A stretch of DNA of 64,000 bases, from NCBI GenBank assembly GCA_951406725.2, contig OX597825.1:65844001-65908000 (forward strand), given 5' to 3'. The notes under the pieces were generated by a model that was not told the DNA's origin, did not search any database, and worked only from the letters and a program-made list of their open reading frames with translations. Of this stretch, positions 1-64,000 are shown piece by piece. The DNA is from Octopus vulgaris (taxonomy: Eukaryota). Each line of letters opens with the position of its first letter. Positions within the stretch are counted from its first letter, which is position 1. The position numbers and the translations under genes were made by a program.

Positions 1-48
<48 letters not shown>

Positions 49-71
49 CATATATATATACAAATATATAT

Positions 72-467
72 ATAAGTTCAGCAAAAATTTAGATTCAGAT
101 GAAAATGGTACTTAAGTTAAAGGCACCAGAATTTGGTATGGTATTATTCATATAGATCACATGGGGTGATTATAATCAAAATAAGCAACAAAAGTGATAA
201 AAAAATCTGCCCATGAGAAAAGATCTTCTACTAGTATGTTCTTACTGATGAAATTCACCTCTCTGTTTATATATCTACCCTCTTTGTAATATTGGCAAAT
301 GGAATAGGTATAAAAATGAACGTTGTCAATTTAATTAAAAACATTCCATATGTGGCTGAAGAGTGTTCTACATTTTAAAACTAATGTAATACTTACATTG
401 TTTAATTAAATTAAGTAGCATGAAACGATTGTACTACACTACCTTTGGATATCCTTGTTGCTTATTT

Positions 468-470
<3 letters not shown>
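72..470 (+). mobile_element. Short non-coding Penelope-like (PLE) derived element, family A, between (TA)n tracts
   Basis: Hammerhead at 351-438. The 3' end (ttgttgcttattttga) is inverted at about 177-192. 72-192 is the reverse complement of 43651-43768. Confidence 0.7.
351..438 (+). ncRNA. Minimal type-I hammerhead ribozyme
   Basis: tgtgg-CTGAAGA-gtg(tt)ctac...gtagcat-GAAA-cgattg-TA-ctaca. Stems I, II and III all pair and the cleavage triplet is GUA. Confidence 0.8.
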
Positions 471-515
<45 letters not shown>

Positions 516-914
516 GTTCATATCGAACGGTGAGAATCAGTGTTTCAAACCGTATTGGTGGGTAAAGCATCTGTATTTGTAGGTTTACCAGGCTACCATT
601 GGTTTCACGATAAGGCAGCTATCTCTTAGCAACTATCAAGCCAGTAATATCTTGGATGATGTTCTCATCTTACTATGAAGCCAATGGTCCAGTGGTAACA
701 TGGTTAACTTACAAATAAAGTATATATGTGTATATATACACATATATATACATATATATAATTGCTAAGAATATATACTTTAACTGTCCAATACTACATA
801 TAATATTTGTAAACAAACCAGAAGGTTTTGTAAGCTACGGAGATAGAGTGACTATGGTATTAATCTCATGCAATGGATTTTTTAAAAGAAAAAAAGTTAT
901 GAGTGTTTTTAAAG

Positions 915-1160
915 CAAGACACTTTATTTCACGTTGCTCCAGTTCACTCAGCTGTAGAAATGAGTGACGACGTTACAGGTGCCACGGTGTATCGGCCCCT
1001 TTGCCTTTCCCTTGGATAACACTGGTGGCGTGGAGAGGGGAGGTCGATATCCATGAGTAACTGCTGGTCTTCCATAAACAACCTTGCCCGGACTTGTGCC
1101 TGGGGGGATAACTTTCTAGGTGCAATTCCATGGTCTGTGTCGTGACCGAAGGGGGTCTCA
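915..1160 (+). mobile_element. 5'-truncated SINE (family 3-related body)
   Basis: tttcacgttgctccagttcactcagctg is shared with the copies at 40858-40886 and 30255-30285 (reverse). Confidence 0.6.
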
Positions 1161-1946
1161 GAATATATACACAACACATATATATACCCCTTCACACACG
1201 CACTTATATATACATATTTATTTATTCATTTACACGCGTATACACCCATTGGCACTGAATTAAATGTTCTTGAACTTTCGCATTCAATGGCTTATTGAAG
1301 TATGTTGGATGACCCATAATTCAAAGACATTTTGGTGTCACAAGCACTCCAGTATTTTCTACTTTACCCACTTTTTTGTGTCCCAGAAATATTGTATGTT
1401 TCATTGTCTTCGATATTTCAATCAACCACACTAAATTATGTGTGAGCGTGTGAGTGAGTGCGTGTGCGCGAGTGCATGCGTGTGTATACTCAATATATGT
1501 CATGCACAATACTCAATATATGTCAAAAATGATAAATTTCAGCCTGATGATTAAATCTTAATCTTTCTGCTTGAAGTTAGCCGTCATTTTCTTCTTGTGT
1601 TCTCATTTGTCTCCTTTTTGTCAGTGTTTTACTTTTTTAAATCGAGTCTAGCCTATATTACTCATTATATTTATTGTCATTTAGTATTAGCAAAACCCTC
1701 TCTCTAATTCTTAATAACCATTGAATTCTTCTTGATCAAAGTTCTGCAGTTTAATGTTAAAATGTTTCTCAGTGACAAAGTATTATTAACCTTCTAGCTA
1801 GCAATTACCTGCTGTATATTTGAAACTATAACTCTACGCTTCTACAGTAATAGGGCCTCCTCACTCAATTACTAACCTTCATTAGTTTGACTGACTCATT
1901 CACACACAATTATATTTCCTTTCCCTCTTCTCTCTGTTTATCTATC

Positions 1947-1979
<33 letters not shown>

Positions 1980-2021
1980 GTAAATGGAGTTGAACGCAAA
2001 TGTTATTAAAATTCTTTTACT

Positions 2022-2100
2022 TTCGACATATGTTTCGAAGACAACATTGGTTTTATTCCAAAGAAATAAATGGTGTAAAATGCAATCTTCTCATCAGGAA
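2022..2100 (-). ncRNA. Minimal type-I hammerhead ribozyme in a ~170 bp insert between (TA)n tracts
   Basis: Minus strand: ttc-CTGATGA-gaagattgcatt...aatgttgtcttc-GAAA-catatg-TC-gaa. Stem-III loop is palindromic and the triplet is GUC. Confidence 0.8.
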
Positions 2101-2955
2101 TTTTCCATGTTAACGGTAAACAAAGGATAATTCATTCATCCATTTATATATATATATATGTATGTATATGTACATATATATATATATATGTATGTGTGCA
2201 TATATATATATATAATTTCTACCCTTTATAACGCTATCCAAATAACTCCACGTCTCCTTCATTATACAATGTCTCTCACCTCACATACACTTGAATATCA
2301 TAAGAGAATTTGTTGCTCTTTCGCTCCCTCTCATATATGTTTCACTTCTGTCTATTTTATTATTCGGTCACTTTCTATAAATCTATAATTTTATCACGTT
2401 ACCTCTCTAATTCCTCCGCGTTTGTAGATTGCATCTTTCTTCATTCCACTGCTTCACAATACCAATCTTCTACTATTATTCTTCGACCATAGACTGTATA
2501 CGCCGGAGTGCCTGCCCTACATTCTGTCTAACTGCTGGTAAATTTTCAATCTGTAAATTTCACTGTATATATCTCCTTGTCCAGCAGTTGCTTTCTCCTC
2601 ACACAATCTTCAAGAAATGTGAATGTCATGGCCTTTTTATATATGCAAGTATACATATGTGTCTGAGTGTGTATATGAGAGAAAGTGTGTGTGAGCATCT
2701 GTGAGCATCTGTGAGCGTGTATGTGCATTATGAATGTAGTGTGTGCGTTAATTATATATAGGTTTAACAAGAACTACAGATATTTAGCACAGTTTCTTTT
2801 ATTCGGTCTGCGGTCCTTCTAGACGATTCGGTGCATTTTGTGCATAAAAAATAAACACACACATATATGCACACATAGAAACACACGCACAAACACAAAC
2901 ACATAAATATAGAGAGAGACATACATACATACATATATACATACATATATATATT

Positions 2956-3048
<93 letters not shown>

Positions 3049-3884
3049 AAATCCAAACATACGAATATATAACTATGTAGATAAATGTGTTTGTATACAT
3101 GGATATTTGTCTACTTTCTGGTTATAATCCTATTTGTTTAATCCCAGCATATAACAGCTTTTTTGCAACTTTCGACACAAGATTTCACTCGGCAAATTCT
3201 TATATACACTTTCATCCACATACATCTAGTAATTTCTAACAACTATATATTCAGCAAATATATTTTACACATAATTAATACGCCATACCCAATGGATATG
3301 CTCATATATTGAAAATTAAAAAATAGAAAAAAAAACGCCTTCATCAACAATAAAAATATTAGCAAAAACTAAAATATTTACTTTTTTTATAAACTATGCT
3401 ATACACATATGATATTGCAGGCATGAAGCGATCACGTGATTTTCACACGCACGTGTATGAACACGTATGAAAATCACGTGTTTCTACGTATGGCAAATTA
3501 ATACATGATTTGATGACAAATTCCTAAATGGTCCAGCAACTAATCAATTGTCGATGTCTATTAAGTTTTGGGATGATTTTACAAATATCTTTAGCTAAAT
3601 ATTTACATGGTCGCATCTATACTGAAATCCTTTCGATAATTGGTGAGAAACAAGGGATCGCTATACCAAAATTTCAACATCTAATACATACACACTCTAG
3701 ACCGTGGGTCAATACCTATGTTATTTAATCTGTCTGTCTCTCAAGTCTTAAGAAGAGAGAGAGAGAGAAACAGAAAATAATTTTTATAATCTACTTGAAT
3801 TGAGATGGGATCACTTTAATGTACCCACATCGAGCAAGAATCCTGGAAAAAGACTCATCACAAAATTTCAAAAATAATATAATA

Positions 3885-4054
3885 GGCGTCGGAGTGGCTA
3901 AGTGGTAACTAGCTTGCTAACGAACCACATGGTTCTGGGTTCAGTCCCACTGCATGGCACCTTGAGCAAGTGTCTTCTACTATAGCCTCGTAAGTGGATT
4001 TGGTAGACGGAAACTGAAAAGAAGCCCGTCGTGAATATGCATGTGCATATATAC

Positions 4055-4107
<53 letters not shown>

Positions 4108-4326
4108 TATATGTATGTATGTGTGTGTATATGTTTGTGTGCCTGTGTTTGTCCCCCCAACATCGCTTGACAACCTATGCTGGTGTGTTTACGTCCCTGT
4201 AACTTAGCGATTCGGCAAAAGTGATCGTTAGAATAAGTCCTGGGGTCGATTTGTTCGACTAAAGGCGGTGCTCCATCATGGCCATAGTCAAATCACTGAA
4301 ACAAGTAAAAGACTAAAAGAGTAAAA
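3885..4326 (+). mobile_element. tRNA-derived SINE, family 1 (full length, internal TA/TG tract)
   Basis: A-box-like gtggctaagtgg and B-box-like ggttcagtccc, ending in an aagtaaaaga tail. At least 7 copies occur in the window. Confidence 0.85.
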
Positions 4327-4490
4327 GGAAGAGACGATTAAATTTTAGCACACATTTTATTATAATAGGATAAAAAAAAACAACGAATACAAATTGAGTG
4401 AAATGCTTCTTAAAAATTGCAGAGGATTTTCATTTTTATATTCCTGAGCTTTCTTCTGCAGTCATGCATCAATAATTTGATAGATCAATA

Positions 4491-4888
4491 CGGTGAGCTG
4501 GCAGAAAAGTTAGCACGCCGGGCTAAATTCTTAGCGGTATTTCGTCTGCCTTTACGTTCTGAGTTCAAATTCCGCCGAGGTTGACTTTGCCTGACATCCA
4601 TTCGGGATCGATAAATTAAGTACCAGTTACGCACTGGGGGTCGATATAATCGACTTAATCCGTCTGTCTGTCCTTGTTTGTCCCCTCTGTGTTTAGCCCC
4701 TTGTGGGTAGTAACGAAATAGGTATTTCGTCTGTCTTTACGTTCTGAATTCAAATTCCGCCAAGGTTAACTTCGCATTTCATCCTTTCGGGGTCGATAAA
4801 TTAAGTACCAGTGGCATGCTGGGGTCGAGCTAATCGATTGGCCTCCTCCTCCCAAATTTCGGGTTTGTGCTTAGAGTAGAAAAGAATA
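4491..4888 (+). mobile_element. tRNA-derived SINE, family 2 (internally duplicated body)
   Basis: gagctggcagaa...gagttcaaattcc B-box. The block ggtatttcgtctg...ggtcgataaattaagtacc occurs twice. Many copies in the window. Confidence 0.85.
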
Positions 4889-4899
4889 ATTTGATAGGT

Positions 4900-6130
4900 C
4901 TTTTTTGTTGTTGAGTCTCCACGTCAGATGTGTGCAATTTTTGTCTGGTTTAATCCTTCCTCAGCTTTAAGGACAGTGCATAGTTCCCACAAAATCTAGA
5001 TGTGTGGATGTTAATGATGAGCGCAAAGGATTGTGGAACCCTTCTAAAGAATTATTTGATCGTAGCAAGTCCTTTAAGACGAGTTCACGTATATTCCAGA
5101 GTTGTATAGGAAAATGTGGAGTTTCTCTTCGCTGACGAGGACCGCGCCCCCTTACAATTCCAATGTATGTAAACTCAAAATAGGTGATAAACTCAGAAGG
5201 AATGTCTTCATCGTCAGACAAATCTTCAAATACATTGACATCTTTAATTGACAACTGGTAAAAATGCTAAAGCACTTAATTTTAAGCTGAAAACTTGCAT
5301 CTGTGTTGTATCTCATACTCTCACGAAGAGACTGTCCGAGATGAAAAACACACCCAACTACTTCTGAATATGGAAACAGAGAAACAAATGCATTATTGAG
5401 AGCTTTTTCAAAGTCTATGAGGCAGGTTACAAGTCAACAATTTCGTCTTAAATCACGCACAGAAGACAGAAGACGATGATATGAGGCTTCTTTTTGTCGG
5501 GAAGTAAGGCAAAAAGTCGGGGCAAACACGGACTTCCAGTGATATGTAGTGTCACTAACTGACTCCACAAACTAAGAGATACCTTGAAGGTTCCATAACA
5601 GGCCCAATTCGTAGAGTTTTCTAGATCATCCAAGCCATTTTTCTGAGGAATAAACTAAAATTTGTCTGGGTCATCAATGCCTCTGTCAAAGACCAAATAC
5701 AAGGACCCACCTTCTGAATACTTAACTGTGTCAGGAATTTCAAACCCTGACCTACAAGTTGGAAGTGCTAGAATCCCTAAAGCACGCTGCCTTCAGTTAC
5801 ATATGTTACGTGCAAGTCCAAGGATGGCCTGCAACTGTGATTGTGTCTCCTTATTGAGGTTTTGCACAGCAGTAGCAATTACTTCCCGTGAAGATACTGT
5901 GCCCGTTTTCATTACTTCATTTTTCATTGAGTTAACTGCCTTTCGAGCATTAACGTGCGCACTGCTTGCAGAGTGATTATGGGAGCCCGATGAAAAAAAT
6001 TATTTCTGGTTCACTGCTTTTGTAAGTTGTATGCAGTCTAGCTTGGCAACCTTTAGAAAACCGTTCTTGGTTATTCTACTGCTGTTTCCATGCTTTTCGT
6101 ATATATAATTCTCTTCATCGCAAAGCTTTC
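4900..6130 (-). pseudogene. Decayed Mutator-like (MULE) transposase
   Basis: Frameshifted minus-strand motifs GTFKV..WSQLVTLH..LFALLPDK, CLIDFEKALNNAF..FP..GCVFHLGQ, WNIRE..RSNNSLEGFHN, and an upstream HNH. Confidence 0.85.
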
Positions 6131-6783
6131 GGTTGTTCTCATGGATGAGATAAATGTCGAGGGAGTCAGAGTTGATTCCTCAGAGGTGTCTTCAGCCCTG
6201 GTGTTGAGTACGCGTCGTTTTCTTTTTCCTTGTTTTTTTTTTACGATTCTTCGATGCAGCGTCCACGACTGTCAGCAGGCGACTGACAACCCTGTCAGGT
6301 TTCCTGTTTAAATACTCGCCGTTATACGTATAGGTGTGTATACATCTATTAGATATGTTCGTCGTTATTTTCGCTCTACGGAGACAAAGGTAAATTTCAC
6401 ATGCATATTTGTATGTCTCCTACAGGTGTATACAAATGTTCTATCATACGTTGATATGTAGACTAGGTTCCCTATTGACAGGCTTCTTATACTAAACAAA
6501 GTGTGAAACACTAATACTATGCTATTATGTAGATCCAATTTATATGTGTGTGTGCGTGCGTGTGTGTGTGCGGGTATGTGTGTTCATGTGTATATGTATA
6601 GTATATATGTTTATATATGTATATGTGTACGTGTTTGCTTATGTCTGTACATATAAATTTTTTGCATGAAAATATACTTACATATATGCATTCATACAAA
6701 CACATATGTGAATTATAAATATATGTGCTTATATATTTACAGAAGTAAATTCATATATATAGATATACATACACATATATGTG

Positions 6784-6814
<31 letters not shown>

Positions 6815-6894
6815 GCGTGCATATATATATATCCATATATACATAAACATATACACACGCACACACACATATATATATATACATACATACATAT

Positions 6895-6987
<93 letters not shown>

Positions 6988-7037
6988 TATACATATATAT
7001 ATGTATATATGTATATATATATATGTATATATATATG

Positions 7038-7105
<68 letters not shown>

Positions 7106-7384
7106 ATATGTACATGTACAACAAGAAAATAGAGGTGATAGGATGATATATGGCTGCACACTACATTCAAGAAAACGTACTATCGCGAAATATGCTTCAT
7201 GAGAGACGTGAAAGACACAAAGCACCTTCTGGCGATGTATCGTCTATGTGTGTAAATAGGTGGGCTGCATATATGTATATACATATTTGCGTGTACGTAT
7301 GTATATGCTTATATATGTGTGTGTGTGTGTATGTATATATATGTATATGTATATCTATCTACCTATCTAAAAAAAAAAAAAAAA

Positions 7385-9797
7385 CTCTCCACTCAGACCA
7401 CGACATGGTACTCTGCAATCTTAATTCCCGACGTATAAAAACCAAACCAGCCAATCCCACTCCATGGCACCCATTTGACAACATAAATTTCCACAAAGCG
7501 GACTGGGGAACAATCAGAAAGGATCTGTCTTCCATCGACTGGTCTTTTACTCTCAATTCCCCTCATATTGAGACCGCGTGGCAGCACTTTGAAACCATTG
7601 TCACCGACACATGCTCTAAACACGCTCCCAAGAAATCTACTAACACAAACAGAAACCGGCTCCCTAAAAAGAAAAAACACTCATCAGGCGCATCAAAAGA
7701 CTCAACAAAAAAATCAACCAATTAAAATATTCCCACATGCAACATCCACATTTAACAACAATGAAAAGACTAGAGCTGGAAAAACTTCATCTGCAGACTA
7801 ACATGAAAACCTCCATTGAAAATCAAAGAGCTGTGGAGGAACAATGGGTAATCAAAAACATCAAACAGAACCCAAAAGTGTTCTATTCTTATGCAAATAA
7901 GCATAGAACCACTGTCTCACCTATTGGGCCATTGATTGATGAAAACGGCATTCCCCAACACGATGCTAAAGAAATGGCAGAAATACTGCAGAAACAATAT
8001 TGCTCTGTCTTCAGTGTTCCCACTGATATTGATGTGAGGGAAACGAACGAAGCTGACTCCCAACACAAAATCGCAGACATAACCTTCACTGCCACCGACA
8101 TCGTAGCAGCAATAAATGAGGTCAAACATTACTCTGCTGTAGGCCCTGATAGATTTCCCGCCAGTCTCCTGAAGGAATGTAGATATCAACTTGCAGTCCC
8201 TCTGACCAACCTCTGGAGAAACTCGTTAGACGCAGGTTATATACCGAAAAAGTTTCTATCCCAGTCGGTCATCCCGGTTTTCAAACAGGGAAACAGATCC
8301 CTCACAGTCAACTATTGCCCAATCTCACTCACCTCCCACATCATTAAAGTGTTTGAAAGAGTGTTAAGATCAAGGATAGCTGACTTCCTGGAGACCCACA
8401 AACTCCTAAATTCAAATCAGCATGGCTTTCGCTGTGGCAGGGACTGTCTAACACAGCTCTTACACCACATTGAAGATGTACTCAAAGCCTTGGGAACAGG
8501 TTCGAACTCTGACGTTATATACCTTGACTTCAGTAAAGCGTTCGACAGGGTAGACCATAACATCCTACTCTCAAAATTGGCAAATGTTGGAATCCGTGGA
8601 AAAGTTCTACACTGGCTTCAGTATTTCCTAGCGAATAGAACACAACATGTTGTAGTTGATGGAGTCCACTCAAAATCAGCAAAAGTCACCAGCGGTGTTC
8701 CCCAGGGAACTGTTTTGGGTCCGCTACTCTTCATAATTTATGTAAACGACCTTTCCAGTGTCGTACATCACTGCAAAGTGAAAATATTCGCTGATGACAC
8801 TAAGCTCCAGCAAATCGTCAATGAAGAAGCAGACCGAACTCAACTCCAGTCTGACCTATATGCTGTGAGTCAATGGGCAGACAGAAACAAAATGCAACTG
8901 AATGAGGGAAAATTTGAGCTGATGCATTTTGGAAGAAATTCCTCACTAAAACAACCATACTCTCTTCCTTCAGGGGAACCGCTCACAGCTTCTAACAATA
9001 TCAGAGACCTGGGTGTAATTGTTGATGATGATCTCAGTTGGAGTGCACACATCAACAAGAAGGTCGATACAGCTCGTAGGATGAGTTCCTGGATCTTAAG
9101 AACTTTCCGGTCCAGAGAACAAGGTGTCATCATACCACTTTTTTCATCCTTTGTACGGCCACACCTTGAATACTGCTGCCCACTGTGGTCTCCTCACACA
9201 AGACAAAACATCTCCAGAATTGAGTCACCCCAGAGGGCTCTCACTAAACAAATTGAAGGCATGGCTGCTCTCGACTATTGGGATCGCCTTAAAGCCTTGA
9301 AACTTTACTCCCTTCAGCGTCGCCGTGAGCGGTACATCATTTGTACGATGTGGAAAATATACCGCCAACTTTGCCCAAACGACCTAAACATTAGCTTCAA
9401 GGTTCATCCGAGACTTGGACCACGGGCTATACGTCCCCTGCCAAATTCAAGATCACAACATACATGTACACTGCAACATAATTTCTTTTCCTCAACAGGC
9501 CCTGCCCTATTTAACATTGTCCCGAGGGAGTTCAAAGAGGAAAAGGATCCCATCAACTTCAAACAGAGTCTGGATAGATTCCTTCAAAGAATACCAGATA
9601 AGCCACCCATAATTGGATACAACTCACCCAACAAGAACTCACTACTTGAACAAACCTGGATACAACTCATCCAACAAGAACTCACTACTTGAACAAAACT
9701 TGACTTAAACAGGATTCGAATAATCCTATCAGGTGGTGCTATTAAGTTAGACATGGCCTGGACCAATCTCTGGTCGAAACATATCTAAGTTTATCTA

Positions 9798-9801
<4 letters not shown>
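7385..9801 (+). mobile_element. 5'-truncated CR1/L2-group LINE
   Basis: Starts at the terminal SDH motif of the AP-endonuclease, with a frameshift near 7670, then the RT ORF. Ends with a 3' stem-loop (gacca-atctc-tggtc) and a (tatctaagtt)2 tail running into (TA)n. Confidence 0.9.
7737..9692 (+). CDS. Non-LTR retrotransposon reverse transcriptase (ORF2 C-terminal part, 651 aa, uninterrupted)
   Basis: Motifs PISLTS..KVFER, QHGFR, YLDFSKAFD, GVPQGTVLGPLLF, FADD, RDLGV, RPHLEYC..WSP, SLQRRRER. Confidence 0.93.
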   Translation: MQHPHLTTMKRLELEKLHLQTNMKTSIENQRAVEEQWVIKNIKQNPKVFYSYANKHRTTVSPIGPLIDENGIPQHDAKEMAEILQKQYCSVFSVPTDIDVRETNEADSQHKIADITFTATDIVAAINEVKHYSAVGPDRFPASLLKECRYQLAVPLTNLWRNSLDAGYIPKKFLSQSVIPVFKQGNRSLTVNYCPISLTSHIIKVFERVLRSRIADFLETHKLLNSNQHGFRCGRDCLTQLLHHIEDVLKALGTGSNSDVIYLDFSKAFDRVDHNILLSKLANVGIRGKVLHWLQYFLANRTQHVVVDGVHSKSAKVTSGVPQGTVLGPLLFIIYVNDLSSVVHHCKVKIFADDTKLQQIVNEEADRTQLQSDLYAVSQWADRNKMQLNEGKFELMHFGRNSSLKQPYSLPSGEPLTASNNIRDLGVIVDDDLSWSAHINKKVDTARRMSSWILRTFRSREQGVIIPLFSSFVRPHLEYCCPLWSPHTRQNISRIESPQRALTKQIEGMAALDYWDRLKALKLYSLQRRRERYIICTMWKIYRQLCPNDLNISFKVHPRLGPRAIRPLPNSRSQHTCTLQHNFFSSTGPALFNIVPREFKEEKDPINFKQSLDRFLQRIPDKPPIIGYNSPNKNSLLEQTWIQLIQQELTT

Positions 9802-9862
<61 letters not shown>

Positions 9863-10092
9863 ATACATTGCCTTATACATATATGCATTCGTATATTTAT
9901 ACATAGGTGTGTGCGCATATATAGATAAATATATATGTATATACGCCTCTAAATAAGTATCTAAGAATGTGTTCATTTGCTGTGTATAGTAATCTTCGAC
10001 ATCATTTTTCTTTAATTAATTATTTACAGGAAACTAAGAGTCTTTCGGGAGTATGTTGATGAGACATATACATATGCGTGCTTTAATGTGTG

Positions 10093-10154
<62 letters not shown>

Positions 10155-10582
10155 CATATATATATATAAATATATATATATATATGTATGTATATATCTA
10201 TATATAGATACACACACACACATACACACCCATATATATACATATCCGTACATATTTCTATCTACCTACATACATATATGTGTAGATAAGTAGATAGGAA
10301 AGTAGGTATGTGGGCAGGTGTATAGTTAGGAAGGTAAGTTGATAGGTAGGTTGGTAGGAAGGCAGGGAGGAATTTAAGGAGGAGGACATGAAAGGAACGA
10401 GGAAAATAGATAGAAAAACAGCGTCGAAGATTATCTAGGGAGCAGGACGGAGCTGAAATATAGGTAACGGGTTAAAAACCGTTTCCTTCAACATTCTCAT
10501 CTAACTGGCGATATTACTTGCTCGCTGAGTCATAGATAAAGACACAAAGAGAGTGTATGTGTATATATATATATATATATAG

Positions 10583-10959
10583 TCTTTTATTCTTTTATTC
10601 TTTTACTTGTTTCAGTCATTTGACTGCGGCCATGCTGGAGCACCGCCTTTAATCGAGCAACTCGACTCCGGGACTTATTCTTTTGTAAGCCCAGTACTTA
10701 TTCTATCGGTCTCTTTTGCCGAACCGCTAAGTAACGGGGGACATAAACACACCAGCATCGGTTGTGAAGGAATGCTAGGGGAACAAACACAGACACACAA
10801 ACACACACACACATATATATTAATATATACATATATACGACAGGCTTCTTTCAGTTTCCGTCTACCAAATCCACTCACAAGGCATTGGTCGGCCCGAGGC
10901 TTATAGCAGAAGACACTTGCCCAAGATGCCACGCAGTGGGACTGAACCCGGAACCATGT
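10583..10959 (-). mobile_element. SINE family 1
   Basis: Reverse complement of the 3885-4326 family. Confidence 0.85.
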
Positions 10960-10975
10960 TTATAAAAAAAAAAAA

Positions 10976-11253
10976 AACAGAACACAAAGGATGTCGCGGT
11001 ACACGTGTTTCAAGCTTTATAAAACAACTTATTCTTTTGGTATAGAAATTGCATGCGGCTGAAGAGAGCTTTAGACCATCTGGTATGTCGATGATACATT
11101 GATGTAAGAATAAGCTGTTTTATAAAGCTTGAAACACGTGTACCGCGACATCCTTTGTGTTCTGTCTTTTATTTCATTTGATACATATATCCTCTCACCT
11201 CTTCTACTAGCTGGCATATACAGGTGCTTACATTTATCAAGTATTAACCCTGA

Positions 11254-11260
<7 letters not shown>
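10976..11260 (+). mobile_element. Fold-back PLE-derived element C
   Basis: About 58 bp inverted arms (10977-11035 / 11107-11165) overlap the hammerhead. Ends in (TA)n. Confidence 0.75.
11054..11147 (+). ncRNA. Minimal type-I hammerhead ribozyme
   Basis: tgcgg-CTGAAGA-gagcttt...aaagctt-GAAA-cacgtg-TA-ccgcg. Confidence 0.85.
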
Positions 11261-11300
<40 letters not shown>

Positions 11301-11667
11301 AATATTCATGACAATCATATGGAAATGAAAGAGGAAATGAGAGATGGAAATATGAAGGAGAGATCGGCATAGATGATGAAGAGTATCGCTGTTTCAATTT
11401 GTTTTGTCAGCTTCATATATTCTGAGATTCTTCCTTAATTAGATGTTACTGTGTTCGAATGGAATTAGACTATGTTCGGAGTTTAGAATTGTATTAATCC
11501 TATGTAATAATTCTGTTATCTTTAAATATGAGTACAGAATTATCCACGTATATGTCTCTGCGAGTTTGTAGGCATTTACACAATTGTACGTATATATCTG
11601 AGGGATTTTAAAACGTATTTGTAAGAATACGTGTACGTACACACACACACACAAACACATAAACACA

Positions 11668-11827
11668 ATCGTGGATGTGTGGTAAGAAGCTTGCTCCCAA
11701 ACTGCATGGTTCCGGGTTCAGTCCCACTGCGTGCCACCTTCGGCAAATATCTTCTGCATTGGCCTCGGGCCAACCAAAGCTTTGTGAGTGGGTTTGGTAG
11801 ACGGAAATTGAAAGAAGCCTGTCGTAC

Positions 11828-11872
<45 letters not shown>

Positions 11873-11925
11873 TGTATTTGTATATGTTTGTTCCCCATCA
11901 TCGCTTGACAACCGATGTTGGTGTT
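11668..11925 (+). mobile_element. SINE family 1 (3'-truncated)
   Basis: Matches the family 1 head and body. Confidence 0.8.
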
Positions 11926-12747
11926 GGTGTGTCGGTTATGACTTAATAGTTTTTGCTTATGGTTCCTTGTATCTCACAAGTGCAGCTGTTAATTTTCCCA
12001 GAAATTATTTTATTCTAATTTCTGATTACTTACTGTTAGGTAATAATTGAAAGTGTAAAATAGGGAATACATGTAGCCAAAATGTGATTCGCCAATGGAA
12101 TTCAGGAGTAATGTTACCAGACAGTCTGCGTGTAGCATGGTAACCAGGCAGTTTCTCCATGTTGAGCAGCTGCTTCTCCGAAACAACCAGCATGTGACAA
12201 GAATATTGCAGCAAAAGATTGCAAGGAAGGTTCTTCCTGGCGAACCAACAGCCAGGAGAGCTAGCACTAGACCAGCAACATGAGATAACATCCATAGTTG
12301 AAATTAGTCATGTTCTGGACTATATGGAAGAGTGCCCAGGCACTCTTCACAATAACTCTCAGAGGCGAAAATAGAGAGGAGGATAGAATACATACGACAT
12401 GTTTTGAAGATGGAAGTTACACTTCTTTACATTCCTATTGAGAACAATTCTAAAATTGCTGGTAGAATTTATCATACATCCGAGAATATATATTTGTATA
12501 TATATATATATGTGTGTGTATGTATGTATGTATATATATATATATGTATATATATATATGTGTGTGTATATGTGTATACATATATATAATCCCGTTTATA
12601 GATGGCTATTATATTTTGTTACATGATTACATGCATATATATATATGCATATATATACACGTATATAAACATCTATATATGAATATACATATATATATAC
12701 ATATATATATAGAATAAATATATATACATACATATACATATATATAC

Positions 12748-12842
<95 letters not shown>

Positions 12843-13199
12843 GTATATACCATTAATCATATCATGCGAAATATTAATTCTTAAGAACAATGCTACGATC
12901 CTACAACGAGAAAATCTAGTATTACGAGAAAAAAAATATGCAGGAATGATGAATGAGACTTATATTAGCTTCTTTATCTGCTTCATAATATTTTATTTCT
13001 CTCCCCCTCTCTCTCTCTCTTTTCTTGTTTCCATTATTCCGTTTCTCGTTCTCTGACGTTCGTACGCCCTCTCTTTCCTTCTCCAGTTCTCTCATACGTT
13101 CATACGTTCTTTGTATCCAACTTTTTTCGCTGTGTCTCTCATTATTTTCTCTCTTTTGTTCCCCATAATTTCTCTGACTCTTTTTTTGTACCTATATAC

Positions 13200-13308
<109 letters not shown>

Positions 13309-13351
13309 TATATATACACACATATATATATATATGCATATATATACACAC

Positions 13352-13384
<33 letters not shown>

Positions 13385-13408
13385 TACACACATATATATA
13401 TACATACA

Positions 13409-13458
<50 letters not shown>

Positions 13459-13511
13459 TGCATGTATATATGTATGTATATATATATATATGTATGTAAA
13501 TATATATATAC

Positions 13512-13542
<31 letters not shown>

Positions 13543-13941
13543 CATACATATTTATATATATATATATATGTATATATAAATACATGTGCTTGTATACGCG
13601 CGCGCGTGTACTGTCCTACACATAGCAATGCACTGAGTTGTGTGTCTTCACTAGATGCACTGTTATGCCATCGAAAAGCTACACGAATTGAAGCATAAGA
13701 TCATAGCATGCTACGCACACGTATTAATGCGTATATAGACAGCATATTGTAACAAAACAATGGTAGTCAAAAGCACATAACTGCTTCAAATTACACACCT
13801 AAGCACGCTCACACACACACACATACACACATCTATATGAGTGTACATGCCTCGGCAATGCTGTCTAGCTCTTATGCTCATAATCATAATCATATATTTT
13901 ATGTACTTATCCACTTGCATGCATGTATGCGTATACATATA

Positions 13942-14406
13942 TATTTCTTTACTACCCACAAGGGGCTAAACGTAGAGGGGACAAACAAAGATAGACAAAG
14001 GGATTAAGTCGATTATATCGACCTCAGTACGCAACTGGTACTTTATCCCGAAAGGGATGAAAGGCAAAGTCGACCTCGGCGGAATTTGAACTCAGAACGT
14101 AACGACAGACGAAATACCTATTTCTTTAATACCCACAAGGGGCTAAACATAGAGGAGACAAACATGGGCAGACATAGGTATTAAGTCGATTATATCGACC
14201 CCAGTGCTTAACTGGTACTTAATTCATCGACCCCGAAAGGATGAAAGGCAAAGTCGACCTCGGCGGAATTTGAACTCACAACGTAACGGCAGCCGAAATA
14301 CCGCTAAGCATTTCGCCCGACGTGCTAACGATTCTGCTAGCTCGCCGCCTTCGAAATACCGCTAAGCGTTTCGCCCGGCGCGCTAACGTTTCTGCCAGCT
14401 CGCCGC
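13942..14406 (-). mobile_element. SINE family 2 with duplicated head and body
   Basis: Reverse complement of family 2, with two heads at about 14290-14406. Confidence 0.8.
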
Positions 14407-14432
14407 GTATACATATATATTTATGTACATGT

Positions 14433-14612
14433 GTGCGCGGTGTGTGTGCGCGCGGCGTGTGTGCGCGCGGCGTGTGTGCGCGCGGCGTTTGTGCGCGGCG
14501 TGTGTGCGCGCGGCGTGTGTGCGCGCGGCGTGTGTGCGCGCGGCGTGTGTGCGCGCGGCGTGTGTGCTCGCGGCGTGTGTGCACGCGGCGTGTGTGCACG
14601 CGGCGTGTGTGT
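14433..14612. repeat. 15-bp CpG-rich minisatellite (gcgcgcggcgtgtgt)n, about 11-12 units
   Basis: Direct reading of the tandem units. Confidence 0.9.
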
Positions 14613-14952
14613 GCATGTGCTTATGAGAGGGTGGGTGGGAGTACGTGTCCGTGCGTGCGTGCGTACGTGTGTATTCGGCATGTTCCCTTTGGAATTCATT
14701 CTCGTTGAGCAAACAAAACTCAGTGATATAATTGGTTCCTTTCTCACAATCATATTATTTTGTTGTAGAAAATTGAATAAGAATTTGACAATCGTGATTT
14801 TTTTTTTTTTTTTTGGTGCAGCAATCATGATGGTTTTTGGAAATCAACTTCTTTTCAAATTTCAGTGCATCAACAATATTTATATACCTTAGTATTTCAG
14901 GTTTTTATATATTAGCGCTTTAATTTAGTGTACATGTAAATTAATTATTTTT

Positions 14953-15222
14953 AAACAATTGCAGCGTGGAAGGTGTTTATAAGCCATTTAAGAAACACAC
15001 AAAACCGTTAAATTCACTTCAACACTTAAATTTAATTTGTCAAAATATTTTCGTGGCTTTGAGACCGTGACCTGTTCACTGACAAAATTCCGTGCTGCAC
15101 AGGTCGCGTTCTCAAAGCGACGAAAATATTTTGACAAATTAAATTTAAATATTGAAGTGAATCTAACGGTTTTTGTGTGTTTCTTAAATGGCTTATAAAC
15201 ACCTTCCACGCTGCAATTGTTT
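14953..15222. mobile_element. Fold-back element D (about 123 bp arms) carrying a variant hammerhead
   Basis: Arms 14953-15075 / 15098-15222 are near-perfect reverse complements. Confidence 0.8.
15036..15086 (-). ncRNA. Hammerhead-like motif with G3-C8 core variant
   Basis: tttgtca-GTGAACA-g-gtcac..gccac-GAAA-atat-TT-tgacaaa. Stem I is 7 bp. The opposite arm keeps a perfect stem II (gtcgc/gcgac). Confidence 0.6.
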
Positions 15223-15299
15223 GCGTTCCATCACACGAGCTCAGATCAGGTCACTTGCTATGCAAGTACATCTCCGTAATTATTTTTAAGGTTAATATT

Positions 15300-16260
15300 A
15301 ATTGTCACTTTTAGTCCTACCCAATGAAGTTGTTAATAAGATCTTTCAAAAATCTGTTAGCATCAGCAGGTTTGGTTAATCCATCATCTCGATAATTGCC
15401 GAGAAAAGACGACTTATATTTATAAACCTACAAGAATGCTTAACTCCGTGTAATCTCATAACCCCATACTCACATCAAAACTAGTTTCCAGCTTTTTTTA
15501 TCCAGATAATCTAAGGTTTTCCTTTGGGGATTAGTTAGCTCTTGATCAATTTTATCTATGTCATAAAATTTTAGTGTAACCTCGGAACTTATTGCAGAGA
15601 GAAGTTGTCGTAGATAAGTAGAAGTAAACAATTTCAATTTGCGTTAATTTAGACTTACTTATATATTTAATGTTCATGAACCAGTTGATGACAGCGCTAT
15701 TATTAATCCACTGTTGGGTTATTGAAAAAGTTTAATGAAAGATTAATCTCCCTAATCATTCTTTTCGTGAATATTTTTAATTCAATCCTGGTTGTGTTGA
15801 AGTGTTTAAATCTAAGGTTGATGTTAAAAATCTTCCTCGTGAACCAAACTCTAGTATAAGATTTTCTTTAATGTTGGCATTCGATCTTATTATCTAATCC
15901 TATTTCCTTCTATATATTTAGCTTCTGAATTAATGTGAATACATACTTAAGAGGATGTCTTTTATAATTCTTTTGAGACATTATCATCAAGAACTAAACT
16001 GTATTGAATAGGGTCTATTTCATGTAAAATATTAATTTTGTCAGAAAATATGAAAGAATTAGTTCAGTTAGTTCAGCTTTTAATATTCTTTTAATAAGAT
16101 CTTAATAAGTTATAGGAGATATTAGTGCACTTATAAAATTATATGTTGGTAATTAGTTCTTATAAATCTGACAGCAAATCTTTCTGCAGCTAAGTTTAAA
16201 AGATAGAGGGTTTTATCTGAAAATGTTTTCTTTCTGGTGGAGGTAAGGGGCTGATGGGAA
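15300..16260 (-). pseudogene. Decayed Penelope-like reverse transcriptase
   Basis: Minus-strand remnants FIFSDK, QQWINNSAVINWF, SFDVSMG..TELSILVGL and GNYRDDGL (15377-15400), colinear with PLE RT motifs. Confidence 0.75.
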
Positions 16261-16607
16261 CGATGACACCACCCTCATGCCCTACATATAATGGTTTCCT
16301 TTCCTTTCTTTTTACTTTTTCCAGGGAATTAGATTCAATATTTGGTGCTAAAATTCCTGCTACAACGCATTGAATTTTGGTCGTTTGAAAAAGTGGTTAT
16401 ACTAGTGAGATCGGTGGAGCAGGCAACGCTTGTATAACGGGCACGTATTTGTGTGTGTATATGCATTTTTATATACATAGGTATATATACATATAATTAT
16501 ACACGCATACACATACACATATACGTTAATTTATATACATAAATATATATATATATATATATATAACTATATATTTATATATATATTCATATAAACATAC
16601 GTATATA

Positions 16608-16645
<38 letters not shown>

Positions 16646-17246
16646 CATATATATATACATATACACGCACAAACATACACACTCACACACACATATACAC
16701 ACACACGCGTACACATGTGTATTACTATGTATATAATGTGCTCTGTTTGTGTGTGTGAATGTGTGCGTGTGAATTCACGCGGATTTAGGACTGTGCAGGC
16801 ATTTCAATTATGATTTCTAAACTGTTACTAAAATCAAAGAAACTACATTTTCCTTCCTGTTTCCTTCCTTCATCACTCCGTCTCTCTGTTTCCCAGAGTT
16901 AGGTACATATACATGGCACATACACACACACACGCATACACATACACACACACATACACACACACACACATACACATATATATACACACACACATATATG
17001 TATGCATGTATGTAAATATATGTATGCTTGTATACATACTGGCACACAAAATGATTTCTGTACGTGTATTTTTGTTGCATATATACATATATATATATAT
17101 ATATACCCCCATGCACACACACATCCACACACTCACACGCACACATACACATACTAACACGCACAGATCAAGAGCATAGTGGCGTGAAAATCGAGTCACG
17201 AGACAAATTCTGAGCTTCGGTTTTATTTTTTCATACAAACTATATA

Positions 17247-17447
17247 TACAAGTGCTGAAAAGTTCCAAGCTTTAAGGGTGTCGCGAATGGCCCGGTTGGC
17301 GGCCCAACCTTCTGAGTTCTTTCACAGGGCTTAGAGAAACTAATGGACCACTGAAATAGGTGTGTTAATCTGAGAGGGGAATATGGTGAATGAAATAATA
17401 ATTACCGATCTTTTAACCGCAGCCAGGAACCTTTGAGTAACCCCTCG
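17247..17447 (+). mobile_element. mariner-derived MITE/remnant
   Basis: Imperfect TIRs (gctgaaaagttcc / ggaacctttgagtaacccctcg). Internal GLEKLMDH*NRCVNLRGEY resembles the mariner transposase C-terminus. Confidence 0.65.
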
Positions 17448-17500
17448 TGTGTGTATATATACAACCATCAGTGGATGCATATAAACACTACCGTAAATCT

Positions 17501-17568
<68 letters not shown>

Positions 17569-17731
17569 CATACATACATACATACATACATACATACATA
17601 GACAGACAGACACATAGTTAGATAAATAGATATCCATACATACGTAGAAAGATGTTTTCTTGTGTTTCTGGGTGTTTTATGTATTCACATAATCATGTTT
17701 CATATGTACTTACATAGACATACATGCGTGT

Positions 17732-17773
<42 letters not shown>

Positions 17774-17965
17774 TATAGATATATATATATACACAAGAAG
17801 GGTAGTAATATTATTTACAAACATATTCTGTGTTTTGCTAGAAAGAAGCAGAAACCGCGGTACGAGTTGTTAAAGTTATCGGTAAACGTTTTTGATTTTC
17901 ACTCTCGATAAATTCATCCCCTTTTTGTGTTCCCAGCACTCGGCATCTTTATTTAGGAGCCCTTA

Positions 17966-18020
<55 letters not shown>

Positions 18021-18099
18021 ATGTATTTGTGTGAATATGCGTGTGTATGTGTGTGTGTGTGTGTGTATGCATATATGCATAGATGAACATAAGGCTTTA

Positions 18100-18324
18100 C
18101 AGTAATCCCTCGGCTATCGCAGGTGTTACATTCCAAAACACCCCGCTATAGGTGAAGATCCGCAAAGTAGAAACAGTTCTGTACTGTACGTATATATATT
18201 TTTCATTATTCTTATAGTTTGTATATATTTTATTATAAATGCAAAACAACACCCACGGAGGAATCGACGTAAACTTAAATAATAAATCGCGATAGGTGAA
18301 CCGCGATATAGCGAGGGATTACTG
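18100..18324. mobile_element. pogo/Tigger-type MITE
   Basis: TIRs cagtaatccctcg..tatcgc / gcgatatagcgagggattactg flanked by a TA target duplication. Confidence 0.85.
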
Positions 18325-18367
18325 TACATATATATATACATATATTTATATTCATATATATATATAC

Positions 18368-18723
<356 letters not shown>

Positions 18724-19279
18724 AAATTGTGTATTCCTATATTTTTCAAATTTTAACTTTTTATTATAATAATAAGAAATATACTATACTAGCCTTCAAT
18801 TTAACTTTAATAGATGACTAGAAAAACTTCACTGTAAACTTGAAATTGGAATTTTTTCTAAATCTAATCTAGTTTTAAAATTAATAAAGCTGTCCCCCAG
18901 TTATAAAATACTATGCCTACTCATAATAATAAGTGATAGTTTTTTCCCTACTCTCTGTAAAGGGGATTAATGACCATTTGACATTAACCTAGTTTCTTCT
19001 CACCAAATAGCAGTAATTGGCATTTTGTTAGTGGCAACTTGAATTCCTTTTATGGTATTCTGAAACCTCCCTTAACCCATTCCTACAACTAAAAAAATTC
19101 TTTATTACTTCTAATCTTATAGCAGTTAGATACAACCATAGCTTGGTTAGTTAGTGGCTGGACTTCACAACCTCATATGTTCTTAAAATTTAAATCTACA
19201 TCTTTATCTGTATATCTACCTTCTCTATAATGTCACTACTTGATTTGAAAGCTTTTGTATTATTGGAAAACCTATATAA

Positions 19280-19365
19280 TTGGCTGATGAGCACTCAGCA
19301 TCTTAAATCTGCTGTAATACTTACAACTTTTAATAAAATGTTGTAGTGCGAAACAATTGTACCAA
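19280..19365 (+). ncRNA. Minimal type-I hammerhead in the 3' pLTR of the PLE at 18472-19397
   Basis: ttgg-CTGATGA-gcact...agtgc-GAAA-caattg-TA-ccaa. Followed by ttcttgttgcttatttt, as in family A. Confidence 0.85.
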
Positions 19366-19395
19366 ATTACCGGAGTCATTCTTGTTGCTTATTTT

Positions 19396-19507
<112 letters not shown>

Positions 19508-20923
19508 TTTATATATGTAAGCAAATAGATATTTAGGTGTATGTATATATATATATATTTGCGCGTGAGTGTGCGCATTTCCGTTCCATCCCTTACAGCA
19601 CTGAACTGACAGGGTAAATTTAAAAACGCAAATTAGTTAATTAATTGTCAAATGTCAGAATTCCCTCCCCTTCCGTTGGCAGTATTCCCTGAGCAGTGTG
19701 GCTAATATAAATGTGCATTATTCAAAGATGAATCTTCAGTTTCTTGCAGATGTCAGGTCGGTTAGCAGACATCTAGCGTTATCACTCTTGTCTGGCGACT
19801 TTTCCACTCTAGCTCTGTCAATTTATCCTAATAATTAAAATCTATTTTATCCCTGCGTTTTTTTGACCTTGTAGTTTATCATTTCGTCTTTCACTCTGTC
19901 TCCCTATTTGTTTCTCTCTCTCTCTCTCTCATTCTATATCTCTCTTTATAATACACTGTTTTTCTACTAAACATTTTTCTCTCACTCTATTTCGTTCACT
20001 ATATTTTATATTTGCACTTTCCTATCCTTCCGTTTCTTTTCTTCTCTGTCTTCCATGTAGAGAGAACCAACTTTAATACAAAACTAGATAGGCGAGGTTT
20101 GTAAAGATGCAATATAAAGCTTATATACTCTTTTAAACGAACATGGATTCAAACGCAATAATATCAAAATTTGTATTTGGAGGAGTTGTTAGAGCGTGTA
20201 ACAGAATGCTTCGCGGTATTATGTTCAACACTGCGTTTCGAGTTCAAATCCCATTATAATCAACATTGCTTTTCATATTTTCGAAGGCAGCAAAAATATT
20301 ACCAACCCAAAGCTGCGTTTTCGGGAGAATGTAAGAACGTCGGATCGGATCAGATGCCTTGAGTTATTTGTTCCGTTATAGTTCGATAATTGCTGGTATT
20401 AAGCCATTGTTCTCTGTAACACCACGACCTGACACCTTCTGTACCCTCAATAGAAACCACTCTATAGGGATACACTTCTCTCTTGTATCAGCCTCAGTCG
20501 AACTTGTAATGCATCATAGACACTTCCTTCTTCCCCGATGAAGAATTTATATAAGCATATAATACCTAGATATAATAACAGTTTATATAAATGTTGGTTG
20601 ATTGGTTGATTGATTTGTCGTGTCATGATTTACATCGCGTAGAGACAGAGAGATGAGAGACAGTATAAGAGAAATACTAGAGAAGTGCTAGACGAGTATA
20701 GAGTGGAATAAAAAGAGAGAGACGAAACTGGAAAAGCGATGGCTGTTATTAACTTCATTGGCTTGCCGCTGTTTCTGCTTTAAGATGCAGTGGACACACA
20801 GCTCAGTGCTGGCCGCTTAATCTTGTCCATATATGTATGTCTATGTATAAATATAAACCCTATATATTTATATCAATACATACATATACGTGTATATATG
20901 TATGATACACATACACACACACC

Positions 20924-20956
<33 letters not shown>

Positions 20957-21097
20957 GGATTAGGTTTATATATGTGTGTGTGTATATATACATCAATTGC
21001 ATATGCATATACAGGCATATATACGCACGTACGTACACATAGAAAGAGTCAACTGTACAGATTCTGCAAACATATATATACGTGCGTATACAAACAC

Positions 21098-21128
<31 letters not shown>

Positions 21129-21445
21129 CGCGTGTGTGTATGTAGGTGGAGTGTACATATTGATACAAATGTATACAGACTCAAATTATTAAAACTTTCC
21201 CATCGTATGCAGGCACATAAATATTCTGAAATCAAATCTACACGAACACACATATATACACACACCACCACCACACAAACGTGCAGACACACATGCTCAC
21301 ATGTGTGCTATATAATGAAAACATTCACACAATATATTCGTTTCCTCTGGAGGTTTTGATTTCGTCTTTTAACAAATTGTTGCAATATGGTTTTTTGTGT
21401 CTACTTGTGTGTGCCTGTGAGCCTGTGAGCCTGTACGATTCTGCG

Positions 21446-21477
<32 letters not shown>

Positions 21478-21828
21478 TGTGTGAACAAGTGCCTTTACCG
21501 AATGTGTTTCTGTAAGTTTTAAGTCGTGAGTACAAAAGAAGCGTCGAAGAATGAAAAAGAATATCTCTGTGACGTGTTTGTTTTTTTAAGCATTAATTAT
21601 AGTGTCCAACTGTTAGGACAACTATATTTACAACGAGGCTATATATTTATTTCTCTTTTTCATGTTCGCATCTATTCTTTTGTCAATGGAGACAGCATTA
21701 ATACGTGTATACGGTATTTTTCTTCATGTTTTACGCATGTAACACCAATATATCAAGTATATTATATACATATATATATATCTATGTGTGTGTGTTTGCT
21801 TGTCTGTGCATACATATATAATATGTAC

Positions 21829-21945
<117 letters not shown>

Positions 21946-22319
21946 TATATATATAAATTTATACATGCGTATATACAAATATATACATACATACGTATGT
22001 ATGTATAAGTTTGTCGATATTTATGCTTGTGTGTGTAAGCAAAGTTTTTCTACCTGTCTACGTATGTGGATATTTTCAAATGTATAAATACGCATGTATA
22101 TGTTTATGCATGATGTAAACACACAGGCAAAAACCCACGTACGCACCCATACATATATGCATGTATATATGTTTAATATATATACACACATACACATACA
22201 CACACAAACACACACACACACTCACACACAAACATATAGTAGTGGATCTTTGAATTTACGTATATGTAACATTACTCTTTTTATATTGATTATGCATAAA
22301 TTTACATGTTTGTCATGTA

Positions 22320-22354
<35 letters not shown>

Positions 22355-23399
22355 GACTGTATATATGAATGCATGTATATACGCATATATACATAATTAT
22401 TATATATATATGTGTGCATGAATACATGTGTATATATACATATACATACTTGGTCACTCATACTCACACAACGCAAACACGCGCCCAAGCACATACAAGT
22501 ACACATGCACAATCACACATACGCAATCACACACAAACATACATACATTAGCTAGACACACTGACCCACGCATACACACCCATGCATACAAAATCACACA
22601 AACCTACAGATTGTTTTATATTCTCGTACATGGAACTATCGTGTAGGAAGTCAGCAATGACTTCAAACTTGATCTATCAATGACTAAATAATACATTACA
22701 GAGAAATATAGAAGAGATCTGCCCATAAATCATTATTTCTTACGTGAAGACATTAAATATAGATCGAAAGGACTTTTTTCATATAGCATTGCTGACGAAT
22801 TTTCACATGCATATTTGATGCAAAATTGACACTTGCTTTAATGTCAATATAGTTTGCTTACGCAAGCTAAAAGACCACAGGCTTACAGCAAAGGAAGAAA
22901 GGAATACCGTGAAAGCTATTCCGTCCGTTTTTCTAGTGCTCTTTAAATGGTTTCGTTCATTATAGACTTCGGTCGTGCTGGGGCGCATCGTTGAAGGATT
23001 TAGAAAATCTTATTGAATGAAGTATTGTTTCTGAAAGTCTCGTAATTCCCTTATTGGTGTCCCTTTTTGAGAAACTTCTAATAATGGGAAAATGGTTTGT
23101 GCAGTGATGTCATATGATGTATGAACACAAAGTAAAAAACATATATGTGTATACATGTATATGAATATGAGTATGTGTGTGTGTTTAGGAACGTATGTAT
23201 GTCATTATTCAGTTCTATTTCAAGATTTCTTGCCAATTTAGAAAGAGCGCGTTTCTAACATAGATCAAAGGCTCCTTCACTGGAATTTCAGCACCAGGAA
23301 CAGGGTATTTTTGCATGTATGTGTGTATATATACGTGTAGACATATATGTTTTGTTTATGTTTGTCTTCTCATGCATGTACTTGCATATCTATACATAT

Positions 23400-23985
23400 A
23401 TATGAGAGAGTGAGACCACTATGTGGTCTACTCTAGTGCTAAAAATAGATCCACTATGGTATAGCCACTACAAAATTGTTTCCAAGGAGAAATGACACAC
23501 CATTTAACGTGGGGCAAGTGAAAAATAACGAAAAAATAGATTAACCCTGAACAATTGTTTCATTATTAATGTAAATGCAATTTTACTAAGACAACATCTA
23601 TAAATCATCAGCAGCAGTTTGTCTTAAATACAATTTAATAAATTGTATTTAAGACAAACTCCTGCTGATGATTTATAGATGTTGTGTAAGTAAAATTGCA
23701 TTTACTTTAATAATGAAACAATTGTTCAGGGTTAATCTATTTTTTCGTTATTTTTCACTTGCCCTACATTAAATGTTGTGTTATTTCTCCTTGGAAACAA
23801 TTTTTTAGTGGCTATACCATAGTGGATCTATTTTTAGCACTAGAGTAGACCACATAGTGGTCTCACTCTCTCATATTTATGTTTAAATTTGTATTGTATC
23901 CCTGGTTTTTATGTGCTAAGCCACTTGGTGTTAAATTGATGGTATTATTAAATTAATAGCAAATTTTTCACCCTCATTTATAAAT
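23400..23985 (+). mobile_element. Fold-back element F with about 236 bp palindromic arms
   Basis: 23400-23635 / 23641-23876 are inverted with a 5-nt spacer, followed by a unique 3' tail into (TA)n. Confidence 0.85.
23661..23730 (+). ncRNA. Minimal type-I hammerhead (mirror copy on minus strand at 23546-23615)
   Basis: cctg-CTGATGA-tttat...ataat-GAAA-caattg-TT-cagg. The first stem-II pair is a mismatch. Confidence 0.7.
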
Positions 23986-24123
23986 ATATATATATATATA
24001 TGTTGGCCTGCTCGCTTAGCCAGTGGGGTGGCGTCATTTGAAGGCTAAAACAATGCGAAGCGCATTGTGACCAGCGATGTGTAGCAACATCTGATAGCCT
24101 GGTCGGTCGCGGTGATCACGGTG

Positions 24124-24154
<31 letters not shown>

Positions 24155-24164
24155 TGTATGTGTC

Positions 24165-24482
24165 TCTTTTATTTTTTATTATAAATTTTCCACTGATACA
24201 AGGCTGATGCAAGGCTCCATCTTTGGAACGTAGTTGACACAGAAAACTTCACATTTGGAACTTGAGAAAAGTCTTGCATATTTTTACTGTTCCACTCCCA
24301 GATTGCACTTGTAATGTACGAATTAGCCGGTCGATTTCTCTTTCAGAAAATCCCAGTTTATCCAGATTCTCCTTTAAGTATTTACTAACATAACCTAGTG
24401 CCCCAATTTTTATTGGCATGAATATGAATTCATAATCTGGATACAGAAGCTGGAGGTTTCCAAGTAGTTGTCCATAGATATT
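24165..24482 (-). mobile_element. 3' end of an RLE-type (R4/Dong/NeSL-like) non-LTR retrotransposon
   Basis: [47 protein letters not shown], a typical RLE C-terminus. Confidence 0.75.
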
Positions 24483-24498
24483 TATACACATATACACA

Positions 24499-24589
<91 letters not shown>

Positions 24590-24882
24590 AAGACGGAAGA
24601 TGGAATATACGAGAATTTATTATTAATCACGGCACATCTAGCATGGATCCCTCATGTGTGGGACGCTCAACAACTAGTTCAGGAGCATCCGGTGGTGCAG
24701 ATGTATGTCGTCCGGTGATAAATAGATACAACTCTTTAAAATAACAGTTCTGCAATGTAACTTTTCGTTTCGTAGAAAGAAAAAAATAGCCAGACGGAGG
24801 AAATATCTTCATATATAGAAGAACAAAAATAAAATCACAGACGAGGAAAAAAGAGAAACGAACACGCAATACAGCGAGAAAA

Positions 24883-25033
<151 letters not shown>

Positions 25034-25057
25034 TACAAATACACACACACACACACT

Positions 25058-25103
<46 letters not shown>

Positions 25104-25890
25104 TTGACTCACAAGCAATTGGTCGCCAGGGTCCAAAAGAGGATGCATTTACCCAAGGTGCCGCACAATAGGACTGAACCCGGAACCAAACTTCTTTTCA
25201 CACAGCCCAGCCTGGAGTAATATTAGTTCTCCTGCGCTTTTTATCTATTTATCCAGTCACGTAAACACAATGTACTTGAGTGATATCCTCTAAAATATTA
25301 ATAATATTAATAATATCCTGAACGTAGTTTGTATACAACAAGAAAATGCATTATACGCATGACATTTTTAGATTTATGCTACGTTTTAGTCAGAAAGCTG
25401 CACCAGTCTGCAATTACTGCTGCCTACCAATCATAATTCTGGCTAGTATTGATATCGATTCCAGTGTTGAGTTTATTCATTTTAGCAACACATGTCTTAC
25501 ATTAAACCTCATTACAAATAGTAAGTTGTAATAAAACTATTGTGATCACATTTTGGTTTTAATACTTTAGGTTCCTTGTATATGGAAAAAAGATGAAATA
25601 AATCATAAATTTTTGCAGGATATAAATAATAGTTCGATAGGATAGTAGTTTAATCTATTGTAGAATAGATATATATATATAAAGGATATATAAAACATTA
25701 TTTGCAATCTGAATCAAAGTATTAGTGTTTAAGTGAGTTCATTATAAGCCTGGAAGCAGAAGAGACAGAGAAAGGGAAAGAGAGAGAGAGAGGGGCAAAA
25801 AAAAGAGAGAAAAAAAGAAAATAGACAACTTTATTGATCGAATATAAAATCTTCTTTACTGATATGACACTGGATGGAAATAAGTTATCA

Positions 25891-25961
<71 letters not shown>

Positions 25962-26105
25962 CAACAACAACAACAATAATCTTAATAATAATGTGTGTAT
26001 ATGAAACCAATAACGATGATGATGATGATGATGATAACAATAATAATGATAATAAAAGTAACTGATAGCAATAATGATAATGATAACAGTAATGATAATA
26101 ACAGC

Positions 26106-26152
<47 letters not shown>

Positions 26153-26198
26153 TGATTATGATGATAATGATGATAATAATAACAACAACAACAACAAC

Positions 26199-26230
<32 letters not shown>

Positions 26231-26250
26231 CAACAACAATAATAATAATG

Positions 26251-26302
<52 letters not shown>

Positions 26303-26325
26303 CAACAACAACAACAACAACAACA
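25891..26325. repeat. Compound (AAT)n/(AAC)n/(GAT)n microsatellite
   Basis: Direct reading. Confidence 0.95.
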
Positions 26326-27170
26326 TTATCTTGTGTTTTCCAAACTTCATCTAATTTCTTTTCAAACTATTCTTTTTTTACAAACATATATTTCCAACTT
26401 ATTTCCCAATCTTCTCATTTGTTCTTGCTTACCTTCTTTTGTTTAGCTTTTTTCCTTTCTTTCTTCCTTTTGCATTCTCCTTTTATTATCCTAAAGAATA
26501 TTTTTATATTATTCTTCTTTTGAAATCGCTTTCTTCTTCGTTTCTTAATTTCAATATACTTTTAGCTGAATGTGTTTATTGATTTATATGCTTATTATTA
26601 CTTTTGTTTTTATATATATATATATAATTTTTTATTTTGTAAAGTACATCACAAGAACCCAAGATCTACAGCTGTGTTATTTTTTCAACAATGCTTTATT
26701 TCTGTGAAGTTGCCCCTCTTTTTTTTTCTACTACAATATGGTAGTATCGTTATTTCCTGGTCGATAATCGTTCACTTTTTTTTTTCTTTTTTTTTTGATA
26801 GTCAGCAATGCTTGGATAATAGCGTTTCTTGCCGTAATATGAAAGTTCGAAGCAAAATGTCAAATAAACGACACATATAGCACAACAGAGAAATAGCAAA
26901 ACTTAAGTTTCGATATAGGAATAACTTATCCCTCCAAGGTAACTTATATCTATTTTCTCTATGTTTACCCAACCCACTTCTGTAGAAATATTTCTGTGGA
27001 AATACTTCTGTAGAAATACTTCTGTAGAAATGCACTGACTTTGAATTAATTTTGAAAATGAAGAGTTTACTAAGGTATCTTTGCCATTATTAAGCTATTT
27101 GGAACATAAATTAACGCTACTGTTTTATGTCAATATATCCATAAAAATACGCTGCCATTGTTTCAATAAA

Positions 27171-27560
27171 TCTCTATATAAAGCTGAAGTTGTCTGTGTA
27201 TTGCAGGTTCGGTAACCTTCAACTAACACTATCTCCTCCGAGACCCTGCGGCACAAGTTGACCAAAATTGAGAGTATGATAGAAGAAGGCTTGCTGTTCA
27301 TTCCTTAGAAGATAAAATTCAAATCGGACCATGTTAAAACCAAAAATTATTTACATCAAAAAGGTGCTTTTTTTCTATGAAAATCCCTATTGTTTTTACG
27401 ATTTTTTTACTGCTGTGTCGCCATTTTTCGGTGAATTTCAACCAGAAGATGTTCACTTAAAGAGAATAAAAAGCTACATGAATGCAAAATTTTTACTTTT
27501 CAAAAATTTCAATTCTAAAGGGTCGAAACAAACCCGAGCAACGCCGGGCGATACTGCTAG
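27171..27560 (+). mobile_element. Non-autonomous Helitron
   Basis: A|TC 5' end, subterminal hairpin cccg-agcaacgc-cggg, CTAG|T 3' end, no TSD. Confidence 0.85.
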
Positions 27561-27755
27561 TTTTTAAATAATGGAGAATTTAGTAAAATGACGTCGCCAT
27601 TGTTAAACTTATATTTGGTATATAAATTAACATAAAATTTTGAAAAGTTTTTATTTAGATCATTAACACTTTTACTAGCATATATCAGAACATATACACC
27701 GTCTTTGTTTCAATTAATATTGAATTAAGCTGTTTGGAATATAACGATAAGCATC

Positions 27756-28301
27756 GCCCTTTTCAAGCCTAGAGAGGCTCATGGGCCTGGTTTCCCGGTT
27801 TCTGTAGCGTATGTGTTCCCCCCAGCTGGACAGGACACTAGTCCATCACAGAGTTACCCAAGAAACAGAAAGAAAGAGTGAGAGAAAGTTGTGGCGAAAG
27901 GCGGCGAGCTGGCAAAATCGTTAGCACGCCGGGCGAAATGCCTAGCGGTATTTTGTCTGTCATTACGTTCTGAGTTCAAATTCCGCTAAGGTCGACTTTG
28001 CCTTTCATCCTTTTGGGGTCGATTAAATAAGTACCAGTTACGCACTGGGTCAATGTAATCGACTTAATCCGTTTGTCTGTCCTTGTTTGTCCCCTCTATG
28101 TTTAGCCCCTTGTAGGCAATAAAGAAATAAGAATGTTGTGGCGAAAGAGTACAACAGGAGTCGACACCACCCTTGCCCGGGCCTCGTGGAGCTCTTAGAT
28201 GTTTTCACTCAATAAACACACACAACGCCCGGACTGGGAATCGAAACCGCGATCCTCCGACTGCGAGTCCGCTGCCCTGACCACTGGGCCATTGTGCCTC
28301 C
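27756..28301 (-). mobile_element. SINE family 3 with a nested family 2 SINE (27901-28134, +)
   Basis: tRNA-like head at 28235-28301 (minus). The nested copy is flanked by TSD gttgtggcgaaag (27888-27900 / 28135-28147). Confidence 0.85.
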
Positions 28302-28840
28302 ATTTTGGAACATAAATCAGCATGAAATTTTAATGTACGGCTTTAATTTCGATCATTTTAAAACAGGAAGCTTGTATGCTATAACTAAAGACAACCTCAA
28401 GCATATTGATATCAAATTTGTTAAATACTCTAAAGCTGATACGTGGACTGATTAGCACGTTGCTTTTGAATATATTATCTTCATACTAAGTTTATATAGT
28501 CGTTAATCATATTATTAGGTATTATAATCACTAATTAGAAATAGAAAATTAGACTAATTAATTAGTCTTGAAGCACGTGCCGATCACTTGCCAAGCAACT
28601 ATATTACGGGATAGTACAAAAGAGCGCCTGTAATACGAAACATAGTCGGCCGATACATAAGGTGACATACTGGCAGAACTGTTAGAGCATTAGAAAGGAA
28701 TGAATTCCTCTGTTTGTTCAAGGCCTTTGCATTCTGAGATCAAATCCTACCAAACATAACTTTAATCATCATCATTTCGGGTTTTGATAAATATGACATC
28801 TGTCACCATTAAGTTCTCTCTCTCTCTCTCTCTCTCCCTA

Positions 28841-28874
<34 letters not shown>

Positions 28875-29007
28875 GTATGACTGTTTCATCCCGCCATGAT
28901 CGATCATATAAATCTCATTTTGTGGATTAAGGTCGATTAAATTGATTACTTCTTTCCCTCACAAGTTCTAATCTTGTGCTAATATTAGTAGCCTTCATTA
29001 TAAATAC

Positions 29008-29234
29008 TATTGTTTTATTACAATGTGAAGAATACTTACCATCTCAATATGGCTAACCACTAAGGGTGGCTGTTACTGTAGCTTGTAGCTCCAGGAGAAC
29101 ATCGTCTCCAGCTACAAGCTACAATAACACCCACCCTTGGTGGTTAGCCATACTGAGATGGCAAGTATACCTCACATTGTCGTGCAGTTACTGTTTATAC
29201 CTCGTTCAGAGATTTATTATTGTTTTATTACAAT
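29008..29234 (+). mobile_element. Short fold-back retro-insertion with 17-bp TSD
   Basis: Arms about 29020-29090 / 29110-29180. The direct repeat tattgttttattacaat is at 29008-29024 and 29218-29234. Confidence 0.75.
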
Positions 29235-30147
29235 ACGCTTGAATTGCTAAAATTAAATGCGCAATCCCCCCCTTCCCCGATCTCACTCCCTGTATTCCCA
29301 GGAACACTATACATGAAAATCGGGCGTATTGGTCATAATCAGAATAATTAGTTCCTAGGTTTGCTCAATACGGACCAAGCTACAAGTAAACAACGAGAAC
29401 AAGAACAAGAGCGACAACGACAACAATGATAACAGTTGTAGCACCAAAAAAGCAAACGACCCTGGAGTGGAATATTAAGAAAGGTCTTATAATCTGAAAG
29501 GTTTCTTTGTTTTGGAAGTATCAAGAAACGTGTATTTTTTTTAATATTTTTTTTTTCAAAATACTATGCCACCAATTTTTTGTAGTTTTTTTTTGTGTGT
29601 GTCTTTGTATCCATTATTTTCTCAAAATCGGTGATACATTTTAATTGATCTCCAGCTGTGAAGCACGAAACAGTCTGTAGATTCAGATTTTCCAATGTGT
29701 GCATGCACGGATATCTTGAAATTAAACATTCTCACATTCTCACATTCTCATATGTTAAATTTCTTTTATATAAGAAGCCACATATGTTTCCTCATGCTCA
29801 GTATTATTTACTTTGTGTCTAAGCCAACTAAAGAGATTTGCCATTTATTTTATTTATCTGCTTATATATTTTTCCTTCCTTTGATTTACAGGAAGGAGTG
29901 TAACTATTGCTTCCGTCAGCCCTTCAATATAAGTGAGATCGACCAGATTAGCACTCCTACAAATAGTTGCAAGTCTACGGCTGCATGAAAAGAATTATGT
30001 ACGAATAGGATTCCAGAGGGGATAATAGAGTTAATGCAATTACATATTTAGTTGTTGTATTAGATTGCCTTCTGTACAGCCATTTTATATTGCAAATCTA
30101 ATCCTGCAGGTACAAAAGTAATTAAGAGTGATAATGATAACAGTAAA

Positions 30148-30390
30148 AAATAAATAAATGCGCCAGGCTCATGGGCCCGGTTTCCCGGTTTCAATGGCGT
30201 ATGTATTCCCCAGCTGAACGGGACGCCAGTCCATCGCAGTGTTACTCATTTTTGCCAGCTGAGTGGACTGGAGCAACGTGAAATGAAGTGTTTTGCTCAA
30301 GAACACAACGAGTCGCCCCGTCTACGAATCGAAACCACAATCTTACGATTATGATGTTGACACCCTAACAACTAAGCCACACACCTCCAC
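30148..30390 (-). mobile_element. SINE family 3
   Basis: Reverse complement of 40788-41010. Confidence 0.8.
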
Positions 30391-30394
30391 AATG

Positions 30395-31360
30395 ATAACA
30401 ATAATAGTGCTTTATTTACCACAAATGGTTCACAAAAAACTTTGGGGACGGTACAGGAAATACAATGTGGAGTTACATAAAGGAGCGTGTAAAAATTACA
30501 AACGGTAACAAAATAAATACTAACAATGAAAATTTCTCCAAAAGAATATTTCCTAGAGCTGCACGTGGAGATCCTACAAAACCACGGTCGTCCTGACCAC
30601 TAGGGCAAGTGCCCTCCGAACATCGTCTTCCTTTTATCTACAGACGCAGGCTTGGTGTAGGCCCTTTTACCCGAACCATTTTTGTCACATTCGCCCACTT
30701 CTCAATAAAATTGTTGGGGAGCAGCACTTCCGTCTCTACCCTCACCTCGCTTTATAAGGGAAACTTGAAAAAGTTGATGAGGATTTGGCCAAAGAGGAAA
30801 GTATCACTCATTAGTCTTTTCAATCTGGTCCACCACAAAACCACTGTCGCTAACTTCACCAGGCAAAGAAACACTGCCTGCCCTTTCCAGCCAAAAGAAG
30901 GCGATGGGATGATCATCACAATGGACTCAGCCAATAGCCGGATCCTTCCTACTCGTGACAGCAGGTGTGCAACGTAAACCTACAAGACAACAATGCTAGG
31001 GTGCTGGATGAGAGCGTACAGAATAGTTACGTCCCTCTACGCGCATCTCGGCCAACCCGTCTCCCGGCGCTTCCATGCCTGTATATTTTATCCCGAACTG
31101 GCAATGCTCCTTGGCAGCACTGTCGGGTCAGAAATTTCAGGAAATAATCCATGGGCCCCAGCCCGAAAATCCTCTGGAACAGACCAACCAGCTGATTCTA
31201 GTCAACGCCCAGAGTCTCCCCGAGAACGTCGTCACACCTGCTCACCACAAACCTTTTATAGAACGCCAAAGCGGAATTGAGAGAGGTCCAAAGTCTGCAA
31301 AACAGCTGCTCAACCTGAAGAAGGTGGCGTCCTCCCGAAAGTGATGTTGTGGTCATGGAC
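30395..31360 (-). mobile_element. 3' fragment of an L1/Tx1-type LINE (decayed)
   Basis: QCCQGALPVRDKIYRHG..PRC (zinc-finger region), VVLWWTRLK..INFFKF..NFIEKW, and a 3' aataaa. Confidence 0.7.
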
Positions 31361-32095
31361 GAACAGCATCGGGTTATCTAATTGGTATCTAGATATAGTA
31401 GTTTGTAGGCCAGTTGATAAGGGTAACATAAGTTTTAAAATCGTCGGCTACACAAATTCGTGATCTGAACGGTCGATCTAGATAAGCTTCGTAGGCAGAG
31501 ACCCGGCTACTGGAAAGTGAACGCATCCCTCCCACCGTGCAAGTTTACAGAGACCGGGTTAGCAAATTAGACTGGATTGTGAGCACCTGATGACACTCTA
31601 GGTGTCGGAGACATTTCTGTCAATCGGGCAATGCGGTCGGTGGAACCCACTATTGCATACCGCGTTTCCACAGCTATTATAGCAACTCATGCTATCCTTA
31701 TCTACTGACCTACAGACTACTCTTTTTGATACGACCTAAATGACCTGATGTCCTTGACCACACTATTACATTCGGGAAATACACTAGTGAGACAACTTCT
31801 TCAGATTTAGCTGCTGTCTCGCAGACTGTAGACCTCTTACAGTTGAATTATTCTACAGCAACGAGCTTAGTTATAACTTCTACGGTTGAAGGAGACATAA
31901 CTGTCACCTAAGTTCAAATTTTGCATCAATCTTCCTTTTTTGTGTGCTTTGTCAAATACCAGTGTCCTGATTTCCAAATAGATCAAACCATGAGGTCAGA
32001 GCTTGCAGATTGCTTGGACACAAGGAATGTTATTCAAACCTGCCTAAACATGTGGCTTAATGGCAACAAATTATTAAAGTTGGTATTACTAACTG

Positions 32096-32198
<103 letters not shown>

Positions 32199-32333
32199 TA
32201 CTGGCTTCATTGGAACTTCAAAATCAACAACAGAGTATTTTTATGCATGTTGTACGTATGTATGTATATGTGTAGATTTGTTTGTTTTGCTTTATGTATG
32301 TATGCATATAGCTGCATATAGTTGCATATCTAG

Positions 32334-32420
<87 letters not shown>

Positions 32421-32532
32421 TGCATGCAAACTTTCTGGTAAGTTTTACAGATTTTTACAGTTCCAATGATGGACTGGATCTGTAGTCTTCGAATTAGCTT
32501 TCTCCCTTCTGGTTTTGAGAAGCCGATGTCTG

Positions 32533-32564
<32 letters not shown>

Positions 32565-32627
32565 CATGTATTTCATTTGTGTATTTGGTTTGTAAGATTC
32601 TTTATGTGAATTCGTGTGTTGAAGCAT

Positions 32628-33200
32628 ATTATATTGTATCTGGGATGGGGGTCATTCTCTTTTAGTGCCTTATTAATTTAACACACTCACCGGTCTGATT
32701 TCCACTCATTTACGTATTTATTTTTACTAAACTTTCGTTGCGGCTATTGAAAATGTTGCAAGACGGAACGCGCAGGAGTGGCTGTTTGGTAAGTAGCTTG
32801 CTAACCATCCACATGGCTCCGGGTTCAGTCCGACCTCTGGCACCTTGGGCAAGTGTCTTCTACTATAGCCTCAGGCCGACCAAAGCCATGTGAGTGGATT
32901 TGGTTGACGGAAACTGAAAGAAGCCCGTCGTATATATGTATATGTTTATATATGTGTGTTTGTGTGTCTGTGTTTGCCACACCCACACCCAACATCGCTT
33001 GACAACCGATGCTGGTGTGTTTACGTCCTCGTAACTTAGTGGTTGGGCAAAAGAGACCGAAAGAAGTACTAGGTCAAGTATGGCCGCAGTCAATTGACTG
33101 AAACAAGTAAAAGAGTAAGTAAATGAGAGGAAATTAGACCGGTGAGTGTGTTAAATTAAGAGCAGTAAAAGCGAATGACTCTCCCCAGACACAATAATAT
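32628..33200. mobile_element. Fold-back element with a family 1 SINE (32768-33118, +) between its arms
   Basis: Arms about 32628-32713 / 33119-33200 are inverted (aatttaacacactcaccggtct / agaccggtgagtgtgttaaatt). Confidence 0.75.
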
Positions 33201-34102
33201 ATATATACACATTCGATTCTATTGACCTTTTTAAAAGTACATTATTTTAATGGCCAATGAAAGAGAATAACACAGTTTACATTAGTGAGGTCAGAAAGTT
33301 GAAACCAGTACAGTAGGGCATTGAGTACAAAGCGGAATATCTGTTTCTCAGTAAATATTTATGATACAAAATTGTAACAACTCGTGGGCGAGAAAACAGT
33401 GGTTTATGTACTCTTGAAAGTTAAGATTCTGCTTGAGCTACTGTTTATGATCTGTATAATCCTCTTTCTATGATATGAATTAATCCCTTTTCTCAAGAAT
33501 ACAATGGGATTAAATTTCTGAAAGAAATTATGCAAAACAACTAAACGCGCCATAAACTATCGCTACATCTAGGCAAACTAAAAGGAATGAAATCACAAGC
33601 AATGCATTGTTTTTTCTTTTAGAAATGTTATTTCAGAGTCCAAATCACAGGACTTGTATTAGTGAATAACAAAAATCGGTAGAGAATCGAATAAAATTCC
33701 TTGTAGTATTTCTTCGAGCTTTTTACATTCTGATTTCCAATTCCGCCCAGCTTAACGTTGATTTCATTCTTCCGGAGACGATAAAATAAAGTACGAGGTA
33801 AGTCCTGGGGTTTGATGAAATTGGTTAACTGTTTCCCTAAAATTTGAAACCCTGTACCTGCAAGTGACACTGTACTTACGACAGAACCAGTTAAAGGATT
33901 GTGGATTAGCGGAATCACTGGAGCGGCATCTCTTCAGGTTCCTTGCATTCTGGGTTAGAATACCACCGAATATATCTTTGTTTATAATATAGATCAAATA
34001 AAATACTAGTCAAGAACTCCAGTCAGTGCAATCAACTAAGCCCTATTCCCAAATTTCAGGCCTTGTACTTATATTAAAAACAATTATTATTATTAATATA
34101 AA

Positions 34103-34508
<406 letters not shown>

Positions 34509-34535
34509 TTATTATTAACAATAATAATAATAATA

Positions 34536-34602
<67 letters not shown>

Positions 34603-34604
<2 letters not shown>

Positions 34605-34785
34605 GAGTGAGAGGGCAGTGCATGCCATCAAAGTGACACTGAGGTAATATATACGAAGCTCAATATACCCATCATGACTACCCGTCTTATAAGGATACAC
34701 CAGGTACGTGCATCACAACCATATGCACACGTCTTGGTGATCTCATATCAAGATAAACAGAACATGACCTTGCAGGTGAGGCTTA
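34603..34785 (-). mobile_element. Short retro-element fragment with (AAT)n tail
   Basis: Non-simple block abutting (ATT)n. Family assignment is by recollection only. Confidence 0.4.
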
Positions 34786-35101
34786 TAATTTACTTCACAC
34801 ACACACACACACACATGTGTGTATATATATGCGAGTGTGTGTTTATGTGATAGAAAAAAACTGAATCGTATATATTAATATTTGCCTGTATATATGTGTG
34901 TGTGTGAATGTGGGTGTTTGTGTATGTGTGTGCGTATGTGTGGGTGGGTGTGTTTTAGTTAAACAAGATTATATGACCAAACCAAAACAACCTTCTCGTC
35001 AACGATTATACACATCAGAACATAGAAAACATTTTGCGCCAGAAATTCTAGTGTGTACATATATATATACATACACACACACATACATATAAGTGTAAAT
35101 A

Positions 35102-35152
<51 letters not shown>

Positions 35153-35494
35153 CTTTGTGGGCATGAATATATATATATATATATATATATATTCATGCCC
35201 ACAAAGACACACGCACATACACACACACACAACATATATGTTATACACGCAAATGTATTGTACTATATACATAAAGGATTTCATAAAAAGAACGATATTA
35301 CTCTAGAGTTTTTTTATCCTTTACATTAACTCTGATCTTATTGATATAGGGATATGTTTCATTTCTTTATATATCAACCCAGAATTCTACGTATTCCCCT
35401 CCTTCTCTACAAAAAGAAATAATTTCCCAAAATGTATGATATATGTATGTCTGCTCACACGCACACACACGTATGCCTACATATGTATATATGC

Positions 35495-35591
<97 letters not shown>

Positions 35592-35892
35592 GGTAGGTAG
35601 TGGTTTTACTTTTTCTCTTATATTAAGCTTTTTAATACTTTTTGATAGTTATATATATTTAATTAAAAAATAAATAAAAATAAAATTTTAAAAAATAAAT
35701 AAATAAATAAATAAAAAGTAAAAAATTAAAAATTTAAAAAAATTTAAATTTATAAATATAACTTAATAATTTTAGTTTTTAAATTTTATATTTAAAATAT
35801 TTTGTATATCATATTAATTATTTTTATTTTTATGTTTTGGTTTATGTTTTTCATTGTTTGATTTGCCTAATAGTGGTTTTATCTCTAATTTA

Positions 35893-35959
<67 letters not shown>

Positions 35960-35977
35960 ATTTAATACATATCTATA

Positions 35978-36119
35978 ATAAGTAACTTGCATACCAACCA
36001 CATAATTTCGGGTTCAGTCCCATTGCGGGGTACCTTGGGCAAGTGAATTCTACTGTAGCATCGGGCCGAACAAAGCCTTGTGAGTGGATTTGGTAGATGC
36101 AAACTGAAAGCATCCCGTC

Positions 36120-36157
<38 letters not shown>

Positions 36158-36421
36158 GACGGGATTCTTTCAGTTTTCATCTACCAAATCCATATATATA
36201 TATGTATGAGTGTATGTGTTTTTGTGTCTCTGTTTGTCCCCTACCATCGCTTCACAACCAATGTTGGTGTGTTTACGTCCACGTAATTTAGTAATTCGGC
36301 AAAAGAGACTGCTAGAAAAAGTACTAGTCTCACAAATAATATGTCCTGGTGTCGATTTGTTCGACCAAAAGCAGTGCTCCAGCATGGCTGTAGTCAAATG
36401 ACTGAAACATATAAAAGAATA
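35978..36421 (+). mobile_element. SINE family 1 (diverged)
   Basis: Homologous to 3885-4326. Confidence 0.8.
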
Positions 36422-36691
36422 TATTAGAAGTTGGCGACTATAACCTGGCAATTCTCCTGATAGGAATACAACACTATAAAGTGAAGGCCTTGTGGTTTCC
36501 TGTTTCTCATTCGATTTGGTACTTCTTAGAGCTCACATTCTCTAGAGTGAAGATATTAATTTCGCTACTTCATCATTTTTTAGAATATGGGCAAATTAAA
36601 GGAAGAAATGCACTCCTAAAGTACACCCAATTAAATTTACGAAATTCGGTAAAGGAATGTTCGCGCGCGAGCGTGTGTGTGTCTGTGTAAA

Positions 36692-36758
<67 letters not shown>

Positions 36759-36933
36759 ATATATATATATTATATTTATATATATATTTATATATATATA
36801 TATATATATTAATAGTCAGTCGTTTGTGCTTTAAAATTATATTACGTTCAATTTGACTGTGTGCTTCTTTAACATAAAAGATTAAGCATATAAATACATA
36901 TATCAGTATATACATATACATATACATACATAG

Positions 36934-37015
<82 letters not shown>

Positions 37016-37072
37016 GGTAAGGAAACATTTTTTTTTAAATGCAGAATGCTCAAAAAACTTTTTAAACATAAA

Positions 37073-37113
37073 TATTCTTGACAAGTCATACAATGACGAA
37101 AACCGGTTGAATA
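37073..37113 (+). ncRNA. Hammerhead-like motif with U3-A8 core variant, inside a fold-back insert (about 37013-37255)
   Basis: tattc-TTGACAA-gtcat-aca-atgac-GAAA(A)-ccgg-TT-gaata. Inverted arms aaatgcagaatgctcaaa / tttgagcattctgcattt. Confidence 0.55.
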
Positions 37114-37501
37114 AATATATATTTATATATTTTATCAATTTCTCATTTTATAAAAAAATTTTTTTCATTTGAGCATTCTGCATTTTTTTTAAAATTTTTC
37201 CTTACTTATCATTTCTCCACGTGCGGTCAACACAAACCCACCATTTATTGATCTATATATACATATATACATATATACATATACATATATATATACATAT
37301 ACATATATATATATTCTTATATATACACATATCTATACGTACATATACATATGCATAATATATATATACATATATATATATATTGTTATATTTCGGAATG
37401 GTCATATTGCCAGTTTAGCCAATAAAAACACACGCACTATATATTTGGTGTTATTTTGCTTCAGTGATATTTATTTTTTACATTAATCTTAATCTTATTT
37501 C

Positions 37502-37546
37502 GGCCAAAGTTCTTTCGTCACACTCCTGTGACCGCATCAGTGGTCC
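37502..37546 (-). ncRNA. Hammerhead-like motif (A9 altered) in fold-back insert 37381-37790
   Basis: cca-CTGATGC-g-gtcac-aggagt-gtgac-GAAA-gaac-TT-tgg. Perfect 41-bp inverted arms at 37381-37421 / 37695-37735. Confidence 0.55.
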
Positions 37547-37789
37547 TTTGTTTTCTTCTCACTTACTTGTGTCTCTCCTTACTAACCGTCAGCCATTTTG
37601 TATTTCTATTGTATGTCTTCATTTGCGCATGCTTATATCTCTATGTGCGTCTATGTTTATTTAGTGTGGGGATGTCTGTAATATTTGTATCTTCTGGCTA
37701 AACTGGCAATATGACCATTCCGAAATATAACAATATCTGTTTCAACACACGACTTCACATAAAAAATCTTGCACAACAAATATTTAAAC

Positions 37790-37848
<59 letters not shown>

Positions 37849-38016
37849 TATACATATATATCTATATACATATGCATATATATATACATATATATACATA
37901 TACATATATATCTATATACATATATATATATACATATATATACGTACATATACATATGCATAACATATATATACATATATATATATACATATGCATATAT
38001 ATATATATATATATAT

Positions 38017-38553
38017 ATTCTTGTTTTTATTCTTTTACGTGTTTCAGTCATCTGACTGCGGCCATGCTGGAGCACCATCTTTAGTCAAACAAATCGACCC
38101 CATGACTTATTCTTTGTAAGCCTGGTACTCGTTCTATCGGTTCTTTTGCCGAACCACTAAGTTACGGGGACGTAAACACAACATCGGTTGTCAAGCGATT
38201 GTGGGAGACAAACACAGACACAAATATATAGATACACACACGTGTGTGTGTGTTTGGAGGCATGACCTGGTGATTAGAACAGTGGACTTACGGTCGAAGG
38301 ATCGCAGGTTCAAATATCAGACCTGGTGATGTGTGTGCTTATGAGCGAAATCCACGTTGCATCGGCAGAAGTTAATGACGAACGAACTTTTGCTGACTCT
38401 TTCACCACAACTTTCTCATTCTCTCCTCCTCCATCTAGCAGCCCACCTGAGACAGACCGATGCCCCATCCAGGTGGGGAACCTATACGCCAATGAAACCG
38501 GAAACCGTCCCTTATGAGCCAGGCATGGCTCGATAGGGAACAAACAACATATA

Positions 38554-38628
<75 letters not shown>

Positions 38629-38772
38629 GGATTCTTTCAGTTTCCGTCTACCAAATCTACCCACTAAGCTTTAGTCAACCCGAGGATATAGCAGAAGACA
38701 CTTTCCCAAGGTGCTATACAGTGGAACTGAACCCGGAACCGTGCGGTTGGGAAGCAAATTTCTTGCCACACA
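38017..38772 (-). mobile_element. SINE family 1 split by a family 3-type SINE (38256-38548, +) inserted in its internal microsatellite
   Basis: Tail half at 38017-38228 and head half at 38622-38772. Confidence 0.75.
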
Positions 38773-38852
38773 TTCACAAAAATATTTTAAGATATTTTTT
38801 TGCATGCGTGTATGTATATGTGGTGCAGTATAGAAAATATATAAGGTATATA

Positions 38853-38989
<137 letters not shown>

Positions 38990-39034
38990 CAAATGTATTT
39001 ATGCATTACGTATATGTGTGTGTGTTTGTGTGAG

Positions 39035-39100
<66 letters not shown>

Positions 39101-39541
39101 AGAGAGAGAGAAAGCGAGAGACAGACAGACAAAGACAGACAGACAGAGAGACAGAGAGAGGGAGGGAAAGAACTGTACAAACGAAAGAAAAAGCACTCAG
39201 CATGCATCCAAGAATTTACAAATATTTGATTTAAATTTTTACGCAGAATCCCATCACTCAATATTTCTCAGAAGTGAGGCACAATAATCCGCATCATCGG
39301 GGTTCCTGTTTCTGAGCAAAAACATTTTAATGCGATTTTTATACAAACAGCTTAATACAAGCATAAATGTTTGTTTAGATGTATTCATACGCAAACACAG
39401 ACACACACACATATATGTGTAATATATCCATTATATATATATATATATACATAAAATATATATTAATATAAACAGCACTATTCAATGTTTCACCAAAATG
39501 GAGAATTATTATCGTTACTAAATATGATTAGGGTCTTAGAA

Positions 39542-40167
39542 ACACCTACATTGCTAGAAAACAAATCTAAGATGCTCTAATGTTGTAAACGCACATGAAT
39601 GTAAACAGATACACTAACACGAAACTTAATTATTTCGAGCCAGTCTCCACTGATGAGGCAACGGAAATTACCGAAACTGACGTATGTACTAAGAATTCTC
39701 GATCGGCATTTTTAGAACCATTAAGTTCCCTGATAGAATATGAATTCATATTGACGTGCGTTGAGTACAGCCTCTGAGCGTTTTAGCGCTTATTTCTAAC
39801 AATGTAAGTGTTTGTAACACCCTAATCACATGTAGTGATAATTATAATTCTCCTATTTGATGAAGCATTGCAAACTGCTGTTTATATTAATTTTTGAATA
39901 CACATTAGCCAATCGCTAAATCATCCATTAATTTGGATGACGGAAACATATAAACTAAAAGACATGCAATTCCGAAAACAGCCGGATTTTCGAGACAGTC
40001 TTAATTAATGAGGCAACGGAAATTGCCGAAACCGACGTCATTATTGAGAATTCTCGATCAGCAGTTTATGGTACAATTAAGGTCCCTGTTTGTGGATATG
40101 TTTACATTTATGTGTGCTGACTACAGCATTAGAGCATTTTAGCTCTTATTTCTAGCAATGTAGGTGT
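39542..40167 (+). mobile_element. PLE pseudo-LTR array: inverted arm plus two direct repeats (360 bp period), each with a hammerhead
   Basis: 39542-39606 is the inverse of 40101-40167. Repeats lie at about 39632-39810 and 39988-40167. Confidence 0.8.
39648..39686 (+). ncRNA. Minimal hammerhead (second, core-mutated copy at about 40003-40041)
   Basis: ca-CTGATGA-ggcaa-cggaaa-ttacc-GAAA-ctgacg-TA-tg. Copy 2 reads TTAATGA-ggcaa..ttgcc-GAAA-ccgacg-TC. Confidence 0.7.
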
Positions 40168-40787
40168 AAATATATATATATATATATATATGGATGCATA
40201 ACATGTATAAAAGGTCGGATATTGTTATTTGGGTCAATTAAGAAAAAGTGCTAACTGTTACGGCGGTCATCCTCCTGACTATGTGAATACCACTTCAAAA
40301 GTCAAAGACGGAGGATACTTATAGTTAGCTGCTTGGAAACCTCCAAATTCTATACCCAGAATTATAAATTCACATTTATTCCAACATTCACTGCACTTGA
40401 TATTGTTAGTGAATTCCGAAGTGACAATATGGAAAAGATAAGAGAAATCAGAAAGAGAAAACAACCAGCTAACACGCACATTATAAATGCAATCTGTAAG
40501 CCGAACAGTAAAAATATGCAAGACTTTTCGTATCTTCAAAATTTGATACAGTTTTTGTTATCTACATTCCAGGGATTGAACTTAATATCATTGTTGAAAA
40601 CCAACTCCTCTCTTACAGGATGGCTTCAAATCATTAATAATAAAAGAGAACATGCATACATACATACATACATACATACATAAATACATACATACATACA
40701 TACATACATACATACATACATACATACATACATACATACATAAAGAATAATTTTATCTTCGGGTATACATATTGTAGTATGCTGTTT

Positions 40788-41010
40788 TCATGATCGTAAG
40801 ATTGTGGTTTCGATTCCTGGACCGGGTGATGCGTTGTGTTCTTGAGGAAAACACTTCATTTCACGTTGCTCCAATCCACTCAGCTGGCAAAAAGGAGTAA
40901 CGCTGCGATGGACTGGCATCCCGTCCAGTTGGGGAACACATACGCCATTAAAACCGGGAAACCGGGTCATGAGCCTGGCTAGGCTTTAAAAGGGCGCATT
41001 TATTTATTTA
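40788..41010 (+). mobile_element. SINE family 3
   Basis: B-box ggtttcgattcc, body shared with 30148-30390, (attt)n tail. Confidence 0.8.
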
Positions 41011-42679
41011 TATAGTATGTTGTTTAAAGCCCGTTCACAATATTCCACTACCTGAGGTTATCAACAGTATGGAGTTATATGTCACTGGATTTGCTTCAGG
41101 ATTCATTCGTATCAGTAGTGTTTATGATATATATTAAAGAAAGAAAAGGAAAATGGAATTCGGAGATACTTCATTGTTCATTACGATTGTTTCTGTTGTG
41201 TAGACGCCCCCACAAACGATGAAATAGGCTAGCCCAATACGTAGATATAGAGGGAGAAGTCTAGACGTCGAGTGTTGAGAGGAGGGATTATGCCAAAAAC
41301 AAGGAGGTGGAAAGAAAAATTGTGAAATTTAAACACATCATAAGAGTAAAGTTGCCCAGGGAGGTATACTCAAAAAATGTAAAAGCCATTGTGGTCGATA
41401 AAGAAACATACAAGAGACTAGACATATGCGGAAATAAGAGTATTGGTGGGGTCGATGAACTACTACCAGTAGTTGAACTCGGAGACGTGGAGCCGAATAG
41501 GAGACAGTAAAAGGGGAAACAAGAAGAGTAAGTAAAATTACTTTGTTAAAAGAAAAAAAAGAAAAAAGTAAAGGAAAAAGTGCTTCGAAGGAAAAAGAGG
41601 AAAAAATGATAATTAAGAAAAAGACAACAGACAATAATAGCACGATTGTAATATAGTGTGTACAAACGTACAAATGGTACTGCATGAGGAGTGGGGCCCA
41701 TGCAGCCATTTCATTTTCGTTTTTTATATATATTCATCCTCATTCGTTTTATGTTTATTGTCCCCACTGTGGTGTTGTGCCTATCCTTGTAGTGTCCGCC
41801 TCTGTGTTAGTGGCCATGGTGCCAAATAGAGAAAGGAGTTGAGAGGAGAGTTGAGTAGAGGCCATCCGATTGTGCGATATAACAGTGGTGACGAGGACTT
41901 CGTAGATCACACTGCGACATAACAGTTTCCTATAGTATTTCCCTCGTGAGGCACGGATGCACGATGGGTCGAAACGATTGTAGTGAACCTCGTATTTTCT
42001 ATTTTCTTTCTCTCACATATTTTACATAAATACAAATATGCATAAACGTGGGTGATCTAACGTATGGCTCTTAGCATGTATTTAAGATCCTAAATGGTTT
42101 TTTCCCCTGTAGAGAATTCTAAAGGTATTTTCACTATTCCTATGACAGATAATATTTCTCTTTGCTATATTTTATAAAGAGACTAATTCTTTCATTTCTA
42201 CTCTTTATGGGTATTTTGTTGTCATGTGACTATGACATCCCTAGCAAGTGGGAATGACAGCAATTGATACTGTATATTATGTGACGAAAAGAGCTATTGT
42301 TTATCGTTCACCAGAGAATGATTTAGTGAGTAACAACCAACACGTATGCACGGTAGCTTAGTGAGGCGTATTTCCTATTTTCTTTATATGGTGTGTGCAA
42401 TGTCCATTACTTTCGTTTGTTTAATTTTGGTTGACATAAAAATATAGGATCGACTATCAGTTGAATTGTTTTGCACGCTCAGCCATTAAATATTTCACTT
42501 AAGTGGAAGAGAATTATATCGGCGAGTTTCATGTGCATCGTATTTTCTAGGCCCAAGTGTATCTATTTATCTATTTGTCTATCAATCAATCGAAATATGT
42601 GTGCATTCATATGTGAGCGCGCGCATATCTGTGTATACATATATATACATGTATATATATATGTATACATATACATATC

Positions 42680-42757
<78 letters not shown>

Positions 42758-43434
42758 TATATACACCTAACCTTTTACTACGTCGATTATGACGACGGGG
42801 GCGCTTAACAAACACGCGTGCCCTTAATGTAGTTCCCAGAGAGATTCAGCGTGACACACAATGTGAAAAGGCTGGCCTTTTAAAATATAGGTACTCCTCA
42901 AGGACACAACACACCGCCAGGTATCGAACGCACGATCTTACGAGCGTCACCCTAACCACTTAGCCACACGACTTGACTTATATATAGAAAATTGTGTGTA
43001 TACATACATATATATCTGTAACTGTAATATGTGACAATTATTCGGTAGCCATGATAAAACTCCGAGTTTCGGATGCCCAGGTGGAAATCCACGCCGGCGT
43101 CCATCTCTTCAGTTATCCGGCCATCCTGTTTCGACAGGCATCGATGTTTCACCATTTTTGTGGCTTATAAAACACCTCGAACCCGAATTGAATTGGAGGC
43201 AAACTGAATCGCACTAAATCACAAATCCGGTTCGAGGACGTGATGCTCGAGTTTGGATTCGGGTACATGACGTTGATAAGCAACAAATTCCAAATTCGGT
43301 TCGGATACTTGATATTCCGGTCGACATTTTTTACAACACAAATGCTGCTTCTAATTCCTAATGTAACCACATGTGGATCGTTGGCGATTTTTTCCCTCCG
43401 TCTTCCTTTTCTCTTGGACTTTCATCTGTCTCCT

Positions 43435-43469
43435 GTTTCTAAAGAAGAGCTTTGCTCGAAACATTAAAC
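43435..43469 (+). ncRNA. Degenerate minimal hammerhead (G5>A) near the 3' end of an insert at about 43020-43575
   Basis: gttt-CTAAAGA-a-gagc-ttt-gctc-GAAA-ca-TT-aaac. Confidence 0.55.
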
Positions 43470-43577
43470 CACCTTTCCTTCCTTCCTAGAGCGTCTGCTA
43501 ATACTTTGCATGTACCACGTCCCCGCGATGTTGCATTTTATTGTTTTTTCTACGTTTTTTTTTTGTGGGGCGGGGGA

Positions 43578-43629
<52 letters not shown>

Positions 43630-43633
<4 letters not shown>

Positions 43634-43767
43634 AATAAGTAACAAGATCCTCGTTGCTTATTTTGATTTAAATCACCCCATTTTGAATTATATGGATAAT
43701 ACCATACTAAATTCTGGTGCCTTTAACTTAAGTACCATATTCAACTGAATCTAAATTTTACTGAACT

Positions 43768-43768
<1 letters not shown>
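43630..43768 (+). mobile_element. 3' terminus of family A with a 17-bp 5' fold-back
   Basis: Reverse complement of 72-192. Hairpin tcgaaataagtaacaag-atc-ctcgttgcttattttga. Confidence 0.75.
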
Positions 43769-43802
<34 letters not shown>

Positions 43803-44086
43803 CTCATCATCAGCAGCAGCAGCATCGTTTAACGACCGCTTTCCATGTGAGTATAATGCGAGTGTGTGTGACTGCCTTCGTGTGTGTCTTGCTCTATGCA
43901 CGTATCTATATGCATGTTTATGTATGTGTATGTATGTGTATATATGTGTATATGCACATGTGTACCTACATATATCAGTTTGTGTATATAAATATATGTC
44001 CATATACGTATGCGTATGTATATGGATATATATATATATATATATTTATTTCATTGTTTAAACCTCGCCAAGATAAATATTTAAAC

Positions 44087-44150
44087 CACCTGATGAATGA
44101 CTGTGACTTGAAAATTTAAAGAAATTAACAGCCATGAAACGATCGTAGTG
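44087..44150 (+). ncRNA. Minimal type-I hammerhead, family H (element about 44060-44276)
   Basis: cac-CTGATGA-atgactgt...acagccat-GAAA-cgatcg-TA-gtg. Confidence 0.85.
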
Positions 44151-44269
44151 ATATATTAATTATATTTTTCTAATAATTTTCTTATATATTTAAATAATAT
44201 AAATTAAATAATCTTATGTATTGGCTTAAGTTTTTCATTGTATGATTTGCCTAATAGTGGTTTTGTCTC

Positions 44270-44326
<57 letters not shown>

Positions 44327-45556
44327 ATATATATACCTGTATGTATATATGTATGTCGGTGTGTATACGCACGAACATGAAACTACTTGTCTAAGTATTA
44401 AACATCCTTTCTCTTTCTGCTTTCTTTTTCCTCTGAGCGGTTATGATTGCGAAAGCTGATAAGGTCATTTTATCTGAACTGGAACGCATGATTTCCTCGT
44501 TTATATTTGAATCTTTTGCGCTTCTCTATTATTAGATTCCATTCATTCCCAACCTTGACGGGCATATAACAACAAGCCAGCCGACACTATAAATCTCTAG
44601 TGAGACTTTCTTTATCGATATACCTGAAGGGACCCGGACTGATAGGTCGAGGCATATATTGTACCTAATACAAGTCTAATATGAAATCCATCTCCTACTA
44701 TTAATCAATAATATTACCCTAACTACCACTGCGAAGTTCTTGAAGTAGATCCAATAGAAGTGTACCACAACTGCGGATCACAACAGGTAGCCTAAACTGT
44801 TCCGATGCTCTGCTCAGCATTTAAACACACTAATTGACTTATACGTATTCGTCCAAATTATTTATTATCATTATTATACATATATTTATATATTACTAGT
44901 TCTCGTTAAATAGCGCAGTCAAAAGGGTAAACCATAACACTATCCTGCTATTTGCTTTTCCTTCATCTTACATTTTTATCTTCTGTTTCCATAAAGGGTA
45001 ACCACATCATAAGAGACATGCACTGAACGCTGGTCCGTCGGCTTTCGCCAATGTCCAATGTTCTCTCTGTTCGTGCCTTGTTCAATATCCTCGTTAAATC
45101 CAATATTGTTTAGCTTTGAGATCATAATTAACACGGGAAAATATATGCCTTTTTCAAATCTCTTCTAACATCAAAGTCTTGAATTGCTTACGGTTTTTTT
45201 TTTCTTATTCAGAGGAACGAATATTGGCATAAATGTTTTTTCCGATAAATACAGCATTTTTATGTCAATCAAAGGTATTGCGGTAACGTCCATGATTTTT
45301 TCTGGTCCTTTTAGACTAACGAGATCAATGTAATTGATGATCAGTTTGAACATATGTAGATCGATACATCAATGTCTTTTTTTTTTGGGGGGGGGGGGAA
45401 ATAACGTGACTGAAGATGGAATTACAAAGGATTACATTGGTTGAGTGAACGAGTGGGTGAAATATACAGTGTGGGTTTTGAAAAGTGCAACACAAAAGAT
45501 CAAGTGAAGGTAAGACACAAGTATGGTCACTAGAACAGAATAGACAAAGGAGAGTC

Positions 45557-46260
45557 AGTGGTTGATATTTATTTATTAATAAATTGATATTTCTTCTTAC
45601 AGTTGTTTACATCTGTACCCATTAATCAACTTACAAATTTATGCATTAAATTTGCATTTATAATTTATGAGCAAAATATCACCAGGAAAAAGTTAGACAT
45701 AAAGTTAGACTAGTAAAGATGCGTGTGTGCAACAAACATGAAAAAAATTGTCTTACCTCTAGGAAGAACATCTGAAAAATGAAAACCTAGTAACGGATAA
45801 TGCAGTACCGGTTTCAGACTCTTCAAAATACGTTTGCCAACGTATATTTGATTTATCTTCATCAGCTGCATATACCTCGACAACATGTTGATCTTTCTGT
45901 TCGTTCCAAATGATAGTCTGTTGGAATGAACAGAAAGATCAACACGTAATTTTACGTCTAATTTTTCCCTGATGATATTTTCCTTATAACTTATAAATGC
46001 AAATTTAATGCATAAATTTGTAATTTATTCAATGAGTACAAATGTAAACAGCTGTAGAAAGAAATGATTATTAGTTTATTAATAAATAAATATTAACCAC
46101 TGAATCTTCATTTTCTTCTCTTAATTTAAAATGGATTATATACTTAAAATATACCTATTGATTTAGGGAAATTTTATTTCCCAAAGACTTAAGGTATAGA
46201 ACCAGTGTTTTCCTGGATGTAATTATCCTTTTAAGAGCTTAATATATCCTCTAATTAACT
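45557..46260 (-). mobile_element. Fold-back element I
   Basis: About 150 bp diverged inverted arms (45557-45707 / 45947-46102) and an internal 24-bp hairpin at 45886-45944. Confidence 0.75.
45800..45871 (-). ncRNA. Minimal type-I hammerhead with extended stem II
   Basis: atgcag-CTGATGA-aga..caaatatacgttggcaaacgtattttg..tct-GAAA-ccgg-TA-ctgcat. Stem I is 6 bp. Confidence 0.85.
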
Positions 46261-46266
46261 TATATA

Positions 46267-46314
<48 letters not shown>

Positions 46315-47039
46315 CATATACATATGTGTATTATGTATGTATGTATGTATGTATGTATGTATGTATGTATGTATGTATGTATGTATGTATGTATGTATGA
46401 ATGTATGTATGTATGCATGTATGTATGGACATAAGCTAACAAATAAAACACGAAACATGAATATGAAAACAAGCAACTGATTTTTTTACAGAGATGGTGG
46501 GGGAACAAACAGTAGTTCTCCAACTATGAAGAATAATTCAAAATGGAATACACATCAAAAACTACAAAGCACAAATATAAGTAATTCGAAGCAACCTATT
46601 CAACCAGTGTCCCCACAGTCCTAATTAGCATAGGAAACCCAAACATCACCCAAACCTAGATCAACCCTTAAAACACAGGATAATCAAAAACACCCTACGA
46701 CGACCACCAACCCCCAACTACAGAGATAAAGTAACAAATGGGGAAAACAGAACCTGGAAACAAGGAGCACTATTAACTCTGGGCTGATGCCCAGTAATAT
46801 CATATGGAGCAATAACCAAGAATTGATATATAAAGTCCAAAAAATTGGTGCACAGGCCCCAGGGAAAATATACCCCACAATCAAATATAATTTCAGAGGA
46901 AAGCAATACCACATGATAAGTGATAAGCTGGGGGCATAATAAAATACACCGTCAAATGTACAGCAATAATTTTAGACGAAATCAACACCACATCATAACG
47001 AATAACTTCAGAGCATATAACAAATATACAATACCAAAA

Positions 47040-47710
47040 TGCGCAGAAAGGATATAAACAACTATTTAAGAAACAGCAAGGTTACGATAAGTACATGTGA
47101 CTCTGATCTTACGAACCGTTTTTTAGACATAAATCTGAAATACGGACATAAAATGGATCCTAATTGCAAGAAACCAAAAATAATCAACGTCTTACAAAAA
47201 TACCTCTTTACAAGTAAGTATAGTTAGTAAGAGATTAAAATTCCCACCAACCCCCCAAAAATCAAATACGCTGAAATTAAATATGATATTGCACAATACT
47301 ATACAAATCTAAGATTAGCAGAACAGTTTTTTGGAGTAAAACAATGAAGGAGAAGCTATAATTAGAAACGAACGCGAACTCTATCCTAAATTATAAGGAA
47401 ATACAACTCTTGATAAATTTCCCTATAAACAAGAAACAAGAGAAATTAAAATCTAATTTCAGTAGATAACAATAGACACACTAAACAGATTTACTATTTG
47501 GCACAATATAATTATTAAGGGAGCTGATAACAGAGGTTCAGTTGTTATCAAAGAAATATCTAAAAGAGTTAAGTATTTGATATACTACATGACAATATTT
47601 ATTATGAAGAAACCAAAAATACAAACCTACGTAAATTATTGAACTACTCACCACCCTTCTACATCCATAGCAAAATTCTTTGACTGATAAGGAACAGGCT
47701 TACAACTTTC
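47040..47710 (+). pseudogene. Decayed N-terminal region of a Penelope-like ORF
   Basis: LKYGHKMDP, YYTNLRLAEQFF and IIIKGADNRGSVVI (47508-47549), resembling the PLE ADKG motif. Confidence 0.6.
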
Positions 47711-47848
47711 AAATATATATATATATGTGTGTAGAAACAAGTGCGCATATGTGTGTACGATTATTTTTTATATACCTATATATATATGAATGAATGTATA
47801 TATACTTACATATATTAATTTATACACACACATATATATACATCCATG

Positions 47849-47915
<67 letters not shown>

Positions 47916-48178
47916 GGATGGAGATAGATAGATACATAGATAGAAAGATACATAGATGTGTATACTTATATAAATACATGGTATATATATATAGGTATGT
48001 ATATCGACAAATATATATATAATATATATAGGTAGATATATAAGCATGTATGTAAGTATGTATGCATGTACACACACGTTAATGCGTCTCTATGCAAACA
48101 TATTCTCACATAAGTAGGAAAAGTATATATATAATGATCACTTACACATATATCTAATTACAGAGGGAAACCTCCAAA

Positions 48179-48235
<57 letters not shown>

Positions 48236-48240
<5 letters not shown>

Positions 48241-48644
48241 TAAATTAGAGACAAAACCACTACTAGGCAAATCAAACAATGAAAAACTTGAGCCAATACA
48301 TAATATTTAATTTATATTATTTAAATATAACAAAATTATAAAACCTCGCCAAGATAAATATTTAAACCACCTGATGAATGACTGCGACTCAAAAATTTGA
48401 AGAAGTTAGCAGGCAGGAAACGATCGTAGTGTGATATTAATTATATTTTTTTAATAATTTTGTTATATTTAAATAATATAAATTAAATATTATGTATTGG
48501 CTCAAGTTTTTCATTGTTTGATTTGCCTAATAGTGGTTTTGTCTCTAATTTAATATAATATAATATTTTACTATAAAATTGGATTCAATCCTAAATCTGA
48601 TTTTTCCCTGTAAGTTTGGATTTATTCCCTAATATTTATTATTA

Positions 48645-48646
<2 letters not shown>
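48236..48646 (+). mobile_element. Fold-back element, family H
   Basis: About 100 bp arms (48236-48338 / 48455-48556), homologous to 44060-44276 and 35845-35895. Confidence 0.85.
48368..48431 (+). ncRNA. Minimal type-I hammerhead, family H
   Basis: cac-CTGATGA-atgactgc...gcaggcag-GAAA-cgatcg-TA-gtg. Confidence 0.75.
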
Positions 48647-48733
<87 letters not shown>

Positions 48734-48785
48734 TGTCAGTGCATATGTGTGTGCACGCGTGTGATATATATTTTTAACTGTAAAG

Positions 48786-49160
48786 ATGGTGAGCTGGCAG
48801 AAGCGTTAGCACACCGGGCTAAATGCTTAGCGGTATTTCGTCTGCCGCTACGTTCTGAGTTCAAATTCCGCCGAGGTCGACTTTGCCTTTCATCCTTTCG
48901 GGGTCGATAAATTAAGTACCGGTTACGCACTGGGTTCGATGTAATCGAATTAATCTGTTTGTCTGTCCTTGTTTGTCCCCTCTGTGTTTAGCCCCTTGTG
49001 GGTAATAAAGAAATAGGTATTTCGTCAATCTTTACGTTCTGAGTTCAAATTCATCCTTTCGGGGTCGATAAATTAAGTAACATTTGCATATTGAGATACA
49101 TCTAATCGACTGGCAACCCTCACCAAAAGTTTGGGGCCTTGTGCCTAGTGTAGAAAAGGA
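48786..49160 (+). mobile_element. SINE family 2 (an older diverged copy follows to about 49390)
   Basis: Homologous to 4491-4888. Confidence 0.85.
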
Positions 49161-49974
49161 TATATTTTTAACTGTTCCAAGCCGGTGAGCTGGTAGAATC
49201 ATCCGCAACGTCGAGCAAAATGTTTAGCGTCATTTCTTCTCTCTCTACGTCAGGAGTTCGCTTATGTTGACCTTGCTTTTCATCATTTTGGGGTCGATGA
49301 AATAAATACTAGTTAAGCACTGGTGTTGATGCAATCGAGTTACACCTTCCCCAAGCCTGCTTGTTTTGTACCGAATTTGAAATCAGTATCTTTTTAAATG
49401 TTTGATTTGGGAAAATGTAAATGTACTTAGTTAAGACTTTTGGCGGCGTTAAATAGCAAAATCATACAATTAATGATATATATTGACTTGTAGAAATATT
49501 ATGGTAATACAGGATACCAATGCAGTTGTAAGTGGAAAATAAATAAAATACAATTATAATAATAATATTGCAGGATTGGAAATAATAATAATATTGCAGA
49601 ACAATAGTTGTACTCGTTGGATGAGAATTCTATTGAAAAAGAAATGCAGTTATGGATTGAATGGAAAAAGCATTATCAGTATATTCAAATTTTGTTGAAA
49701 TCATCTGAGAGAGATTTTAAACAATTGTACCAAAGGAACAAAAGTTTAATTGGGAAAAATAATCACTGGTTAAATGTAGTGAAATGAAACCTGAAATTTG
49801 CGAATTCCAATGACTGAGGAAAATTTCCTGAAATAAGAGAAAAAGAGACAAAATAATGATCAGATAAATGGAAGATAAATTAAATAGGATTAACATTTCA
49901 AAGCGGTAAAGCTACGTAGGAGGAAATATACGAAAATTTGCATCGATGCTTACGTCTACAATCATATATATATA

Positions 49975-50044
<70 letters not shown>

Positions 50045-50349
50045 CTCTCCCTCTCTTTCTATATATATATATATGTACATTTATTTATTGATGCACTCCT
50101 GTATATAAATATAACCTTATACATGGTGGCACGTAACAGTATGCAGTAAAACGTATACGCATACACACATATGTATATGCATATATGCATGCATACATCC
50201 CTGAATACATATATGTATACACATGCATATATGCATGCATACATCCTTCCATACATATATATTTATATATATATATATATATATGAATTCAAAAGAACAC
50301 ACCTGCAAAATAAACGTATCTACATATATATGAAGATATACGTATATAC

Positions 50350-50401
<52 letters not shown>

Positions 50402-50429
50402 CGTCCGTATACCTACATAAATATATGCC

Positions 50430-50510
<81 letters not shown>

Positions 50511-50532
50511 GTGTATACTGATATAAATACAT

Positions 50533-50587
<55 letters not shown>

Positions 50588-50762
50588 CGACAAATATATA
50601 TGTAATATATATATATGTACATATATAAGCATGTATGTATGTAATGTATGTATGCATATGCACACCCGTTAATGCGTCTCTATGCAAACATATATTCTCA
50701 CATAAGTAGGAAAAGTATAATGATCACTTACACATATCTAATTACAGAGGGAAACCTCCAAA

Positions 50763-50804
<42 letters not shown>

Positions 50805-51165
50805 TGCATATGTTTGTGCGCACGTGTATGTGTCTTTGTGTGTGTGCGCGCGTATGTGTGAAGGTACGTATGCGTACGTCTTTGCGTGTGCAGCATCCGA
50901 AATGCTCAATTACTTATATACATAATGACTAGGTTAATTAGGCTAAGTAAATGAATCTTCTATCTATTTATGAACAGGAGGAAAAGGCGATTAAAATAGT
51001 AAATGACATCGATATATATGCGTGCGTGGGTATTTGTGCGTGTATATATATACACTATATACATATATATATATATATAATATATAAATACATATATATG
51101 TGTGTGTATACTCATATATATATATATAAATATATATATGTATATATGTATATATATATACATAT

Positions 51166-51247
<82 letters not shown>

Positions 51248-51957
51248 GAGAGGCCTATGAAATACAGTTGGAATGAAATTTAATTAAATAGATAATGAAG
51301 TGATCCCAAATAGGATAAAATTATACTTAATGTTAAAATTCAAATTAAGATTAAAATTGAGGTAAAAGCAAATGGATTTAAGTGGTCGAAAAAGGAATGG
51401 CAAGTTTAATTGAATTACATCAAGCAACCTTGGATCTCTACGTGAATGGGTGAGAAATATGGAGTAAAGGTTAGACTAAATTTAGAAAGTGTTGCATCGG
51501 TTATTCTGCAGATTAACTGATTGTATAAATTTGTAAAGAGCTGTAAAGGAACATTAAGTATATACGTATCTGAGCGTCTGCGAGTAAAGGCAGGTGGCCT
51601 AGTGGTGGAAATGTCTGATTATAATAGTGAAACTGTGGGTTCAATTCCTAGACTGAGTTGGATGTGTTTGGGCAAGGAATTTCATTTTTCATTATTGCAT
51701 GTGCAATAAGTACAAGCTGGCTGTTGGTACATTTCTCCCTTAAGTTATTATATGCTACTATTTATAGCTTTATGCACTTCTAGATCCAGTGATCCAAAAA
51801 ATAAAATGAATTATTTCTCTTTTTTTTATTCTTTCGTGAGTTAATAAATTTTCTATGACGTCAACAACATATAATTGTCGCTGGTATGAATAAAGCAAAA
51901 ATTCGACGGTTTGCTTTGTACAATGGTAGAATGCCTGCTATGTCTAGAGAGGACGTT

Positions 51958-52218
51958 GAAGAAGAAGAAGAAGAAGAAGAAGAAGAAGAAGAGGAGGAGG
52001 AGGAGGAGGAGGAGGAGGAGGAGGAAGAAGAAGAAGAAGAAGAAGAAGAAGAAGAAGAAGAAGAAGGAGGAGGAGGAGGAGGAGGAAGAAGAGGAGGAAG
52101 AAGAAGAAGAAGAAGAAGAAGAAGGAGGAGGAGGAGGAGGAGGAGGAGGAGGAGGAAGAAGAAGAAGAAGAAGAAGAAGAAGAAGAAGAAGAAGAAGAAG
52201 AAGAAGAAGAAGAAGAAG
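51958..52218. repeat. (GAA)n/(GAG)n polypurine tract
   Basis: Direct reading. Confidence 0.95.
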
Positions 52219-52976
52219 ACTATTTTAAATTTTAGGCGGCTAATCGATTACGTCGACTTTCGTACTGGATTAGTACTTTATCTTATCGGCCCCGAAAGGG
52301 CCAAAATAAATCATGGTAGGCATTTTTTCGACACTCTAATGAATCTGCCAGCGTACCCATCTTAAGAAGTTCAATAAGTCATTCTAATTTTGGCACCAGA
52401 CCAGAAATTTTGATAGGAGGGAAAAGCCGATTACATTTTAACCAATACTCGAGAAGCAAATCATTTTAGCGACCGGAAAAAGAGGATTAAATGTTGTCGT
52501 CATTGGTATTTAAGCTCAGAACCTAAAGTGTCGTTAAACAATTATCGCAAATAACGTAAATTGTGTAAAACATTTTTCCGAATCTGTAACGATTCTTACC
52601 AGTTTATAATAATAATAATTCTTTCTAATTATGACACAAGGCCAGCCCTTTTAGGTGGAGGAATCAGTCGATTACATTAAAACTAGTATTTAACTAGTAC
52701 TTTATTTTATCTTGCTCGAAAGGATGAAATATGTTAGTCTTAGTGGGATTTGTACTCAAATGTAAGCGGAAACTTATTGTAGCAGCTCAAGATCAAGCAC
52801 CACCAACTAACAACTTGAGGAAATATAGCCAAATCAAATGAATGAATATTAAAATTAACAATAACAAGCAACAAGAGGACTATACAATGAATGTATTCGT
52901 TTGACGTTCAGTAAAAAGAGAGAGTTTTACCGAGCGTCAAGCTAATGCGTTCCTTCTACACGTCCTCTTGTTTGTT

Positions 52977-53318
52977 ATTACTCTTTTACTCATTTACTTG
53001 TTCTAATCATTTGACTGCGGCCATGATGGAGCACCGCCTTTAGTCGAGCAAATCGACCCTAGGACTTATTCTTTGTAAGCCTAGTACTTATTCTATCTGG
53101 TGTGACGTAAACACACCAGCATCGGTTGTCAAGCGATGTTGGGAGGACAAACACACGCACACATACATATATATATACGACTGGCTTCTTTCAGTTTCCG
53201 TCTACCAAATCCACTCACAAGGCTTTGGTCGGCCTGAGGCTATATTAGAAGACAGTTGCCCAAGGTGCCACGCAGTGGGACTGAGCCCGGAACCATGTGG
53301 TTGGTAAGCAAGCTCCTT
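52977..53318 (-). mobile_element. SINE family 1
   Basis: Reverse complement of the family consensus. Confidence 0.85.
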
Positions 53319-53689
53319 TATTTGATTTTACTATGTACCGCACGCTTACGTGGAACTCCTACATAATTCCGACCGATTGGGAGTATCTGGTTCTCTTTAG
53401 ATGGAATGTTGACTTGTTTCCTAACCAGGATCAGGCCACTATGTCCCCTAGTTTTCTCCGCTGTATATAACAATGATAAAAGCTCTAATTATTTTATATC
53501 TGAAACTTACAGAACTGCGCTCGGTAAGGTCTTATTTGATTTTGATTATTTACCGCACGCTCGCACGGATTCTCTATGTCCTTCCGACTGATTTGGAGTG
53601 CCTGGTTCATAGATTTTCCTACACTGACCTTGGATTATGTTAGCTTTAAACTCCTCTTTCTGCACCTTTGATTGAGAAAATATTTGTAT

Positions 53690-54372
53690 GTAAAGAAGTT
53701 ATCGACAGAATGTTAAGTGTACGTAATTTGGGATCCACAATAACACCAATTGTTGGAGAATGCCACAAGTTAACCCAGAGTGAATATAAAGAGTAGAGTC
53801 ATGATAAATTTGTGAATACTGGTAGCTTTGTCAAAAATGAGGGTTTGAAGCAGGAAGTATATGGTACAATCATTTGGCAGAAAGAGTAATTGAGTCGGAA
53901 ACATGAAAGATTTAGTGGAGGGTTTTCATTCAAACAGATAAAATGGATTATAACAAGTCAGATATTACAGTAATAGACAAAGAAAATCGAATTTGGATAT
54001 TGATTGATCCATCGGGTCCGTTTGATATTGGGACTTTGAAGAAAGTAGATGAAAAGTTGAAAAACTTCAACGCTGTTAAATTTGAGATTGCTAGAATTTG
54101 GAACAGGAATTCTGTAAAGATGGTGCTGTTGATAATTGGTACGTGAGGGAGTGTGAGTGACGAAATAGATAAATGCATAAAGGAGATCGGAATGTGGTGT
54201 CATGTGAAGATACTACCGAAATTTTCCCTCTTCGGAATAAGGATTATCATCAGAAAAGTTTTGGGCATTTGATGGCTTATTGAAATCAGGTGTGGATATT
54301 TGAGATTACACATAGTAACTCACTCCCCACCAAAATTCTACAAGGAATAAGATCAATCCCGAGTCAAGAACA
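53690..54372 (+). mobile_element. Decayed 3' part of an R4/Dong-like retrotransposon (RLE domain) with (AAT)n tail
   Basis: IVGECHKL..EYK..HD, WYNH, IQTD..NKSDITVIDK..ILIDPSGPFD..EKLK..EIARIW..LIIG, i.e. a PD..D-type nuclease. Confidence 0.8.
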
Positions 54373-54391
54373 TAATAATAATAATAATAAC

Positions 54392-54462
<71 letters not shown>

Positions 54463-54478
54463 TGATAATGATAATAAT

Positions 54479-54606
54479 AATACGCAGAACACTTTCCATA
54501 CAATAACCATCAGAGCATCACAACAAATCACAGCACATACCCAAGGCACACAGAGCTGCGCTCGGTAGTGAAGTGAAAGCACGCTATAAAAATAAAACTA
54601 CTGAAT
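54479..54606 (+). mobile_element. Very short 3' end of an R4-like element within (AAT)n
   Basis: IRRTLSIQ* plus a 3' UTR, with (AAT)n on both sides. Confidence 0.55.
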
Positions 54607-54607
54607 G

Positions 54608-54799
<192 letters not shown>

Positions 54800-55035
54800 G
54801 AGAAGGTATGGATGACAAAAACAGTATGTGTTTGCTCTCTTAGCTAACATTCTAAATATTGTAACAGATCTGTTGTTAAAATGATATTTTAAAGAAACTT
54901 GAACGATAAACAATGAATGCATCAGCTTAGAATGCATTCTAAAATATGAATTTTTACAATTACACAGGAAAAAGTACATAGACAGAAATACAATTGAATA
55001 GAGAGCGGAATGGAACGGAAAAAGTCAATTGTAAA

Positions 55036-55432
55036 TCTTTATATATAAAAGTCAAGTTGTGTGTCTGTCTCCTACGATTTAGATTCCTAACTACTCCCAC
55101 ACTTTGCGGTGCAGTTTAACCAAAACCGGGTATCTTATAGTTGTGATTCATATCGAGCCCTTCTGGGTATTAGCGCGCGTCTACGATGAGTCTACGATTT
55201 TTTTTTTAAATTACCATCATTTTTTCTATTTTAATGCATTTTTTCGCTATTATATAAGGGAAGTAACTCTCTAAAAATGTCTACGATGAGTCAATGATTT
55301 TTTAAAAAAATTAACCATAATTTTTTTTCCATTTTTAATGCATTTTTTGCTATTTTTTTACTATAACTCTCTAAAAATGCTTATATAGTTATTTCCCTTA
55401 CAAACCCGAGCAACGCCGGGCGATACTGCTAG
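55036..55432 (+). mobile_element. Non-autonomous Helitron
   Basis: A|TC start and the same 3' end (acaaacccgagcaacgccgggcgatactgCTAG|T) as 27171-27560. Confidence 0.85.
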
Positions 55433-55935
55433 TATGTGATAATTGAATGATTGATAAATAAATGATAATCATGCTAGAGCACGAAATATATAATATATAA
55501 TATTATATATACATCAAAGATAGAATGATACTTGTGGTTACGTAGGAAATTAAATTCTACTATTTTAAAGAATGTTTTAGCGAGGCCCTTGACGTTTAAA
55601 GCGAACGAGGTATAGCCCAACTAGATCCGTCACCTGAGCGGAGTTGGATCAGCCCATAGTTATATAAAAAAATTGCTTCTATTAGTATTGAGGTTATCAC
55701 GGGACCAAAGCTTATTATCAGAGGATATGATGGTCTGCCTGGCAGATAGAATTATATCAATTCCTAAGGAGGTTATGTTGGTTAGGCTTTTAGCTAAGGT
55801 AAGGGGGGTTTAAGGAGGATAGGTGATATAGAGGTGTAGTAATATATGTATATATACATATATAAATACATACATACATATATACAAAAAAATTAGATGA
55901 CAAAGGAATAAACAATTATCTTATGAACTTCATTA

Positions 55936-56016
55936 GCTTACAACTGTTTCTGCTATATGACGCAGTGGACTCATGTTTGAGTGCTTGAGTAACAACTTCA
56001 ATAGCTTCATCAGAGA
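55936..56016 (-). ncRNA. Minimal hammerhead (slightly decayed)
   Basis: ct-CTGATGA-a-gctat...atagc-a-GAAA-cagttg-TA-ag. Confidence 0.65.
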
Positions 56017-56059
56017 CTGGCTGGAATATAAAGTGCATGCCTAAACGATATTGTAAAGT

Positions 56060-56156
<97 letters not shown>

Positions 56157-56202
56157 GATAGATAGATAGATTGATTGATTGATAGATAGATATATAGATA
56201 GG

Positions 56203-56280
<78 letters not shown>

Positions 56281-56289
56281 TACAGGCGT

Positions 56290-57450
56290 GAAGGAATTAT
56301 TTTCATAAATAGTTTATTGTAAAATTATGTGTAGCTAGTTCAAGCGAAATGCTTAAAATTCGATACTTTAGTTGCGATGTACAAGTATAAGCGTTAGATG
56401 TAACCCGTGTGAAATGAATCAAAGTTAGGTAGAATATCCAATGTTACATACTATGTAGAACAATGAGGAATACAATGAGGTCAAATTACTATACATATAG
56501 AGAGATTGGAATACAACGAGGTCAAATTAGTATACATATGGAGAGATTTAACAGATCAAAGATGAATTTAACTTTCGATGGTTTTATGCATTTTGTGATT
56601 GCAAGGAATTCTTTTGAAGTCGTTTGTTAAGAATTTCGCCTTTGAGTCAGAGTTAGTGTAATGTGTATAGCCAGGCTTTAGGTTTAGCAAAACATTATAT
56701 GATCTCTTTGTTATTCAGTGAAAAAAATTTCTTCCTGTTTCAGATTAGGGAGCGGATTTTTTTTTTCTAGTTTTCCAATTTTTAGATGAAACGAGATAAT
56801 GAGGTTCGATTATTTCTATGTGGATTTCTAAAATTATAAGTATTATTTTGTGAAACGGATTAAAGGTGAAACCAAAAGAGATTTGATTATCGTGTATTTG
56901 TAAGTATCGCTAGCTACAGTGTTGGAATCAAGAGAACATGTATTAGAGTTGATAAAATAATAGTTATTGATGGAATGGTAACTACTATGGGAGTTCGACG
57001 TAGCAAGGATGAATGGTTTTATTGTTTGTAAAAATTTGGAGTGTTAACGCAAGAGGAATTTATAGGGTTTGTGCAAATAAAAATTATATAACCTTTGTAC
57101 TGTCGAGGAAAATCTTGATTAATTTAAAGAGTTAGCTATTAAGGTTATAATGGTGAGATTGAATAGGTATTCTACAAAGTAATTCCTTTTTCTATTTCTG
57201 TTTTATTTTTATTTCTGTTGGAAAGTACGCAAATGGTGATCAACAGAAGAAATGTGTTTTTATACCCGCTCTGAGAGAGCGCTTTCACATAAAAGCTCTG
57301 ACCGTAGTTTAGTGGTTACAGTAATTTAGACAAGGAGTCATCATCTCTATAAAACCCACCTGTATATTTTAAAATTAGTTAATAAGAGTTATAACTTTGC
57401 TAGCTGGCTCCCATTAAATGGAATGTTAACTAGCTAACTAGCTACATAAC
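56290..57450 (-). pseudogene. Heavily decayed Penelope-like RT/EN region upstream of the 55936-56016 hammerhead
   Basis: MGAS, GGFYRDD (57338-57360) and FLD motifs occur in order on the minus strand. Confidence 0.55.
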
Positions 57451-57959
57451 TAGGTTCAGGCCGGTGCATCCCCCAGTTTTCTCTCTGGCGTATATAATTA
57501 CAATAATAAAACTTATAATCATTATTCCTGAAACTTCCAGAATTGCGCTCGGTAGGATCTTATTTTCCTTTTGGGGATTTATCATGCAGGAAAATCCGTC
57601 TATCTGATATGTTTGTAGTCCCTAGTAATATCATATTCTGTACGTTGTATATTTGTTATGAGATTTGAATTATATATTTGTATAAACGTTTTTTTTTATT
57701 GTTTAAATAATTCTCAGTCATATACTATTGAGAGATTGCTCGTGATACTTCATTCTGATTATCTTTATTTCTTTATTTCTTTTCATTTTTTTTGGTATAA
57801 ATTTTCCATTTGTTTTAGAGAAATGTTTTCACCAATAAAGACTGATAGCATGATTAGATGTTTCATTTGATAATGGTGATTGATAACAATATCAAGTCAA
57901 TTTTCTTAATCTCTATGTCCTCGTGCGTACTACTTTAATATATATAGAAAGTACGTACT

Positions 57960-58009
<50 letters not shown>

Positions 58010-58024
58010 CATATATACATATAC

Positions 58025-58206
<182 letters not shown>

Positions 58207-59131
58207 GGTGTATGTGTGTGTAGTGTTCATCTGTCTTATTTAACTTTCATTTGTGTCTTTTCTTTATTGATTTCATGTAAGACTCGGATATTTTTTTTTT
58301 AGGTTTTCTTTGTTTTATTTGCCTCAGTTCTTTTGTTTTCTTTTCTACTTTCTCTTTCTCGCGCTTTGATATTCCCTATATAAGTAGGTCCCATACAATA
58401 GCCACTTCCTTTTGTAACTACATATTTCATTTGGTTTATCTTCATGATATTGATGTTCAAGTCTCTTTCAGTAAATCACTAGTGGCAAGGTTTATGCTAT
58501 ATTTTATTGCAGCTTATTTTCTATTGGGGGAATTTCCGTTTTCTTCTCAGAAATATCCTCAATCAACTTTAATTTTAACTATTCCTACTATTAGACTATT
58601 GTCACATGCAGAATTCCCATCCATAGAATTATATATCCTTAAATCTTTCTGATACTCTATTTGATTTGATTATCGTTTGTGTTGTTCAGGTTTGGCTTTC
58701 GTTGGTCATTACTTTGTAGGTGTGTTTTGATTTAATTATATCGCCTTTTGTTATATGCACTGTATTTCAAATGTTTGTAGTTTATATTCTCCATGTTTGA
58801 GATTAATGTACTTATTTCTGTTGTTTGCATTCTATGTTGTTTGATTTCATTTTCTTTCTTAACTGTTCTATTTCTGTATCTGATATCGCTTTTTCAGTTC
58901 TGGAAACGAACCAGATGCACTTTTAGATAAGGACGATTTTTTTTTCTCCGTATATTATATGTGGAGGTTGTGATTTCCATTTTACTAAAGTATAGTATGT
59001 GACTGTAATATATGCATGTAGCATACAAACGTATCCCCTTGTTTTGGTTAATGCCATTTTTCCTTTATTTTCACATCTTGGGTAATAACGCCGTCCTTGT
59101 ATTTACATTGTCATCATTTTCGTTGGATACC

Positions 59132-59505
59132 TATTTCTTTACTGCCCACAAGGGGCTACACACTGGGGGGGGGGGGGAAAACAAGGACAGACAAACAGAT
59201 TAAGGCGATTATATCGACCCCAGTGCGTAACTGGTACTTAATTTATCGACCCCGAAAGGATGAAAGCTAAAGTTGACCTCAGCGGCAGACGAAATACCTA
59301 TTTCTTTACTACCCACAAGGGGCTAAGCACATACAAACGGATTAAGTCGATTACATCGACCCCAGTGCGTAACTGGTAACTTAATTTATCGATCCCGAAA
59401 GGATGAAAGGCAAAGTCGACCTCGGTGGAATTTGAACTCAGAACGTAACGGCAGACGAAATACCGCTAAGTATTTCGCCCGGCGTGCTAACGTTTCTGCC
59501 AGCTG
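59132..59505 (-). mobile_element. SINE family 2 with TSD
   Basis: Flanked by ttcgttggatacc / ttcgttagatacc. Confidence 0.8.
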
Positions 59506-59631
59506 GTATTCGTTAGATACCAGCTTATGTTTTGTTTTTTTTAGTTATGTGGAGTTTTGCGCGCTACATTTTTCATACAATGTATGTATGCATGTAAAAG
59601 AATGTATTACATTGTTGTTTATTTGTTCCTT

Positions 59632-59850
59632 CTCATAAGGGCCGGTTTCTTGGTTTCCTTTGCGTATACGTTCCCCACCTGGACGGGACGCCAGTCCGTC
59701 GCAGGTGAGCTGCAAGATGCAGGAGGAAAGAGTGAGAGTAAGTTGTGGCGAAAGAGTCAGCAGAAGTTCGCCTTTACCTTATGCCGGAACGACGTGGAGC
59801 TTAGATGTTTCGCTCATAAGCACACACTTCGCCCGGTCTGAGATTCGACA
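59632..59850 (-). mobile_element. SINE family 3-type
   Basis: Homologous to 27756-28301 and 38256-38548. Confidence 0.75.
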
Positions 59851-59999
59851 TGGACGGTTCTAAGTTCAAATTCCACCTATGTCGACTTTGCTTTTCATTA
59901 TTTCGGGGTCGATAAAATAAAATGCAATTAATTTCAGACATGTTTGTTTGCATACAAACTTTCAGACATGTGTCTTAATATTATGACAGGAGCAAAAGA

Positions 60000-60535
60000 A
60001 GGCGGCGAGCTGGCAGAGTTGTTAGCACGCCGGGCGAAATGCTTAGCGACATTTCGTCTGTACTTAAGTTCTGAGTTCAAATTCCGACTGTGTATTTCAT
60101 CATTTCGTGGACCATAAAATAAGTACCGGAAGGCGGCGAGCTGGCAGAGACGTTAGCATACCGGGCGAAATGCTTAACGGTATTTCGTCTGTCTTTACGT
60201 TCTGGGTTCAAATTCCGCAGAGGTCGACTTTGCCTTTTATCCTTTCGGGGTCGATTAAATAAGCACCAGTTACGCACTGAGGTCGATGTAATCGACTTAA
60301 TCCGTTTGTCTGTCCTTGTTTGTCCCCTCTGTGTTTAGTCCCTTGTGGGTAGTAAAGAAATAGGTATTTCGTCTGTCTTTATGTTCTGAGTTCAAATTCC
60401 GCCAAGGTCGACTTTGCTTTCTTCCTTTCGGGGTCTATAAATTAAGTACCAGTTGCGTACTGGGGTCGATCTACACGACTGACCCCCACCCCCTCTCCAG
60501 AAATTTCGGACCTTGTACCTAGAGAAGAAAAGGAT
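60000..60535 (+). mobile_element. Two head-to-tail SINE family 2 copies (older relics flank them)
   Basis: ggcggcgagctggcagag heads at 60001 and 60132. Confidence 0.85.
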
Positions 60536-61606
60536 AAAAGAAGTACCGGTCAAACGTTAAGGTGAATACAATTGACCATACCCTTGTCCCAAAATTCTTG
60601 GCACTTGTGGGAGATTATTATTATGGCAGGAGCAAAACTAGGCAGCAAGCTGGCACAATTCTTAACGCGTTAGCCAAAATGCTTAGCGACATTTCTTTCG
60701 GATCTTGACATAGTGAGTTCAAATCCCACCGAGGTTCAGTTTGTCTTTTATCCTTGTGAGGCAGATAAACCAAGTACACTGGATGTATTGTTATCGATGT
60801 GATTCCTCCTTTCAAAATTAATGGCTTAGTACCAATACTTATAAAGAATTATTATGGAAGAAAACAGGTATGTTTCTGCATTTAAACAGCGATCTAGTTT
60901 CAATCCTAGAAAGTAACCAAACCATAATCCTTTGTTTAATTAATAAATTTCACAAACTGTAAAGATAACACACATGCGCATACACTGCCTTCCTTTATTC
61001 ATGTACGTCAGGCACAACGACCATAACACACACGAATTTCCTCATCTCAACGTTCTCTCTCCTTTTGCTTACATACCTTATAATCGCCCTCATCTTCACC
61101 CTCGTCTTCGTTATATTAGCCTCAACGCAACAGTTACGCCTATAAGAATAAAAGCGATTAGGGAGGATGTTACACAAGACGAGATTACTGAAGCGGAAAG
61201 ATTTCGTTTTAAGAGCAGGCATTTAACGTGATACGAACTTAAGAAGCATGAACAGAAAAGCCATACAGCATAGTTGCTCAGCTCTGTCGACACTTTTGCC
61301 CTTTTCAGTCGATGATTTGTAACGATATGGAAGTATGAAATACTGATCAATAGCACCGATTCCGAGCCCAACCAGCCTCGCCCTACTTCTCTTGGCAGCT
61401 TAAAAGACTTACAATCTCTCTATCTTAACATGGCCTACTGCATAACACTGTAATATTTCCAGGAAATAAATCATCTGCCATCGATATATGTCTATACACA
61501 CGCGTATGCAAAGTTATGAGATATTACAGGCATGCACGTAAGTGTGTGTTTGTAAGTATGAATATATGTATATATATATGGAAGTATATATGAATATATA
61601 TATATA

Positions 61607-61655
<49 letters not shown>

Positions 61656-61666
61656 GTATATATATG

Positions 61667-61735
<69 letters not shown>

Positions 61736-61754
61736 GATGTATATAAACATATAG

Positions 61755-61802
<48 letters not shown>

Positions 61803-61907
61803 ATGTACATAAATATATATATATACTTATATGCATACATGCATACATAGATACATATATATATATATATATACACGCATACACACACATATATACATAT
61901 ATATACA

Positions 61908-61949
<42 letters not shown>

Positions 61950-62086
61950 GTGTGTATAGATAGATATAGATATAGATAAATATAGATAAATATATATATA
62001 TATATACATATGTGTCTATATATACATATACATAAACGTAAGCACACACTTGAAAATAAGCACATTATTAATATGACTACTTGATA

Positions 62087-62127
<41 letters not shown>

Positions 62128-62135
62128 TATATATT

Positions 62136-62168
<33 letters not shown>

Positions 62169-62319
62169 CACATACATACTCACATGCATGCATTTATAAA
62201 TACATATATACACACATACATAATCACGTAGCTTACTGATTTCAATAATTCGATTAATCTGCACAAGCAATAATGTTTTGTGTTGCTTCTACTCCAGATA
62301 TCATTGTATTTCTAATAAC

Positions 62320-64000
<1,681 letters not shown>

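Follow-up and report, generated by a model that had tools for sequence, protein, structure and literature searches.

Head-to-head ends of a Penelope-like element

The window (the whole 64,000-nucleotide stretch of octopus DNA that was analysed) contains an insertion made of two 5'-truncated ends of a Penelope-like retroelement (PLE), joined head to head and flanked by a 13-bp direct repeat. Its parts are as follows.

14942..14954, no strand: left copy of the 13-bp AT-rich target-site duplication, repeated at 15277-15289, with a 2-base overlap with the element end (read from the sequence)
14953..15099, minus: 5'-truncated pseudo-LTR (pLTR) end of the element, with the short 3' end, no tail and the whole hammerhead motif (89.9% identical over 148 nt to the 3' pLTR of L126)
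15099..15279, plus: second pLTR end, head to head with the other and truncated inside the core, with stem II, GAAA and the 3' strand of stem I intact and the long 3' end (89.2% over 185 nt to L126)
15188..15280, plus: first 31 codons of the element's reverse transcriptase (RT)-endonuclease ORF (of 32 residues compared with the start of the L126 ORF, 24 are identical)
15223..15279, plus: optional 57-nt 'tail', on one arm only (two 3'-end classes occur among family copies)
15277..15289, no strand: right copy of the 13-bp target-site duplication, with a 3-base overlap with the tail end (read from the sequence)

The near-perfect inverted repeat spans 270 bp (14953-15222) and carries the hammerhead motif in one arm; the whole insertion extends to 15279 rather than to 15222. 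The reference L126 is an ORF-bearing copy whose subfamily is about 89% identical to the window arms, and we found no further ORF of this family elsewhere in the 64-kb window. The arrangement, inverted, 5'-truncated and bounded by a target duplication, would fit a by-product of target-primed insertion with a template switch.

Several other observations were made in and around the insertion. A 674-codon open frame with a Pfam RVT_1 match (window 7668-9689, plus strand) belongs to an unrelated retroelement. Upstream of the insertion lie a GC-rich tandem repeat with a 15-bp unit (window 14430-14610) and a short interspersed repeat that is partly duplicated (13937-14406). The 5' start of the short unit (window 15086-15099, minus) can pair with the region of the short 3' end (14958-14970), and this terminal pairing closes the short unit in a helix in the copy L010, but not in the longer L126 fold.

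The hammerhead motif in the minus-strand arm comprises the following parts.

15036..15086, minus: minimal type I hammerhead motif whose core is G3-C8; A9 is followed by an extra G, helix III is palindromic and position 17 is U; stem II is decayed in the window copy
15086-15080, minus: 5' strand of stem I, TTTGTCA (read from the sequence)
15079-15073, minus: core GTGAACA, read as G3-U4-G5-A6-A7-C8-A9 (the family state)
15072, minus: single extra G, between A9 and G10.1 (read from the sequence)
15071-15067 and 15057-15053, minus: stem II, GTCAC / GCCAC, with two mismatches (read from the sequence)
15052-15049, minus: GAAA, followed by the palindrome AATATT (read from the sequence)
15044-15043, minus: U16.1 and U17 (read from the sequence)
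15042-15036, minus: 3' strand of stem I, TGACAAA (read from the sequence)
15042..15043, minus: predicted cleavage site, 3' of U17 (UUU triplet), placed by hammerhead numbering and the consensus in the available part of PMC4209133, Fig. S3

A first-pass annotation had described a complete scaffold here (stem I, stem II, GAAA and the AATATT palindrome) around a GTGAACA core, and every feature that it named is present, including the two mismatches in stem II of this copy. The extra G after A9, the U17 cleavage site and the identity of the host element were absent from it. It suggested that the family could escape standard CUGANGA searches; the family core, GUGAACA, differs from the literal CUGANGA, and an Rfam scan of the window at the gathering threshold returned 0 matches. 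U4, G5, A6, A9, the G10.1-C11.1 pair, G12, A13, A14, the A15.1-U16.1 pair and H17 are all in place. We rejected an alternative core register, shifted by two bases, because it would need G4 and A5.

The claim that the inverted arm keeps an intact stem II (GTCGC/GCGAC) is correct but was overstated, as this plus-strand arm is without the 5' strand of stem I and the first four core bases: it starts at 15099 inside the core, with only ACA left, and is therefore not a second ribozyme. ViennaRNA folding gave a hammerhead-fold probability of about 4e-6 for the window copy, and a read-through transcript of the inverted repeat folds as one hairpin (-183 to -188 kcal/mol). On these folding predictions, the window copy most likely misfolds and is inert.

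The core across the genome and related families

We searched the 2.8-Gb genome that contains the window (G000) throughout with an 18-base pattern in which positions 3, 7 and 8 were left free. This pattern gave 8,751 matches, with G3-C8 in 7,924 and C3-G8 in 3, only one of the latter (L197) being a copy of the family; the reversed control patterns gave 3 (free), 0 (G3-C8) and 0 (C3-G8) matches in the same genome. Two independent decays at a rate of 1%, as estimated from one C3 and one G8 among the 100 matches listed, would be expected to yield about one C3-G8 match. A longer pattern produced 1,291 matches, with G3-C8 in 95 of 100 among the matches listed. These counts are of motifs and not of independent insertions: inverted pairs are counted twice, and about a dozen C1 loci represent a single insertion within a larger repeat. 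We observed that this larger repeat is multi-copy and partly palindromic, carrying one head-to-head insertion (L033, L041-L043, L049, L053-L056, L058-L062).

The same core was found beyond the assembly. In contigs of all 8 of 8 runs, which carry four organism labels, no other letter at position 3 or 8 rose above thresholds of 5% or 3%, the exception being one loose-end consensus (6 contigs, run X13) that read C3 with C8. Subfamilies differ in their loop II sequences and share the same core, with stem II mostly kept. As the first-pass annotation had suspected, GTGAACA is the state of the family and not decay, and a CTGAAGA consensus was not found. The match counts in G000 against the control, together with canonical hammerheads at the homologous place in related elements, establish that the motif is beyond chance.

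Two loci showed features of separate interest. At L064:3714-4956, seven copies of the short unit lie head to tail with (TA)n between them, an arrangement that is retrozyme-like and in which dimers could form. Cephalopods edit their RNA heavily from A to I. When L013:1474-1650 was compared with runs X14, X17, X18 and X20, about 14 positions carried A>G or T>C changes; their frequency reached 18% in three of the runs, which are only guessed to be RNA, and was near 0% in X20, as seen for six of these positions. Such changes resemble A-to-I editing of inverted-repeat hairpins on both strands, an interpretation that is unproven, as the run types are guessed and the DNA of the individuals is unmatched.

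We compared the 3:8 pair with that of related elements. The same genome harbours a sister family, with 55% amino-acid identity and an SH-aLRT of 100 in a quick tree of 28 rows with a midpoint root only. This family is younger, its copies being 99% alike with 1,312-codon open frames, and its hammerhead, at the same place, has C3-G8, C9, the same extra G and U17 (L148:6725-6770, L151:7935-7890). A scan requiring A9 had missed this motif, and a later scan left positions 3, 8 and 9 free. Applied to 42 metagenome loci of the clade, the latter gave five motifs, four C3-G8 and one U3-A8, all on the sense strand just behind the ORF and all Watson-Crick at 3:8; another 30 of the 42 loci had no readable motif, many missing the 3' flank. 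A relaxed scan added L157 (U3-A8) and L162 (C3-G8), with 26 of its 31 lines lying away from the position just behind the ORF and not counted. L153 and the L158 group, both C3-G8 with an imperfect GAAA, were added by eye, and L175 was excluded from the 3:8 count because it has two possible cores.

In total, 11 of the 11 readable families are Watson-Crick at 3:8 (8 C-G, 2 U-A and 1 G-C), and the swap to G3-C8 therefore looks compensatory, probably so on this comparison of sequences. The most economical reading is that C3-G8 is the ancestral state. Were two random hits to fall among 13 core positions, they would strike 3 and 8 and restore a pair with odds of about 1/78 x 1/3, or 1/234. The swap is one evolutionary event, whatever the copy number. 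Most relatives also have the extra G after position 9, and position 17 is U or A in 7 of the 8 relatives where it is readable. C9 occurs both in the sister family and in L154, where it accompanies U3-A8, which suggests that the core of this clade tolerates damage; the combination of C9 with C3-G8 in the sister family is a second core variant missed by standard descriptors.

The host retroelement

The host of the motif is a PLE with RT plus a GIY-YIG endonuclease at the C terminus, in a single ORF (L125, L126, L127), of which L125 retains 997 open codons. The Pfam match to GIY-YIG (PF01541) lies just above the cut-off; Pfam gave no RT match on a 530-aa piece, and RT was recognised from motifs and homolog names. 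In the linker before the endonuclease we found CX3CxxC followed by a C 7 residues on, which fits the CX2-5CxxC of Nematis/Neptune. The ORF was located by walking upstream through the microsatellite-rich pLTR. No ORF was found beside the first 64 loci, among them three pairs with a spacing of 2.7-6.4 kb; we rejected these pairs, since they are larger-repeat duplications or unrelated, and likewise L095 and L096.

Read 5' to 3', the longer copies contain the end of the ORF with RT, linker and GIY-YIG, then a microsatellite-rich region, an acceptor-like sequence and the hammerhead. In L126 the ORF starts inside the pLTR, such that its first 31 codons are the pLTR end plus the tail, and the hammerhead sits between a splice-acceptor-like site and this ORF start. 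The branch-point- and acceptor-like sequence just 5' of the hammerhead (L126:8800-8825) has 1,064 matches in G000 and ends in CAG or TAG depending on the subfamily, and many short copies begin exactly there. In the contigs, no donor or spliced form was found for this site, which resembles the intron end beside helix I of D. virilis Penelope. Two further ideas were dropped. One took 5' ends reading GAG/ATG (GAG|ATG) as spliced junctions; no spliced form appeared in the contigs, and a fold-back at the inversion junction explains such ends. The other held that a short upstream ORF constrains G3, and was abandoned because the length of this ORF varies among subfamilies (22, 19 or 7 codons).

After deduplication, 98 3' ends comprised 47 with the tail, 46 of the short class and 5 partial ones, and (TA)n follows 45 of the 98. 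The family has pLTRs that arise by partial tandem arrangement, copies inverted at the 5' end, and an optional tail that overlaps the start of the ORF; partial tandems, inverted 5' copies and an optional tail are described marks of PLEs (available text of PMC8557442). Published work links the tail to two sites in the 5' end of the ORF at which reverse transcription begins (PMC11167929, in its available part). At L065:1-760 and L101:1-690, family copies adjoin the ends of elements from other Penelope-like families, whose linker is long and Neptune-like.

Predicted activity, alternatives and known hammerheads

C3-G8 is a pair of the active core (PMC3884650, available text), in agreement with the first-pass statement that positions 3 and 8 pair in the active fold. 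That annotation also held that swapping the two bases rescues activity, and here the published rescue is only partial. The accessible parts of three papers report that G8C slows cleavage 10^5-fold, with partial recovery on adding C3G (PMC8495972), that a scan of all pairwise changes found C3G/G8C to be the one double mutant with rescue in the CUGA core region (PMC9901934), and that in the anole Penelope hammerhead C3G/G8C partly restores cleavage, with the element's protein required (PMC11167929). The covariation of 3:8 among the related families (C-G, U-A, G-C) and this double-mutant rescue both support the earlier proposal that the double change is compensatory. The minimal hammerheads of PLEs are weak, act as dimers and, even when the core is canonical, cleave slowly (PMC4209133, as far as available; also the review PMC6765202).

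We consider it probable that the motif is a minimal hammerhead of PLE pLTRs with a 3:8 pair reversed family-wide, likely to cleave the element's RNA slowly, and that the window copy is inactive as predicted. Two hammerheads in a tandem transcript would pair through the AAUAUU palindrome to form helix III; G3 would pair with C8, placing the 2'-OH of residue 8 as in canonical hammerheads; and cleavage would occur 3' of U17, at a point that precedes the start codon by about 55 nt. The element's own protein would probably assist this slow cleavage, by which long precursors would be cut into units. Position 17 may have been U or A before the swap, a permissive background; the swap would have been open to this lineage because U or A at 17 leaves no C17 to lock G3 in a Watson-Crick pair. 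Such a G3-C17 pair mirrors the C3-G17 trap described in the available text of PMC3884650, and one paper states, with its own data not shown, that the activity of G3-C8 is higher when position 17 is G than when it is C.

Folding of family copies is in part consistent with this proposal. For the majority-type copies L010 and L126, the fold of lowest predicted energy contains stems I and II (-13.8 and -14.7 kcal/mol); majority copies form both the 7-bp and the 5-bp stem, and stem II is broken in the window copy. The pattern that collected motifs for folding returned 83 rows, of which about 20 are spurious. ViennaRNA favours, by 1.3 kcal/mol, a G3-U17 wobble that extends stem I and that may act as a mild trap. 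Pairing of the palindrome can lengthen to 10 bp, with over-paired dimers predicted at 20 C, and co-folding gives strand-swapped or over-paired dimers; tandem arrays exist (L064). An extra G reportedly impaired a viroid hammerhead. The extra base of this family, G where the published consensus has H, would count against slow cleavage. The stronger proposition, that this is an active natural hammerhead with a reversed G3-C8 pair in a Penelope clade also exploring U3-A8 and C9, is one we advance tentatively: it might well be correct, and we stop short of calling it probable.

The fold could instead be retained because it serves the retroelement RNA structurally or in binding protein, with cleavage in vivo negligible or irrelevant. 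According to the available text of PMC11167929, cleavage of the anole element is dispensable for its insertion in vitro and no RNA-seq ends fall at the cleavage site, and Naiad elements thrive without canonical hammerheads (PMC8557442, within its available part); C9 in the sister family and L154, and the G3-U17 wobble, would also suit such a role. We nevertheless judge it unlikely, as the 3:8 pair is part of the core in its catalytic arrangement and does not appear in ground-state minimal structures (in what is available of PMC3884650), and as the family keeps G12, A13 and A14 together with the remaining 8 conserved core bases.

A dead hammerhead, whose two changes arose by chance in a single master element, spread by hitch-hiking and re-formed the pair by coincidence, is quite improbable. 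The swap is indeed a single event, 3 of the 9 outcomes of changes at both 3 and 8 are Watson-Crick, and the direct route crosses a single mutant reported inactive; against this, the remaining 11 positions of the core are intact, as are both stems, though these differ from the stems of the sister family, coincidental re-pairing has the long odds given above (about 1 in 234), the core is kept across subfamilies with changed loop II, and the U3-A8 relatives reveal 3:8 covariation within the clade. Finally, the window copy itself could be an active ribozyme, or the palindrome a MITE-like DNA element that looks like a hammerhead by chance. The copy does have all the core bases and stem I, and its 270-bp inverted repeat is near-perfect. 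We give this almost no credence, given the two mismatches in stem II, the minute predicted fold probability, the single hairpin predicted for read-through RNA, and arms that are two truncated retroelement ends with an ORF start and a tail; the link to an RT ORF contradicts the MITE reading. We thus favour a real, family-wide core variant of the known PLE minimal hammerhead, which is probably compensatory on the evidence of sequence comparison.

That a pair of the catalytic conformation was reversed while the remaining core stayed intact is evolutionary evidence for selection on the active fold, and bears on whether slow PLE hammerheads act in vivo, a question raised in the available text of PMC8557442 and PMC11167929. 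If G3-C8 is active, natural covariation of the active-site pair would be complete, catalysis would be under selection in Penelope elements, and CUGANGA searches would have missed whole high-copy ribozyme families, perhaps in elements now called hammerhead-free. The G3-C8 family and its C3-G8 sister in the same genome form a ready pair for a direct test. Because about 8,000 motifs in G000 escape both the literal core and Rfam, we advise broader descriptors, permitting any Watson-Crick 3:8 pair and a variable position 9.

In the literature searched, we came across neither a G3-C8 core of natural origin nor a PLE hammerhead from octopus; several likely sources lie outside that literature, and novelty is provisional. 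The closest known system is that of the metazoan PLE minimal type I hammerheads (Cervera and de la Pena 2014, PMC4209133), which, as described in the available text, share the place in the pLTR, the extra base between 9 and 10.1, G10.1-C11.1, a palindromic helix III, the NUH site, no evident loop contacts, and thousands of truncated single or inverted copies. They differ in the core pair and in the extra base, G here against their consensus H; of the 56 representatives in Fig. S3 of that source, 53 have C3-G8, two U3-A8, one U3-G8 and none G3. Natural U3-A8 hammerheads are known (Perreault et al. 2011, PMC3088659; Schistosoma Cercyon elements, PMC4209133; both in their available parts) and likewise covary at 3:8. 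U3-A8 takes two transitions with a possible wobble step, whereas G3-C8 takes two transversions that reverse the pair. The engineered C3G/G8C hammerheads, one of them from a Poseidon-clade PLE, carry the identical core change and are partly active (PMC11167929, PMC9901934 and PMC8495972, as far as available); these are laboratory mutants, whereas the octopus motif is natural, has U17 and is known here from its sequence.

The host element resembles the EN+ PLEs of the Nematis and Neptune clades (Craig et al. 2021, PMC8557442, available text) in its RT, CX2-5CxxC linker, C-terminal GIY-YIG, pLTR, inverted 5' copies, optional tail and many insertions beside (TA)n. Its tail is 57 nt against 30-40 in those elements, and its linker spacing is Nematis-like in a comparison by eye, the RT tree containing no named reference elements. 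Non-LTR retrozymes (bioRxiv 10.64898/2026.07.22.740005, in its available part) are likewise short hammerhead units derived from PLE pLTRs, sometimes in tandem, as in L064; unlike their tandem arrays, which give abundant circular RNA, the locus in the window consists of two truncated ends in inverted orientation and has one complete motif.
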